In this document: piece after piece, positions 1 through 32,000 of the stretch
Numbering within the stretch: position 1 is the stretch's first letter
Layout: each line of letters opens with the position of its first letter
Assembly (NCBI GenBank): GCA_025054855.1
Contig: JANWZS010000004.1
Span: 22,966-54,965, forward strand
Length of the DNA: 32,000 bases
Direction: 5' to 3'
From: Candidatus Nitrosocaldus sp.
GTDB taxonomy: Archaea; Thermoproteota; Nitrososphaeria; Nitrososphaerales; Nitrosocaldaceae
Notes under the pieces: generated by a model
The model's input: only the letters and a program-made list of their open reading frames with translations
Databases searched by the model: none
What the model was told of the DNA's origin: nothing
Program-made: the position numbers and the translations under genes

Positions 1-1042
1 GGTTTCCCTTGCTCCAGTGCCTTGGGAGTACCCTGTTGAGTTCCTCTACAGTATTAGCGCTCAACTCAGCAAGCCTCCCCCCATTGGCTATGAGCGTATC
101 CGTAGCCATTATCGCTGGTCCTCCAGCATTGGTTATTATGGCTAGCCTAGGGCCTCTAGGGAGTGGTTGCTTTGCAAGTGCCTCAGCACAGTTGAACAGC
201 TCCGATATCTCCTCAACCCTGATCACACCTGCCCTCTTGAATGCTGCATCGTACACCGTATCCTCGCCAGCGAGTGAGCCTGTGTGCGACTGCACCGCTC
301 TAGCACTCTCTGCAAACTTGCCAGCCTTCACAACTATTATGGGCTTTGTTCTGGCGAAGTGCCTTGCAGCACTCATGAACCTCTTCGCATCGCTTATCCC
401 CTCTATGTAGAGGAGGATGCTCTTGGTCTCAGGGTCCTTGCCCAGATACTCTATCAGATCACCAAAGTCAACATCCAGCATAGAACCTACGGATACGAAC
501 GCACTTAACCCTATGCTCTCATTCACGGCCCAGTCTATTATCGCTGCGCCTAGAGCACCACTCTGGGATATCAGCGCTACACTCCCTGGCTTCGGTACCC
601 TGCTCAGGAACGTTGCGTTCAGGTTGCTGCTCGGCCTTATTATACCAAGGCAGTTGGGCCCTACTATGTTCAGCCCATACCTATCCCTAACATCGAGTAT
701 CTTCGCCTCGAGCGCTCTACCCTCATCCCCAACCTCCCTGAACCCTGCAGAGATTATGATGAGGTTCCTTATCCCTGCCCTTCCACACTGCTCAACTATC
801 CCTGGTACGGTTGCTGCTGGTGTTGCTATGACAGCAAGGTCAACCCCCTCTGGCAGATCCTCAACACTCCTGTACGCCTTTATGCCCAGAACCTCATCCT
901 TCCTTATGTTCACTGGGTATACCTTGCCATTATACTCCATGAGGTTCCTCATGAGCCTCCAGCCTACACTGCCCTGCTCATCACTTGCCCCTATCACTGC
1001 TATACTCTTGGGATTGAAGAAGGCTGAGAGATCACCAGCCAT
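1..1042 (-). CDS. ADP-forming (NDP-forming) acyl-CoA synthetase, N-terminal ~347 aa; the 3' end lies outside the window
   Basis: Absent from the ORF track because it runs off the left edge. My own minus-strand translation from the ATG at 1042-1040 gives MAGDLSAFFNPKSIAVIGASDEQGSVGWRLMRNL...GPNCLGIIRP...ALISQSGALGAAIIDWA...VQSHTGSLAGEDTVYDAAFKRAGVIRV. It has a CoA-binding Rossmann N-terminus and the phosphohistidine loop SHTGSLAG typical of the ACD family. The start codon abuts the phaC stop (TAGATG). Confidence 0.85.
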   Translation of the reverse strand, partial: MAGDLSAFFNPKSIAVIGASDEQGSVGWRLMRNLMEYNGKVYPVNIRKDEVLGIKAYRSVEDLPEGVDLAVIATPAATVPGIVEQCGRAGIRNLIIISAGFREVGDEGRALEAKILDVRDRYGLNIVGPNCLGIIRPSSNLNATFLSRVPKPGSVALISQSGALGAAIIDWAVNESIGLSAFVSVGSMLDVDFGDLIEYLGKDPETKSILLYIEGISDAKRFMSAARHFARTKPIIVVKAGKFAESARAVQSHTGSLAGEDTVYDAAFKRAGVIRVEEISELFNCAEALAKQPLPRGPRLAIITNAGGPAIMATDTLIANGGRLAELSANTVEELNRVLPRHWSKGN

Positions 1043-2536
1043 CTAACCACCTGCAGATACATCTGCCGCCTTCTTCCCCTTACCCTCCTCCACACCTCTA
1101 CCCTCCTCCTGCCTATCTCCCATCTTCATGTTCTCCTCCACCATCCTAGCCATCTCCATTATCCACCTTGCAACGTTGGGCCAGAGCTGCTTGTGTGCAA
1201 TGCTACTTATGCATAGACCTACATGCCCCCCGGGTATGCTCATGACCCTCTTCTCCCGACTCGAGACATGATCGTTTACTGCAAGTGTGGATGTTGGTGC
1301 TGTAAGATCATCGTTCTCAGCGACTATGGTCAGGAGTGGTAGATCTATGCTCTTCAGATCAACACTCCTACCATGCACCTTGAGCGTACCCTTCACCAGG
1401 GCATTGCCCTTGTACAGATCCTCTATAATCTGCTCGTAGAACCTGCCTGGGACATCTGGTGTGTTGTACAGCCATCTCTCAACGGCGAAGAACGTCTCTA
1501 CGAACGGCCTATCGTTGAGCCTCCTCAAGAGGTTGAGGTACTTCATGAGAGTGTACCTTACAGGGTTACGCAGAAGGAATGCTATATCCAGCACTTGACC
1601 GTTCATATGCCCATACTCTGCAACCAGCCTTCTGGCATCCATGGCCTTGGCCCATACAGCAAGTATGCCATCATCCCTATCAAAGTCCACTGGTGCTGCC
1701 ATGACGATGAGGCTGTTCAGCTTCTGCCTGTAGAGTGAGGCGTATATGAGCGATACTATCCCTCCCCAGCAGTAGCCAAGCATAGATATCCTATCCCTAC
1801 CGCTCTCCTCCCTAACCCTATCAACGGCCTCATCCATTATGTGTATGTAGTCATCGAGCGAGAGATGCTCATCATCATAGTCCATATGCCCCCAGTCCAG
1901 CAGGTACACATCCAGACCTTCATCCATGAGCCTCTTCACGACGCTCTTATCCCTGCTCACATCCATTATATGGTACCTGTTTATCATGGCATAGACTATG
2001 AGCACAGGATACCCTCTTCCTCCTCTATAGTGTAGAAGCCTAGTCTTGCCCTTCCTGTATATAACATCGTAACTGCTTGCATCCATTGGCAGATCATACG
2101 TTGATAGCATGAATGAGAGCATCCTTGTGTAAGATCGGAACTGCTCTACAAGCATCTCCTCAAATATTATATCGTAGTGCCTTACAGGGTAGATACGCCT
2201 CATAATAGCATGTATGCTGAGCCATGAGTCGAGGTAATCTGTCAGCATATGTGCAAACCTATCCGACTTTAACTCCTCATCCAGCATGGCATCCATCACA
2301 TTGAGCAGCCTCATGTAGAGATCCTCTCCCCCTCTACCCCTACCCATACCCCTACCCATAGCCATATCATCCTCCTGCAGCACCATCATCAACGCATTGT
2401 AGAATACACTTGAGTATGTATCGGATATCTTCAGCATGCTACTCACCATCCCCAGCCACTCTAGCGCCAACTTGTTGTATAGCATGGGTAATGGTACCGT
2501 TCGCTTAACCCATTCCCTTGTATACTCTGTAGCCAT
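1043..2536 (-). CDS. phaC: Poly(3-hydroxyalkanoate) synthase, class III-like PhaC, with N- and C-terminal extensions
   Basis: 497-aa ORF with an alpha/beta-hydrolase core. It carries the PhaC lipase-box variant G-Y-C-W-G-G (MLGYCWGGIV). The segments LLDWGH...DDY and PLLTIVAENDDLTAP...IPGGHVGL are typical of PhaC. It starts at an ATG. Confidence 0.85.
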   Translation of the reverse strand: MATEYTREWVKRTVPLPMLYNKLALEWLGMVSSMLKISDTYSSVFYNALMMVLQEDDMAMGRGMGRGRGGEDLYMRLLNVMDAMLDEELKSDRFAHMLTDYLDSWLSIHAIMRRIYPVRHYDIIFEEMLVEQFRSYTRMLSFMLSTYDLPMDASSYDVIYRKGKTRLLHYRGGRGYPVLIVYAMINRYHIMDVSRDKSVVKRLMDEGLDVYLLDWGHMDYDDEHLSLDDYIHIMDEAVDRVREESGRDRISMLGYCWGGIVSLIYASLYRQKLNSLIVMAAPVDFDRDDGILAVWAKAMDARRLVAEYGHMNGQVLDIAFLLRNPVRYTLMKYLNLLRRLNDRPFVETFFAVERWLYNTPDVPGRFYEQIIEDLYKGNALVKGTLKVHGRSVDLKSIDLPLLTIVAENDDLTAPTSTLAVNDHVSSREKRVMSIPGGHVGLCISSIAHKQLWPNVARWIMEMARMVEENMKMGDRQEEGRGVEEGKGKKAADVSAGG

Positions 2537-2627
2537 GTGGAGCGGTAGGGGGAGAGCATATTTAACTATTGCCTTTACAAGCCTAGTATTACCCTATCGT
2601 GCCCTATCCTACCCTATCATGCCACCT

Positions 2628-3356
2628 CTAGACCTTCCTAACTATCATGTGTATCAATGGGTCCTCCCTCCTGATCTCCAGCAGTTCATGCCCCCTCTCC
2701 TCGCTCCATCGTACTATCTCTATGTCAGCGGTAGGGTCATCGGATACAACATGCACAACCTCACCCCTCTCGATCCTACTCACAAGCTCATCCAGCTTTG
2801 GGATCACTGCAGCGCACTCTACGCCTATCTCGAACATCTCGTGATCGGGGAAGGCGGAGAAGCACCTCACATGCATCTCCCTTATCCTCTCAGCGAGCCT
2901 ATCCCTGCACCTATCGAGGGGCTCCAGCATGCCTAGATCACCAGCACTGCTAGAATCAACATCCATGAGTGCAATCCAGCCATCCCCGTAGGGGTCATCA
3001 TTGGCGATCTTCGGCCTATCCTGCAACAGCCTGTTCACCTGCACTATCCTACCCCTTGCTGGGGACCTCACCACACCAAAGTACTTTGGGCTCTCGATGC
3101 TTGCTATGCTCTTACCCCTCTCCACCTCTGTACCCTCAGCCCTGATCCTCACGCTGGTGAGCCTGCCTGCAACATACGCCAGTATGCTCGTTATCCCTAT
3201 CCTTATCCTGAGCGTACCATATACATCCTGTGCACCTCTGAACCTTCCCCCTTCTGCACCCCCTCCCTCTACCCTGACCCATACAAGGTTCTCCAGATCG
3301 TACAGTAGTGCTTCATCGAACGCACAGTTCTCTACCTTGATCATGGCATCCTGCAC
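2628..3356 (-). CDS. Fusion protein: GcvH-like lipoyl-carrier domain plus C-terminal TusA/SirA-like domain
   Basis: The N-terminal half has SIESPKYFGVVRSPARGRIVQVN...DPYGDGWI. This aligns by eye with the GcvH pattern ESVKA...P.sG.v..vN...DPYgeGWl, and the lipoyl-Lys position is kept. The C-terminal ~70 aa (FEIGVECAAVIPKLDELVSRIERGEVVHVVSDDPTADIEIVRWSEERGHELLEI) matches the TusA fold pattern and keeps the Cys but not CPxP. Position 3356 is a GTG; an ATG at 3344 is an alternative start. Confidence 0.6.
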   Translation of the reverse strand: MQDAMIKVENCAFDEALLYDLENLVWVRVEGGGAEGGRFRGAQDVYGTLRIRIGITSILAYVAGRLTSVRIRAEGTEVERGKSIASIESPKYFGVVRSPARGRIVQVNRLLQDRPKIANDDPYGDGWIALMDVDSSSAGDLGMLEPLDRCRDRLAERIREMHVRCFSAFPDHEMFEIGVECAAVIPKLDELVSRIERGEVVHVVSDDPTADIEIVRWSEERGHELLEIRREDPLIHMIVRKV

Positions 3357-3407
3357 GAGAGTATCCTATTTATCCTTCACATTAAGGACGGCACATTATT
3401 TACAATT

Positions 3408-3418
3408 GTATAAATATT
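3408..3418 (+). promoter_or_regulatory. TATA-box-like element upstream of uppS
   Basis: The sequence GTATAAATATT ends 25 nt before the ATG at 3444. This spacing is consistent with a leaderless or very short-leader archaeal transcript. Confidence 0.4.
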
Positions 3419-3443
3419 CTCTACCTGTGTGTATTAGTGCAGG

Positions 3444-4265
3444 ATGGGGAAGAGAGGGAATGCCATGCATATAGTGATAAGCGTGATAAGGCATCTGCTC
3501 AACATCACTGGTGCGTATAGAGTCTACGAGTGGTACCTAGAGAAGCAACTAGATCCCAGCAGGATACCCAACCACATCGGGATAATAATGGATGGGAACA
3601 GGAGATGGTCTGACTCTCTTATGTTCGATAGGCTTGATGGTTATGCCATGGGCGCAGATAAGGTGTACAAGGCAGTCGAGTGGTGCATGGATATGGGAGT
3701 CAGGCAGATAACCCTCTACGTGCTCTCGCTCGAGAACCTGAGGAGGAGCAAGGATGATCTGGATGCGCTCTTCAGGGTGCTAGAGGCGAAGTTGGATAGC
3801 CTCTACCACGACGCAAGGGTGTATGAGAAGGGGATGAGGATAAAGGCAATAGGAAGGATTGAGAGGCTACCTGAGGGTATAAGGAGCAGGATAGCCAGGC
3901 TCGAGGAGGCTACCAAGGATCATGACAGGTACTACATCACGCTAGCAGTAGCGTATGGAGGGAGGGGGGAGATAGTCGAGAGTATAAAGAGGATAGCAGA
4001 GAAGGTCAGGAGGGGTGAACTGAGCCCAGATGCCATAGATGAGAGCGTTATAGAGGAGCATCTCTACACCAGCGACCTCCCGAAGCAGGAGCCGGACCTC
4101 ATAATAAGGACGTCTGGCGAGGTTAGGCTCAGTGGATTCCTGCTATGGCAGTCAGCATACAGCGAACTCGTCTTCCTGGATGTCCTATGGCCAGAGTTCA
4201 GGAGGATAGATCTGCTAAGGGCCATAAGGATGTACCAGAGCAGGAAGAGGCGATATGGGCTATGA
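3444..4265 (+). CDS. uppS: Cis-prenyltransferase (undecaprenyl/polyprenyl diphosphate synthase, UppS family)
   Basis: It has the hallmark HIGIIMDGNRRWS motif, plus ITLYVLSLENLRR and IRTSGEVRLSGFLLWQSAYSEL, all classical UPPS motifs. Confidence 0.9.
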   Translation: MGKRGNAMHIVISVIRHLLNITGAYRVYEWYLEKQLDPSRIPNHIGIIMDGNRRWSDSLMFDRLDGYAMGADKVYKAVEWCMDMGVRQITLYVLSLENLRRSKDDLDALFRVLEAKLDSLYHDARVYEKGMRIKAIGRIERLPEGIRSRIARLEEATKDHDRYYITLAVAYGGRGEIVESIKRIAEKVRRGELSPDAIDESVIEEHLYTSDLPKQEPDLIIRTSGEVRLSGFLLWQSAYSELVFLDVLWPEFRRIDLLRAIRMYQSRKRRYGL

Positions 4266-4435
4266 TACATCTCCATGACCTGTAGTCTACCTGCACATGC
4301 ATAGTTTACTATCCGTAGCATGCACAATCACACCCTCATCAGTTCATTTATAGCCAGTGGTTAAGCCCTACTGACAATCCTATCATAGCGTATGCTCATA
4401 GTCATATATATTGCATGTAATTGGTACCTTGCTCC

Positions 4436-5071
4436 ATGGCCATGAACATGCTAGGGATAATATACATACCATTCATGCAGTACTTCGATACATCTATAGT
4501 GATAAGGGCAGCGGAGTCCCTTGCACCGCTGACGTATGCAGTCGTCATAGGTATAGGCACTGCACAGGGCATCATAATCGGGGAGGCTGTGGTTGAGAGG
4601 TTCCCAAGGCTAACATTCCATGCTAGGGTAGCATCTATAGCGCTCTTCATCCTATTCGCTACCAATGCAGTTGCCAATATACTCAGGTTCATAAGCCCAA
4701 GGAAGATACATACCCCTCCACTGCTGAATGGTAGCGAAGGTCTAGCAGCAATAAGCAGGTTCATAGATCTGAGCAATCCTACCACACTGCTGACATTCTC
4801 GATGAGCATACTGGTGTTTGCACTGCTCAGCGTGCTGAGGATAAGGGACTACAGGAGGTCGTTCCTGCTGATAATAAGCATAGTCATGGCATTCATAACA
4901 TCTGCCCTAATCTTCTCAGACTACAGGCCATCGGAGTTCGAGGTGCTCCTGTATGCATTGTACCAGGCAGGGATTGTTGGGGGAGTGGCCTTGGGCACCA
5001 GGAGGCAGCTGAGCAACAGGGAGATAAGGTTCAGGTATCTGAGGGAGAGGTGGATGGGTAGTAGTGAGTGA
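4436..5071 (+). CDS. Hypothetical multi-pass membrane protein
   Basis: About 6 hydrophobic segments and no recognisable family. The track ORF begins at a TTG (4421). I prefer the ATG at 4436, which lies 22 nt downstream of the TATA-like CATATATATTG. The overlapping minus ORF 4402..4809 looks like a shadow ORF. Confidence 0.5.
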   Translation: MAMNMLGIIYIPFMQYFDTSIVIRAAESLAPLTYAVVIGIGTAQGIIIGEAVVERFPRLTFHARVASIALFILFATNAVANILRFISPRKIHTPPLLNGSEGLAAISRFIDLSNPTTLLTFSMSILVFALLSVLRIRDYRRSFLLIISIVMAFITSALIFSDYRPSEFEVLLYALYQAGIVGGVALGTRRQLSNREIRFRYLRERWMGSSE

Positions 5072-5130
5072 TCCAGCATGATGGTTACTTGATGAACTGT
5101 AGCGTGCAGGGCGACATACATACAATCATC

Positions 5131-6471
5131 TCACTTGCTAGTAGCGATCGTTCCATCCCTCAGGCTACGCATCAGGTAGAGTGGTATTATCACCATCCCA
5201 ACTATGAAGAGCGCAAGGTATGGGGCATCTATGCTGAGTGCATCAGCAACTATGCCAGAGGCCAGCGGGCCAAGTGCCCACCCCACACCAAATATGGTCT
5301 CGTAGAGCCCTACCATACTGCCTATCATCACACTAGGCACGTTACGTGTGAGCATGGTGAGTGTTATGGGGAAGTAGATGCTGAATGCAAAACCCAGAGC
5401 CAGCAGTGCCACGCCGAAGTGGTATGGCGTAGGCGTAGCATGCATTATGAGCATGGATGAGGCTATGGCACCACTTGCGATGAGTATGCTGATATGCTCA
5501 TACCTTGCGAATATCTGGATGGAGAAGAGCGTGAGCAGCCTCGCTACCCCGAATATGAAGAATAGCATGCCTATGAGATGCTCATCCACACCGTTATCCT
5601 TCATGTAGCTCGGCACTATGGAGAGCAGCACTGCAAACGATGCACTGTAGTACGTTATCATAGCTATGAGCATAACCCTGCCCTTGACCATGCTGAAGAT
5701 AGTTAGACCTGTACCTTTCCCTACCTCCTTCCTACTCCTGACATTCATGGAGTGTCCATACCTCGATACCAGCATGATGGAGCATACTAGCGCTGGGATG
5801 ACCATTGCTGAGGAGTATATGAAGAGTTGGATGTATCCCAGATGGAAGAGTGATGAGCCTATGAGCGGGCCTACCATGTAGCCAACTACCCATGCCATGG
5901 TGAATCTGGATATGGATCTTACAGTACCTATGCTACCGCTACTGCTGCTACTACTGCTGCTGTCACCACCTCTACCATCGCTGCTACCACTTCTACTGCT
6001 AGAGCTCCCCCTGTGGTTGCTATCATTACCATCACCATGCTCATAACCCTTCATGCTTATCATCGCCTCTGCTGCTGGCCAGAACAGCGCATGTGCTACA
6101 CCAGAGAATGCCCTTATCAGCGCAAGATCGAGTACATTCCTTGTCATGCTCAACATAGCTATGGATGCTAGGGCCATGCCAACTCCTGCAACAAGTATAC
6201 CCCCCTTGTTCAGTCTATCGAGCAGTAGCCCAACTATGAGAGGGAAGAACGCATATGGCAGATAGTTTGCCATCCCCACCATGCCAACCTCCGTGTACGT
6301 TGCGTTGAGCACCTCCCTGGCGAATACTGGTACAGATGGCACATGGGCACCATAGGCTATACCCATAGAGAGGGCTGATGTATAGAGTAGGAGTAGCATA
6401 CCACCGCCATTACCACCCCTATCACTACGACTACCACTACCATCACCACCACCCCTTCTACCGTAATCCAT
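5131..6471 (-). CDS. MFS transporter with Gly/Ser-rich low-complexity insertions
   Basis: About 12 hydrophobic helices and the MFS motif-A-like GLLLDRLNKGG between TM2 and TM3. The central loop carries HGDGNDSNHRGSSSSRSGSSDGRGGDSSSSSSSSGS. The track start (6564) is a TTG inside the (CAAT)n repeat, so I prefer the ATG at 6471 (MDYGRRGGG...), which has a TAATAT element about 26 nt upstream. Confidence 0.8.
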   Translation of the reverse strand: MDYGRRGGGDGSGSRSDRGGNGGGMLLLLYTSALSMGIAYGAHVPSVPVFAREVLNATYTEVGMVGMANYLPYAFFPLIVGLLLDRLNKGGILVAGVGMALASIAMLSMTRNVLDLALIRAFSGVAHALFWPAAEAMISMKGYEHGDGNDSNHRGSSSSRSGSSDGRGGDSSSSSSSSGSIGTVRSISRFTMAWVVGYMVGPLIGSSLFHLGYIQLFIYSSAMVIPALVCSIMLVSRYGHSMNVRSRKEVGKGTGLTIFSMVKGRVMLIAMITYYSASFAVLLSIVPSYMKDNGVDEHLIGMLFFIFGVARLLTLFSIQIFARYEHISILIASGAIASSMLIMHATPTPYHFGVALLALGFAFSIYFPITLTMLTRNVPSVMIGSMVGLYETIFGVGWALGPLASGIVADALSIDAPYLALFIVGMVIIPLYLMRSLRDGTIATSK

Positions 6472-6550
6472 GCATATTGTTTGGATGCTAGATATTACTC
6501 CCTTTCTATTACCATCATCAATGGATCGATCCATCAACCATCTACACATA

Positions 6551-6610
<60 letters not shown>

Positions 6611-6655
6611 CATCAACCAATTAATCCAGCCTACCCATCGATCTCACCAGCATCC

Positions 6656-7360
6656 TCACTTCGATGCTATGAAGATTACTGCAGCACCAAGCATCCTGGA
6701 TACAAGCCTTACGCTACTGAACCTCTCCCTGAGCATCGCAAGGAGCTCCGAGTTCCTGGGTAGCCTCCTGTACGTATCGTATATCGCAGCGAACCTGAGC
6801 CCTAGCCTACCAGCAGCAAGGAAGGCCAGCATGGCAAGTATGAACCTGAGGTATATCGTTGCTCCAAGTCTAGCCAGTGGGTCATCTGGCTTACCTATAT
6901 CGACTATAACCAGCTTACCATCATCCTTGAGCACTCTATGGAACTCCCTTATCGCATCGCTCATTATCATCGCATCCCTGAATGAGTACCCGCATACTAT
7001 GGCATCGAACGTGTTGTCGCTGAACGGGATATGCTCGAATACACCAGATACCAGCGATACCCTGCACTCGCTACCCTCCACCATCTTCATGCTCTTACTT
7101 GCAAGATAGAGCATCTCCACTATCGGATCGAGCATTATTACCTTGGTATTCGGGAATATCCTAAGGATGCTCTTACTCATGTTGCCGAAGCCAGAGCCAG
7201 CATCCAGCACGAGGTCACCATCCTTGACGCCTCCAGTTATCCCAAGAATCCTCAATCCTTCGGCCCTGCCTAGGGAGATCACGCTGTTCACCCTATCGTA
7301 CACGGGTATGACCTCCCTGAGCACCTCTATTATGCTGCCCCACTCATCCTTGAGCCCCAT
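6656..7360 (-). CDS. ubiE: UbiE/MenG-family SAM-dependent methyltransferase (demethylmenaquinone methyltransferase-like)
   Basis: The N-terminal YDRVNSVISLGRAEGLR resembles the UbiE signature YD.mN...S.G.h..WR. It has the SAM motif I VLDAGSGFG and a post-I acidic residue (VIMLDP). Confidence 0.8.
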   Translation of the reverse strand: MGLKDEWGSIIEVLREVIPVYDRVNSVISLGRAEGLRILGITGGVKDGDLVLDAGSGFGNMSKSILRIFPNTKVIMLDPIVEMLYLASKSMKMVEGSECRVSLVSGVFEHIPFSDNTFDAIVCGYSFRDAMIMSDAIREFHRVLKDDGKLVIVDIGKPDDPLARLGATIYLRFILAMLAFLAAGRLGLRFAAIYDTYRRLPRNSELLAMLRERFSSVRLVSRMLGAAVIFIASK

Positions 7361-7373
7361 CCCCTTGCTTCAC

Positions 7374-7733
7374 CTAGAGCAGCTTGAGCCCTCCAGTAAC
7401 CTTGTCTATGACCTCCGCTGGTGCAGGGCCTATGGCTATGCATGTTGTCGTCCCAGGCTCCAGCTGTGTCAGCCCAGCATCATCAACCTGTACAACTGGC
7501 AGATCCAACTCCTCAGCCCTCTGCTTCACCTGCATCAACTCCTCCATACCCTTGACCTTGAGCACTATCTTAGCCTGCCCATGCCTCATCCAGGACTCGA
7601 ACCACTCCCTCCTCAGCGCCCTCACCCTCTCAGCCCCAAGCACTGCAGCGTGCGCAACCTGTGCAGCCACCTTCCCCGTACCCATAGATATATCCCTCCT
7701 CACAACTATAACCTGTTTGATCATGCTAGACAT
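7374..7733 (-). CDS. pth2: Peptidyl-tRNA hydrolase, archaeal type (Pth2)
   Basis: 119 aa. KQVIVVRRDISMGTGKVAAQVAHAAV...GQAKIVLKV...VDDAGLTQLEPGTTTCIAIGP is the canonical PTH2 pattern. Confidence 0.9.
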   Translation of the reverse strand: MSSMIKQVIVVRRDISMGTGKVAAQVAHAAVLGAERVRALRREWFESWMRHGQAKIVLKVKGMEELMQVKQRAEELDLPVVQVDDAGLTQLEPGTTTCIAIGPAPAEVIDKVTGGLKLL

Positions 7734-7776
7734 TACTCAAGCTTAAATAGATAGGGATATCATCCTTCCTGTGAAG

Positions 7777-9018
7777 ATGTATGATGCGATAGTGATGGGG
7801 GGTAGCATAGCGGGTCTACTCGCTGCCAGGGAGATCGCCAGGAGGAGGTGTTCAGTTCTTGTACTTGAGGAGGATGCAGAGATTGGAACGCCAGAGCACT
7901 GCGGAGGGCTGGTGAGCAGGAGCGCACTAAGATCACTTGCCATAGATGAGTACACCGTGCTGAGCAGGGTAAGGCATGCAACAATAACGGTCAGGGATGT
8001 GAGTATAGAGATGGATGCGGAGAGGCAGGATGTCATAGCAGTGGATAGGAGGGCCCTTGACAAGTACGTGGCAAGGCAGGCAAGCAGAGATGGTGCTGAT
8101 GTGATGCTTATGTGCAGGGCAAGGTCGTTTGCTGTACATGGTGATCATGTGAGGGTTGATACCAGCAGGGGTGTGATGGAGTGCAGGGTACTGGTCGATG
8201 CCAGGGGATGTGCAGTCCCTGCAAGTAGTGGCAGAGGGTTCCTACCCTCGGCACAGTACGAGATAGACTCTGCAGCATGGATAGAGGATGGGAGGGTTGA
8301 GGTGCACATAGATCAGGAGATGTATCCAGGGTTCTTTGCATGGGTCATACCCAGTGGCAGTGGAAGGGGTAGGGTTGGTGTAGCTGGCAAGGGCATAAAC
8401 GTTGCATCGAGGATAGAGGGGTTCATAGCAACCAGGGAGATGGCTGGGTATGCTCATGATGTTGGTAGCAGTGATAATGGCAATGGCGATGGTGATTATG
8501 GCAGGAGCGGTATGGGCAACGGTAAAGGTAGGTGTGTTACGCTTAGGAAGGTCTTCGCACCAATATGGGTTGATGGGCCACGGAGACCGTTCGTGAGGGA
8601 TGGGAGGGTTGTGATCGTAGGTGATGCTGCAGGTCAGGCAAAACCAACCACTGCTGGAGGGATATACACATCTGGCATGGGGGGTGTACTTGCTGGCACT
8701 GCCATAGCGGAGGCACTGACAAGCAGTAACCTTGCCATGCTCAGCAGGTATGAGGATGAGTGGCTCAATATGTTCGGCAGGGAGTTCGAGAGGATGCTCA
8801 TGCTCAGGAGGCTATTCGAGAGGCTGGATAACAGAGCCATAGGCAGGATACTCCTCTCCGTAGGCTCATACGTGATGGATGAGGTATCTGCATCTGGGGA
8901 CTTTGACTTCCACTCCTCAGCACTCGCAAGGATGCTCATGAGCAGGGATGGGCTGAGCATAGCCAGGGCTATCCTTGGGAGTGAGTTCAGGAGGCTCATC
9001 GGTATAGCAAAGATATAA
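7777..9018 (+). CDS. FAD-dependent geranylgeranyl reductase-family oxidoreductase
   Basis: It has the N-terminal dinucleotide fold MYDAIVMGGSIAGLLAA...VLVLEE, a CGG motif (EHCGGLVS) and GDAAGQAKPTTAGGI. It carries a low-complexity insertion, SSDNGNGDGDYGRSGMGNGKG. The track start at 7771 is a GTG; the ATG at 7777 is preferred. Confidence 0.8.
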   Translation: MYDAIVMGGSIAGLLAAREIARRRCSVLVLEEDAEIGTPEHCGGLVSRSALRSLAIDEYTVLSRVRHATITVRDVSIEMDAERQDVIAVDRRALDKYVARQASRDGADVMLMCRARSFAVHGDHVRVDTSRGVMECRVLVDARGCAVPASSGRGFLPSAQYEIDSAAWIEDGRVEVHIDQEMYPGFFAWVIPSGSGRGRVGVAGKGINVASRIEGFIATREMAGYAHDVGSSDNGNGDGDYGRSGMGNGKGRCVTLRKVFAPIWVDGPRRPFVRDGRVVIVGDAAGQAKPTTAGGIYTSGMGGVLAGTAIAEALTSSNLAMLSRYEDEWLNMFGREFERMLMLRRLFERLDNRAIGRILLSVGSYVMDEVSASGDFDFHSSALARMLMSRDGLSIARAILGSEFRRLIGIAKI

Positions 9019-9043
9019 ATTAGATCTTCTAGGGTAGCAACTC

Positions 9044-9226
9044 ATGTCACAGAGGGCAATAACACTACCTATATGCGTGTCATGCAACAGGGTGATAATG
9101 CCCAACGACAGATGCGTCAGGTTCAACTGCCCCAGATGCAACGGGTTCCTCATATGGAGGTGTGAGTCGTGCAGGGAGTTCGCAAGGATGTACAGGTGCA
9201 GGGAGTGCGGGTTCGAGGGGCCATAG
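9044..9226 (+). CDS. Small Zn-ribbon protein (COG2888-like, typically linked to aEF-1beta)
   Basis: 60 aa with four CxxC pairs (CVSC, CPRC, CESC, CREC). It sits directly upstream of aEF-1beta, as in many archaea. Confidence 0.75.
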   Translation: MSQRAITLPICVSCNRVIMPNDRCVRFNCPRCNGFLIWRCESCREFARMYRCRECGFEGP

Positions 9227-9252
9227 CCTGAGGTAGGTGGGTGGATGATAGT

Positions 9253-9531
9253 ATGGGTAGGCTGATCACCAGGGTCAAGGTTATGCCTGCAGATGTAGAT
9301 GTGAACCTCGATGCCTTGGTAGATAGGGTTAGGGGTGTTGTGCCAGATGGCGTGCAGATCAAGAGGTACAGCAAGGAGCCCATAGCATTCGGTATAAGCG
9401 CACTCATGCTTGACATGGTTATGGATGAGGATACGGCAAGTACGGACTCTCTGGAGGAGAGGCTGAGGGGTGTGGATGGTGTTGGTGAGGTTGAGGTAGT
9501 TAGCATGAGCAGAGAGTCTGCTAGGCTATGA
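9253..9531 (+). CDS. ef1b: Translation elongation factor aEF-1 beta
   Basis: MGRLITRVKVMPADVDVNLDAL...EPIAFGISALMLDMVMDE...VGEVEVVSMSR matches the archaeal EF-1beta pattern. The track start at 9241 is a GTG; the ATG at 9253 is preferred. Confidence 0.85.
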   Translation: MGRLITRVKVMPADVDVNLDALVDRVRGVVPDGVQIKRYSKEPIAFGISALMLDMVMDEDTASTDSLEERLRGVDGVGEVEVVSMSRESARL

Positions 9532-11693
9532 AGCACGTACTCGAACCTATACAGTTGAGGGTGGCAGAGGCCAAGGCCAGGGATGTGGGCAAGAGGAGGG
9601 CTAGGGTCAGTAGTAACGTGCTCGAGATGCTCCAGGCCTCTGCTGGTGATGTGGTCGAGCTTGTAGGGAAGAGGAGTACAGTAGCCATAGTATGGAACGA
9701 TGAGGATATAGACGATCATACGATAAGGATAGATGGGCAGACTAGGAAGAATGCTGGTGTAGGCATAAACGATATGGTCACGGTTAGGAGGGTGGAGGCC
9801 AAGGCAGCAAGGAGCATAACCCTGGTGCCTCTGAGCCTCAAGATGAGCATAGACAGGGAGTTCTCCGAGTTCGTGAAGAGCAGGTTGAGGTGTGTGCCTG
9901 TAGTCGAGGGTGATGAGATCTCCGTGATCATACTTGGGAGTGCCATGGACTTTAGGGTGCAGAAGGTCACACCCAAGGGGATAGTGAGGATAGAGCACTC
10001 TACTAGGCTCAGCATACTATCCAGTGCTACGGTAGAGAAGAAGCCCAGGGTCACGTACGAGGATATAGGAGGGTTGAGGGCGCAGATAGAGAGGCTGAGG
10101 GAGATAGTGGAACTGCCACTGAAGCACCCAGAGGTGTTCCAGCGCTTAGGCATAGAACCACCTAAGGGGATCCTCCTCTATGGCCCTCCAGGGTGTGGCA
10201 AGACGCTCATAGCAAAGGCACTGGCGAGTGAGGCTGAGGCTAACTTCTACTCCATAAACGGGCCAGAGATCATGAACAAGTACTACGGTGAGACCGAGGC
10301 TAGGCTCAGGGAGATATTCAAGGAGGCAAAAGAGAATGCTCCAGGCATAATATTCATAGATGAGATAGATGCCATAGCACCCAAGAGGGAGGAGGTATTC
10401 GGGGATGTGGAGAAGAGGGTTGTGGCACAGCTACTGGCGCTGATGGATGGGCTGGCGGATAGAGGCAATGTTATAGTCATAGGCGCAACCAACAGGCCTG
10501 AGAGCGTGGATCCAGCGCTCAGGAGGCCAGGCAGGTTCGACAGGGAGATAGAGATAACCGTGCCGAATGCTGAGGGCAGGCTCGAGATACTCCAGATACA
10601 TACTAGAGGGATGCCCCTTGCAGAGAGCGTTAACCTCAAGAGGCTGGCTTCAGAGCTCCATGGGTACACTGGCGCAGATATCAAGGCACTCTGCAGGGAG
10701 GCAGCCATGAAGGCGCTCAGGCGTTATCTGCCAGAGATAGACCTAGAGGGGGAGAGCATATCCCCAGAGCTGCTGGAGAAGATGGTGGTTACGGGCAAGG
10801 ACTTCCACGATGCCATGAAGGAGATAGTGCCTACAGCGTTGAGGGAGTTCTACGTCGAGGGCCAGAAGGTCACATGGGGTGATGTTGGAGGCATGAGGGC
10901 TGCGAAGAAGTTACTCTACGAGAACATAGTCAAGGCGCTCAGGGAGCCAGAGAGGTTCGAGGAGATGGGCATAACCCCTCCCACCGGTGCGCTCCTCTAT
11001 GGCCCTCCAGGGTGCGGCAAGACACTGCTGGCACTCGCACTAGCGAATGAGAGCGGGGCGAACTCCATAAAGGTCAAGGGCCCAGAGGTGCTGAGCAAGT
11101 GGGTTGGTGAGAGCGAGAAGGCTATAAGGGATATATACAAGAAGGCCAGGGCATCATCTCCATGCGTGGTCATATTCGATGAACTGGATGCAATAGCAAG
11201 GCCTAGGGCTGGAGAGGGCTCTGAGGTGAACGATAGGGTGCTCAGCCAGCTGCTGACTGAGATGGATAATGTGGTGCATGGTGTGATAACCATAGGCATA
11301 ACCAACAGGCCAGACCTCATAGACCCCTCGCTGCTGAGACCTGGGAGGCTGGATATGATAGTGTATGTGCAGCCCCCAAGCAGGGATGAGAGGCTTGAGA
11401 TACTCCAGATACTCACCAGGAGGATGCCCATACAGGGAGATGGGGTGAACCTCGAGGAGATGGCTGAGAGGACCAATGGCTACACTGGTGCCGATCTCAA
11501 CGCACTATGCAGGGAGGCTGCGATAAATGCGATGATGAGTGGGAGGAGGAGCATAGATGGTAGGGACTTTGAGCATGCATTGAAGCAGGTCAGACCATCC
11601 ATAACGCCTCAGATAGAGGGCTGGTACAACAGCATAAGCAAGAGCGTAACCTACGCAATGCCAAAACCAATAGATAAGGTATTCTATGGGTAG
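9528..11693 (+). CDS. cdc48: CDC48/VCP-like AAA+ ATPase (two AAA domains plus CDC48 N-domain)
   Basis: It has two Walker A motifs (GPPGCGKT, twice), two Walker B motifs (IIFIDEIDA and VVIFDELDA) and two SRH regions. The N-terminal double-psi barrel-like segment is LRVAEAKARDVGKRRARV. The start overlaps the ef1b stop (ATGA). Confidence 0.95.
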   Translation: MKHVLEPIQLRVAEAKARDVGKRRARVSSNVLEMLQASAGDVVELVGKRSTVAIVWNDEDIDDHTIRIDGQTRKNAGVGINDMVTVRRVEAKAARSITLVPLSLKMSIDREFSEFVKSRLRCVPVVEGDEISVIILGSAMDFRVQKVTPKGIVRIEHSTRLSILSSATVEKKPRVTYEDIGGLRAQIERLREIVELPLKHPEVFQRLGIEPPKGILLYGPPGCGKTLIAKALASEAEANFYSINGPEIMNKYYGETEARLREIFKEAKENAPGIIFIDEIDAIAPKREEVFGDVEKRVVAQLLALMDGLADRGNVIVIGATNRPESVDPALRRPGRFDREIEITVPNAEGRLEILQIHTRGMPLAESVNLKRLASELHGYTGADIKALCREAAMKALRRYLPEIDLEGESISPELLEKMVVTGKDFHDAMKEIVPTALREFYVEGQKVTWGDVGGMRAAKKLLYENIVKALREPERFEEMGITPPTGALLYGPPGCGKTLLALALANESGANSIKVKGPEVLSKWVGESEKAIRDIYKKARASSPCVVIFDELDAIARPRAGEGSEVNDRVLSQLLTEMDNVVHGVITIGITNRPDLIDPSLLRPGRLDMIVYVQPPSRDERLEILQILTRRMPIQGDGVNLEEMAERTNGYTGADLNALCREAAINAMMSGRRSIDGRDFEHALKQVRPSITPQIEGWYNSISKSVTYAMPKPIDKVFYG

Positions 11694-11735
11694 TAGGTAG
11701 GTAGGTAAGCAGATGATGATGGTGAGGAGCAAGGT

Positions 11736-12059
11736 ATGATGACCCCGCTGCGAAACATAATATATGAGAAGGTAAGGAACGCAGGGAGCATAACCGATGT
11801 AGAACTCATCAATACCCTCACAAAGGAGGGGCTGGACTTTACGAGGGCTGAACTCAACAAGGTACTGCTCGACCTGGAGATACTGGGGCTCGTGCGAATC
11901 GGATGGGTAAGCAAGGATAAGAGGAGGATAGAGGTCAGGGATGTGGGAGAGAGGGAGGCTAGGAGGAGAGGAGGGGGGGATGAGGAGGAGGGAGAGGGAG
12001 TGGCCGTGGATGAGAGGAGGGAGGGGGCTGGTTATGGCGATGAGGAAGGAGAGCCATAA
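11736..12059 (+). CDS. Small winged-helix-like protein with an acidic/Gly-rich C-terminal tail
   Basis: The N-terminal ~70 aa has a wHTH-like pattern (ITDVELINTLTKEGLDFTRAELNKVLLDLEILGLVRI). The tail is RRRGGGDEEEGEGVAVDERREGAGYGDEEGEP. No family was recognised. Confidence 0.5.
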   Translation: MMTPLRNIIYEKVRNAGSITDVELINTLTKEGLDFTRAELNKVLLDLEILGLVRIGWVSKDKRRIEVRDVGEREARRRGGGDEEEGEGVAVDERREGAGYGDEEGEP

Positions 12060-12117
12060 TAAGCAGTATGCAGGTGCTACATATTATGCCATGTGCATGG
12101 TAGCAGGGGATGGGTAA

Positions 12118-12135
12118 ATACATACATACATACAT
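12118..12135. repeat. (ATAC)4.5 microsatellite, part of a 21-nt alternating purine-pyrimidine run (12118..12138)
   Basis: Read directly as ATACATACATACATACAT followed by GCA. It lies in a convergent intergenic spacer. Confidence 0.9.
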
Positions 12136-12149
12136 GCAGTTATCAGCAA

Positions 12150-13058
12150 TCATACAGTTATCAGGAGCGGTAATGGGTAGTGGTATATGGAGTCGAGCAT
12201 CAGTGCTATGAACACTATAGCAAGGTACGGGCTTGAGAGCTTGTAAGTGCGCCATGCAACCTCCTTGGTCGTGTTCCTGACGAGCATGAGGTTGTAGTAT
12301 AGGAGCATGACTCCAGCAGCGATAGATGCTATAAGGTACACCACTCCTAGACCTAGGAACGCTATGGCGATGGAGTATGGCAGGAGCACTATGGTATTCA
12401 CGAGTATGTACATGGCAGCCTTCTTATCACCAACGAGTACAGGGAGCATGGGCACTCTAGCGTTTGCATACTCCTCCCTGCCGACTATGGAGAGGCACCA
12501 GAAGTGAGTCGGCGTCCAGAGGAAGACTATCAGCCCTACGAGGAAGCCCAGAGGGTCTAGGCTGCCTGTTGCTGTAGCCCACCCAGCATATGATGCGCAG
12601 CTACCAGCGAACCCCCCTATCACTATGTTGGATGTATGCCTCCTCTTGAGCCACATCGTGTATATGACCACGTAGAAGAGTATGCCCAGAGCTATGAACG
12701 ATGCTGCCACGGGGTTTAGTGTGAAGACTGCTATAACCACTGAGGCTATGCTCATACCCAGACCGTAGGCTAGCGCACTCCTAGCCCTCATCACGCCAGA
12801 TGGTATTGGCCTCTTGCTTGTCCTACTCATGAGGAGATCTATATCCTTATCGTAGTAGTGGTTGAGCGCACTCGCTCCCATGGATGCCATGCTCCCAGCG
12901 AGGAGCAGGAACGCTACATCCCATGCACTCGCATTCCACCTGCTCGCTGCAAGGAGTGATGTTATGGCCACAAGATCAAGTACCGCAACTATCCTCAACT
13001 TCGATATCGCTAGGTACCCCCTTAACCCCAACCTGTCTAGCATTCGAGGCCCCAGCAT
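12150..13058 (-). CDS. ctaB: Protoheme IX farnesyltransferase (heme O synthase)
   Basis: A UbiA-family polytopic protein. It has NHYYDKDIDLLMSRTSKRPIPSG and a second Asp-rich region, which is the typical CtaB/CyoE pattern. Confidence 0.9.
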   Translation of the reverse strand: MLGPRMLDRLGLRGYLAISKLRIVAVLDLVAITSLLAASRWNASAWDVAFLLLAGSMASMGASALNHYYDKDIDLLMSRTSKRPIPSGVMRARSALAYGLGMSIASVVIAVFTLNPVAASFIALGILFYVVIYTMWLKRRHTSNIVIGGFAGSCASYAGWATATGSLDPLGFLVGLIVFLWTPTHFWCLSIVGREEYANARVPMLPVLVGDKKAAMYILVNTIVLLPYSIAIAFLGLGVVYLIASIAAGVMLLYYNLMLVRNTTKEVAWRTYKLSSPYLAIVFIALMLDSIYHYPLPLLITV

Positions 13059-13119
13059 TTAATCGTTAAGTGTATTATATACACCATCCACATTCATCTA
13101 TAAAGATTTTTTATCTCGT

Positions 13120-14151
13120 GTGGAGTATAATAGGGAGGTGCCGAGGAGCTACTCCTTTGAGGAGGTCAAGCAGAGGATAATAGATGCACTGAGGCAGTCC
13201 GAGTCTGGACTCTCTGGTATAGAGATCGCAGAGAAGACAGGTATAAACAGGGTTACCGTGACCAAGTACCTGAACATACTAGAGACCATGGGCATAATAC
13301 GGAGGAGGAGCATGGGCCCTGTGAATATATGGTACATACAGCATGGCGTAGACCTGAGCAGCAAGGACCTTCTGGAGTTACAGCAGGCATACATGGATGT
13401 GCTCTTCGCATACGACGAGGATAGGGCTAGAACACTCCTGCTCAATGCCATACACTCCAACATAGACCCCATGCTTCTGATCAGCGACGTTGTGATACCA
13501 ACGGTCAACACCGCTGGGGAGCTGTATGCTAGGGGGAGGATGGGTGCCATGGATATCATGCTCGTGACCAATCTGGCGATAGAGTCACTGGAGCTGATAA
13601 AGTTCAACGCCGAGAGGGGAGAGATCAAGAGGGATGCACATGCTGTATTCATAAGCATGCATGAGGATGGTAGGGATGTGATCGATATGAAGGCTGCATC
13701 CATAGCATTCTACATAAAGGGCTGGAATACGTTCCCATTGGGTAACGTAGCACAGCAGACAGGGATATTCTTCGATATAGACATCGTTAGGTTCATCAAC
13801 AGGATATGGAGGGATAGGGGGAGGAGGGGTATGGTGGTACTCTACATCTCCCCTGCAAGGGGCGAGATTGCAACGCTGAATGAGCTGATAAGGTCTGTCA
13901 AGGAGAAGCTTGAGAGGAGCATGCTTGTGATAGCTGGGGGTAAGGCACTGGATAGGCCTGAGGGTAGGGAGAAGGATGGAGATACAGATAAGGGTATGGA
14001 GAAGGAGGTGACGAAGGAGAAGGAGAGGCATGGGGGCAGAGGCGGGGACTTGAAGGATGCAGGGTATGCACCATACATAGACTACTATGCAGCAGATGTG
14101 GTGAAGGCAGTGGAGTGGGCTGAGAGGATGTACAGGAGCCTGAGGCTCTGA
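13120..14151 (+). CDS. Putative transcriptional regulator: N-terminal wHTH plus B12-binding-like (cap helices plus Rossmann) domain
   Basis: The wHTH segment is GLSGIEIAEKTGINRVTVTKYLNILETMGIIRRR. It is followed by a helical segment resembling the B12-binding_2 cap (DPMLLISDVVIPTVNTAGELYARG). Then comes AVFISMHEDGRDVIDMKAASIAFYIKGW, resembling the DxHxxG cobalamin loop, with His181 and Gly184 kept and Asp replaced by Ser. It starts at a GTG. Confidence 0.6.
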   Translation: MEYNREVPRSYSFEEVKQRIIDALRQSESGLSGIEIAEKTGINRVTVTKYLNILETMGIIRRRSMGPVNIWYIQHGVDLSSKDLLELQQAYMDVLFAYDEDRARTLLLNAIHSNIDPMLLISDVVIPTVNTAGELYARGRMGAMDIMLVTNLAIESLELIKFNAERGEIKRDAHAVFISMHEDGRDVIDMKAASIAFYIKGWNTFPLGNVAQQTGIFFDIDIVRFINRIWRDRGRRGMVVLYISPARGEIATLNELIRSVKEKLERSMLVIAGGKALDRPEGREKDGDTDKGMEKEVTKEKERHGGRGGDLKDAGYAPYIDYYAADVVKAVEWAERMYRSLRL

Positions 14152-14191
14152 AGACAAAATATTTAAAGAAACCCCTGCTAGATTATACTAC

Positions 14192-14683
14192 ATGCCTTAC
14201 GGCCTGTACTGTAACGGAAGGTTCGATAGATTCTTCAAGAGGTACAGGCAGGCGATCCTCTTCAACAAGAACCTGCTCATCTCTGGTACAGGGGGGTTCT
14301 TTGTGAGTGCGTACATCTCCCAGATACACCTTGAACACTACGCCGATAAACTTGCAAACTCCGTCACCGCACTGGTTGTAGAGTATGCTGTGTACATACC
14401 GCTCTTCGTCTTACTCTTCTACATGGATAATAGGAGCAGGTACACAGATCCTGCAACTGGTAAGAGGAACTACAAGGTCATCAAGGATGATGTGAAGAGG
14501 CTCTTTGCAACCTTCTCAGTTGCAGAGGTCGTATTCTCGGTAACCAGATTCGTAGGCCAGTACCAGCTACTGCAGGTTGGTATGCAGGCGTATCAGGCAT
14601 CTATGATAGGTTCTATGTTAGCTTGGGTAGCATTCTTCATAGCGATAAATGTTATGGCAAAACTGGTCAAACTGTTCAGATAG
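14192..14683 (+). CDS. Hypothetical 4-TM membrane protein (GtrA-like size and topology)
   Basis: 163 aa with four hydrophobic segments. The size and topology are reminiscent of the GtrA family, but I could not verify a diagnostic motif. Confidence 0.5.
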   Translation: MPYGLYCNGRFDRFFKRYRQAILFNKNLLISGTGGFFVSAYISQIHLEHYADKLANSVTALVVEYAVYIPLFVLLFYMDNRSRYTDPATGKRNYKVIKDDVKRLFATFSVAEVVFSVTRFVGQYQLLQVGMQAYQASMIGSMLAWVAFFIAINVMAKLVKLFR

Positions 14684-14722
14684 AATCTGCTGAAGCGCTA
14701 CTGGTTCAAACCACGAACAGAT

Positions 14723-16498
14723 CTACGTGGTACCCTCATTCTCCCTGCCAAGTGTATCCAGGATGCTCTTCTCTATCCTTCTATTGACCACTATGAAGGT
14801 ATCGAGCAGGAGGTATGCGAATACGGAGACCGCTATTATGGATGCTGGAAGCACTACCTCCATGTTACCGAATGCTAGGGAGGGTACGACGAAGGATGTC
14901 AGCATGAGCACCACTATGCTTAACACTATATTCCTTATCACCCTGTGCAGATTATCCATCCTGCGTGTAACTACTGGATACCTAGCAAGCCTCCTCTGTA
15001 TGGACTCGAATATTGTATCGGTTATCTCCCCTGCCCTACCAAACACATTGAGTAACGGATAGACTATGGCACCAACCATGAACACAAGTTTGAATATGTT
15101 GTAGGGCAGTATCTTGAGGGAGGAGAATGTGTTGTAGAGCAGTGACAGGAATCCATCGCTGAAGAGTATTATAGTTATCATCGCTATGATTATCACTATG
15201 TTTATCAGTAGCCTTGAGAACATCTTCCCTACCCTTAACGCACTATCCTTCTGCTGTATATTCTGGAGTATGCCCCTGGTGAGCCTTGCAGGTGCCTCCA
15301 GCATGCTGAACAACCTCGTGGGGATGATGCTGCTTGGATCTACTATAGTAGGTAGTATCTTTGCGAACAGGGGTATAACGAATATGCTTGCTAGGGAGAT
15401 GAGCATGGTCACTGGCATGATGGATTCCCTGGTTGCATTCAGGTCTATCCCCTGCTTCGCCATGACGAACGATAACTCGCCTCTAGGCATCATCATTATC
15501 CCAACCGTAGACGCACCATCCCTACCATACCCAGCTACACTAGCAGCTATGAAGTTACCTACGAACTTGCTCAGTATTGCAGCAATGACCAGTGGTATAG
15601 CCATGACCAGATTATCTAGTATAGCAGCGACGCTTATCAGCATACCTATTGAGATGAAGAATACGGTACCGAAGAGGTCCCTGAGTGGGATGACCTTCTC
15701 GGTTATTATGCCTGCTCTAGGGGATGATGCTATCATCATGCCCATGAGGAACGCACCTATGGCCATGCTCAACCCCAGGTAGTTGGCGAGTAGAGCCAGA
15801 CCGAAGCCCATGACTATCGCAAGGAGCAGTGGGGCCTCATCCAGATCTAGTCTGGATACGTACTCTATTAGCCTGGGTACCGCCTTCAGTCCTATTATGA
15901 GAGTAACTATGAAGAATGTTATGCTCTGCCCTATTATGAGCCCTATACTGAATACATCCGCTGTACCGCTCTTCACTATGCCTGGGAGTATCACAAGCAG
16001 TATTATCGAGAAGATATCCTCCACTATACTTACCACTATGATGAACTCCCCCTCCTTGGTGTGGAGTATACCAGCATCCTTGAGTAGCTTGAGTACTATG
16101 GCAGTGCTCGTGATGCTTATTATCCCCCCAAGGTATATCGCCTCTATATTGTTGAAGCCTATGGCAATGGCAACCATGAAGCCTAGAAAGAATGCCACGC
16201 CTATCTCCACAACCGCACCTATGAGCGCTACACCCCCTACCCTCCTGAACCTGTTCACATTCAACTCAAGCCCGACCACGAAGACCAGGAGTATAACGCC
16301 TATATCTGCAAGTAGCGTAACTATCTGCACATCCGTAACTATCTTGAACCCATAAGGCCCTATGGCCATACCGACGAGTATGAAGCCTATGACTGGTGGT
16401 AGCCTGGCCTTCCTGGCAGATAGGCTACCGAGGATGGCAGAGCCTAGTAGGATGGTGAGCAGGAGCATGAACTCCACTGAGGATATAACATCAACCAT
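14723..16498 (-). CDS. Cation:proton antiporter (CPA2/Kef-type Na+/H+ exchanger family) with an extra C-terminal membrane domain
   Basis: 591 aa. The N-terminal ~390 aa show the typical 12-13 TM Na_H_exchanger pattern (LLLTILLGSAILG...LPPVIGFILVGMAIGP). The C-terminal ~200 aa has more TM helices in place of a KTN/TrkA domain. Confidence 0.85.
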   Translation of the reverse strand: MVDVISSVEFMLLLTILLGSAILGSLSARKARLPPVIGFILVGMAIGPYGFKIVTDVQIVTLLADIGVILLVFVVGLELNVNRFRRVGGVALIGAVVEIGVAFFLGFMVAIAIGFNNIEAIYLGGIISITSTAIVLKLLKDAGILHTKEGEFIIVVSIVEDIFSIILLVILPGIVKSGTADVFSIGLIIGQSITFFIVTLIIGLKAVPRLIEYVSRLDLDEAPLLLAIVMGFGLALLANYLGLSMAIGAFLMGMMIASSPRAGIITEKVIPLRDLFGTVFFISIGMLISVAAILDNLVMAIPLVIAAILSKFVGNFIAASVAGYGRDGASTVGIMMMPRGELSFVMAKQGIDLNATRESIMPVTMLISLASIFVIPLFAKILPTIVDPSSIIPTRLFSMLEAPARLTRGILQNIQQKDSALRVGKMFSRLLINIVIIIAMITIILFSDGFLSLLYNTFSSLKILPYNIFKLVFMVGAIVYPLLNVFGRAGEITDTIFESIQRRLARYPVVTRRMDNLHRVIRNIVLSIVVLMLTSFVVPSLAFGNMEVVLPASIIAVSVFAYLLLDTFIVVNRRIEKSILDTLGRENEGTT

Positions 16499-16539
16499 AT
16501 AATTAATAAGAAGCAGAGGATATAAAAGTTAGGTAACTG

Positions 16540-17328
16540 ATGAATAGGTTTAATCATCTATATATTTACATGTTATCTGGCAAGGTTAACCATAATTCAA
16601 TACTTGCTTATATCACTGATGTTATAGATTGCAGTGTGGAGTGCAGAGGCGCAGATGCTCTCTACTCAGGGTTCAGCATGCGAGAGATAGCATGGATGCA
16701 TGCCATGTGTAGAGTTAGGGATGTATTCAAAGCAACATCGAATGAAGCACATGCAGAGGAGGGTGATGTAGAGCATGAACTGTCCATACTCAGGGGTTAT
16801 GCCAATGACCAGAGCAGCATATACGATGGGTTCATGCTACAGAGCATGTACTCCAGCATGATCGATCCTGAAGAGAGTTCACTCGAGCATGTGCATGTGA
16901 TCCTGACGGATAGGTTGATAGCAACGTACAGGGAAGAGGATATGAGGTACCATCTCAACACCGTCGTACTTGGGTATCCGAGTATAGTGAGTATCAGCGG
17001 GATCGTTGAGGCACCAGCAAAGCCCAGGGCATTCTATACACTCTACTACTATTACATATCACAGGGTATAACCGTTAACATGGATGAACTGAAGCATCTA
17101 TTCAGGGATGCGATGCTTGATCATGACGATCCAAGGCTTACAGATGCCGTGAAAGGGTACATTATGCATGCTGTATTCTACAGCATGCTCAACGACTCCC
17201 CATTCTGTGATGAGAAGGGATGCATGCTATACAACTCACACTGGCAGGATGAGGTCATACAGGCTCAGGTGAGTGGTGGTATGTGTGAGAGGCACAGGGC
17301 AGTGCTGAAGGAGTTCAATGGAAAGTAA
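16540..17328 (+). CDS. Archaemetzincin (peptidase M54)-like protein with a degenerate catalytic motif
   Basis: ILTDRLIATYREEDMRYHLNTVVLGYPSIVSISG resembles the AmzA core (T..DL....fG.a....aviS). The C-terminal FCDEKGCMLYNSHWQDE...GGMCERH resembles the AmzA Cys4 zinc module, here as C-x4-C...C-x2-H. HExxHxxG is replaced by MHAVFYSM. Confidence 0.55.
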   Translation: MNRFNHLYIYMLSGKVNHNSILAYITDVIDCSVECRGADALYSGFSMREIAWMHAMCRVRDVFKATSNEAHAEEGDVEHELSILRGYANDQSSIYDGFMLQSMYSSMIDPEESSLEHVHVILTDRLIATYREEDMRYHLNTVVLGYPSIVSISGIVEAPAKPRAFYTLYYYYISQGITVNMDELKHLFRDAMLDHDDPRLTDAVKGYIMHAVFYSMLNDSPFCDEKGCMLYNSHWQDEVIQAQVSGGMCERHRAVLKEFNGK

Positions 17329-17351
17329 GTAAGAAGTAGCAGTTGCATGCA

Positions 17352-17385
17352 ACATACATACATACATACATGCATACATACATAC
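17352..17385. repeat. (ACAT)5-GCAT-(ACAT)2-AC: a 34-nt perfectly alternating purine-pyrimidine tract
   Basis: Read directly from the sequence. The single interruption (GCAT) preserves the R-Y alternation. The tract lies in a convergent intergenic spacer. Confidence 0.95.
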
Positions 17386-17488
17386 CCTTATACCCTCCCT
17401 CCATCATCCCCACATATATCCATCGTCTACCCACCAACGACCTATCCTCGTATATCATCATCGCCCTCCATCGTTATCCACTGTTCTT

Positions 17489-17527
17489 CCCTCATCCCTC
17501 CCTCACCCCCTACCTATCCCCTAACCC
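17489..17527 (-). other. G-quadruplex motif on the minus (PAC2 sense) strand, i-motif pattern on the plus strand
   Basis: The plus strand has six C-runs of 3-5 nt separated by loops of 4, 1, 3, 7 and 3 nt (CCCtcatCCCtCCCtcaCCCCCtacctatCCCCtaaCCC). The motif straddles the PAC2 stop codon (17521-17523). Confidence 0.6.
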
Positions 17528-18234
17528 TCCTCTCCGCCTTCCTCCTCCCTCCTCCTAGCAAGGCTCTCATCTACACCCTCTGCAAGCCTCTCAAGCTCAT
17601 CGAGGCTACCGAACCTTAGGTATGTGAGCCTCTCGAGTGCCTCTACTATGCCCTTGGCTGCTCTATACTGTGGTATCCTGGGATCATCTATCTCACCGTA
17701 GAGCCCTATACCGTTTATGCCGTTCATCTTCGCAAAGCCGAGTATGAGGCCATTGAACCCAGTTATGAGCGATGAACCGTGTGTAGGATGGAGCCCAACC
17801 CTCGTTATGCTATCGGTCAAGGCTGGGTTGGTGGTGGTAACGAGGACCCTAGGCCTCTTGCCCACTGCTCTATCAGTCAGGAACGCACCTACTGTGTAGA
17901 TGAACTGCACGGAGTACATCTTTGCAACATCTATAACATCCTGGCATAGCATGTAGAGGTCGCTACTAGACTCTGGCTGACCAACGGAGCCCCCAAATAG
18001 TATGATCCTCTCAGCGTACCTATACTCCCACATCACCTGCTCAAACTCTATGTACCCTCCCTTATCGACTACGTATGGTGGGTAATGTGCATACACAACC
18101 CTGAACGGCCTTGTGTTGAGCCTCTTGTTGATGAAGTCTATCACTATGCTCCCCACATTGCCCATATCCTGCATCGCTGCTATCATTATCGGGCTACTAC
18201 CAACATCTGGCTCTAGAAGCTTCTCAAAGTGCAT
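17521..18234 (-). CDS. PAC2-family proteasome assembly chaperone (PbaA/PbaB-like)
   Basis: IMIAAMQDMGNVGSIVIDFI... and GLHPTHGSSLITGFNGLILGFAKMNGINGIGLYGEI match the archaeal PAC2/COG1938 pattern. It has an acidic C-terminal tail, RRREEEGGEEG. Confidence 0.8.
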   Translation of the reverse strand: MHFEKLLEPDVGSSPIMIAAMQDMGNVGSIVIDFINKRLNTRPFRVVYAHYPPYVVDKGGYIEFEQVMWEYRYAERIILFGGSVGQPESSSDLYMLCQDVIDVAKMYSVQFIYTVGAFLTDRAVGKRPRVLVTTTNPALTDSITRVGLHPTHGSSLITGFNGLILGFAKMNGINGIGLYGEIDDPRIPQYRAAKGIVEALERLTYLRFGSLDELERLAEGVDESLARRREEEGGEEG

Positions 18235-18322
18235 AGGTTAACTCTGTATATGCGAATAATAACTCTTCCTGTTACTTCATACTCCCAACGCATCCATATT
18301 GCTAACACAGCAAGCAAGCATG

Positions 18323-19147
18323 CTAAGTGCCCAACTCCATGCTCATGAACTCGAGTATATTCCTCATCCTCAGGCAGTCGAGCTCCAGCAGAGGGGACTC
18401 GCATATTAAGGTTATACTCAATCCCCTCCTGACTATCTCAAGCGCTAACGGCTCGAACTGTGGCTCCCCTATGGGCCTATGGACATCGACATACCTGTAA
18501 CCTTTCCTTGCCAGCCCTGTAAAGTGGGCATTTATGTACTCCAATCCAGAGTCCAGAAGCCTATCTATTATATGCGCATAGTCTATCCTTCCATCGTTCC
18601 TAGCGAATATATGCGCAAAGTCTACATACGGCCTGACCCAGCCATTAAGATCCTTGTAGAGTTTCAGTACCTCATCCAGTGTACCGAACTGGTTCCTCCT
18701 TGCCATGGTCTCTGCTCCAAGCCTGACGTGCCTTGTACCCATGCTCCTCATCTCATCCACTATCGCCTCGTAGCCTGCTCTAACCATGGCATACGCCTCC
18801 TCCCTGCTCCTCCTCCCGTAGAATGCAGAGTGTATGGCGATTATATCTGCACGCATCGCTTCACCGACCTCAACACACTCGAGTATCCTACGCTTAGACC
18901 TCCTCACTACACCAGCATCCTCGGAGCAGAGGTTTATGTAGTAGGGCGCATGGATGGACAACCTTATATCCAGCTCCTCTGCCATATCCCCGAGAGCCCT
19001 ACCCTCCTCCCTGCCAAGATATACGCCATGGACAAAGTCAAGTTCTAGGGCGTTGAGCCCAAGCTCGTTAAGCCTCCTCAGACCAGCCTCCAGTCCATGA
19101 CCCCTACTCGAGACAGGGAGGCCTTGAGTTCCTATACGTACTCTCAT
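18323..19147 (-). CDS. nfo: Endonuclease IV-like TIM-barrel protein (AP endonuclease family 2)
   Basis: LSIHAPYYINLCS resembles Nfo signature 1, H.pYliN. LGAETMARRNQFGT resembles signature 2. YVDFAHIFARND resembles signature 3, lDtcH.fa.G. Confidence 0.7.
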   Translation of the reverse strand: MRVRIGTQGLPVSSRGHGLEAGLRRLNELGLNALELDFVHGVYLGREEGRALGDMAEELDIRLSIHAPYYINLCSEDAGVVRRSKRRILECVEVGEAMRADIIAIHSAFYGRRSREEAYAMVRAGYEAIVDEMRSMGTRHVRLGAETMARRNQFGTLDEVLKLYKDLNGWVRPYVDFAHIFARNDGRIDYAHIIDRLLDSGLEYINAHFTGLARKGYRYVDVHRPIGEPQFEPLALEIVRRGLSITLICESPLLELDCLRMRNILEFMSMELGT

Positions 19148-19248
19148 CAGTACAGGTAGGTTACTCGCATATATTATGATACCACCCGTGGTACACTAAC
19201 ATACATGCAGATCAGTAGCCCTGCCAGTGTGATGGTATCTCGCCAACC

Positions 19249-19296
19249 CTTCCTCCCTTCCTTCCTCCCTTCCTTCCTCCCTTCTTTCTTTCTTTC
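19249..19296. repeat. Tandem 12-mer (CTTCCTCCCTTC)x3 followed by (TTTC)x3
   Basis: Counted directly: the 12-mers are at 19249-19260, 19261-19272 and 19273-19284, and (TTTC)3 is at 19285-19296. The repeat sits immediately 3' of the stop of the 124-aa ORF (minus strand) and upstream of nfo. Confidence 0.95.
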
Positions 19297-19671
19297 TCAC
19301 CTCATCCCCCCTATCATGCCAGGGGCTTTGGGCATGCTCCTGTACTCCTTCACTATATGCACACCTGGCTCAGCGGTCACAACTACATACTCCCTGTTTG
19401 CATCATCCCTTGGCGAGAGCGATACCTTCTCCCCAGGCTTTATCCTTGGTATGAAGTCCTTGTACGTACCATAATCTACCACGACATTGGTTATATCGTT
19501 CCTCCCAGTGTTGGTGAGGATCACCCTGTATATATCCATGACATCTATCTTGTCCTTGAACGCATCGACATCCAGCGCATAATCCTGGTTGGAGTAGGGC
19601 ATGAGCATAAGGAATGCAGTAAGCATGGCAGCACCCATGGCACCTGCACCTGCGATGAGGTAGATCAGCAC
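19297..19671 (-). CDS. Hypothetical N-terminally membrane-anchored protein with a ~95-aa beta-rich (Ig/CARDB-like) domain; neighbour of the AMO locus
   Basis: GTG start. The TM helix is LIYLIAGAGAMGAAMLTAFLMLM. It is followed by RVILTNTGRNDITNVVVDYG...IKPGEKVSLSP, a pattern reminiscent of CARDB-type beta-sandwiches. The overlapping plus-strand ORFs look like shadows. Confidence 0.55.
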   Translation of the reverse strand: MLIYLIAGAGAMGAAMLTAFLMLMPYSNQDYALDVDAFKDKIDVMDIYRVILTNTGRNDITNVVVDYGTYKDFIPRIKPGEKVSLSPRDDANREYVVVTAEPGVHIVKEYRSMPKAPGMIGGMR

Positions 19672-19785
19672 AACATACTATCCACAAGGTTAGATTTAAC
19701 ATTTATCATTCCCTAGCATACATGCTACCATATTACACCTGATCCGACCATTATAGTTATATTTAAGTTAGTTTTAGTATATGTG

Positions 19786-19983
19786 ATGATGAAGAACTAC
19801 AGCATGCTTGCGGTACTGGCCATACTGGCCCTTGCAGCAGTAGCAGCAGTCATGCCAAGTGCGTATGCACAGACCTGGGGTAGACCCGACTCTATGATCA
19901 TTGCAGGACTACCGCTGATAGTCGGCCTAGGCACTGGTATAGTGTACTTCATAGTGATATCTGCAAGAAGGTCCAAGAAGTAG
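19786..19983 (+). CDS. Hypothetical small secreted/single-pass membrane protein (65 aa); neighbour of the AMO locus
   Basis: It has a Sec-type signal peptide (MMKNYSMLAVLAILALAAVAAVMPSAYA-Q), a 7-aa linker, a Gly-rich TM (MIIAGLPLIVGLGTGIVYFIVI) and a basic tail (SARRSKK). A TATA-like TATATTTAAG lies 18 nt upstream and an oligo-T run lies downstream. Confidence 0.5.
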   Translation: MMKNYSMLAVLAILALAAVAAVMPSAYAQTWGRPDSMIIAGLPLIVGLGTGIVYFIVISARRSKK

Positions 19984-19992
19984 ATCCTATAT

Positions 19993-20017
19993 CTCTTCTT
20001 CTTTTCTTATTTTGTTT
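19993..20017 (+). terminator. Oligo-T/pyrimidine-rich terminator-like tract after the 65-aa ORF
   Basis: CTCTTCTTCTTTTCTTATTTTGTTT begins 10 nt after the stop codon. Archaeal termination typically occurs at oligo-T runs. Confidence 0.45.
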
Positions 20018-20102
20018 ACTCAATGGCTATATGTACACATTGTACATGTGTATGGTAGCCTATGATGGTATGCAAGATCACTTTTTGCATAACAACCAAC
20101 TG

Positions 20103-20114
20103 AAATAACAAAAA
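20103..20114 (-). terminator. Oligo-T terminator-like tract after amoA
   Basis: The minus strand reads TTTTTGTTATTT starting 17 nt after the amoA TAA. Confidence 0.45.
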
Positions 20115-20130
20115 GATTGTGGGTATGTGT

Positions 20131-20784
20131 TTAGTCCCACTTGCTCCAGGCAGCGGCCCACCTGTACGTCCATGTGTTCAGCTTTGCACCCAAGGCAGCC
20201 ATCGGTACACTTATAACCGCACTTATACCTGCTGCCAACGCCACTGGACTGTTGTAGAACTTGCCCACCTGAGGCTCTATCGGCGTTAGGTATGCTGGGA
20301 GCGTTGGTCTAGGATACTTGAATGCCATCTCTAGTGGATCATGTACAGTTAGCAGGTTTATCATGTTGAAGAGTGGCATGGACATGCCTACCAGGGAGCC
20401 TCCTATCAGTATAGCTGCATGCTTGTTCCTCCTTGTTGCCCAGTATGATAGGTCGAGGAGCATGGCACTCGGTATCCAGACTGGGACGATCATGAAGTCG
20501 TATGGATAGCCTAAGCCTCCTATCCAGGCCCACTTTGCAACCCAGGTGTATATGGTCATTATTGTAGCGTAGTACGTTGCTGTACCAGGCACTCCTGTGA
20601 ATAGCATGTAGTAGATGGCACCAACCACGAGCATGGTTGCCTGGCTAAGGTTGAAGATCACGAAGGAGGTCCACATCCAGTCGGAGTAGAATATGTAGTC
20701 TCCAGCGTTGATGGTCAGCAGCGTCGAGTTCACCGCAACTACCACTATGAACAGGTAGTGTATTGTGCGTCTAATCCAGACCAT
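20131..20784 (-). CDS. amoA: Ammonia monooxygenase subunit A, archaeal type
   Basis: 217 aa. MVWIRRTIHYLFIVVVAVNSTLLTINAGDYIFYSDW...MLFTGVPGTATYYATIMTIYTWVAK...YPYDFMIVPVWIPSAMLLDLSYWATRRNKH...MAFKYPRPTLP...PIEPQVGKFYNSPVA is near-identical in pattern to thaumarchaeal AmoA sequences I know. Confidence 0.97.
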   Translation of the reverse strand: MVWIRRTIHYLFIVVVAVNSTLLTINAGDYIFYSDWMWTSFVIFNLSQATMLVVGAIYYMLFTGVPGTATYYATIMTIYTWVAKWAWIGGLGYPYDFMIVPVWIPSAMLLDLSYWATRRNKHAAILIGGSLVGMSMPLFNMINLLTVHDPLEMAFKYPRPTLPAYLTPIEPQVGKFYNSPVALAAGISAVISVPMAALGAKLNTWTYRWAAAWSKWD

Positions 20785-20804
20785 TAGAATAGTGTACTAT
20801 GTCC

Positions 20805-20816
20805 ATATATATAAAA
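20805..20816 (-). promoter_or_regulatory. TATA-box-like element for amoA
   Basis: The minus strand reads TTTTATATATAT and ends 20 nt upstream of the amoA ATG. This implies a leaderless or very short-leader mRNA. Confidence 0.5.
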
Positions 20817-20849
20817 CTTACTCCAGGTTAGTGCTAATAAATTAGTAGA

Positions 20850-20865
20850 ATAAAAATAAAATTAA
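20850..20865 (-). terminator. Oligo-T terminator-like tract after amoX
   Basis: The minus strand reads AATTTTATTTTTATTC shortly after the amoX TAG. Confidence 0.4.
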
Positions 20866-20880
20866 GAAATATTTATAATT

Positions 20881-21141
20881 CTATGGGATGGCTGGCTTCT
20901 CCATGGCAACTTTCCAGATGAAGATGAATCCAAAGGCAATGATCACGGTCAGCACGGTCAGCGCATACATCCCAGAGCTGAATGGGTATGCCCATGAATA
21001 GTATGTGAACCCTACCCAGACACCAAATGCTGTTGCTGCCCACGCCATTATCGCTCCGATTATGTACAGACCCTTCATGTGCTCAGTCCTCTTGCCAATC
21101 ATCCTCTCTATCTCGTCCTTGGGCGCCTCCTTCTTCGACAT
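20881..21141 (-). CDS. amoX: AmoX (small 2-TM protein encoded between amoA and amoC in ammonia-oxidising archaea)
   Basis: Its position between amoC and amoA matches the conserved AOA arrangement. It has two TM helices (LYIIGAIMAWAATAFGVWVGF and MYALTVLTVIIAFGFIFIW). I prefer the ATG at 21141 (MSKKEAPKDE...), because CTTTAATAA lies 23 nt upstream. The track ORF extends to 21165. Confidence 0.8.
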   Translation of the reverse strand: MSKKEAPKDEIERMIGKRTEHMKGLYIIGAIMAWAATAFGVWVGFTYYSWAYPFSSGMYALTVLTVIIAFGFIFIWKVAMEKPAIP

Positions 21142-21164
21142 TAAAGAATAATGAAACGAATGCA

Positions 21165-21173
21165 TTATTAAAG
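21165..21173 (-). promoter_or_regulatory. TATA-box-like element for amoX
   Basis: The minus strand reads CTTTAATAA, about 23 nt upstream of the ATG at 21141. Confidence 0.45.
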
Positions 21174-21197
21174 TTTACTTTTGATCTGACAAGGGGT

Positions 21198-21214
21198 AAC
21201 AAAAAAAGAAAAGG
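21198..21214 (-). terminator. Oligo-T terminator-like tract after amoC
   Basis: The minus strand reads CCTTTTCTTTTTTTGT, about 65 nt after the amoC TAA and just upstream of the amoX TATA. Confidence 0.45.
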
Positions 21215-21277
21215 AGTTGCCCATCAGGGCGGTTGCAATTTGTTTACCTTGCTTGCTACGCCTTCTGCTTATGGTAC

Positions 21278-21841
21278 TTATGGTATGCTCCTGCTGTACA
21301 GCTTGCCCTCCAGAGCGAGCTTGTACATCTCTGCAACGTATGGGTTGCTTGGCGGCGTCTCCATCCCGAGCTCTACCATCCTCACGTACAGCCTGACCAC
21401 GTAGGCTAGTGCACCTATGAATGCCACGACGACACCCATGTTGAATGACCAGTGGTTGGGTACTGCGAATACCTCCTCCACGAACCAGAAGTGCCACATC
21501 TCGTTTATACCTATGGTGAACATGGTACCTAGGTAGCCTATGATGGTCATCTTTATACCAGTGTTGACGGTGTTGTTTGGACCCCTCATCAGTGGCACCC
21601 TTCTGTCATATATCATTATTGCACCCCAGCCTAGTGGTAGCGCAACGAAGTGGGAGTAGAGCCACCAGTGCGCTGGTGTGAATGCACTGTCCCTTATACT
21701 GGTCTGGTGCAGTGAGCCGTCGACGAAGTTGTCAACCTCAACGCTCGCTGCGACTGAGCCCATCACTATGACCATTATCAGTATCTTCTTCAGCCTCTGC
21801 ATCTCAACCTCCTTTGGTAGTAGTGCTGGCATCTGAGCCAT
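21278..21841 (-). CDS. amoC: Ammonia monooxygenase subunit C, archaeal type
   Basis: 187 aa. WWLYSHFVALPLGWG...GINEMWHFWFVEEVFAVPNHWSF keeps the His-x12-His spacing and the preceding acidic/amide residue of the AmoC/PmoC metal site. The overall pattern is that of thaumarchaeal AmoC. Confidence 0.95.
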   Translation of the reverse strand: MAQMPALLPKEVEMQRLKKILIMVIVMGSVAASVEVDNFVDGSLHQTSIRDSAFTPAHWWLYSHFVALPLGWGAIMIYDRRVPLMRGPNNTVNTGIKMTIIGYLGTMFTIGINEMWHFWFVEEVFAVPNHWSFNMGVVVAFIGALAYVVRLYVRMVELGMETPPSNPYVAEMYKLALEGKLYSRSIP

Positions 21842-21870
21842 ACCGCTTCATCCTCTGCTACTCATGAGGA

Positions 21871-21881
21871 GTATATCTATC
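21871..21881 (-). promoter_or_regulatory. Possible TATA-like element for amoC
   Basis: The minus strand reads GATAGATATAC, ending about 29 nt upstream of the amoC ATG. It is weaker than the other amo TATA candidates. Confidence 0.3.
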
Positions 21882-21945
21882 TACTGATGTAAGATATCGA
21901 ATCAGTTCTAGAGATATCATCATATCATTCCCATTTAAGACAATT

Positions 21946-22026
21946 AATAATCGAAAATAGACTATACCTTTCTAAATAATCGATCCATGTTATGATGAAT
22001 CGATTTGATTAACACTGAAATCAAAT
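21946..22026. promoter_or_regulatory. Candidate operator array in the amoC/amoB divergent region: AATAATCGA x2, ATGAATCGA, and an 8-bp inverted repeat
   Basis: The exact 9-mer AATAATCGA occurs at 21946-21954 and 21975-21983. A related GATGAATCGAT is at 21994-22004, containing the palindrome AATCGATT at 21998-22005. The inverted repeat ATTTGATT(n8)AATCAAAT is at 22003-22026. Confidence 0.35.
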
Positions 22027-22110
22027 ATATTCGAGCCATCATCGGATTTATTGTTTATAAGTCTGATGTGAGATCATTCTATATATAAACCTAGAAGGGG
22101 ACTGAAATGT

Positions 22111-22122
22111 AAAAATATATAT
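22111..22122 (+). promoter_or_regulatory. TATA-box-like element for amoB
   Basis: AAAAATATATAT ends 24 nt upstream of the amoB ATG (22147). Confidence 0.5.
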
Positions 22123-22146
22123 CTGTGTTAGTACAAGATTCTAATA

Positions 22147-22776
22147 ATGAAGGTAACGCATGTAGCATTGCTGACAGCAGTGGCAGTGGTGCTGGTACTC
22201 GGCTCATTTGCGCCATTGATGAAGGATGCGTTTGCACACGGTGTCCAGGCACAGCTGCAGAGCAGGTTCGTAAAGATAGAGGATGAGACGTTCTCAACGT
22301 TCAGGGTAATAACCAAGCAGGAGTATGCAAACAGGACAGGTCTAACGCTGGAGCAAGTCGATGCGATGGGCTGTGACCCAAGGAGGGGAGACATACTGAT
22401 AGTAACTGGTAGACTTGTAAGCCAGGTCAACAAGGAGCTGAGGGCATGGATATCCCTCTTCAACGAGTCATCTAACGCTGGCAATAGGTGGGAGTTCATA
22501 TCAAGGGAGCCACCAGGTAACGTCTTCGATATACCTCCAGGCGGGGAGGTCCCATACAGGTTATGTGTCTCTGCACTTGAGCCTGGTACATACCATACCC
22601 ATACCCAGCTGAACGTGGCTACTGTTGGTCCAGGTCTCGGTCCAGGGGCAACAGTGGTGGTAGAGGGCGAGCCAACCATGAAGCCTATGTCAGTAGGCAA
22701 CATAGCATACCAGACCATACTGATAGCAATAGGCCTAGCGATATCATTCGCAACAAGACCATGGCAGGTCATATAG
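22147..22776 (+). CDS. amoB: Ammonia monooxygenase subunit B, archaeal type (single cupredoxin domain plus C-terminal TM)
   Basis: The signal peptide ends AFA|HGVQAQLQSRF, which exposes an N-terminal His as in the PmoB/AmoB CuB site. The H-x-H motif is in EPGTYHTHTQLNVATVGPGLGPG. The C-terminal TM is IAYQTILIAIGLAISFA. Confidence 0.95.
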   Translation: MKVTHVALLTAVAVVLVLGSFAPLMKDAFAHGVQAQLQSRFVKIEDETFSTFRVITKQEYANRTGLTLEQVDAMGCDPRRGDILIVTGRLVSQVNKELRAWISLFNESSNAGNRWEFISREPPGNVFDIPPGGEVPYRLCVSALEPGTYHTHTQLNVATVGPGLGPGATVVVEGEPTMKPMSVGNIAYQTILIAIGLAISFATRPWQVI

Positions 22777-22795
22777 CAGAGTAACGACCCACCAA

Positions 22796-22810
22796 TCTTT
22801 CTTTTGTTTG
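22796..22810 (+). terminator. Oligo-T terminator-like tract after amoB
   Basis: TCTTTCTTTTGTTTG begins 20 nt after the amoB TAG. Confidence 0.45.
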
Positions 22811-22960
22811 GCCTATCTGATCTAACTGCACATACTATGTGGGGAAGGGATTGAGATAATGTATGTATGCTGGTACAGTCAGATCATGATGTAGAGCATG
22901 CAATCATATACTCTCTTCTACTAATCTGTAATCATATAAAAAAGGAGATGTTAGCTGGGG

Positions 22961-23230
22961 TTACCTTCTCCTCTCCTCTGGCAGTAGACCTATACCCTCC
23001 CTCTCGTAGTACCTCTCCAACTCCTGCACCCATGTCTCCCTTGCCGTACCGCCTATACCCTTGTGTCTTATCCAGTACGCTATAACGCTCAGTAGGAATA
23101 TGCCGAACATCATTGTGCCGAATATGTAGATCATCACATCGTAGAAGAGTGGGTCATATGCTGGGCCTATCTGCAGCACTATGCTCTTTATACCCATAGC
23201 CAGCGTTGCAATATCCATTGGTATAATCAT
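22961..23230 (-). CDS. Hypothetical small single-pass membrane protein (85-89 aa) next to amoB; candidate AMO accessory subunit
   Basis: It has one strong TM (VMIYIFGTMMFGIFLLSVIAYWI) and a charged C-terminal tail (RHKGIGGTARETWVQELERYYEREGIGLLPEERRR). Possible ATG starts are 23230 and 23218, and TATA-like elements lie upstream of both. A T6 run follows the stop. Confidence 0.55.
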   Translation of the reverse strand: MIIPMDIATLAMGIKSIVLQIGPAYDPLFYDVMIYIFGTMMFGIFLLSVIAYWIRHKGIGGTARETWVQELERYYEREGIGLLPEERRR

Positions 23231-23461
23231 CGAACACCATGAATATATACATTTCCGTTTGGCCTTATAAAAAATTTAGCCGCTTTACTATACTTACGCA
23301 TCATTAGTCCATCTCACTACTGTATCACACCAATTCCATAAATACCATAGATAATGCAATCATATTATACACTATGCAGATGCGTATATACGTACAGGAA
23401 TAATGATAGGTAGAGCTATGTATGGAAGAGATCAAACAAAAAAGGAAGTGTGTAGGTTCTG

Positions 23462-23833
23462 CTACGCACTCTTCTGTATCTTTGGCTTCCTCAGTGCCAT
23501 TGCGAAGAATGCTGCGGAGATGCCTCCAAATATCGCTCCAAGGGCAGCAACATATATGCCGAGTTCACCGAACGTCTGTGCTACCATGGATGTACCAGAA
23601 CCATACGCACCCTCCTGCTGTGCTGTTGTCAGCCTCTTCTTTGCCAGTATGGAGTGCTGTGTGCATGCGAACTCTGGTATGCCAAGTTGCTTGCACTCCT
23701 CCAACTGCTCTGGCGTAGCAGTTATATCACCACCAACCTCACCATACAGCTGCGCCATCGCTACGGAACCGCTCCCTACCCACATTGCAATTACTCCAGC
23801 CACCACCACCGCTAGAAGAGCAAACTTATTCAT
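23462..23833 (-). CDS. Hypothetical secreted, C-terminally membrane-anchored protein (123 aa) near amoB; candidate AMO accessory subunit
   Basis: It has a signal peptide (MNKFALLAVVVAGVIAMWVGSGSVAMA-Q). The ~65-aa ectodomain contains two Cys (EECKQLGIPEFACTQ). The protein ends with a Gly-rich TM (LGIYVAALGAIFGGISAAFFAMAL) and a basic tail (RKPKIQKSA). A TATA-like ATTATATAC lies 23 nt upstream, and CCTTTTTTGTTTG follows the stop. Confidence 0.6.
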   Translation of the reverse strand: MNKFALLAVVVAGVIAMWVGSGSVAMAQLYGEVGGDITATPEQLEECKQLGIPEFACTQHSILAKKRLTTAQQEGAYGSGTSMVAQTFGELGIYVAALGAIFGGISAAFFAMALRKPKIQKSA

Positions 23834-23930
23834 GTAACCCTTTATGCACTGATGATGTATATAATCTTTCCCTCTTTCTCGTTAAATTATACGGGCAAAG
23901 ACTTTAATTTATCACCTGCAGAGTCTATGC

Positions 23931-24374
23931 ATGGCTAGGATACATGCCCATAGGAAGGGCAAGTCACACTCAACGAGACCCATGCAGATCAATACTCCAT
24001 GGGTCAGCATGAGCAAGGAGGAGATAATCAACCTGATAGTGAGCATGGCGAAGGATGGACTCAAGCCCAGCGAGATAGGTCTGAGGCTTAGAGATGAGTA
24101 CGGTATACCTCTGGTCAAGAGGATCATAGGCAAGTCCATCACAGAGGTTCTGGAGGAGCATGGCATAAAGGCTCTGCCAGAGGACCTTAGCAACATGCTT
24201 GAGAAGGCCATCAGGCTTCAGAAGCACCTCAGTGTGCATAGGAGCGATAGCAACAACGTACGCTCCCTGGAGCTGATAGAGGCCAAGATACACAGGCTTG
24301 CAAAGTACTACAAGAGGGAGGGCAAGATACCCCAGGAGTGGAGGTACAAGGCTGTGATAGCAAGCCTTGAGTGA
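23931..24374 (+). CDS. rps15: 30S ribosomal protein S15 (uS15; S13e type)
   Basis: MARIHAHRKGKSHSTRP...LRLRDEYGIP...HLSVHRSDSNNVRSLELIEAKIHRLAKYY is the canonical archaeal uS15 pattern. Confidence 0.95.
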   Translation: MARIHAHRKGKSHSTRPMQINTPWVSMSKEEIINLIVSMAKDGLKPSEIGLRLRDEYGIPLVKRIIGKSITEVLEEHGIKALPEDLSNMLEKAIRLQKHLSVHRSDSNNVRSLELIEAKIHRLAKYYKREGKIPQEWRYKAVIASLE

Positions 24375-24395
24375 GGTCCATCCATAACCTGAGCC

Positions 24396-25919
24396 ATGAG
24401 CAGCACCAGCCTTAACCTGGATTCATTCATGCATAACCTCGCAGGGAGGGTACTCGATGCCGTAGCCTCAAGGAAGAGGATCATGGTCGTGACGCACTCC
24501 GATGCAGATGGCCTAGTCTCCGGTAGCATAATAGCCAAGGCAGTGATGAGGAAGGGAGGCAGGTGCCTTGTAAGAGTGGTTAGTGATCTCAACCCCAACG
24601 TGCTCAGGAAGGTTGCTGGCGAAGGGCATGACCTCTACATAATCTCTGACATGGGTGCTGGTCTGGCAAGGATGATAGATGAGCATATGGGGGGCAGGGA
24701 GTGGATGGTCATAGACCATCACCAACTCCCAGAGGATGAGATGAATGATGAGAGGGTATGCAATGCGTGGAAGTTCGGTATAGATGGAGGGGTAGAGGCA
24801 TGTGCTGGTACTATGGCGTACATGTTCGCTTCCGCACTCGATGAGTCCAACAGGGATCTATCAGCGCTGGCAGTTGTGGCTATGGTTGCGGATAGGCAGG
24901 ATCAGGGCGAGAGGAAGTCCCTGCTAGGCTTGAATGCTGAAGTCGCCAATACCGCCAGAGACCTTGGGCTGTTGAGCATAGATCTCGATCTCATGCTGGT
25001 TGGGAGGGAGACTAGGGCAGTGCATGAGGCGCTGGCATACACCTCATACCCTTACATAGATGGACTTACATGGAACGTTGACTCGTGCTACTCCCTACTC
25101 AACTCCACAGGCTTGAGACTCAAGGAGGATGGTAGATGGCGTACACTTGCAGAGATGAGCAGTGAGGAGAAGAGCAAGATAGTCGAGGCCATAGCCATCT
25201 TCTCCTCTTCCTCTTCCTCTTCCTCTTCCTCTTCCTCTTCCTCTCATTCCTATTCCTCCTCACAATCACCAAGTTCAGGCAAGGATGCAAACATGATAGT
25301 GGATGAGTTGATAGGCCATGTGTACACACTGCTGAGGGAGGATAGGAGGAGTATGCTCAGGGATGCCAGGGAGTTCAGCCTCATGCTCAACGCATGCGCC
25401 AGGATAAGGAGATCTGGTGTAGGCATCGCCATATGCTTGGGCGACAGGAGTGCCATGCTCATGGAGGGTGAGATGATAGTGAATGAGTACAGGAGGATGC
25501 TCAGGGGTTACATAAGCACCGTGATGAGCGATCGATGGCGAGTGATGGATGATGGTCTGCTAGCCGTAATAAACGGGGATAACCTAATAGCACAGGATAT
25601 GCTTGGGGCTGTATCCTCACTGCTCAGCGGGTCCCAAGCCTTCCAAGGCAGGGTTATAGTCGTGAGGACCAGGGCTGATGACGGTACATACAAGTTCTCC
25701 TGCAGGAAGGGTCTCAACTGCAGCATAGATGTGAACCTTGGCATACTCATGCGTGAATGCTCCAGCAGATGCAATGGTGTTGGGGGAGGGCATGGTGCTG
25801 CTGCTGGTGCAAGGATAGGTGCGGATATGCTGGATGAGTTCATAAGGTGCATCAAGGAGGGTGTACATGGAGCAAGGGATGCTCAGGGTTCGGGTGACTA
25901 TAAGGATAAGGATGGATGA
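24396..25919 (+). CDS. RecJ/Cdc45-like DHH-family phosphoesterase with a poly-Ser insertion
   Basis: The DHH motifs are VVTHSDADGLVSGS, ISDMG, VIDHHQ and GGGHGAAAG (DHHA1). Adjacency to rps15 is a common archaeal neighbourhood for RecJ/Cdc45-like genes. The insertion is S14-HSYSSSQSPSSG. Confidence 0.85.
   Translation: MSSTSLNLDSFMHNLAGRVLDAVASRKRIMVVTHSDADGLVSGSIIAKAVMRKGGRCLVRVVSDLNPNVLRKVAGEGHDLYIISDMGAGLARMIDEHMGGREWMVIDHHQLPEDEMNDERVCNAWKFGIDGGVEACAGTMAYMFASALDESNRDLSALAVVAMVADRQDQGERKSLLGLNAEVANTARDLGLLSIDLDLMLVGRETRAVHEALAYTSYPYIDGLTWNVDSCYSLLNSTGLRLKEDGRWRTLAEMSSEEKSKIVEAIAIFSSSSSSSSSSSSSSHSYSSSQSPSSGKDANMIVDELIGHVYTLLREDRRSMLRDAREFSLMLNACARIRRSGVGIAICLGDRSAMLMEGEMIVNEYRRMLRGYISTVMSDRWRVMDDGLLAVINGDNLIAQDMLGAVSSLLSGSQAFQGRVIVVRTRADDGTYKFSCRKGLNCSIDVNLGILMRECSSRCNGVGGGHGAAAGARIGADMLDEFIRCIKEGVHGARDAQGSGDYKDKDG
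25203..25244 (+). repeat. In-frame hexanucleotide microsatellite (TCCTCT)7 encoding Ser14 inside the RecJ-like gene
   Basis: I counted 7 perfect units directly in the sequence. The frame was checked against the 24396 start. Confidence 0.95.
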
Positions 25920-26163
25920 GCCCAGCAAAGCCATGTCTATGCTGGAATCACTTGAACCGGACAACGTTGGTATCCCAGCATGGCTCTCCATGGACTTTCA
26001 TATCGATGGAAGCGTTCTCGTGTTAACATTCGAGGCCTCCCTGGATGCTGGCAGCGAGGGTTATGGTAGTAGCAGGAGGGTAGCATCACTTATATCAACC
26101 ATCGATGAGGTACTCGAACATATCGGTACCATGGCTAGGGTCATGAATATAGATACTGGATGA
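25879..26163 (+). CDS. pcc1: Pcc1-like KEOPS subunit (tentative)
   Basis: About 94 aa: MLRVRVTIRIRMDEPSKAMSMLESLEPDN...GSVLVLTFEA...ASLISTIDEVLEHIGTMARVM. This resembles the Pcc1/CTAG fold pattern of beta strand, A..i..sL.PE, beta strands and a long C-terminal helix. It overlaps the 3' end of the RecJ-like gene. Alternative ATG starts are 25867 and 25912. Confidence 0.5.
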   Translation: MLRVRVTIRIRMDEPSKAMSMLESLEPDNVGIPAWLSMDFHIDGSVLVLTFEASLDAGSEGYGSSRRVASLISTIDEVLEHIGTMARVMNIDTG

Positions 26164-26201
26164 TGGCATATATTAAATAAAGGAGGTTCGAGGGTGAGCA
26201 T

Positions 26202-27491
26202 ATGATCGATCCGAAGATACTGAGGGAGCAGCCCCAGACAGTAGCAGCTATGCTGGAGAGGAGGAGGATAACATTCCCCCTGGATGAACTCCTGGAGATG
26301 GATAGAAGGAGGCGTATGATCATGAGGGATGTTCAAGAACTCAACCATAGGAGGAACGTGGTTGCACAGCAGATAGCAGGTAAGAAGAGGCTCAAGCAGG
26401 ATGCAACAGGGGAGGTAGAGGAGATGAGGGTGCTGAGTGAGAGGATAGACTCGATGGAGAGGGAACTCAACTCTCTCGAGAAGGATTACAGTAGACTGCT
26501 CATGATGCTACCCAATCTCATACACGAATCGGTACCAGATGGCAAGGGCGAGGAGGATAATGTTGTGATAAGGCAGTGGGGCGAGCCGAGGAGGTCCAGC
26601 AGAGCTGGACATGCAGATCTAGGGGTATCGCTCAACCTCCTCGACCTTGAGAGGGCAGCCAAGATCTCGGGCTCTAGATTCTACTTCCTGCTCAACGACC
26701 TCGTGCTGCTGAACCACGCACTGATACACTTTGCACTGGAGTTCATGAAGGGCAAGGGCTTCACGCTGGTGCAGACCCCATACATGATAAAGCGTAGTGC
26801 GATGGAGGGTGCGATAATGCTCAGCGACTTTGAGGATGTGATATACAAGGTTGATGGCGAGGACCTCTACCTCATAGGCACGGCTGAGCATGCTATAGCA
26901 GCTATGCACATGGATGAGATACTCGATGGCAGCAGGTTACCGTTACGCTACGCTGGTATCTCACCCTGCTTCAGGAAGGAGGCCGGTGCCCATGGCAGGG
27001 ATACCAAAGGCATATTCAGGGTACACCAGTTCGAGAAGGTTGAACAGTTCGTCTTCTGCAGGCCAGAGCAGTCGTGGGAAGAGCATGAACTACTGCTCAG
27101 GAATGCCGAGGAGTTCTTCCAGATGCTGGAGATACCGTACAGGGTTGTGCTCCTATGCTCAGCAGAACTCGGCAAGGTATCCGCAAAGACCTACGATATA
27201 GAGGCCTGGATGCCAGCACAGAATACGTACAGGGAGATAGTGTCATGCTCCAACTGCCTCGACTTTCAGGCCAGGAGGCTCAAGGTCAGGTACAGGGACA
27301 GACCCAATGAGGAGACCAGGTATGCTCACACACTAAACTCCACACTCGTTGCTACGGAGCGTACACTGGTCGCTATAATGGAGAATAACCAGAGCGAGGA
27401 TGGGAGGAGCATAACGGTACCTAGAGTGCTTAGGCCATACATGGGCGGTGTTGAGAGCATACCATCCCCATCACTGTTGATCGAGCACTGA
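26202..27491 (+). CDS. serS: Seryl-tRNA synthetase
   Basis: It has the N-terminal coiled-coil MIDPKILREQPQ... and the class II motifs SGSRFYFL, LIGTAEH, CFRKEAGAHGRDTKGIFRVHQFEKVE and TLNSTLVATERTLVAIMEN. Confidence 0.95.
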   Translation: MIDPKILREQPQTVAAMLERRRITFPLDELLEMDRRRRMIMRDVQELNHRRNVVAQQIAGKKRLKQDATGEVEEMRVLSERIDSMERELNSLEKDYSRLLMMLPNLIHESVPDGKGEEDNVVIRQWGEPRRSSRAGHADLGVSLNLLDLERAAKISGSRFYFLLNDLVLLNHALIHFALEFMKGKGFTLVQTPYMIKRSAMEGAIMLSDFEDVIYKVDGEDLYLIGTAEHAIAAMHMDEILDGSRLPLRYAGISPCFRKEAGAHGRDTKGIFRVHQFEKVEQFVFCRPEQSWEEHELLLRNAEEFFQMLEIPYRVVLLCSAELGKVSAKTYDIEAWMPAQNTYREIVSCSNCLDFQARRLKVRYRDRPNEETRYAHTLNSTLVATERTLVAIMENNQSEDGRSITVPRVLRPYMGGVESIPSPSLLIEH

Positions 27492-27577
27492 TCAGCCAAC
27501 CAATCAGCAGCATTGGAATGGCAACATATTTAAACTAATTGTATGGATAGTAGTAGGTAATAGGTTGGGCGATTGGT

Positions 27578-27934
27578 ATGGCTAGATCTAGGGGGTTCAG
27601 GAGGAAGAGTAGGCAACTCTTGACTAGGGATACTGTTAGGGGTCTCTCTTATCTCCTGCATGAGTATAGGTTAGGGGATAGGGTGGTTATAGATATAGAT
27701 GCTAGGGAGCATAAGGGCATGCCACATAGGCGCTTCCAGGGTAAGGTGGGTGTGGTGGAGGCTATAGGTAGGAGGGCTCTTAGGATGAGGGTCAGGATAG
27801 GTGATAAGGATAAGTTTGTTATAGCAAGGTTCGCACATGTTAAACCTCTGAGCAGTGTTGTTTCCATCGCTTCCAGTTCCACTACCAGTACCAGTTCCAG
27901 TAGAAGTAGCAGTAGCAGTAGCAGTGGTGGGTGA
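27578..27934 (+). CDS. rpl21e: 50S ribosomal protein L21e with a Ser/Thr-rich C-terminal tail
   Basis: MARSRGFRRKSRQLL...EYRLGDRVVIDID...GMPHRRFQGKVGVV is canonical eL21. The tail SSVVSIASSSTTSTSSSRSSSSSSSGG is partly encoded by (AGTAGC)3.5 at 27905-27925. Confidence 0.92.
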   Translation: MARSRGFRRKSRQLLTRDTVRGLSYLLHEYRLGDRVVIDIDAREHKGMPHRRFQGKVGVVEAIGRRALRMRVRIGDKDKFVIARFAHVKPLSSVVSIASSSTTSTSSSRSSSSSSSGG

Positions 27935-27939
27935 TTGCA

Positions 27940-28275
27940 ATGGCGGATATAATAAGCAGGAGGGTCATAACTCTACCAGAGGTCAAGGGGATACTTGCCA
28001 GGATAGATCAAGATAAGATGGATCAGATACAGAGGTGGACATACAACTATGTCACAAAGTTCTCAAAGGTTACCGAAGAGAAGGCTAGGGCCATGAAGGA
28101 CAGGCTCATGAACGAGTGCGGGCTAACAGAGGAGGAGGCTGTGGAGATAATCAACGTGATGCCCTCGAGCATAGAGGAGCTCAGAACATTCACATTCGGC
28201 TGGAAGAAGCTGATACTCACGGAGACGCTGGAGAAGATGCTCAAGATACTCGATGAGGGGAGAGGCATAGAGTAG
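27940..28275 (+). CDS. rpoF: DNA-directed RNA polymerase subunit F (Rpo4/RpoF)
   Basis: MADIISRRVITLPEVKGIL...LTEEEAVEIINVMPSSIEELR matches the Rpb4/RpoF pattern. It belongs to the conserved L21e-RpoF-DUF655 archaeal gene block. The track start at 27931 is a GTG overlapping the L21e stop. Confidence 0.85.
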   Translation: MADIISRRVITLPEVKGILARIDQDKMDQIQRWTYNYVTKFSKVTEEKARAMKDRLMNECGLTEEEAVEIINVMPSSIEELRTFTFGWKKLILTETLEKMLKILDEGRGIE

Positions 28276-28290
28276 CAGTTGGAGCATACG

Positions 28291-28845
28291 ATGCAGCAGA
28301 AGAGGTACGAGGAGTATGCGTATGTACTGAGTGTTGAGCCTAGGGGCAAGTCTATCAAGGTCAAGGGTAGAGAGGGTATAATAGTGCAGGCTATAGGGGA
28401 GGAGCGCTTGACCCTGCTCGAACTCCTAGGTACTCCAGGGATAAGCATAGATGTTGGTGAGAGGGTGTACATAGGAAGAGAAGGGAGGACGAAGATACTA
28501 AGCGTCCTAGGCAAGCTGGAGTACGGTGAGTTGAGTACATATGCTAGGGATGAGTTACCCAATGCCATAGAGCGCATAGTCAAGAGTAACGAGCATAGAT
28601 TCATAGAGTTCATCAACACCGCAGGGCCCATAAACCCCAGGATACACAAATTGGAGCTCATCCCAGGTATAGGGAAGGTCATAATGATGAACATACTGAA
28701 GGAGAGGGAGGTCAAGCCATTCGAGAGCTTTGAGGATCTACAGAGGAGGACCGGTCTGAGGGAGCCCCATAAACTCATAGCGAAGAGGATACTGGAGGAG
28801 ATAAGCGGGGATGAGAGGATAAACCTCTTCATAAAGAAGTTCTAG
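28291..28845 (+). CDS. DUF655/COG1491 protein (predicted RNA-binding, OB fold plus HhH)
   Basis: YEEYAYVLSVEPRGKS...RFIEFINTAGPINPRIHKLELIPGIGKVIMMNILKERE..PFESFEDLQRR is the typical DUF655 pattern. The gene follows rpoF as in most archaea. Confidence 0.85.
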   Translation: MQQKRYEEYAYVLSVEPRGKSIKVKGREGIIVQAIGEERLTLLELLGTPGISIDVGERVYIGREGRTKILSVLGKLEYGELSTYARDELPNAIERIVKSNEHRFIEFINTAGPINPRIHKLELIPGIGKVIMMNILKEREVKPFESFEDLQRRTGLREPHKLIAKRILEEISGDERINLFIKKF

Positions 28846-28928
28846 CCTCTAGACGGTAGTGCACTAAGGCTAGCGATATGACCCCCATCCACCGATGCTC
28901 CACTACGCTCAACACCGGGCCTCTCTTG

Positions 28929-28966
28929 ATCAGTCAGTAAGAACCTCATCAGTCAGTAAGAACCTC
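28929..28966. repeat. Perfect 19-bp tandem duplication (ATCAGTCAGTAAGAACCTC x2) at the 3' end of the NAD kinase gene
   Basis: Read directly: copy 1 is 28929-28947 and copy 2 is 28948-28966. The last two bases of copy 2 form part of the TGA stop codon (28965-28967). Confidence 0.95.
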
Positions 28967-29972
28967 ATATCCTCAACTCGTATATCTTCTGCCTGGCATC
29001 CCTGAGCGATGACCTCCTCTTCACATAGCCCTTCCGTATGAGATGGTTGAGTGCCAACCTCAGTGTCCTCGCTGGGAGCATGGTCCTCGCTATAAGATCC
29101 CTCTGGCTCATCGGCCCTTCATACTCCAGAGTCTTCAGTACGAGCTTGGCACTCGGTGGCATGCCGAGCATATCCTCTGCCAACTTCACCTTCTTGGCAA
29201 GCAGGGATGCTGGGGTGTAGCCCTCTAGCCTCACGAACCTTGCTGGGTAAGGGTATCTGTAGCAGTTCAGCGTCCTCCTCACAGTAACCCTCATCCCCCC
29301 ATCCAGTATAACCTCACACCTGTACCTGCTTATTATCTCACTCACCTCTATCTCAACATCATCGTTGACTACCAGAGGTCTTCTGGTCACATCCATGGAG
29401 TTCACTGGCACTACCACGAATACCTTGGCGTTTCTGAGCACTATTGGCCCTCCTGCGGACATGCTGTATGCTGTCGAGCCTATAGGTGTTGAGATTATTA
29501 TGCCATCGCTCTTGTCATGCCACACATCATCCCCGTTTATCCTCAACCTGTACTCCATGAGTGTGGCGCTCTTGGAGGGGAATAGTGCTACATCGTTCAG
29601 CACAGGCTCAACATCCCTGCCATCGACCTTGACTGCTAGCCTGGTAACCTCCTCGACCCTGTACCTGTTGGCTGATACCATGCCCATGACCTTTGCGAGG
29701 TCCCTCACATCCACCTGCGCAAGGAAACCAGTAGAGTCCTCCTCGTACATGCCTAGGACTGGTGGGGAGTCTACCGCAAGTTTGTGGAAGTACTGGAGTA
29801 TACCCTTATCCCCACCAGTCACCAGCACTATATCCGAGTCTATGGAGTCCCTCAGTTCCATGTTGCTTAGAATATCGACCCTTACGTTCATGCTACTCAA
29901 CGTGCTGAGTATGCTTCGCATCATACCATCGCTCTCATTCTTATGCTCAGATGCTACGAGCGTTACACGCAT
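28965..29972 (-). CDS. nadK: NAD kinase fused to a C-terminal MarR-like winged-helix domain
   Basis: The NadK motifs are VLVTGGDKGILQ (a variant of GGDGT), NDVALF and SDGIIISTPIGSTAYSMSAGGPIV. The C-terminal ~75 aa (SAKLVLKTLEYEGPMSQRDLIARTMLPARTLRLALNHLIRKGYVKRR) has a wHTH pattern. Confidence 0.8.
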   Translation of the reverse strand: MRVTLVASEHKNESDGMMRSILSTLSSMNVRVDILSNMELRDSIDSDIVLVTGGDKGILQYFHKLAVDSPPVLGMYEEDSTGFLAQVDVRDLAKVMGMVSANRYRVEEVTRLAVKVDGRDVEPVLNDVALFPSKSATLMEYRLRINGDDVWHDKSDGIIISTPIGSTAYSMSAGGPIVLRNAKVFVVVPVNSMDVTRRPLVVNDDVEIEVSEIISRYRCEVILDGGMRVTVRRTLNCYRYPYPARFVRLEGYTPASLLAKKVKLAEDMLGMPPSAKLVLKTLEYEGPMSQRDLIARTMLPARTLRLALNHLIRKGYVKRRSSLRDARQKIYELRI

Positions 29973-30070
29973 GTGTATATCCTTAGAGTATGCTATGAGG
30001 AGGGATTTAAACCAACCAAGGAGTTATGTAGCATAACACTTAAAGCATGATCAGATGTATATCAGGCGTT

Positions 30071-30358
30071 ATGACAAAGAAGAGGAGTAACAGGGGTAGG
30101 TCGAAGGGGGGTAAGGGGCACTCGAGCCTTGTGCAGTGCAGCAACTGTGGTAGATGGGTGCCAAGGGATAAGGTCAAGAAGGTAACCTCCAGGTTGAGCC
30201 TTGTTGATCCCTCTCTGGCGAAGGAGTTGAGGGCAAGCGGGGCGTACATAGCAAGCCCCACGGTCATCAAGTACTACTGTGTCTCATGTGCTGTGTACTA
30301 TGGCGTTGTGAAGGTCAGGGCTGAGGATGAGAGGAAGAGCTCCCAGCCACTGCGTTGA
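30071..30358 (+). CDS. rps26e: 30S ribosomal protein S26e
   Basis: MTKKRSNRGRSKGGKGHSSLVQCSNCGRWVPRDKVKK...YCVSCAVY is canonical eS26. The ATG at 30071 is preferred over the track start at 30047. Confidence 0.92.
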   Translation: MTKKRSNRGRSKGGKGHSSLVQCSNCGRWVPRDKVKKVTSRLSLVDPSLAKELRASGAYIASPTVIKYYCVSCAVYYGVVKVRAEDERKSSQPLR

Positions 30359-30980
30359 ATACAGATACAACCCTATGGATGAATGTTATGGCAGCAAGTA
30401 CAACTATTACGATCAGCCCATACTGCATAAGCTCCAATGATATGGCCGTACCTGCTATACTGAACACTGCAAGCAGTAGCAGCCTCTCCGCCCTCTCCCC
30501 TATCCCTATCCCCTTCAACTCAACCCCGATACCTTCTGCCCTGGCCCTTGCATAACTTACAAGTAGTGAGAATGCCAGAGCAAGTATAACAAGCACTGGA
30601 CTCACCACGTTGCTCAACGCTATACCAGTGTATATGGCAACCTCAGCAACCCTGTCGAGTGTAGAGTCCAGGAATGCACCAGCCCTCGAGACCCTGCCGG
30701 TCACCCTGGCAACGCTACCATCCACCATATCGAAGAAGCCAGAGACCAGGAGTGTCATCCCAGCGTAGAGGTACGCATACTCCAGATCGATGCGGTGCAG
30801 TGCGTAGAGTAGCCCTGAGAGCACAGCCAGTGCAAAGCCTACTACAGTCCATGAATTGGGTGAGAGCCCAGTCGCTGCAAACCTGAGCCCTATGCTGTTC
30901 ATCACTGGCTCTATATCCTTCCTTATCCTGTTGAGCAACACCAATGCTATCCATAGAGTATATTTATAGGCTAGTACCAT
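30315..30980 (-). CDS. CDP-alcohol phosphatidyltransferase (archaetidylinositol-phosphate/archaetidylserine synthase family)
   Basis: It has the signature D-x2-D-G-x2-A-R-x8-G-x3-D-x3-D in FDMVDGSVARVTGRVSRAGAFLDSTLDRVAE, plus multiple TM helices. I prefer the ATG at 30980 (MVLAYKYTLW...), because the track's 30-aa N-terminal extension overlaps the divergent gene at 30991. Confidence 0.85.
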   Translation of the reverse strand: MVLAYKYTLWIALVLLNRIRKDIEPVMNSIGLRFAATGLSPNSWTVVGFALAVLSGLLYALHRIDLEYAYLYAGMTLLVSGFFDMVDGSVARVTGRVSRAGAFLDSTLDRVAEVAIYTGIALSNVVSPVLVILALAFSLLVSYARARAEGIGVELKGIGIGERAERLLLLAVFSIAGTAISLELMQYGLIVIVVLAAITFIHRVVSVFNAVAGSSSSHPQP

Positions 30981-30990
30981 TAGCGAGTCT

Positions 30991-31197
30991 ATGGGCAAGG
31001 TAGGCAAGGGGGTAAGGTGCAGTGTCGTAGAGTGCGGCAACAACGCTGTAAGGTCCCTAGACTCTGGCAAGGTCAGGGGCTCAGGGCTTGATGTAGGTGA
31101 AGGGAAGAGGGTTTACCTCTGCGAGGAGCACTACAAGCAGTGGAAGAAGAACTTCAAGCAGAGCAAGAGCGATGATGTGAGCATAAGGTACAAGTGA
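30991..31197 (+). CDS. Small putative zinc-binding protein (C-x4-C ... C-x2-H)
   Basis: 68 aa with a basic C-terminus. The candidate zinc ligands are in RCSVVECGNNAV...VYLCEEHYKQWKK. No family was recognised. Confidence 0.5.
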   Translation: MGKVGKGVRCSVVECGNNAVRSLDSGKVRGSGLDVGEGKRVYLCEEHYKQWKKNFKQSKSDDVSIRYK

Positions 31198-31484
31198 GGT
31201 TTGATGTAACACAATGCAACTAACAGCTGTGTATGTAGCCTTTACAGCAGGATGATTATGGTGCATGCTGGGGATGACCTTGGAAGAGTTGCATGTATTT
31301 CGCTCACTGTAGTTGCTCGCATGGTTATTTGATCACAGATAAACACAGAGTTATTATTTGATAACAACTTGGTTATAAGATGTAAATATACGTGGTTTAA
31401 ACGTGTGTAGCATCCACAATAATATTATAAATTATATAATGCCAAATAGTGGTATGATAGCCTCAAAAAAATAAGCGTGATGAG

Positions 31485-31742
31485 TTGAGGTTGATAAACG
31501 ATATCCTTACAGTGCTCTTGGATGAAGGGGAGGCAAACAAGATAACACTGCTCCATAGGGCAAATCTAGACTCACGTCTCCTCAGTAGGTACCTTAACAT
31601 ACTGAATGATGCGGGGCTTATAGAGATGAAGGATATAAGGGGGAAGATGAGCATAAGGATAACTGACGAGGGTACAAGGTTCATAGTTCTCTACAAGGAG
31701 TTGAGGTATATGATAAACGGTAAGCGAGTAAGTAAGACGTGA
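31485..31742 (+). CDS. Winged-helix transcriptional regulator (COG3432-like)
   Basis: INDILTVLLDEGEANKITLLHRANLDSRLLSRYLNILNDAGLIEM...ITDEGTRFIVLYKEL matches the small archaeal wHTH family pattern. It starts at a TTG, with an AT-rich promoter region upstream. Confidence 0.65.
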   Translation: MRLINDILTVLLDEGEANKITLLHRANLDSRLLSRYLNILNDAGLIEMKDIRGKMSIRITDEGTRFIVLYKELRYMINGKRVSKT

Positions 31743-31789
31743 TGACACACCCAATCATCTATTATTTTATGGCTGATAGGCGGTTGAGA

Positions 31790-32000
31790 TCAGTATATTA
31801 GAGCGCTGCTAAGCCCGAGCAGCCTGTGCCCTATGAATGCGCACTCCTTGAGCCCCAGCCTCCTAGCACTGTTGAGTGTAGCAAACTGCAAGAGGAATGT
31901 ATAGTAGAGCAATCTACCCAGGGTCTCAGCACTGCCATCACTACTGCTACTAACACCCTCTCTTCCAGCATACTCTATGAGTTTAGCATCTATACCACTG
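31790..32000 (-). CDS. C-terminal 69 aa of an unidentified protein; the 5' end lies outside the window
   Basis: My own minus-strand translation gives ...SGIDAKLIEYAGREGVSSSSDGSAETLGRLLYYTFLLQFATLNSARRLGLKECAFIGHRLLGLSSALIY*, with the stop at 31792-31790. It is an open frame to the window edge with plausible composition. No family was recognised. Confidence 0.35.
   Translation of the reverse strand, partial: SGIDAKLIEYAGREGVSSSSDGSAETLGRLLYYTFLLQFATLNSARRLGLKECAFIGHRLLGLSSALIY

Follow-up and report, generated by a model that had tools for sequence, protein, structure and literature searches.

A candidate one-component regulator of ammonia-oxidising archaea that may have repurposed a B12-fold sensor module

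The gene considered here lies in a 32,000-nucleotide stretch of Candidatus Nitrosocaldus sp. DNA (the window) and raises the question of whether ammonia-oxidising archaea (AOA) might sense cobalamin or light through a transcription factor that joins a winged helix-turn-helix (wHTH) to a B12-binding-like module, as the original prediction, made from the letters alone, had proposed. Our analysis upholds the joining of the two domains and points away from the proposed signal, such that another reading of the window protein is now better supported than the sensing of cobalamin or light. Instead, we lean, by a small degree, towards a one-component regulator that is a signature of AOA and in which a repurposed, CarA-like B12-fold module serves as an oligomerisation and regulatory scaffold and not as a His-on sensor of cobalamin or light.

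Domain architecture and the state of the cobalamin motifs

The domain layout outlined in the original prediction largely stood up (Table 1). The N-terminal winged helix is recovered both by Pfam (HTH_11 and HTH_24, residues 16-61) and in the AlphaFold2 model (residues 13-73), with IclR/MarR-type models also matching and no match to a bacterial MerR-type HTH model. The B12-type helical cap corresponds to PF02607 (B12-binding_2) over residues 89-160 at 33.7 bits (gathering cut-off 23, E 4e-8), and the cut-off is exceeded in every clade tested bar one Nitrosopumilaceae-like representative. For the Rossmann-like segment the fold was borne out and the profile was not: AlphaFold2 predicts a five-stranded domain made of residues 173-278 plus 318-342, within a compact and confident sensor fold (model pLDDT 81), and Foldseek agrees, yet PF02310, the Rossmann B12-binding model, does not match the query even at permissive E-values and is detectable only in His-bearing orthologues, at 20-26 bits and thus below its cut-off of 32.1. 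By Foldseek, the B12-binding domain of a MerR-family photoreceptor, 8jbs, ranks first in the PDB (E 3e-9, TM 0.80), followed by photocobilins, CarH, MtmC, LitR and AerR; all of the best 50 PDB matches are cobalamin-binding modules, and the matches among Swiss-Prot models are corrinoid proteins and CarH. Aligned as a profile, the AOA family matches canonical CarH-type modules at 99.8% in hhalign (E 4.5e-28). By sequence profile and predicted fold, the sensor module is homologous to CarH-type cobalamin-binding sensor modules, and the proposed pairing of a DNA-binding domain with a B12-binding-type module holds on both counts. The Lys/Glu/Gly-rich insertion near the C-terminus had likewise been described correctly; it is predicted to be disordered, is limited to the Nitrosocaldus-like clade and is longest in the window copy among those aligned. 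A weak GGAGAA hexamer repeat lies inside it at 13998-14026.

Table 1. Features of the regulator locus and of the neighbouring genes in the window; residues are counted from GTG 13120.
Feature	Position	Strand	Evidence or remark
ctaB (heme O synthase), divergent neighbour	12150-13058	-	TIGR01473, 270.9 bits (cut-off 210.3)
Divergent intergenic region ctaB/regulator	13059-13137	.	Putative promoter roles
Palindrome GTGTAT-N3-ATACAC	13070-13084		Contains minus-strand TATA-like TATATAA ahead of ctaB; putative role
TATA-like element for regulator	13098-13113	+	Putative role
wHTH/B12-fold regulator ORF	13120-14151	+	343 aa counted from GTG 13120
wHTH DNA-binding domain, residues 13-76	13156-13347	+	Pfam HTH_11/HTH_24; AlphaFold2; conservation
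Four-helix cap subdomain, residues 84-163	13369-13608	+	Pfam B12-binding_2; AlphaFold2; hhalign
Rossmann-like subdomain, strands 1-4, residues 173-278	13636-13953	+	AlphaFold2; Foldseek; hhalign
Loop after strand 1, H181-E-D-G-R-D-V-I-D189	13660-13686	+	hhalign; orthologue comparison
Extended loop after strand 2, N209...F-F-D-I-D221	13744-13782	+	Family-specific; extra in comparison with canonical B12 domains
Disordered Lys/Glu/Gly-rich insertion, residues 279-314	13954-14061	+	pLDDT below 50
Last strand and C-terminal helix of Rossmann-like subdomain, residues 318-342	14071-14145	+	AlphaFold2; conservation; hhalign
Ammonia monooxygenase cluster, 6 kb downstream of regulator	19297-22772	-	Pfam; tblastn to Nitrosopumilaceae-like amo loci
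amoX-like	19297-19671	-	
amoA	20131-20784	-	
amoC	21278-21841	-	
Putative amoB	22128-22772	-	

The proposed ligand motif fared differently. The string S-M-H-E-D-G, taken as D-x-H-x-x-G, is present at residues 179-184, yet in the profile-profile alignment the canonical E-x-H-x-x-G register falls on D183-x-D186-x-x-D189 and the ligand His aligns to D186, which leaves His181 five positions upstream; the alignment with MtaC gives the same register. Position 181 varies between H, S, Y, N and G in orthologues of the same genus, a replacement that the original prediction had itself named as evidence against it, and in these comparisons His181 is a lineage-specific loop residue. The cap motif Wx9EH is missing as well, with Y136 aligned to the Trp and I146-M147 to the Glu-His by hhalign. 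While GG is kept as G273-G274, the SxT/V position reads S244-P-A at a spacing from the loop about 11 residues above the canonical one, and the loop after strand 2 carries eleven extra residues where the canonical loop lines the nucleotide-tail pocket. Read from sequence, the cobalamin signatures of the window protein are degenerate, the ligand His having given way to Asp186 and Wx9EH being gone. With His181 out of register and variable and Wx9EH absent, the idea that the window copy senses cobalamin or light is left without support.

These motifs bear directly on the light-sensing part of that idea, namely a CarH/LitR-like adenosylcobalamin photoreceptor that would explain the light sensitivity of AOA. 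CarH photoreceptors are defined by Wx9EH together with ExHxxG...GG (PMC8156234), and both motifs are missing from the window protein, Wx9EH in fact from every AOA member examined. In addition, the DNA-binding domain is not MerR-type, His181 is variable and the source organism comes from hot-spring metagenomes. It is true that light-dependent B12 regulators (8jbs, photocobilins, CarH and LitR) give the best matches in structure and that the closest sequence outgroups bear both Wx9EH and ExHxxG, so that the ancestor may have been a photoreceptor. For the window protein, we regard such a function as very improbable.

Distribution, descent and conservation in ammonia oxidisers

The survey of AOA suggested in the original prediction found the regulator in all four ammonia-oxidiser families of Nitrososphaeria (f1, 8/8; f2, 173/181; f3, 39/39; f5, 4/4). 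Across the class it occurs in 227 of 301 genomes, with none in f4 (0/3) or f6 (0/1) and two weak matches in other families; among the genomes sampled, it is confined to the four ammonia-oxidiser families and not present in non-oxidising relatives. A search of 1.84 billion representatives returned only 43 clusters at E<=1e-30. The window protein is single-copy in its own genome, shares 68-72% identity over 98% of its length with Nitrosocaldus orthologues and groups with f1 in the gene tree (support 98/96). This tree follows taxonomy, with the His-bearing sequences as short branches near the root, and to judge from such comparisons the family is vertically inherited and essentially single-copy, with the same three-part architecture. 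Among AOA, the complete ExHxxG-x52-SxT-x27-GG survives only in the f5 genera g27 and g32, and because ExHxxG is kept by no more than a part of one AOA family, the ligand His has been lost at least three times. GG and SxT are both lost in the Nitrosopumilaceae-like and Nitrososphaeraceae-like clades.

The wHTH is the most conserved part of the regulator, with a between-family identity of 43-63% against 22-51% for the sensor, and Y11, G30, E35, R44, T46, K49, Y50, L51, G66 and W71 are invariant across the four AOA families. Within the sensor, G208, D219 and W333 are invariant in all AOA families and P127, Y136, W202, D221 and D321 nearly so. The helix ELYxRG...E of the cap and the loop after strand 2 also stay conserved around the former cofactor site, which argues for some ligand over a pure scaffold. 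No family-wide conserved His or Cys was found in the sensor module.

The degenerate cofactor motifs, together with a sensor that evolves much faster than the wHTH, might suggest that the module is a ligand-free relic and that the protein binds DNA constitutively, in an architectural or housekeeping role, and receives no signal. However, every lineage across the AOA radiation has kept the module at full length, the predicted fold is confident and compact, and the module retains the invariant and near-invariant positions just listed. As such, a relic seems improbable to us.

Genomic setting and the upstream region

The true start of the regulator is probably GTG 13138, giving 337 aa: the orthologue N-termini, which read MPK(S/R)YS, align to this codon and not to GTG 13120, and the TATA-like element lies only about 21 nt ahead of 13120, which favours the downstream start. 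The palindrome GTGTAT-N3-ATACAC in the divergent intergenic region overlaps a TATA-like element. It was considered as an operator and set aside, as the window holds three matches with up to two mismatches against 1.7 expected, that is, no enrichment. When orthologues from different families were compared upstream of the gene, no common operator motif was seen by eye, and Rfam, run on the window, gave neither a riboswitch nor any other RNA family. No RNA run containing the sequence was found, the matches being only in hot-spring DNA metagenomes.

The divergent neighbour was rightly recognised as ctaB, with a TIGR01473 match above the cut-off, and the tetrapyrrole link drawn from it carries as far as the Nitrosocaldus-like family, where the pairing is seen in two further genomes examined, and not outside it. 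SCHIC domains have a B12-type fold that is able to switch tetrapyrrole. The B12-fold module might thus bind heme or another tetrapyrrole, as AerR/PpaA-related SCHIC domains do, and regulate heme O synthase and respiratory genes, and the fold matches include AerR (7te2) and an AerR-type protein of R. capsulatus. Nevertheless, the pairing with ctaB is found in one of the four families only, the sensor offers no family-wide His or Cys to ligate heme iron, and the similarity to AerR is weaker than that to CarH-type modules; we consider this role highly unlikely.

The second feature of the setting is the ammonia monooxygenase cluster. In three of the four AOA families 2-23 kb separate the regulator from amoA, a distance that is mostly 1.8-4 kb in f2 and amounts to 11 and 23 kb in f5, whereas the Nitrososphaeraceae-like family has no such linkage, with distances from 13.6 kb to hundreds of kb. 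The neighbours in that family are an ACT-domain protein, argininosuccinate synthase, a spermidine-synthase-like protein and an AP-endonuclease-2-fold protein, among which no consistent functional theme was seen. The linkage to amoA may reflect inherited gene order instead of function.

Since amoA and cbiC have a family-level distribution identical to that of the regulator, the phyletic profile cannot discriminate between a link to ammonia oxidation and one to cobalamin. The latter would make the protein a cobalamin-status sensor that binds corrinoid in a non-canonical way, base-off/His-off or through another residue, and would give archaea a protein-based form of cobalamin regulation. Archaea are not known to have B12 riboswitches, and none was found in the window. 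Base-off/His-off binding in a Rossmann-type B12 domain is seen in the corrinoid iron-sulfur protein and in many radical SAM enzymes that depend on B12 and, because B12 domains can bind corrinoids without the His, its loss is compatible with corrinoid binding. In addition, the module shares ancestry with genuine cobalamin binders, its cap is above the Pfam cut-off in nearly all clades tested, conservation persists around the former cofactor site, ExHxxG..SxT..GG is complete in some family members, and the co-occurrence with cbiC (corrin synthesis) is exact at the family level. On the other side, the gene was retained through the repeated losses of the ligand His and through the loss of GG and SxT in two clades, and the eleven inserted residues fall in a loop whose usual place is along the nucleotide-tail pocket. 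Cobalamin genes are never near the regulator, its neighbours in all families being unrelated to cobalamin and cbiC being 190 kb or more from the gene in each of nine complete genomes that were compared. On balance, a cobalamin-status sensor of this type appears unlikely.

Proposed mode of action and relation to known systems

In the repurposed-scaffold reading that we prefer, the sensor module would have ceased working as a His-on cobalamin or light sensor and, like the B12-binding domain of CarA, would provide oligomerisation and a regulatory scaffold that places the wHTHs on a conserved operator. Some ligand might modulate it at the remodelled interface between the cap and the Rossmann-like subdomain, where Y136, W202, G208, D219 and D221 are found. 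A recognition helix as conserved as this would point to a single set of targets shared by all AOA, and the closeness of the regulator to the amo genes in three families out of four puts the ammonia-oxidation module first among the candidate targets. A precedent exists in CarA, whose B12-binding domain lacks Wx9EH, whose action is independent of B12 and which uses this domain for dimerisation and not for cofactor sensing (PMC8156234).

Here we also offer, as a tentative speculation that we hold to be rather doubtful, a fuller history. The AOA ancestor could have acquired, or itself put together near amo, a CarH-type B12/light sensor module fused to an archaeal wHTH; the protein would later have been rewired to a new signal and would control amo as well as respiratory genes by way of an operator conserved AOA-wide, with the His-bearing f5 genera as intermediates that still bind cobalamin. 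Sensing would then work through the remodelled pocket with the invariant D219 and the near-invariant D221, Y136 and W202, and redox state, NO, copper or an ammonia-oxidation intermediate would be candidate signals.

The family has been catalogued under names such as 'HTH domain-containing protein' and 'B12-binding domain-containing protein', and IMG auto-annotation calls some members 'methanogenic corrinoid protein MtbC1'; the latter two labels are misleading as evidence of cobalamin binding. Full-text searches found no literature on the family, the null being weak for the N. maritimus locus tags next to amoA, which were assigned from gene order. These searches turned up no described transcription factor for amo genes either, and a transcriptome paper on copper limitation in N. 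viennensis makes no mention of B12 or cobalamin and lists no regulator that could be tied to the family. A single-copy regulator that is confined to ammonia oxidisers, has a DNA-recognition region with hardly any variation and lies near amo in three of four families represents a concrete and testable entry point. The family also documents the repurposing of a cofactor-binding sensor module, for which the outgroups with both CarH motifs, the two AOA genera with the His motif and the other members without it provide natural 'before' and 'after' proteins for biochemistry.

Among known proteins, the methyl carriers MtaC, MtmC, MtbC and MttC have the cap and Rossmann fold in common with the window protein (TM 0.71-0.79), MtaC being the best PDB sequence-profile match (E 1e-4), but they are not regulators, lack a DNA-binding domain and retain DxHxxG in its canonical form. 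AerR/PpaA (SCHIC-type; 7te2 match E 1.2e-5) illustrate how a B12-binding fold can serve regulation with a changed ligand chemistry, although they do not themselves carry a DNA-binding domain and target CrtJ/PpsR, and their ligating His residues have no conserved counterpart in the window family. The closest non-family proteins with a DNA-binding domain, among those checked, are the metagenome proteins P0164, P0192, P0211 and P0229 (E 7e-14 to 4e-9; about 290-306 aa), in which an XRE-type HTH_3 precedes B12-binding_2 and B12-binding in the same order; their DNA-binding domain is of Cro/C1 type, ExHxx(G/A/P) is kept in them, and so is Wx9EH except in P0229.

The bacterial CarH/LitR proteins (PDB 5C8D, 3WHP and 8JBS-type, MerR-family) share the same succession of N-terminal DNA-binding domain, four-helix cap and Rossmann-type module (Foldseek E 3e-9 to 1e-5; hhalign 99.8%). 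The window protein differs from them in its archaeal host and archaeal-type wHTH in place of MerR, in having no Wx9EH, Asp186 for the ligand His and S244-P-A at SxT/V, and in the added eleven residues after strand 2 and disordered Lys/Glu/Gly-rich insert. The CarH paralogue CarA of Myxococcus xanthus is likewise a transcription factor with a B12-domain fold and no Wx9EH (PMC8156234). Unlike the window protein, which has lost ExHxxG and carries a wHTH, CarA still has this motif in canonical form and remains able to bind B12, its DNA-binding domain is of MerR type and it is under the control of an antirepressor, CarS; as an analogy for a B12 module that would act without B12 dependence, CarA nevertheless appears the closest in function.

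Architecture of the regulator

The original prediction joined an archaeal winged helix-turn-helix (wHTH) domain to a helical cap and a Rossmann-like segment, and this architecture was borne out. Pfam winged-HTH models matched residues 16-61 (HTH_11, E 2e-7; HTH_24, E 2e-6), and B12-binding_2 (PF02607) covered the cap at residues 89-160, scoring 33.7 bits where the gathering score is 23. The Rossmann model PF02310 gave no match in the Pfam scan, permissive thresholds included, and the matches in NCBIfam were weak and partial, all to corrinoid proteins for methanol and methylamine. When a confident AlphaFold2 model built from the family alignment of 34 sequences (mean pLDDT 81, pTM 0.71) was searched against the PDB with Foldseek, the best 50 matches were all cobalamin-binding modules, the closest being the B12-binding domain of a Chloracidobacterium MerR-family photoreceptor (8jbs; E 3e-9, TM 0.80 by target), with photocobilins, CarH, MtmC, LitR, MetH and AerR among the others; Foldseek against Swiss-Prot models agreed. 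Pfam, AlphaFold2 and Foldseek therefore show the wHTH/B12-type architecture to be correct: the protein is a wHTH one-component regulator, and its sensor module is homologous to CarH-type B12 modules.

Orthologue N-termini (MPK(S/R)YS) match GTG 13138, which is probably the translation start rather than GTG 13120, and a TATA-like element kept in congeners (13098-13113) lies ahead of the gene. The predicted Lys/Glu/Gly-rich insertion exists, though only in the Nitrosocaldus-like clade. Low-complexity tails or inserts rich in Glu, Gly and Arg occur in several proteins of the window's genome, which suggests a lineage-wide tendency.

Coordinates of the features discussed (window positions unless a locus or residues are named; residues counted from GTG 13120)
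Feature	Position	Strand	Detail
Regulator ORF	13120-14151	+	343 residues
wHTH	residues 13-73		AlphaFold2 model
Four-helix bundle	residues 84-163		AlphaFold2 model
Five-stranded Rossmann-like domain	residues 173-278 plus 318-342		AlphaFold2 model
Disordered insert	residues 279-314		AlphaFold2 model
Low-complexity insert in regulator	13954-14061	+	
Glu/Gly/Arg-rich C-terminus of 107-aa ORF	11736-12059	+	
Glu/Gly/Arg-rich C-terminus of PAC2-family protein	17521-18234	-	
ctaB	12150-13058	-	heme O synthase
Palindrome GTGTAT-TAT-ATACAC	13070-13084		perfect; adjoins ctaB start
Na+/H+ exchanger-family gene	14723-16498	-	
Archaeal ammonia monooxygenase cluster	19297-22772	-	
amoX-like ORF	19297-19671	-	
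amoA	20131-20784	-	PF12942, E 3e-107
amoC	21278-21841	-	
Putative amoB	22128-22772	-	44-50% identity to amoC-flanking ORF of Nitrosopumilaceae-like loci; no Pfam match
D12-class N6-adenine DNA methyltransferase homologue	L016:4384-5244	+	PF02086, E 2e-64
128-aa protein	L016:5538-5924	-	divergent from regulator; highly conserved

Loss of the cofactor residues

The string S-M-H-E-D-G (residues 179-184) had been read as a D-x-H-x-x-G lower-ligand motif with His181 as ligand, a reading that fails. His181 gives way to S, Y, N or G in same-genus orthologues (68-75% identity), and in the register set by hhalign of the family profile against an alignment of the nearest canonical B12 modules (99.8% probability, E 4.5e-28, 216 columns) it lies five columns upstream of the canonical ligand-His column. 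D183, D186 and D189 occupy the E-x-H-x-x-G register, so that Asp186 stands in place of the ligand His; an ungapped alignment to MtaC (2i2x) gives a matching register. In the cap, Y136 stands at the Trp of Wx9EH and I146-M147 at its Glu-His. The proposed analogy with CarH/LitR, the bacterial B12-dependent photoreceptor-repressors, is likewise not supported. CarH homologues are defined by ExHx2Gx41SxV/Tx22-27GG together with Wx9EH (PMC8156234, a review), and since these motifs are missing, the regulator is not a CarH homologue by those criteria; GG (G273-G274) is the one CarH-type motif clearly kept. The defining cofactor residues are thus lost in the window's copy. Non-canonical cobalamin binding, to which the structural matches would point, is a live rival, if an unlikely one; a true photoreceptor, as in the closest of those matches, is very improbable for a protein so stripped of CarH-type motifs.

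Next-best matches in the whole library were of two kinds: ~300-aa proteins with XRE-type HTH, B12-binding_2 and B12-binding domains, and B12 modules in which no DNA-binding domain was recognised. Wx9EH and ExHxxG are present in most of the matches checked. Within the family of ammonia-oxidising archaea (AOA), two genera of the fourth AOA family, f5, keep ExHxxG, SxT and GG (E-T-H-x-I-G ... S-V-T ... G-G), with a first spacer of 52 residues versus 41, and only in these is PF02310 detectable, sub-threshold. In an outgroup-rooted maximum-likelihood tree of the sensor module, the window's own family (f1), the Nitrosopumilaceae-like f2 and the Nitrososphaeraceae-like f3 each form a clade, f2 and f3 are sisters (support 96/97), and f5 sequences sit on short branches close to the root. 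The motif-bearing outgroups and the placement of f5 therefore make the ligand His ancestral, with a minimum of three losses (f1, f2+f3, within f5), all in a gene that remained universal and single-copy. In all AOA members strand 2 is followed by insertions of 6 and 5 residues, which form a loop N-V-x6-F-F-D-I-D with G208 and D219 invariant and D221 nearly so; elsewhere in the sensor W333 is invariant and P127, Y136, W202 and D321 are near-invariant.

Four metagenomic proteins of ~300 aa (P0164, P0192, P0211, P0229) fuse an XRE/Cro-type HTH to a canonical B12-binding module, with ExHxx(G/A/P) in the set and Wx9EH in the first three, and resemble CarH-type sensors whose DNA-binding domain is not of the MerR type.

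Distribution and genomic neighbourhood

The family profile matched 227 of 301 genomes sampled across the class. Counts for regulator, amoA and cbiC, respectively, were 8/8 for all three in f1; 173/181, 175/181 and 177/181 in f2; 39/39, 37/39 and 39/39 in f3; 4/4 throughout in f5; and 0/3 and 0/1 throughout in f4 and f6, other families giving two weak regulator matches and neither amoA nor cbiC. The regulator is thus an AOA signature gene, AOA-wide, vertically inherited and single-copy (one copy in the window's own 1.56-Mb, 98.9% complete genome), and its phyletic profile does not discriminate which AOA trait it serves. Two matches per genome in 7/7 genomes of the f3 genus g31 among the matches listed (G195, G217, G229, G248, G271, G274, G289) suggest a lineage-specific duplication. 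The family is narrow: across 1.84 billion representative proteins, searched exhaustively with its profile, only 43 clusters reach E<=1e-30. The sequence derives from hot-spring metagenomes; Nitrosocaldus-type MAGs supply the close homologues (68-72% identity), Nitrososphaera and Nitrososphaeraceae the remoter ones. Database names range from 'hypothetical protein', 'HTH domain-containing protein' and 'ArsR family' to 'B12-binding domain-containing protein' and 'methanogenic corrinoid protein MtbC1', and our literature search found no published study of the family.

The regulator lies 6 kb from amoA in the window. In f2, amoB/amoC/amoX/amoA lie within 2-5 kb of it in 8/9 loci fetched, in the fixed order amoA, D12-type methyltransferase, 128-aa protein (divergent), regulator, AhpC/TSA-like protein, and ~46 of ~50 same-contig pairs are within 8 kb (most 1.8-4 kb), with two exceptions at 25 and 35 kb. 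The two genes are 11 and 23 kb apart in f5 and 13.6 kb to hundreds of kb apart in f3; cbiC is at least 190 kb from the regulator in the nine complete genomes compared. Because related genomes are non-independent observations, the linkage is suggestive, not proof; it favours a place close to amo in the ancestor.

The methyltransferase homologue lies directly downstream of amoA in 8/8 Nitrosopumilaceae-like loci containing amoA, a positional conservation rare for orphan-looking methyltransferases. The 128-aa protein, present in 9/9 Nitrosopumilaceae-like loci and one f5 genome (63% identity; equivalents in L017-L019, L024-L027, L029 and L023), has an N-terminus (MPKAGFKSITVSE.VY) that is ribbon-helix-helix-like by eye, a Cys-rich C-terminal motif (CxxC..C.H) and no match in Pfam or NCBIfam; the window's genome has no closer counterpart than two distant paralogues located on other contigs (L030, L031).

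The divergent neighbour is indeed ctaB, but among the loci compared between families this pairing was found in f1 only; heme binding by the sensor, which such a neighbour might suggest, is improbable, more so than non-canonical cobalamin binding. The palindrome between the two genes recurs as ATGTAT-TAT-ATACAT, also perfect, in a genome of genus g2 (L015) and in 5/6-matching versions in g1 congeners. A TATA-like TATATAA on the ctaB strand overlaps the palindrome, which may therefore be only the ctaB promoter. Within the window's genus a single small ORF separates the Na+/H+ exchanger gene from the regulator; in the g2 genome and two f5 genomes (L023 and L028 among the loci) the exchanger gene is the next large ORF, a second conserved local synteny with no relation to cobalamin.

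A proposed CarA-like role for the sensor

Identity across families is 43-63% in the wHTH and 22-51% in the sensor. We infer that the target set would be conserved, with the amo module as leading candidate, and that the sensor module would work through oligomerisation and as a regulatory scaffold, as in CarA, the Myxococcus xanthus CarH paralogue; its remodelled interface may hold a new ligand. CarA is without Wx9EH and acts independently of B12 (PMC8156234), and the regulator likewise is without this motif, with Y136 and I146-M147 at the corresponding positions.

Follow-up and report, generated by a model that had tools for sequence, protein, structure and literature searches.

The main feature of the window, a stretch of 32,000 nucleotides from Candidatus Nitrosocaldus sp. 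(GCA_025054855.1 JANWZS010000004.1:22966-54965), is the six-gene amoABCXYZ cluster already described for Nitrosocaldus. Beside it lies a separate divergent pair of genes, ORF66 and ORF124, which most likely encode membrane-anchored extracytoplasmic proteins that are not stoichiometric AMO subunits. Confidence in this explanation, taken as a whole (canonical cluster together with a non-subunit pair), is good. Eight genes had been predicted between positions 19297 and 23833 and all were found there. The features were as follows.

19297-19671, minus strand: ORF124, 124 aa, N-terminal TM anchor and Ig/CARDB-like beta-sandwich
19672-19782, no strand: divergent promoter region, 111 bp, common to ORF124 and ORF66, two invariant AT-rich blocks
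19783-19983, plus strand: ORF66, 66 aa from a GTG start, converging on amoA and divergent from ORF124
20131-20784, minus strand: amoA, 217 aa, Pfam Archaeal_AmoA (3e-107)
20881-21165, minus strand: amoX, 94-aa ORF, two TM helices
21278-21841, minus strand: amoC, 187 aa, Pfam AmoC (8e-14)
22147-22776, plus strand: amoB, 209 aa, Pfam Monooxygenase_B, PDB 4O65
22961-23230, minus strand: amoY (ORF89), 89 aa, single TM helix, conserved QIGPAYDPLFYDVM motif
23462-23833, minus strand: amoZ (ORF123), 123 aa, assigned from its position by rps15 and amoY and from its homologues

AmoA was 99% identical to the proteins of Ca. Nitrosocaldus tengchongensis and archaeon HR04, and AmoC had 99% identity to its counterparts in other Nitrosocaldus. 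AmoB matched the AmoB domain of Nitrosocaldus yellowstonii (PDB 4O65) at 1.4e-76. Homologues of amoX adjoined amoA in 38 loci. The true amoX product is likely 86 aa, starting at a second ATG at 21141 (20881-21141) that has a TATA-like box upstream at the right distance. AmoX of N. cavascurensis, NCAV_0491, is 86 aa. In this hot-spring Nitrosocaldus archaeon the gene order reads rps15, amoZ amoY, amoB, amoC amoX amoA, with each gene of the cluster seemingly under its own promoter. In the literature the copper-dependent catalytic core consists of AmoA, AmoB and AmoC, and AmoX supplies helices that complete a bundle like that of bacterial AmoC. The flanks had been predicted to be nfo-like and rps15. 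Ribosomal protein S15 was recovered clearly (189.5 bits; cut-off 154); the protein on the other side is an AP_endonuc_2 TIM-barrel that is weakly Nfo-like and falls under the NCBIfam cut-offs.

At least two of the four small ORFs had been proposed as AmoY/AmoZ-class subunits, and position, size and homologues bear this out: the two ORFs on the amoB/rps15 side are AmoY (ORF89) and AmoZ (ORF123). Their order between amoB and rps15 matches NCAV_0488/0486 (85 and 130 aa; NCAV_0488 adjoins amoB, NCAV_0489), NVIE_004540/004550 (82 and 123 aa; N. viennensis rps15 is NVIE_004560, matching the order on the ORF123 side) and Nmar_1506/1507. Proteins encoded at the matching position in every AOA order shared 54-70% identity with ORF89 (54-57% for marine AmoY). 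AmoY homologues were found at this position in 31 of 39 AOA amoA loci, across four orders, and an alignment of 9 sequences (A4) contained 29 invariant columns. The amoY product is probably 85 aa, from a second ATG at 23218.

AmoZ consists of a signal peptide (cleavage between VAMA and Q), a short two-helix ectodomain carrying Cys47 and Cys57, a loop, a C-terminal TM helix and a basic tail. A single-sequence AF2 model of low confidence (pLDDT 63) placed helices at 41-50 and 54-60, followed by a disordered loop and the TM helix. Iterative searching located homologues at the same position in 29 of the 39 loci, also in four orders; alignment with Nitrososphaeraceae and Nitrosopumilales proteins (A5) gave 25 invariant columns. 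The signal peptide, a GSGT motif and an FGG-containing TM helix are common to ORF123 and the AmoZ proteins of Nitrososphaeraceae and non-marine Nitrosopumilales, whereas marine AmoZ gave partial matches only (~33-46% identity). Nitrosocaldus AmoZ differs by a 17-residue insert with two cysteines. In a cryo-EM preprint on N. maritimus the two single-pass proteins, there named AmoF/AmoG, sit between neighbouring protomers as a clamp-like heterodimer that holds the trimer together (bioRxiv 10.64898/2026.08.31.748207). By homology, AmoY and AmoZ would play the same role in Nitrosocaldus.

The six amo genes are clustered and syntenic in Nitrosocaldus, and locus tags have been given for N. cavascurensis (Hodgskiss et al., 2023, ISME J, PMC10030591). 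The cluster described here equals NCAV_0486-0492 in its genes, their order and orientation and the sizes of their products (AmoZ ~123-130, AmoY 85, AmoB 209, AmoC 187, AmoX 86 and AmoA 217 aa), with rps15 by amoZ; there is no substantive difference, and the source is a different Nitrosocaldus species. For the Nitrosocaldaceae cluster the published account ends at amoA and makes no mention of counterparts of ORF66 or ORF124 (PMC10030591).

Each of the four small ORFs is a genuine gene under strong purifying selection: dN/dS was 0.04-0.09 at dS 0.3-1.2 between Nitrosocaldus species. The source record annotates each of them as a gene. Hydropathy agreed with the TM segments and signal peptides of the original prediction, giving a single TM each to ORF124 (N-terminal) and ORF89 (central); ORF66 and ORF123 both combine a signal peptide with a TM at the C-terminus. 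AT-rich TATA-like boxes lie ~20-36 nt upstream of all four. The proposal of an oligo-T run downstream of each ORF held in part; it fails for ORF124, which is followed on its 3' side by an (AAGG)n microsatellite rich in purines. The boxes of ORF66 and ORF124 are the invariant blocks of the divergent promoter region: alignment of six Nitrosocaldus sequences (A3) defined the ORF124-side block as GTTAGATTTAACATTT, to which five of the sequences add ATCAT, and the ORF66-side block as ACCATTATAGTTATATTTAAGTTAGT. ORF66 and ORF124 are short and belong to no database family, and ORF124 has a GTG start, yet a reading of either or both as chance ORFs or annotation artefacts deserves practically no credence. 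Their dN/dS of 0.04-0.09 was measured at dS 0.7-1.2, they have hundreds of homologues with motifs kept across orders, and the AF2 fold is confident and the promoter blocks conserved; purifying selection and the homologues rule this reading out.

An ATG at 19786 gives ORF66 a length of 65 aa, in agreement with the GenBank call and the original prediction. The protein has a cleavable signal peptide (PSAYA, cleaved before Q), an ectodomain of ~10 residues, one TM helix and an RRSKK tail. The helix carries an invariant P-x3-GL-x2-G face in the family alignment (A2), and dN/dS was 0.04-0.09. Sequence comparison makes ORF66 a member of an unannotated and uncharacterised AOA microprotein family of 271 protein clusters, all of 29-98 aa, whose named members always come from AOA lineages. 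No match was obtained in Pfam, NCBIfam or the PDB. The conserved P-x3-G-x3-G face would pack against another membrane protein.

For ORF124, AF2 with 43 sequences predicted a seven-strand Ig/CARDB-like beta-sandwich (pLDDT 82) that is probably extracytoplasmic, and dN/dS was 0.05-0.07. Foldseek returned generic Ig-like matches only, all with E > 1e-3. The C-terminal tail contains a conserved PGMIGGM, and the PGM(M/I)G motif is a trait of the family's own. An exhaustive HMM search yielded 157 representative clusters. The family includes 110-140-aa proteins in Nitrososphaera, Nitrosocosmicus, Nitrosotalea and Nitrosopumilus; the search also recovered DUF7507/DUF11 repeats in giant proteins, whose repeat units match the ORF124 core (residues ~46-89). 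A Nitrosotalea homologue is named 'CARDB domain-containing' in UniRef and a Nitrososphaeraceae cluster is labelled 'FlaF/FlaG family' by JGI, but ORF124 reaches no Pfam model and, unlike the TM-anchored beta-sandwich proteins of the archaeal FlaF/FlaG type, is outside any archaellum operon and has no class III signal peptide. Most family members are unlinked to amo. The amoA loci of Nitrosopumilales and Nitrososphaeraceae contained none within 10 kb of the gene, although the family is present in both groups. A second Nitrosocaldus paralogue lies away from amo, beside SIMPL/PadR genes. The 2.6-Mb contig on which a Nitrosomirales-like homologue adjoins an Iso_dh gene has an ORF66 homologue too, and the latter abuts amoA in closely related assemblies.

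The original prediction had extended the cluster to a six- to eight-gene supercluster with the other two ORFs as additional AMO components. This was unsupported, given that ORF124 paralogues are unlinked to amo, that the inferred N. cavascurensis homologues are absent from the proteome, and that other neighbours are syntenic too. The BN-PAGE membrane proteome sheet of N. cavascurensis lists NCAV_0486, 0488-0492 and 0498, with iBAQ values of 4-9e9 for all six Amo subunits; NCAV_0493/0494, assigned as the ORF66/ORF124 homologues from gene order rather than sequence, are absent. As ORF66 yields few tryptic peptides and would be nearly undetectable, this absence says little about it. The synteny of rps15 and the DHH phosphoesterase gene with the cluster equals or exceeds that of ORF66, so linkage alone proves little. 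The eight AMO subunits listed for N. maritimus include no 30-47-aa single-helix protein and no protein with an Ig-like ectodomain (bioRxiv 10.64898/2026.08.31.748207). Some observations run against the preferred explanation. ORF66 and amoA have stayed neighbours in both basal orders. In Nitrosothermus-like genomes the ORF124/ORF66 pair, inverted as a unit, is still by amoX-amoA, even though amoB, amoC, amoY and amoZ have been displaced. In N. viennensis AmoABC migrate together with NVIE_027260, a 44-aa protein exclusive to AOA. The preprint further describes lineage-specific accessory subunits such as AmoE and leaves one chain, AmoH, unassigned, which makes extra Nitrosocaldus-specific components plausible.

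It is unlikely that ORF66 is a genuine unannotated AMO-associated microprotein, whether as an extra helix bound loosely or in substoichiometric amounts or as a helper in assembly or copper loading, that stood by amoA in the AOA ancestor and was later displaced in Nitrosopumilales. The gene adjoins amoA in Nitrosocaldales and Nitrosomirales only, two basal sister orders, where it converges on amoA in every locus that is long enough. The Nitrosopumilales homologues, which have no signal peptide, are still 4-9 kb from amoA, but they sit between peroxiredoxin-like and CoaD-like genes rather than with amo, and no family member occurs within 10 kb of amoA in Nitrososphaeraceae loci. The small-residue helix face is typical of helix-helix packing, and the layout, from signal peptide and short ectodomain to TM helix and basic tail, is that of AmoZ, yet ORF66 has no homology to AmoX, AmoY or AmoZ outside the signal peptide. 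Its dS is intermediate, near that of amoA and amoB. The restriction of named homologues to AOA and the co-migrating 44-aa protein of N. viennensis fit this reading; the N. maritimus subunit list and the equal synteny of functionally unlinked rps15 and DHH genes do not.

A role for ORF124 as a lineage-specific accessory subunit docking on the single AmoB cupredoxin domain, as a counterpart of AmoE or the Nmar_1504 beta-barrel or as a stand-in for the missing C-terminal AmoB domain, is highly improbable. The subunit NmAmoE crosses the membrane once and has a C-terminal domain; its gene, presumably Nmar_1505, separates amoB from amoY in Nitrosopumilales. Nmar_1504 is a soluble beta-barrel. The Nitrosocaldus locus has neither an AmoE-like nor an Nmar_1504-like gene. 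ORF124 resembles AmoE in its N-terminal TM helix, its extracytoplasmic beta-rich domain and its place beside an amo gene, which it also occupies in Nitrosothermus-like and some Nitrosomirales genomes, and the preprint stresses variation of accessory subunits between lineages. However, it lies on the other side of the cluster, with an ectodomain of 95 aa against ~140 aa. The family coexists with AmoE in Nitrosopumilales and, without amo linkage, occurs in four genera that have accessory sets of their own. Neither fold nor profile comparison linked ORF124 to cupredoxins, AmoB, AmoE or Nmar_1504 (hhalign probability <1% for NmAmoE-like and Nmar_1504-like proteins), and the domain has no conserved His, Cys or Met ligands. 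NCAV_0494, the inferred homologue, offers several good tryptic peptides, yet is absent from the BN-PAGE proteome. The second paralogue also argues against this role, as does synonymous divergence (0.9-1.2), which resembles the housekeeping flanks and not amoC/X/Y/Z (0.3-0.7).

Members of the two families are known to date from AOA only, every named homologue coming from an ammonia-oxidising lineage, and for this reason an AMO-related role is possible for the pair, especially for ORF66. Under the preferred explanation, a canonical amoABCXYZ cluster with a separate ORF66/ORF124 pair, the two products would be proteins of the envelope or pseudo-periplasm, and their place by amoA would reflect gene order inherited in the basal orders Nitrosocaldales and Nitrosomirales.

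Open reading frames across the AMO cluster were called by ORF scan, which reproduced the coordinates of all eight genes in the original prediction.

Genes of the AMO cluster called by ORF scan (window coordinates)
19297-19671, minus strand, ORF124
19783-19983, plus strand, ORF66 (65 aa if the ATG at 19786 is used)
20131-20784, minus strand, amoA (Pfam AmoA)
20881-21165, minus strand, amoX
21278-21841, minus strand, amoC (Pfam AmoC)
22147-22776, plus strand, amoB (Pfam AmoB; PDB 4O65)
22961-23230, minus strand, ORF89 (amoY)
23462-23833, minus strand, ORF123 (amoZ)

With an E value of 1.4e-76 the window AmoB matched PDB 4O65, a crystal structure of the AmoB domain from Nitrosocaldus yellowstonii, and the window AmoA was 99% identical to those of Ca. 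Nitrosocaldus tengchongensis and archaeon HR04. The four small ORFs had no significant match in Pfam, NCBIfam or the PDB sequences; the PDB set searched was without an archaeal AMO cryo-EM entry, AmoA itself being unmatched. The transmembrane (TM) and signal-peptide features proposed for the four were borne out by hydropathy. All four are annotated as genes in the source record (123, 85, 65 and 124 aa), where AmoX, AmoY and AmoZ are labelled hypothetical proteins. Of the two genes expected to bound the cluster, rps15 (ribosomal protein S15) was confirmed, and the other encodes an AP_endonuc_2 TIM-barrel protein that is only weakly Nfo-like, under the NCBIfam cut-offs. No Rfam family or tRNA was found by scanning the window. 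Two microsatellites were observed, (TCCTCT)7 at 25203-25244, forming a poly-Ser run within a DHH/DHHA1 protein, and (ACAT)8 near 17.35 kb (17352-17385).

For comparison, tblastn was run with the window proteins on 39 amoA loci taken from the genomes of GTDB species. The interval between amoB and rps15 contains ORF89 and ORF123 in Nitrosocaldales, Nitrosomirales, Nitrosopumilales and several Nitrososphaeraceae MAGs, and an iterative search recovered homologues of ORF89 at 31 of the 39 loci and of ORF123 at 29. ORF89 (85/89 aa) has one central TM helix by hydropathy, the AmoY family being ∼82-96 aa with a single TM and its gene adjoining amoZ and, where the genome is compact, close to amoB; ORF89 is separated by 185 bp from amoB and by 231 bp from ORF123. 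Its tblastn identity to proteins across the orders of ammonia-oxidising archaea (AOA) was 54-70%, and the AmoY alignment contained 29 invariant columns, QIGPxxDPLFYDVM among them. Hodgskiss 2023 (PMC10030591) named NVIE_004540 and NVIE_004550 of Nitrososphaera viennensis amoY and amoZ, with homologues Nmar_1506/1507 in N. maritimus and NCAV_0488/0486 in N. cavascurensis; in Dataset S1 of that study NCAV_0488 (AmoY) is 85 aa and adjoins amoB NCAV_0489, and NVIE_004540 is 82 aa. ORF89 is accordingly annotated here, from sequence, as AmoY, the tie to the named reference proteins being by position and size.

The hydropathy of ORF123 fits the AmoZ plan of a signal peptide and a C-terminal TM helix, in a family of ∼105-130 aa. 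A single-sequence AF2 model of low confidence assigned residues 41-50 and 54-60 to helices, 61-79 to a loop and 80-114 to a TM helix, the same two short helices, loop and TM helix as in published AmoZ. One Cys lies in each short ectodomain helix of the model, and the pair is consistent with the disulfide predicted for AmoZ. ORF123 and its counterparts have in common a signal peptide, a GSGT motif and an FGG-containing TM helix. The order amoY-amoZ-rps15 in the window recurs in N. viennensis (NVIE_004540, NVIE_004550, rps15p NVIE_004560) and at 29 loci; in Hodgskiss Dataset S1 NCAV_0486 (AmoZ) is 130 aa and NVIE_004550 (AmoZ) is 123 aa, followed by rps15p (PMC10030591). On these features ORF123 is assigned to AmoZ. 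Both cysteines of Nitrosocaldus AmoZ fall in a 17-residue insert, ECKQLGIPEFACTQHSI (23660-23710, ORF123 residues ∼42-58), which is absent from the AmoZ proteins of Nitrososphaeraceae and Nitrosopumilales in the alignment.

The expectation that at least two of the four ORFs are of the AmoY/AmoZ class was thus upheld by position, size and homology, and is published for the genus: six amo genes are clustered and syntenic in Nitrosocaldus (Hodgskiss 2023, PMC10030591). Dataset S1 gives amoB as NCAV_0489, amoC as NCAV_0490, AmoX as NCAV_0491 (86 aa) and amoA as NCAV_0492 (PMC10030591), and from this gene order and these protein sizes the window matches the published cluster. The six-gene cluster was therefore already known and the window is another Nitrosocaldus example, of practical value for the correct annotation of AmoX, AmoY and AmoZ. 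AmoY homologues have been placed in the AMO complex by BN-PAGE, cross-linking and cryo-EM (PMC10030591; bioRxiv 10.64898/2026.08.31.748207). The cryo-EM preprint on N. maritimus AMO (September 2026) describes a structure (PDB 9XJ2) with eight subunits per protomer, of which AmoF (= AmoY) and AmoG (= AmoZ) form an inter-protomer clamp (bioRxiv 10.64898/2026.08.31.748207); by homology, ORF89 and ORF123 may act likewise.

Other arrangements were observed. In three Nitrosocaldus-like MAGs (L004:5891-10951, L005 and L006), with AmoA 96-97% identical to that of the window, the cluster is rearranged: amoC is missing between amoB and amoX, amoY and amoZ lie on the far side of rps15, and the ORF66 gene still adjoins amoA. 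Three Nitrososphaeraceae MAGs (L009, L010 and L012) carry DHH-rps15-amoZ-amoY-amoB and amoX-amoA within ∼4 kb, without amoC, a compact arrangement in contrast to the dispersal of amo genes that is generally stated for Nitrososphaeraceae.

Selection was estimated by comparing the window with five other Nitrosocaldus loci. dN/dS was 0.05-0.07 for ORF124, 0.04-0.09 for ORF66, 0-0.02 for ORF89 and 0.05-0.09 for ORF123, with dS of 0.3-1.2 across the four, and by this sequence measure all four are judged to be real genes. dS was also compared between the cluster (20131-23833) and its flanks (17521-19147 and 23931-24374). Between Nitrosocaldus species it was 0.3-0.7 for amoC, amoX, amoY and amoZ, 0.6-0.9 for amoA, amoB and ORF66, and 0.7-1.5 for ORF124 and for the nfo-like, PAC2 and S15 genes of the flanks. 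A constraint on codon usage in very highly expressed genes would fit the lowest class.

A TATA-like element had been proposed for each small ORF, and AT-rich boxes were located ∼20-36 nt upstream of each; those of ORF66 and ORF124 are invariant blocks of their common 111-bp divergent intergenic region in a six-species alignment. The oligo-T runs proposed downstream are present after ORF66, ORF89 and ORF123 but not after ORF124, which is followed by a purine-rich microsatellite. This repeat, (CCTT)n at 19248-19296, lies directly 3' of ORF124 at the expected terminator position. A palindrome in the ORF124/ORF66 intergenic region (TAGCAT-AC-ATGCTA) was considered as an operator and set aside, being absent from other Nitrosocaldus species.

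Homologues of ORF66 were sought in the loci with an HMM of its C-terminal helix. One was found in almost every non-Nitrososphaeraceae locus with flank reaching far enough, and none near amoA in the Nitrososphaeraceae loci. The helix has invariant P, G, L and G residues, and the family motif is [IV]PLIVGLxxGxxY[WF]xxI[ST]ARRS. Among 5.8 billion proteins a profile search returned 271 clusters, all small (29-98 aa), and those with names came from AOA lineages in every case. The majority of copies have no annotation or the label 'hypothetical', automatic annotation mostly missing the family. Four subtypes were distinguished.

Subtypes of the ORF66 family
Nitrosocaldus (window 19783-19983): signal peptide, QTWGRPDSM, TM helix
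Nitrosomirales: signal peptide, QELKG...ESLKAY, TM helix
Nitrosothermus-like: signal peptide, two-Cys loop (QESLCDHNGPTERGKALGIVCHTTQ), TM helix
Nitrosopumilales: 29-59 aa, without signal peptide

Examples besides the window are L019:18435-18536, L033:14278-14391, L017:11238-11492 and L048:1292-1543. The N. maritimus member is ∼33-47 aa. A cleavable signal peptide is present in the Nitrosocaldus, Nitrosothermus-like and Nitrosomirales proteins, which measure 64-98 aa; SAT137 and DSS1 belong to Nitrosomirales (PMC10811736). The genes for these longer proteins adjoin amoA, a linkage seen in Nitrosocaldales and Nitrosomirales only; in Nitrosopumilales the gene lies 4-9 kb from amoA, between peroxiredoxin-like and CoaD-like genes. 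The predicted final topology is identical in all four subtypes, and the signal peptide may have been either lost or gained between lineages with this topology kept. Homology of ORF66 to AmoX, AmoY or AmoZ was rejected, the resemblance being confined to signal peptides.

ORF124 was modelled with AF2 from 43 homologues (pLDDT 82) as an N-terminal TM helix followed by a seven-strand beta-sandwich. Foldseek against the PDB returned only generic Ig-like matches (for example TRAP-beta, ApaG and archaeal pilins), all with E > 1e-3. An exhaustive HMM search yielded 157 representative clusters of proteins ∼110-140 aa long that share this architecture and a conserved C-terminal PGM(M/I)G, with members in Nitrososphaera, Nitrososphaeraceae, Ca. 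Nitrosocosmicus arcticus, Nitrosopumilus sp., TARA marine contigs and Ca. Nitrosotalea okcheonensis ('CARDB domain-containing' in UniRef). The family profile also matches DUF7507/DUF11 repeats in giant proteins. ORF124, with its predicted sandwich but no Pfam hit of its own at E <= 1, may or may not be a CARDB/DUF11/DUF7507 domain. The C-terminus of ORF124 (19297-19320) and of members P0165-P0182 carries PGMIGGM(G/R) or PGMMGS, and some members have GLPGSGR or LPGHH in its place, the Met-rich tail not being universal across the family. A cupredoxin or copper chaperone was rejected, the Foldseek match to a Cu(I) chaperone being weak (TM-score 0.29) and the domain without conserved His, Cys or Met. 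An archaeal pilin or FlaF/FlaG was rejected for want of a class III signal peptide, archaellum context or Pfam hit; the 'FlaF' label in the family is one source's automatic annotation.

That ORF66 and ORF124 are themselves AMO components was not supported. Their named homologues are confined to AOA, and in Nitrosothermus-like genomes, where amoB, amoC, amoY and amoZ are relocated, the ORF124/ORF66 pair has kept its place beside amoX-amoA. ORF124 shares its topology with NmAmoE, the one-TM subunit of N. maritimus AMO, and the cryo-EM preprint stresses lineage-specific accessory subunits (bioRxiv 10.64898/2026.08.31.748207). ORF124, however, has no profile similarity to AmoE-like or Nmar_1504-like proteins, and its homology to them was rejected at hhalign probabilities of 0.2% and 0.1%, respectively. 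The dS of ORF124 is akin to that of the housekeeping flanks and not of the amo genes. ORF124 is linked to amoA in Nitrosocaldus, Nitrosothermus-like genomes and a subset of Nitrosomirales, and no family member was found within 10 kb of amoA in the Nitrosopumilales and Nitrososphaeraceae loci. A second paralogue lies elsewhere in the Nitrosocaldus genome, and in one Nitrosomirales-like organism the ORF124 homologue is far from amo, the ORF66 homologue adjoining amoA in closely related assemblies. Because rps15 and the DHH phosphoesterase match ORF66 in their synteny with the cluster, synteny alone is insufficient for a link to AMO.

By gene order ORF66 would correspond to NCAV_0493 and ORF124 to NCAV_0494, because amoA is NCAV_0492 and the CPA2 antiporter NCAV_0498, with five genes between. 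Both are missing from the N. cavascurensis BN-PAGE sheet, apparently stored in full, in which the six Amo subunits have iBAQ values of 4-9e9. For ORF124, with its several good tryptic peptides, this is informative; for ORF66, barely detectable by trypsin-based MS, it says little. Given the family members away from amo and the absence of the presumed NCAV_0494 from the BN-PAGE proteome, the proposal of ORF124 as an extra AMO component was not supported. From the AMO interpretation as a whole, AmoY and AmoZ were retained, and a 'supercluster' that also takes in ORF66 and ORF124 was not supported, with a small likelihood left for ORF66.

An AmoE-like protein was observed between amoB and amoY in 18/18 Nitrosopumilales loci covering the interval, with 173-191 aa, one TM helix and a domain at the C-terminal end. 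Non-marine Nitrosopumilales loci, those of Nitrosotalea among them, have it at this position as well (L022:7364-7885, L019:7344-7874, L025:11627-12175), and it is thus not a protein of marine lineages alone, contrary to the wording of the preprint (bioRxiv 10.64898/2026.08.31.748207); the Nmar_1504-like protein was found in marine loci only.

ORF66 is most likely not part of the AMO enzyme. It is improbable that its family, whose gene is tail-to-tail with amoA in the basal orders, represents an ancestral AMO partner that would supply one more helix or help in assembly or stability. The count of 51 TM helices per AMO trimer was left out of the argument over an extra helix, the helix number of AmoA being ambiguous by hydropathy. 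NVIE_027260 (UniProt A0A060HVD8), an AOA-exclusive protein of 44 aa and 4.67 kDa without a RefSeq tag (Hodgskiss 2023 Table 1A and Dataset S1, PMC10030591), co-migrates with AmoA, AmoB and AmoC6 on BN-PAGE in N. viennensis and was left aside by the authors (PMC10030591); judged by mass per residue, the ORF66 family may or may not count it as its Nitrososphaera member.

Two uncharacterised families, ORF66 and ORF124, so far AOA-only, emerge from the analysis, and ORF66 is the main point of interest, its gene and amoA being tail-to-tail in Nitrosocaldales and Nitrosomirales, the two AOA orders that are most basal. Within three years the list of archaeal AMO subunits has gone from three members to eight, with one chain still without assignment, and ORF66 is hence worth a look.

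Follow-up and report, generated by a model that had tools for sequence, protein, structure and literature searches.

A conserved single-pass membrane protein encoded in the amo cluster of a thermophilic Candidatus Nitrosocaldus is most probably AmoZ, a known accessory subunit of the archaeal ammonia monooxygenase

AmoZ and its described orthologues

Hodgskiss et al. (2023) added two subunits to the archaeal ammonia monooxygenase (AMO), namely, AmoY (NVIE_004540, NCAV_0488) and AmoZ (NVIE_004550 in N. viennensis, NCAV_0486 in N. cavascurensis), the latter being the sixth subunit of the archaeal enzyme (PMC10030591). According to these authors, AmoZ consists of a predicted signal peptide, which was removed before modelling, followed by a disordered stretch, a disulfide-linked pair of helices, an extended loop and a single transmembrane (TM) helix; in N. 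viennensis, the predicted disulfide connects Cys49 and Cys59, and this bond is found only in Nitrososphaera and Nitrosocaldaceae (PMC10030591). A zinc ribbon has been described for the AmoZ of Nitrosocosmicus, and genomes with more than one amoZ, such as that of N. gargensis with three copies, have already been tabulated (Table S16 of PMC10030591). The soluble hairpin of AmoZ has been proposed to support the lone cupredoxin domain of AmoB, and the TM helix is placed differently by the two published models (PMC10030591). In a cryo-EM preprint of 2026, AmoZ and AmoY are called AmoG and AmoF, respectively; the AmoG of N. maritimus has a single TM helix, which is reported as built in the structure, forms a clamp-like heterodimer with AmoF between the protomers, and compensates for a helix that is missing from archaeal AmoB (preprint 10.64898/2026.08.31.748207).

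The published gene data are detailed enough to be matched to individual ORFs. NVIE_004550 is a protein of 123 aa and 12.837 kDa, encoded next to the ribosomal protein gene rps15p (NVIE_004560; 149 aa, 16.534 kDa), and NCAV_0486 is a protein of 130 aa and 13.543 kDa that is followed by NCAV_0488 of 85 aa (PMC10030591). The remaining amo products of N. cavascurensis are AmoB (209 aa, 22.817 kDa), AmoC (187 aa, 21.207 kDa), AmoX (86 aa, 9.729 kDa) and AmoA (217 aa, 24.502 kDa) (PMC10030591).

In the window analysed here, that is, the whole stretch of 32,000 nucleotides from Candidatus Nitrosocaldus sp., the initial annotation drew attention to a 123-aa ORF on the minus strand, and this ORF, amoZ hereinafter, is indeed present (Table 1). 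We conclude, with a probability of about 95%, that this ORF of a thermophilic Candidatus Nitrosocaldus encodes, as its product P0001, the AmoZ (AmoG) subunit, a small accessory component of the copper AMO of archaea; no observation made here speaks against this assignment. A comparison with AmoY and AmoZ had been recommended, and it identifies the protein as AmoZ itself, by orthology to the two AmoZ proteins that have been studied experimentally and by gene context; of the two alternatives left by the initial annotation, the permanently anchored, AMO-associated ectoprotein is thus the correct one. The subunit and the genus are already known, the gene cluster has already been published for N. 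cavascurensis, and the identification adds nothing new to biology. Nevertheless, correct annotation of AmoZ in a thermophilic, early-branching lineage is useful, because nitrification in Earth's most abundant ammonia oxidisers begins with the enzyme to which this subunit belongs.

The name rests on the papers and on matching ORF lengths, masses and gene order, rather than on a named database record. Over its full length, P0001 is 91% identical to an ORF product of 130 aa and 13.543 kDa, and the ORFs around the latter reproduce, in the same order, the lengths and masses published for NCAV_0489-0492. A second ORF product, of 123 aa and 12.837 kDa, shows 44% identity to P0001 (E 3e-22), with both cysteines aligned, and adjoins an S15 protein of 149 aa and 16.534 kDa, which are the values of NVIE_004550 and NVIE_004560. 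Because lengths, masses and neighbours are equal to the published values, we take these two ORFs to be NCAV_0486 and NVIE_004550, respectively. Another protein of 130 aa (P0006) was considered as NCAV_0486 and rejected on account of its mass (13.501 vs 13.543 kDa).

The AmoZ of N. cavascurensis has the signal peptide, the cysteine pair, the GAYGSGT linker, the TM helix and the tail as in P0001, from which it differs by a few substitutions and an indel of 2-3 residues in the disordered N-terminal stretch. The two also differ in the assigned start: that of NCAV_0486 is published about 6-7 codons upstream (130 aa), whereas 123 aa is the only possible reading in the window, where the sole in-frame start codon is ATG and the 16 codons upstream of it are open and include no ATG, GTG or TTG. 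The 130-aa form (L098:1655-2047) begins with MYNKSYMNK, and the corresponding codon of the window (23834-23854) is ATA, so that in either organism the shorter form, starting with MNK, is probably correct; the MNK start is common to nearly all orthologues.

The AmoZ of N. viennensis has the same length as P0001, 123 aa, retains GSGT and IFGGxxAAFF, and is encoded between rps15 and amoY, but differs in the linker, in the residues immediately before the TM helix, where TFGE is missing, and in the tail (RGRGATPPS). The AmoG of N. maritimus belongs to the same family and is likewise a single-pass protein paired with AmoY (preprint 10.64898/2026.08.31.748207; PDB 9XJ2/9XGS); unlike P0001, this distant orthologue does not have the cysteine pair. 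Short forms of ~100 aa do not contain the cysteine-bearing segment, and the profile matches in the putative Nitrosopumilaceae are weaker, with E about 1e-14.

Gene neighbourhood and phyletic distribution

The genes of the window are arranged in the order rps15, amoZ-amoY, amoB, amoC-amoX-amoA, so that amoZ lies upstream of amoY and is clustered with amoABCX as in Nitrosocaldaceae (Table 1). In N. cavascurensis, the same order, amoZ-amoY-amoB-amoC-amoX-amoA, is found, with two differences in annotation: NCAV_0488 is annotated from the second ATG as an AmoY of 85 aa vs the 89-aa ORF of the window, and AmoX has 86 aa vs 94 aa for the window ORF. The order rps15-amoZ-amoY is also that of NVIE_004560, NVIE_004550 and NVIE_004540 in N. 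viennensis. Among the 80 related loci that we fetched, most keep the arrangement S15(-), AmoZ(+), AmoY(+), and AmoY (58-99% identity) follows AmoZ in most of them. The complete contiguous series Z-Y-B-C-X-A is present in the Nitrosocaldus loci, in several unclassified MAGs of Nitrososphaerales/Nitrosopumilales and in one Nitrosomirales MAG. Unlike in the cluster of the window, the remaining amo genes of Nitrososphaera are dispersed, and this genus has additional copies of amoZ; the linkage between amoZ and amoY is kept even where the remaining amo genes are dispersed.

Table 1. Features of amoZ, its product and the neighbouring genes in the window
Feature	Position	Strand	Description	Basis
amoZ coding sequence (P0001)	23462..23833	(-)	123 aa + stop	ORF list, translation, orthology
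Signal peptide	23753..23833	(-)	residues 1-27, ending AMA/Q; predicted cleavage	hydropathy, conservation
Two-helix ectodomain	23615..23713	(-)	residues 41-73	AF2 helices 41-50, 59-73
Cys47	23693-23695	(-)		
Cys57	23663-23665	(-)		
G-S-G-T motif	23591..23602	(-)	residues 78-81, linker before TM helix	100% of 79 sequences
TM helix	23492..23557	(-)	residues 93-114, conserved face LxAIFGGxxAAFF	hydropathy, conservation, AF2
Basic, putatively cytoplasmic tail	23465..23491	(-)	residues 115-123, RKPKIQKSA	sequence; topology from positive-inside rule
amoY	22961..23230	(-)	89 aa (85 aa from second ATG)	directly downstream of amoZ
Ribosomal protein S15 gene (rps15)	23931..24374	(+)	divergent from amoZ	Pfam PF08069, PF00312
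amoB	22147..22776	(+)	209 aa	Pfam PF04744; length equal to NCAV_0489
amoC	21278..21841	(-)	187 aa	Pfam PF04896; length equal to NCAV_0490
amoX	20881..21165	(-)	94-aa ORF	position between amoC and amoA, conserved across loci
amoA	20131..20784	(-)	217 aa	Pfam PF12942, E 3e-107
66-aa ORF	19783-19983	(+)	65 aa from ATG at 19786; signal peptide ending AYA/Q, Gly-rich TM, tail RRSKK	
124-aa ORF	19297-19671	(-)	N-terminal TM helix, probable beta-rich domain	

The phyletic distribution of AmoZ was assessed in 301 genomes of the class, with a profile built from 79 AmoZ sequences and with PF12942 for amoA. Matches to the AmoZ profile were detected in four families (f1, f2, f3 and f5), in 8/9, 192/192, 43/43 and 4/4 genomes, respectively, and in 0/52 genomes of the 11 other families of the class. 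The corresponding counts for PF12942 are 9/9, 186/192, 41/43 and 4/4, again with no match in the other 11 families, and hence in this genome sample AmoZ is confined to the amoA-bearing families. In the family that we take as Nitrosopumilaceae, each of the 192 genomes encodes at least one copy, typically at a distance of 3-4 kb from amoA.

With respect to copy number, between two and six AmoZ-like genes per genome were observed in Nitrososphaera-like archaea and Nitrosomirales, with the additional ones located away from amoY and rps15. Such multiple copies are seen at the loci L009/L057, L053/L048, L054/L037, L060/L044 and L071/L056/L045, among others, and in the genomes G105, G156 and G166.

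A scan of one collection that includes one genome per species identified AmoZ relatives in 206 genomes, with identity ranging from 95% down to ~35% and the invariant motifs retained; the genome to which the window belongs encodes a single copy. The relatives in 206 genomes and the single copy in its own genome place this feature far beyond chance. Conservation in other ammonia-oxidising archaea, the lack of which had been named among the grounds for abandoning the initial annotation, is thus observed. Among the relatives whose source is named, all are labelled either 'hypothetical protein' or 'zinc ribbon domain-containing protein', and the database proteins nearest to P0001 carry the name Candidatus Nitrosocaldus sp. 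The family is recognised by neither Pfam nor NCBIfam, scans of which returned nothing meaningful for P0001, and cluster look-ups yielded no informative names. A sequence search of the PDB with P0001 and a 21-sequence profile gave only chance matches (E about 1) in a set that contained no archaeal AMO.

Architecture of AmoZ and the nature of its C-terminal helix

The initial annotation described the protein as a secreted one, with a signal peptide that ends in AMA/Q, and the data agree with this description: hydropathy near the N-terminus is highest at residues 10-18 (1.9-2.2 on the Kyte-Doolittle scale, window 19), the hydrophobic segment ends with V-A-M-A27/Q28, and the residues around the predicted cleavage site are conserved among the 79 orthologues (A25, 80%; A27, 94%; Q28, 99%; Y30, 99%). 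The claim of a cysteine pair holds except for the spacing: P0001 contains exactly two cysteines, C47 and C57, which are 10 residues apart, not 12. Their counterparts in the alignment with the N. viennensis protein are Cys49 and Cys59, which have the same 10-residue spacing. Both cysteines are kept in 67/79 aligned orthologues, and the pair is absent from the short forms of ~100 aa and from forms of 136-142 aa. The C-terminal part also reads as originally described, with QTFGELG leading into a hydrophobic, Gly/Ala-rich helix (residues 93-114) and then RKPKIQKSA. The hydropathy of this helix peaks at residues 100-106, and basic residues follow it in all orthologues.

In the 79-sequence profile, conservation of AmoZ is among the highest in the TM helix, where L98, F102, G103, A108, F109 and F110 are retained in 99-100% of the orthologues. 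Invariant in the 79 sequences are G78-S79-G80-T81, G103, F109 and F110, and conservation of 94-99% was observed for A27, Q28, Y30, L44, L63, A64, L98, F102, A107 and A108. An AlphaFold2 (AF2) model built from the 79-row alignment, with a mean pLDDT of 65.6, that is, moderate confidence, contains helices at residues 3-20 (the signal peptide), 41-50 and 59-73 (a hairpin that includes both cysteines) and 83-114 (TM; pLDDT up to 90), and a disordered segment at residues 22-36. Taken together, the AF2 helices, the hydropathy and the conservation fit the published description of AmoZ. In some orthologues, those of 136-142 aa, the chain continues beyond the TM helix into a zinc ribbon or a charged helix on the cytoplasmic side.

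A side feature of the ectodomain in the thermophilic clade is the sequence GIPEF between the two cysteines, in which IPEF occupies residues 52-55 (window 23669-23680). Its likeness to VVPEF, the sorting motif present in this genome, is coincidental, and no TM helix comes after it.

The sorting signals of archaeosortase substrates likewise consist of a short motif, a TM helix and basic residues at the very C-terminus, and the initial annotation accordingly saw in TFGE a degenerate PEFG-CTERM motif; if so, processing would cut off the TM helix and leave the ectodomain anchored to a lipid. PEFG-CTERM substrates (TIGR04296) are, like AmoZ, exported and endowed with a C-terminal hydrophobic helix and basic residues, and archaeosortase homologues are encoded in the genome. 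The proposed search for an archaeosortase gene was productive, since the genome to which the window belongs encodes two proteins of the exosortase/archaeosortase family (C41:69212-70030 and C6:333-872; PF09721, 100.9 bits; TIGR04178, 55.5 and 48.9 bits). In addition, at least seven proteins of this genome have a C-terminus in which V(V/I)PEF[G/P] is followed by a TM helix and then by a tail rich in Arg; the sites include C33:7484-7564 and three tails within 4 kb on another contig (C11:132127-135773). A PEF-CTERM sorting system thus appears to exist in this Nitrosocaldus genome, which is a necessary condition for such processing but is not specific to AmoZ. The presence of the system lends meaning to the negative outcome of the suggested PEFG-CTERM search, in which TIGR04296 failed to match P0001 directly at E<=1 and the nine places matched at E<=1 in a six-frame scan of the genome included none on the contig of the window (C37), while one of the genuine tails scored above the cut-off. 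Furthermore, in all seven tails of this genome the helix is immediately preceded by V(V/I)PEF, and at this position AmoZ has no PEF(G) motif but QTFGELG. Among the orthologues, TFGE or TFGD is confined to the thermophilic clade, and elsewhere this segment is replaced by unrelated sequences, such as TSINST, GNIDST and TESGQM. The helix itself, with F109, F110 and G103 invariant, is conserved beyond the need of an anchor that is to be discarded, which fits specific packing of the helix better than a disposable anchor; the cytoplasmic helix or zinc ribbon that comes after it in the 136-142-aa orthologues argues in the same direction. Finally, the TM helix of an orthologue is described as part of the cryo-EM structure, a helix retained in the complex, in contrast to PEFG-CTERM substrates (preprint 10.64898/2026.08.31.748207). 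Processing of AmoZ by an archaeosortase therefore seems very improbable, and the suggestion of a lipid-anchored protein of this kind in the amo cluster is removed.

Expression, complex membership and proposed role

Peptides and complexes have been reported for the orthologues of P0001. For NCAV_0486, three peptides were detected, which cover 28.5% of the protein and have a summed intensity close to that of AmoB, and its migration in BN-PAGE correlates with that of AmoABC; the AmoZ of N. viennensis forms cross-links to AMO subunits (PMC10030591). At the level of RNA, two sediment metatranscriptomic libraries (X18 and X20) contain contigs that are 85-99% alike to amoZ and amoY (window 22900-23950), with a word depth of up to about 1.4e5 in the assembler output, and in one of the contigs the 3' end of amoZ is joined to the 5' end of amoY; no contig in these libraries matches the spacer at 23296-23439. 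Such contigs suggest that transcripts of related ammonia-oxidising archaea, thermophilic or from sediment, are abundant; they come from relatives, not from the organism studied here, and DNA may be present in an RNA library, hence they are used here as supporting evidence only.

These observations bear on two further explanations of the locus. The small size of the protein and the failure of any Pfam or NCBIfam family model to match it might raise the suspicion that the ORF is spurious and untranslated, but this notion is already refuted by the pattern of conservation, in which the motifs stay invariant among relatives from 206 genomes while identity falls from 95% to about 35%, and is further at odds with the high-intensity peptides of the 91%-identical orthologue (PMC10030591) and with the metatranscriptomic contigs, which span the coding part and leave the spacer uncovered; we regard its probability as negligible. 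One could also imagine a conserved exported membrane protein whose gene merely adjoins the amo cluster and whose function has nothing to do with AMO, given that membership in the complex is known from orthologues rather than from this organism. The family, however, has the same distribution as amoA, and its linkage to amoY is conserved despite the scattering of the amo genes. Co-migration with AmoABC in N. cavascurensis and cross-links in N. viennensis (PMC10030591), along with the AmoZ orthologue described in the cryo-EM structure (10.64898/2026.08.31.748207), likewise speak for the enzyme, such that a function outside AMO appears highly unlikely.

If P0001 is AmoZ, as we believe, it would be exported by the Sec pathway, with the signal peptide probably cut after Ala27, to give a mature single-pass protein of ~96 aa with the N-out/C-in orientation predicted by the positive-inside rule. 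A putative Cys47-Cys57 disulfide would pin the helix-loop-helix in the pseudo-periplasm, where, judging from the literature on orthologues and AlphaFold-multimer models, the hairpin would be in contact with the lone AmoB cupredoxin domain. The conserved TM helix would be packed permanently in the membrane part of the enzyme, with the basic tail in the cytoplasm, and would replace a helix that is present in bacterial AmoB but absent from archaeal AmoB; together, AmoZ and AmoY might form a clamp between neighbouring protomers and so stabilise the trimer. Compared with the part of AmoB that it would replace, AmoZ is a separate polypeptide without detectable sequence relation, and its soluble part is a helix hairpin, not a beta-barrel.

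Conceivably, AmoZ is more than a scaffold, because GSGT and Gln28-x-Tyr30 are conserved about as strongly as the TM helix: the former is present in 100% and the latter, at the mature N-terminus, in 99% of the 79 sequences, and neither is explained in the AmoZ literature cited here. The GSGT linker and Gln28-x-Tyr30 might then mark a functional contact near the copper site of AmoB or the substrate path, a proposal that we consider rather unlikely. Gln28 could be converted to pyroglutamate after cleavage, and the thermophile-specific disulfide and the TFGE segment could be adaptations of such a putative contact. The invariance of GSGT and Q-x-Y is a small lead, not a discovery.

Two other small ORFs are located near amoA (Table 1). 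The 66-aa ORF was said, in its 65-aa reading, to have the same layout as AmoZ, and this is correct, but the two show no sequence similarity. It is conserved adjacent to amoA in the Nitrosocaldus loci, is present also in the genome that we take as N. cavascurensis, and has relatives of 36-49% identity in several unclassified MAGs of Nitrososphaerales/Nitrosopumilales and in a Nitrosomirales MAG (L008, L011, L012, L015 and L057); those relatives that bear a name are all called 'hypothetical protein'. Among the rows of the proteomics table that are listed, no counterpart appears under NCAV_0493-0495 (PMC10030591). This ORF could encode a further small AMO-associated membrane protein. The 124-aa ORF has no Pfam or NCBIfam match; it adjoins the 66-aa ORF in the Nitrosocaldus loci, and its relatives at L008, L057 and L080 show 38-53% identity.
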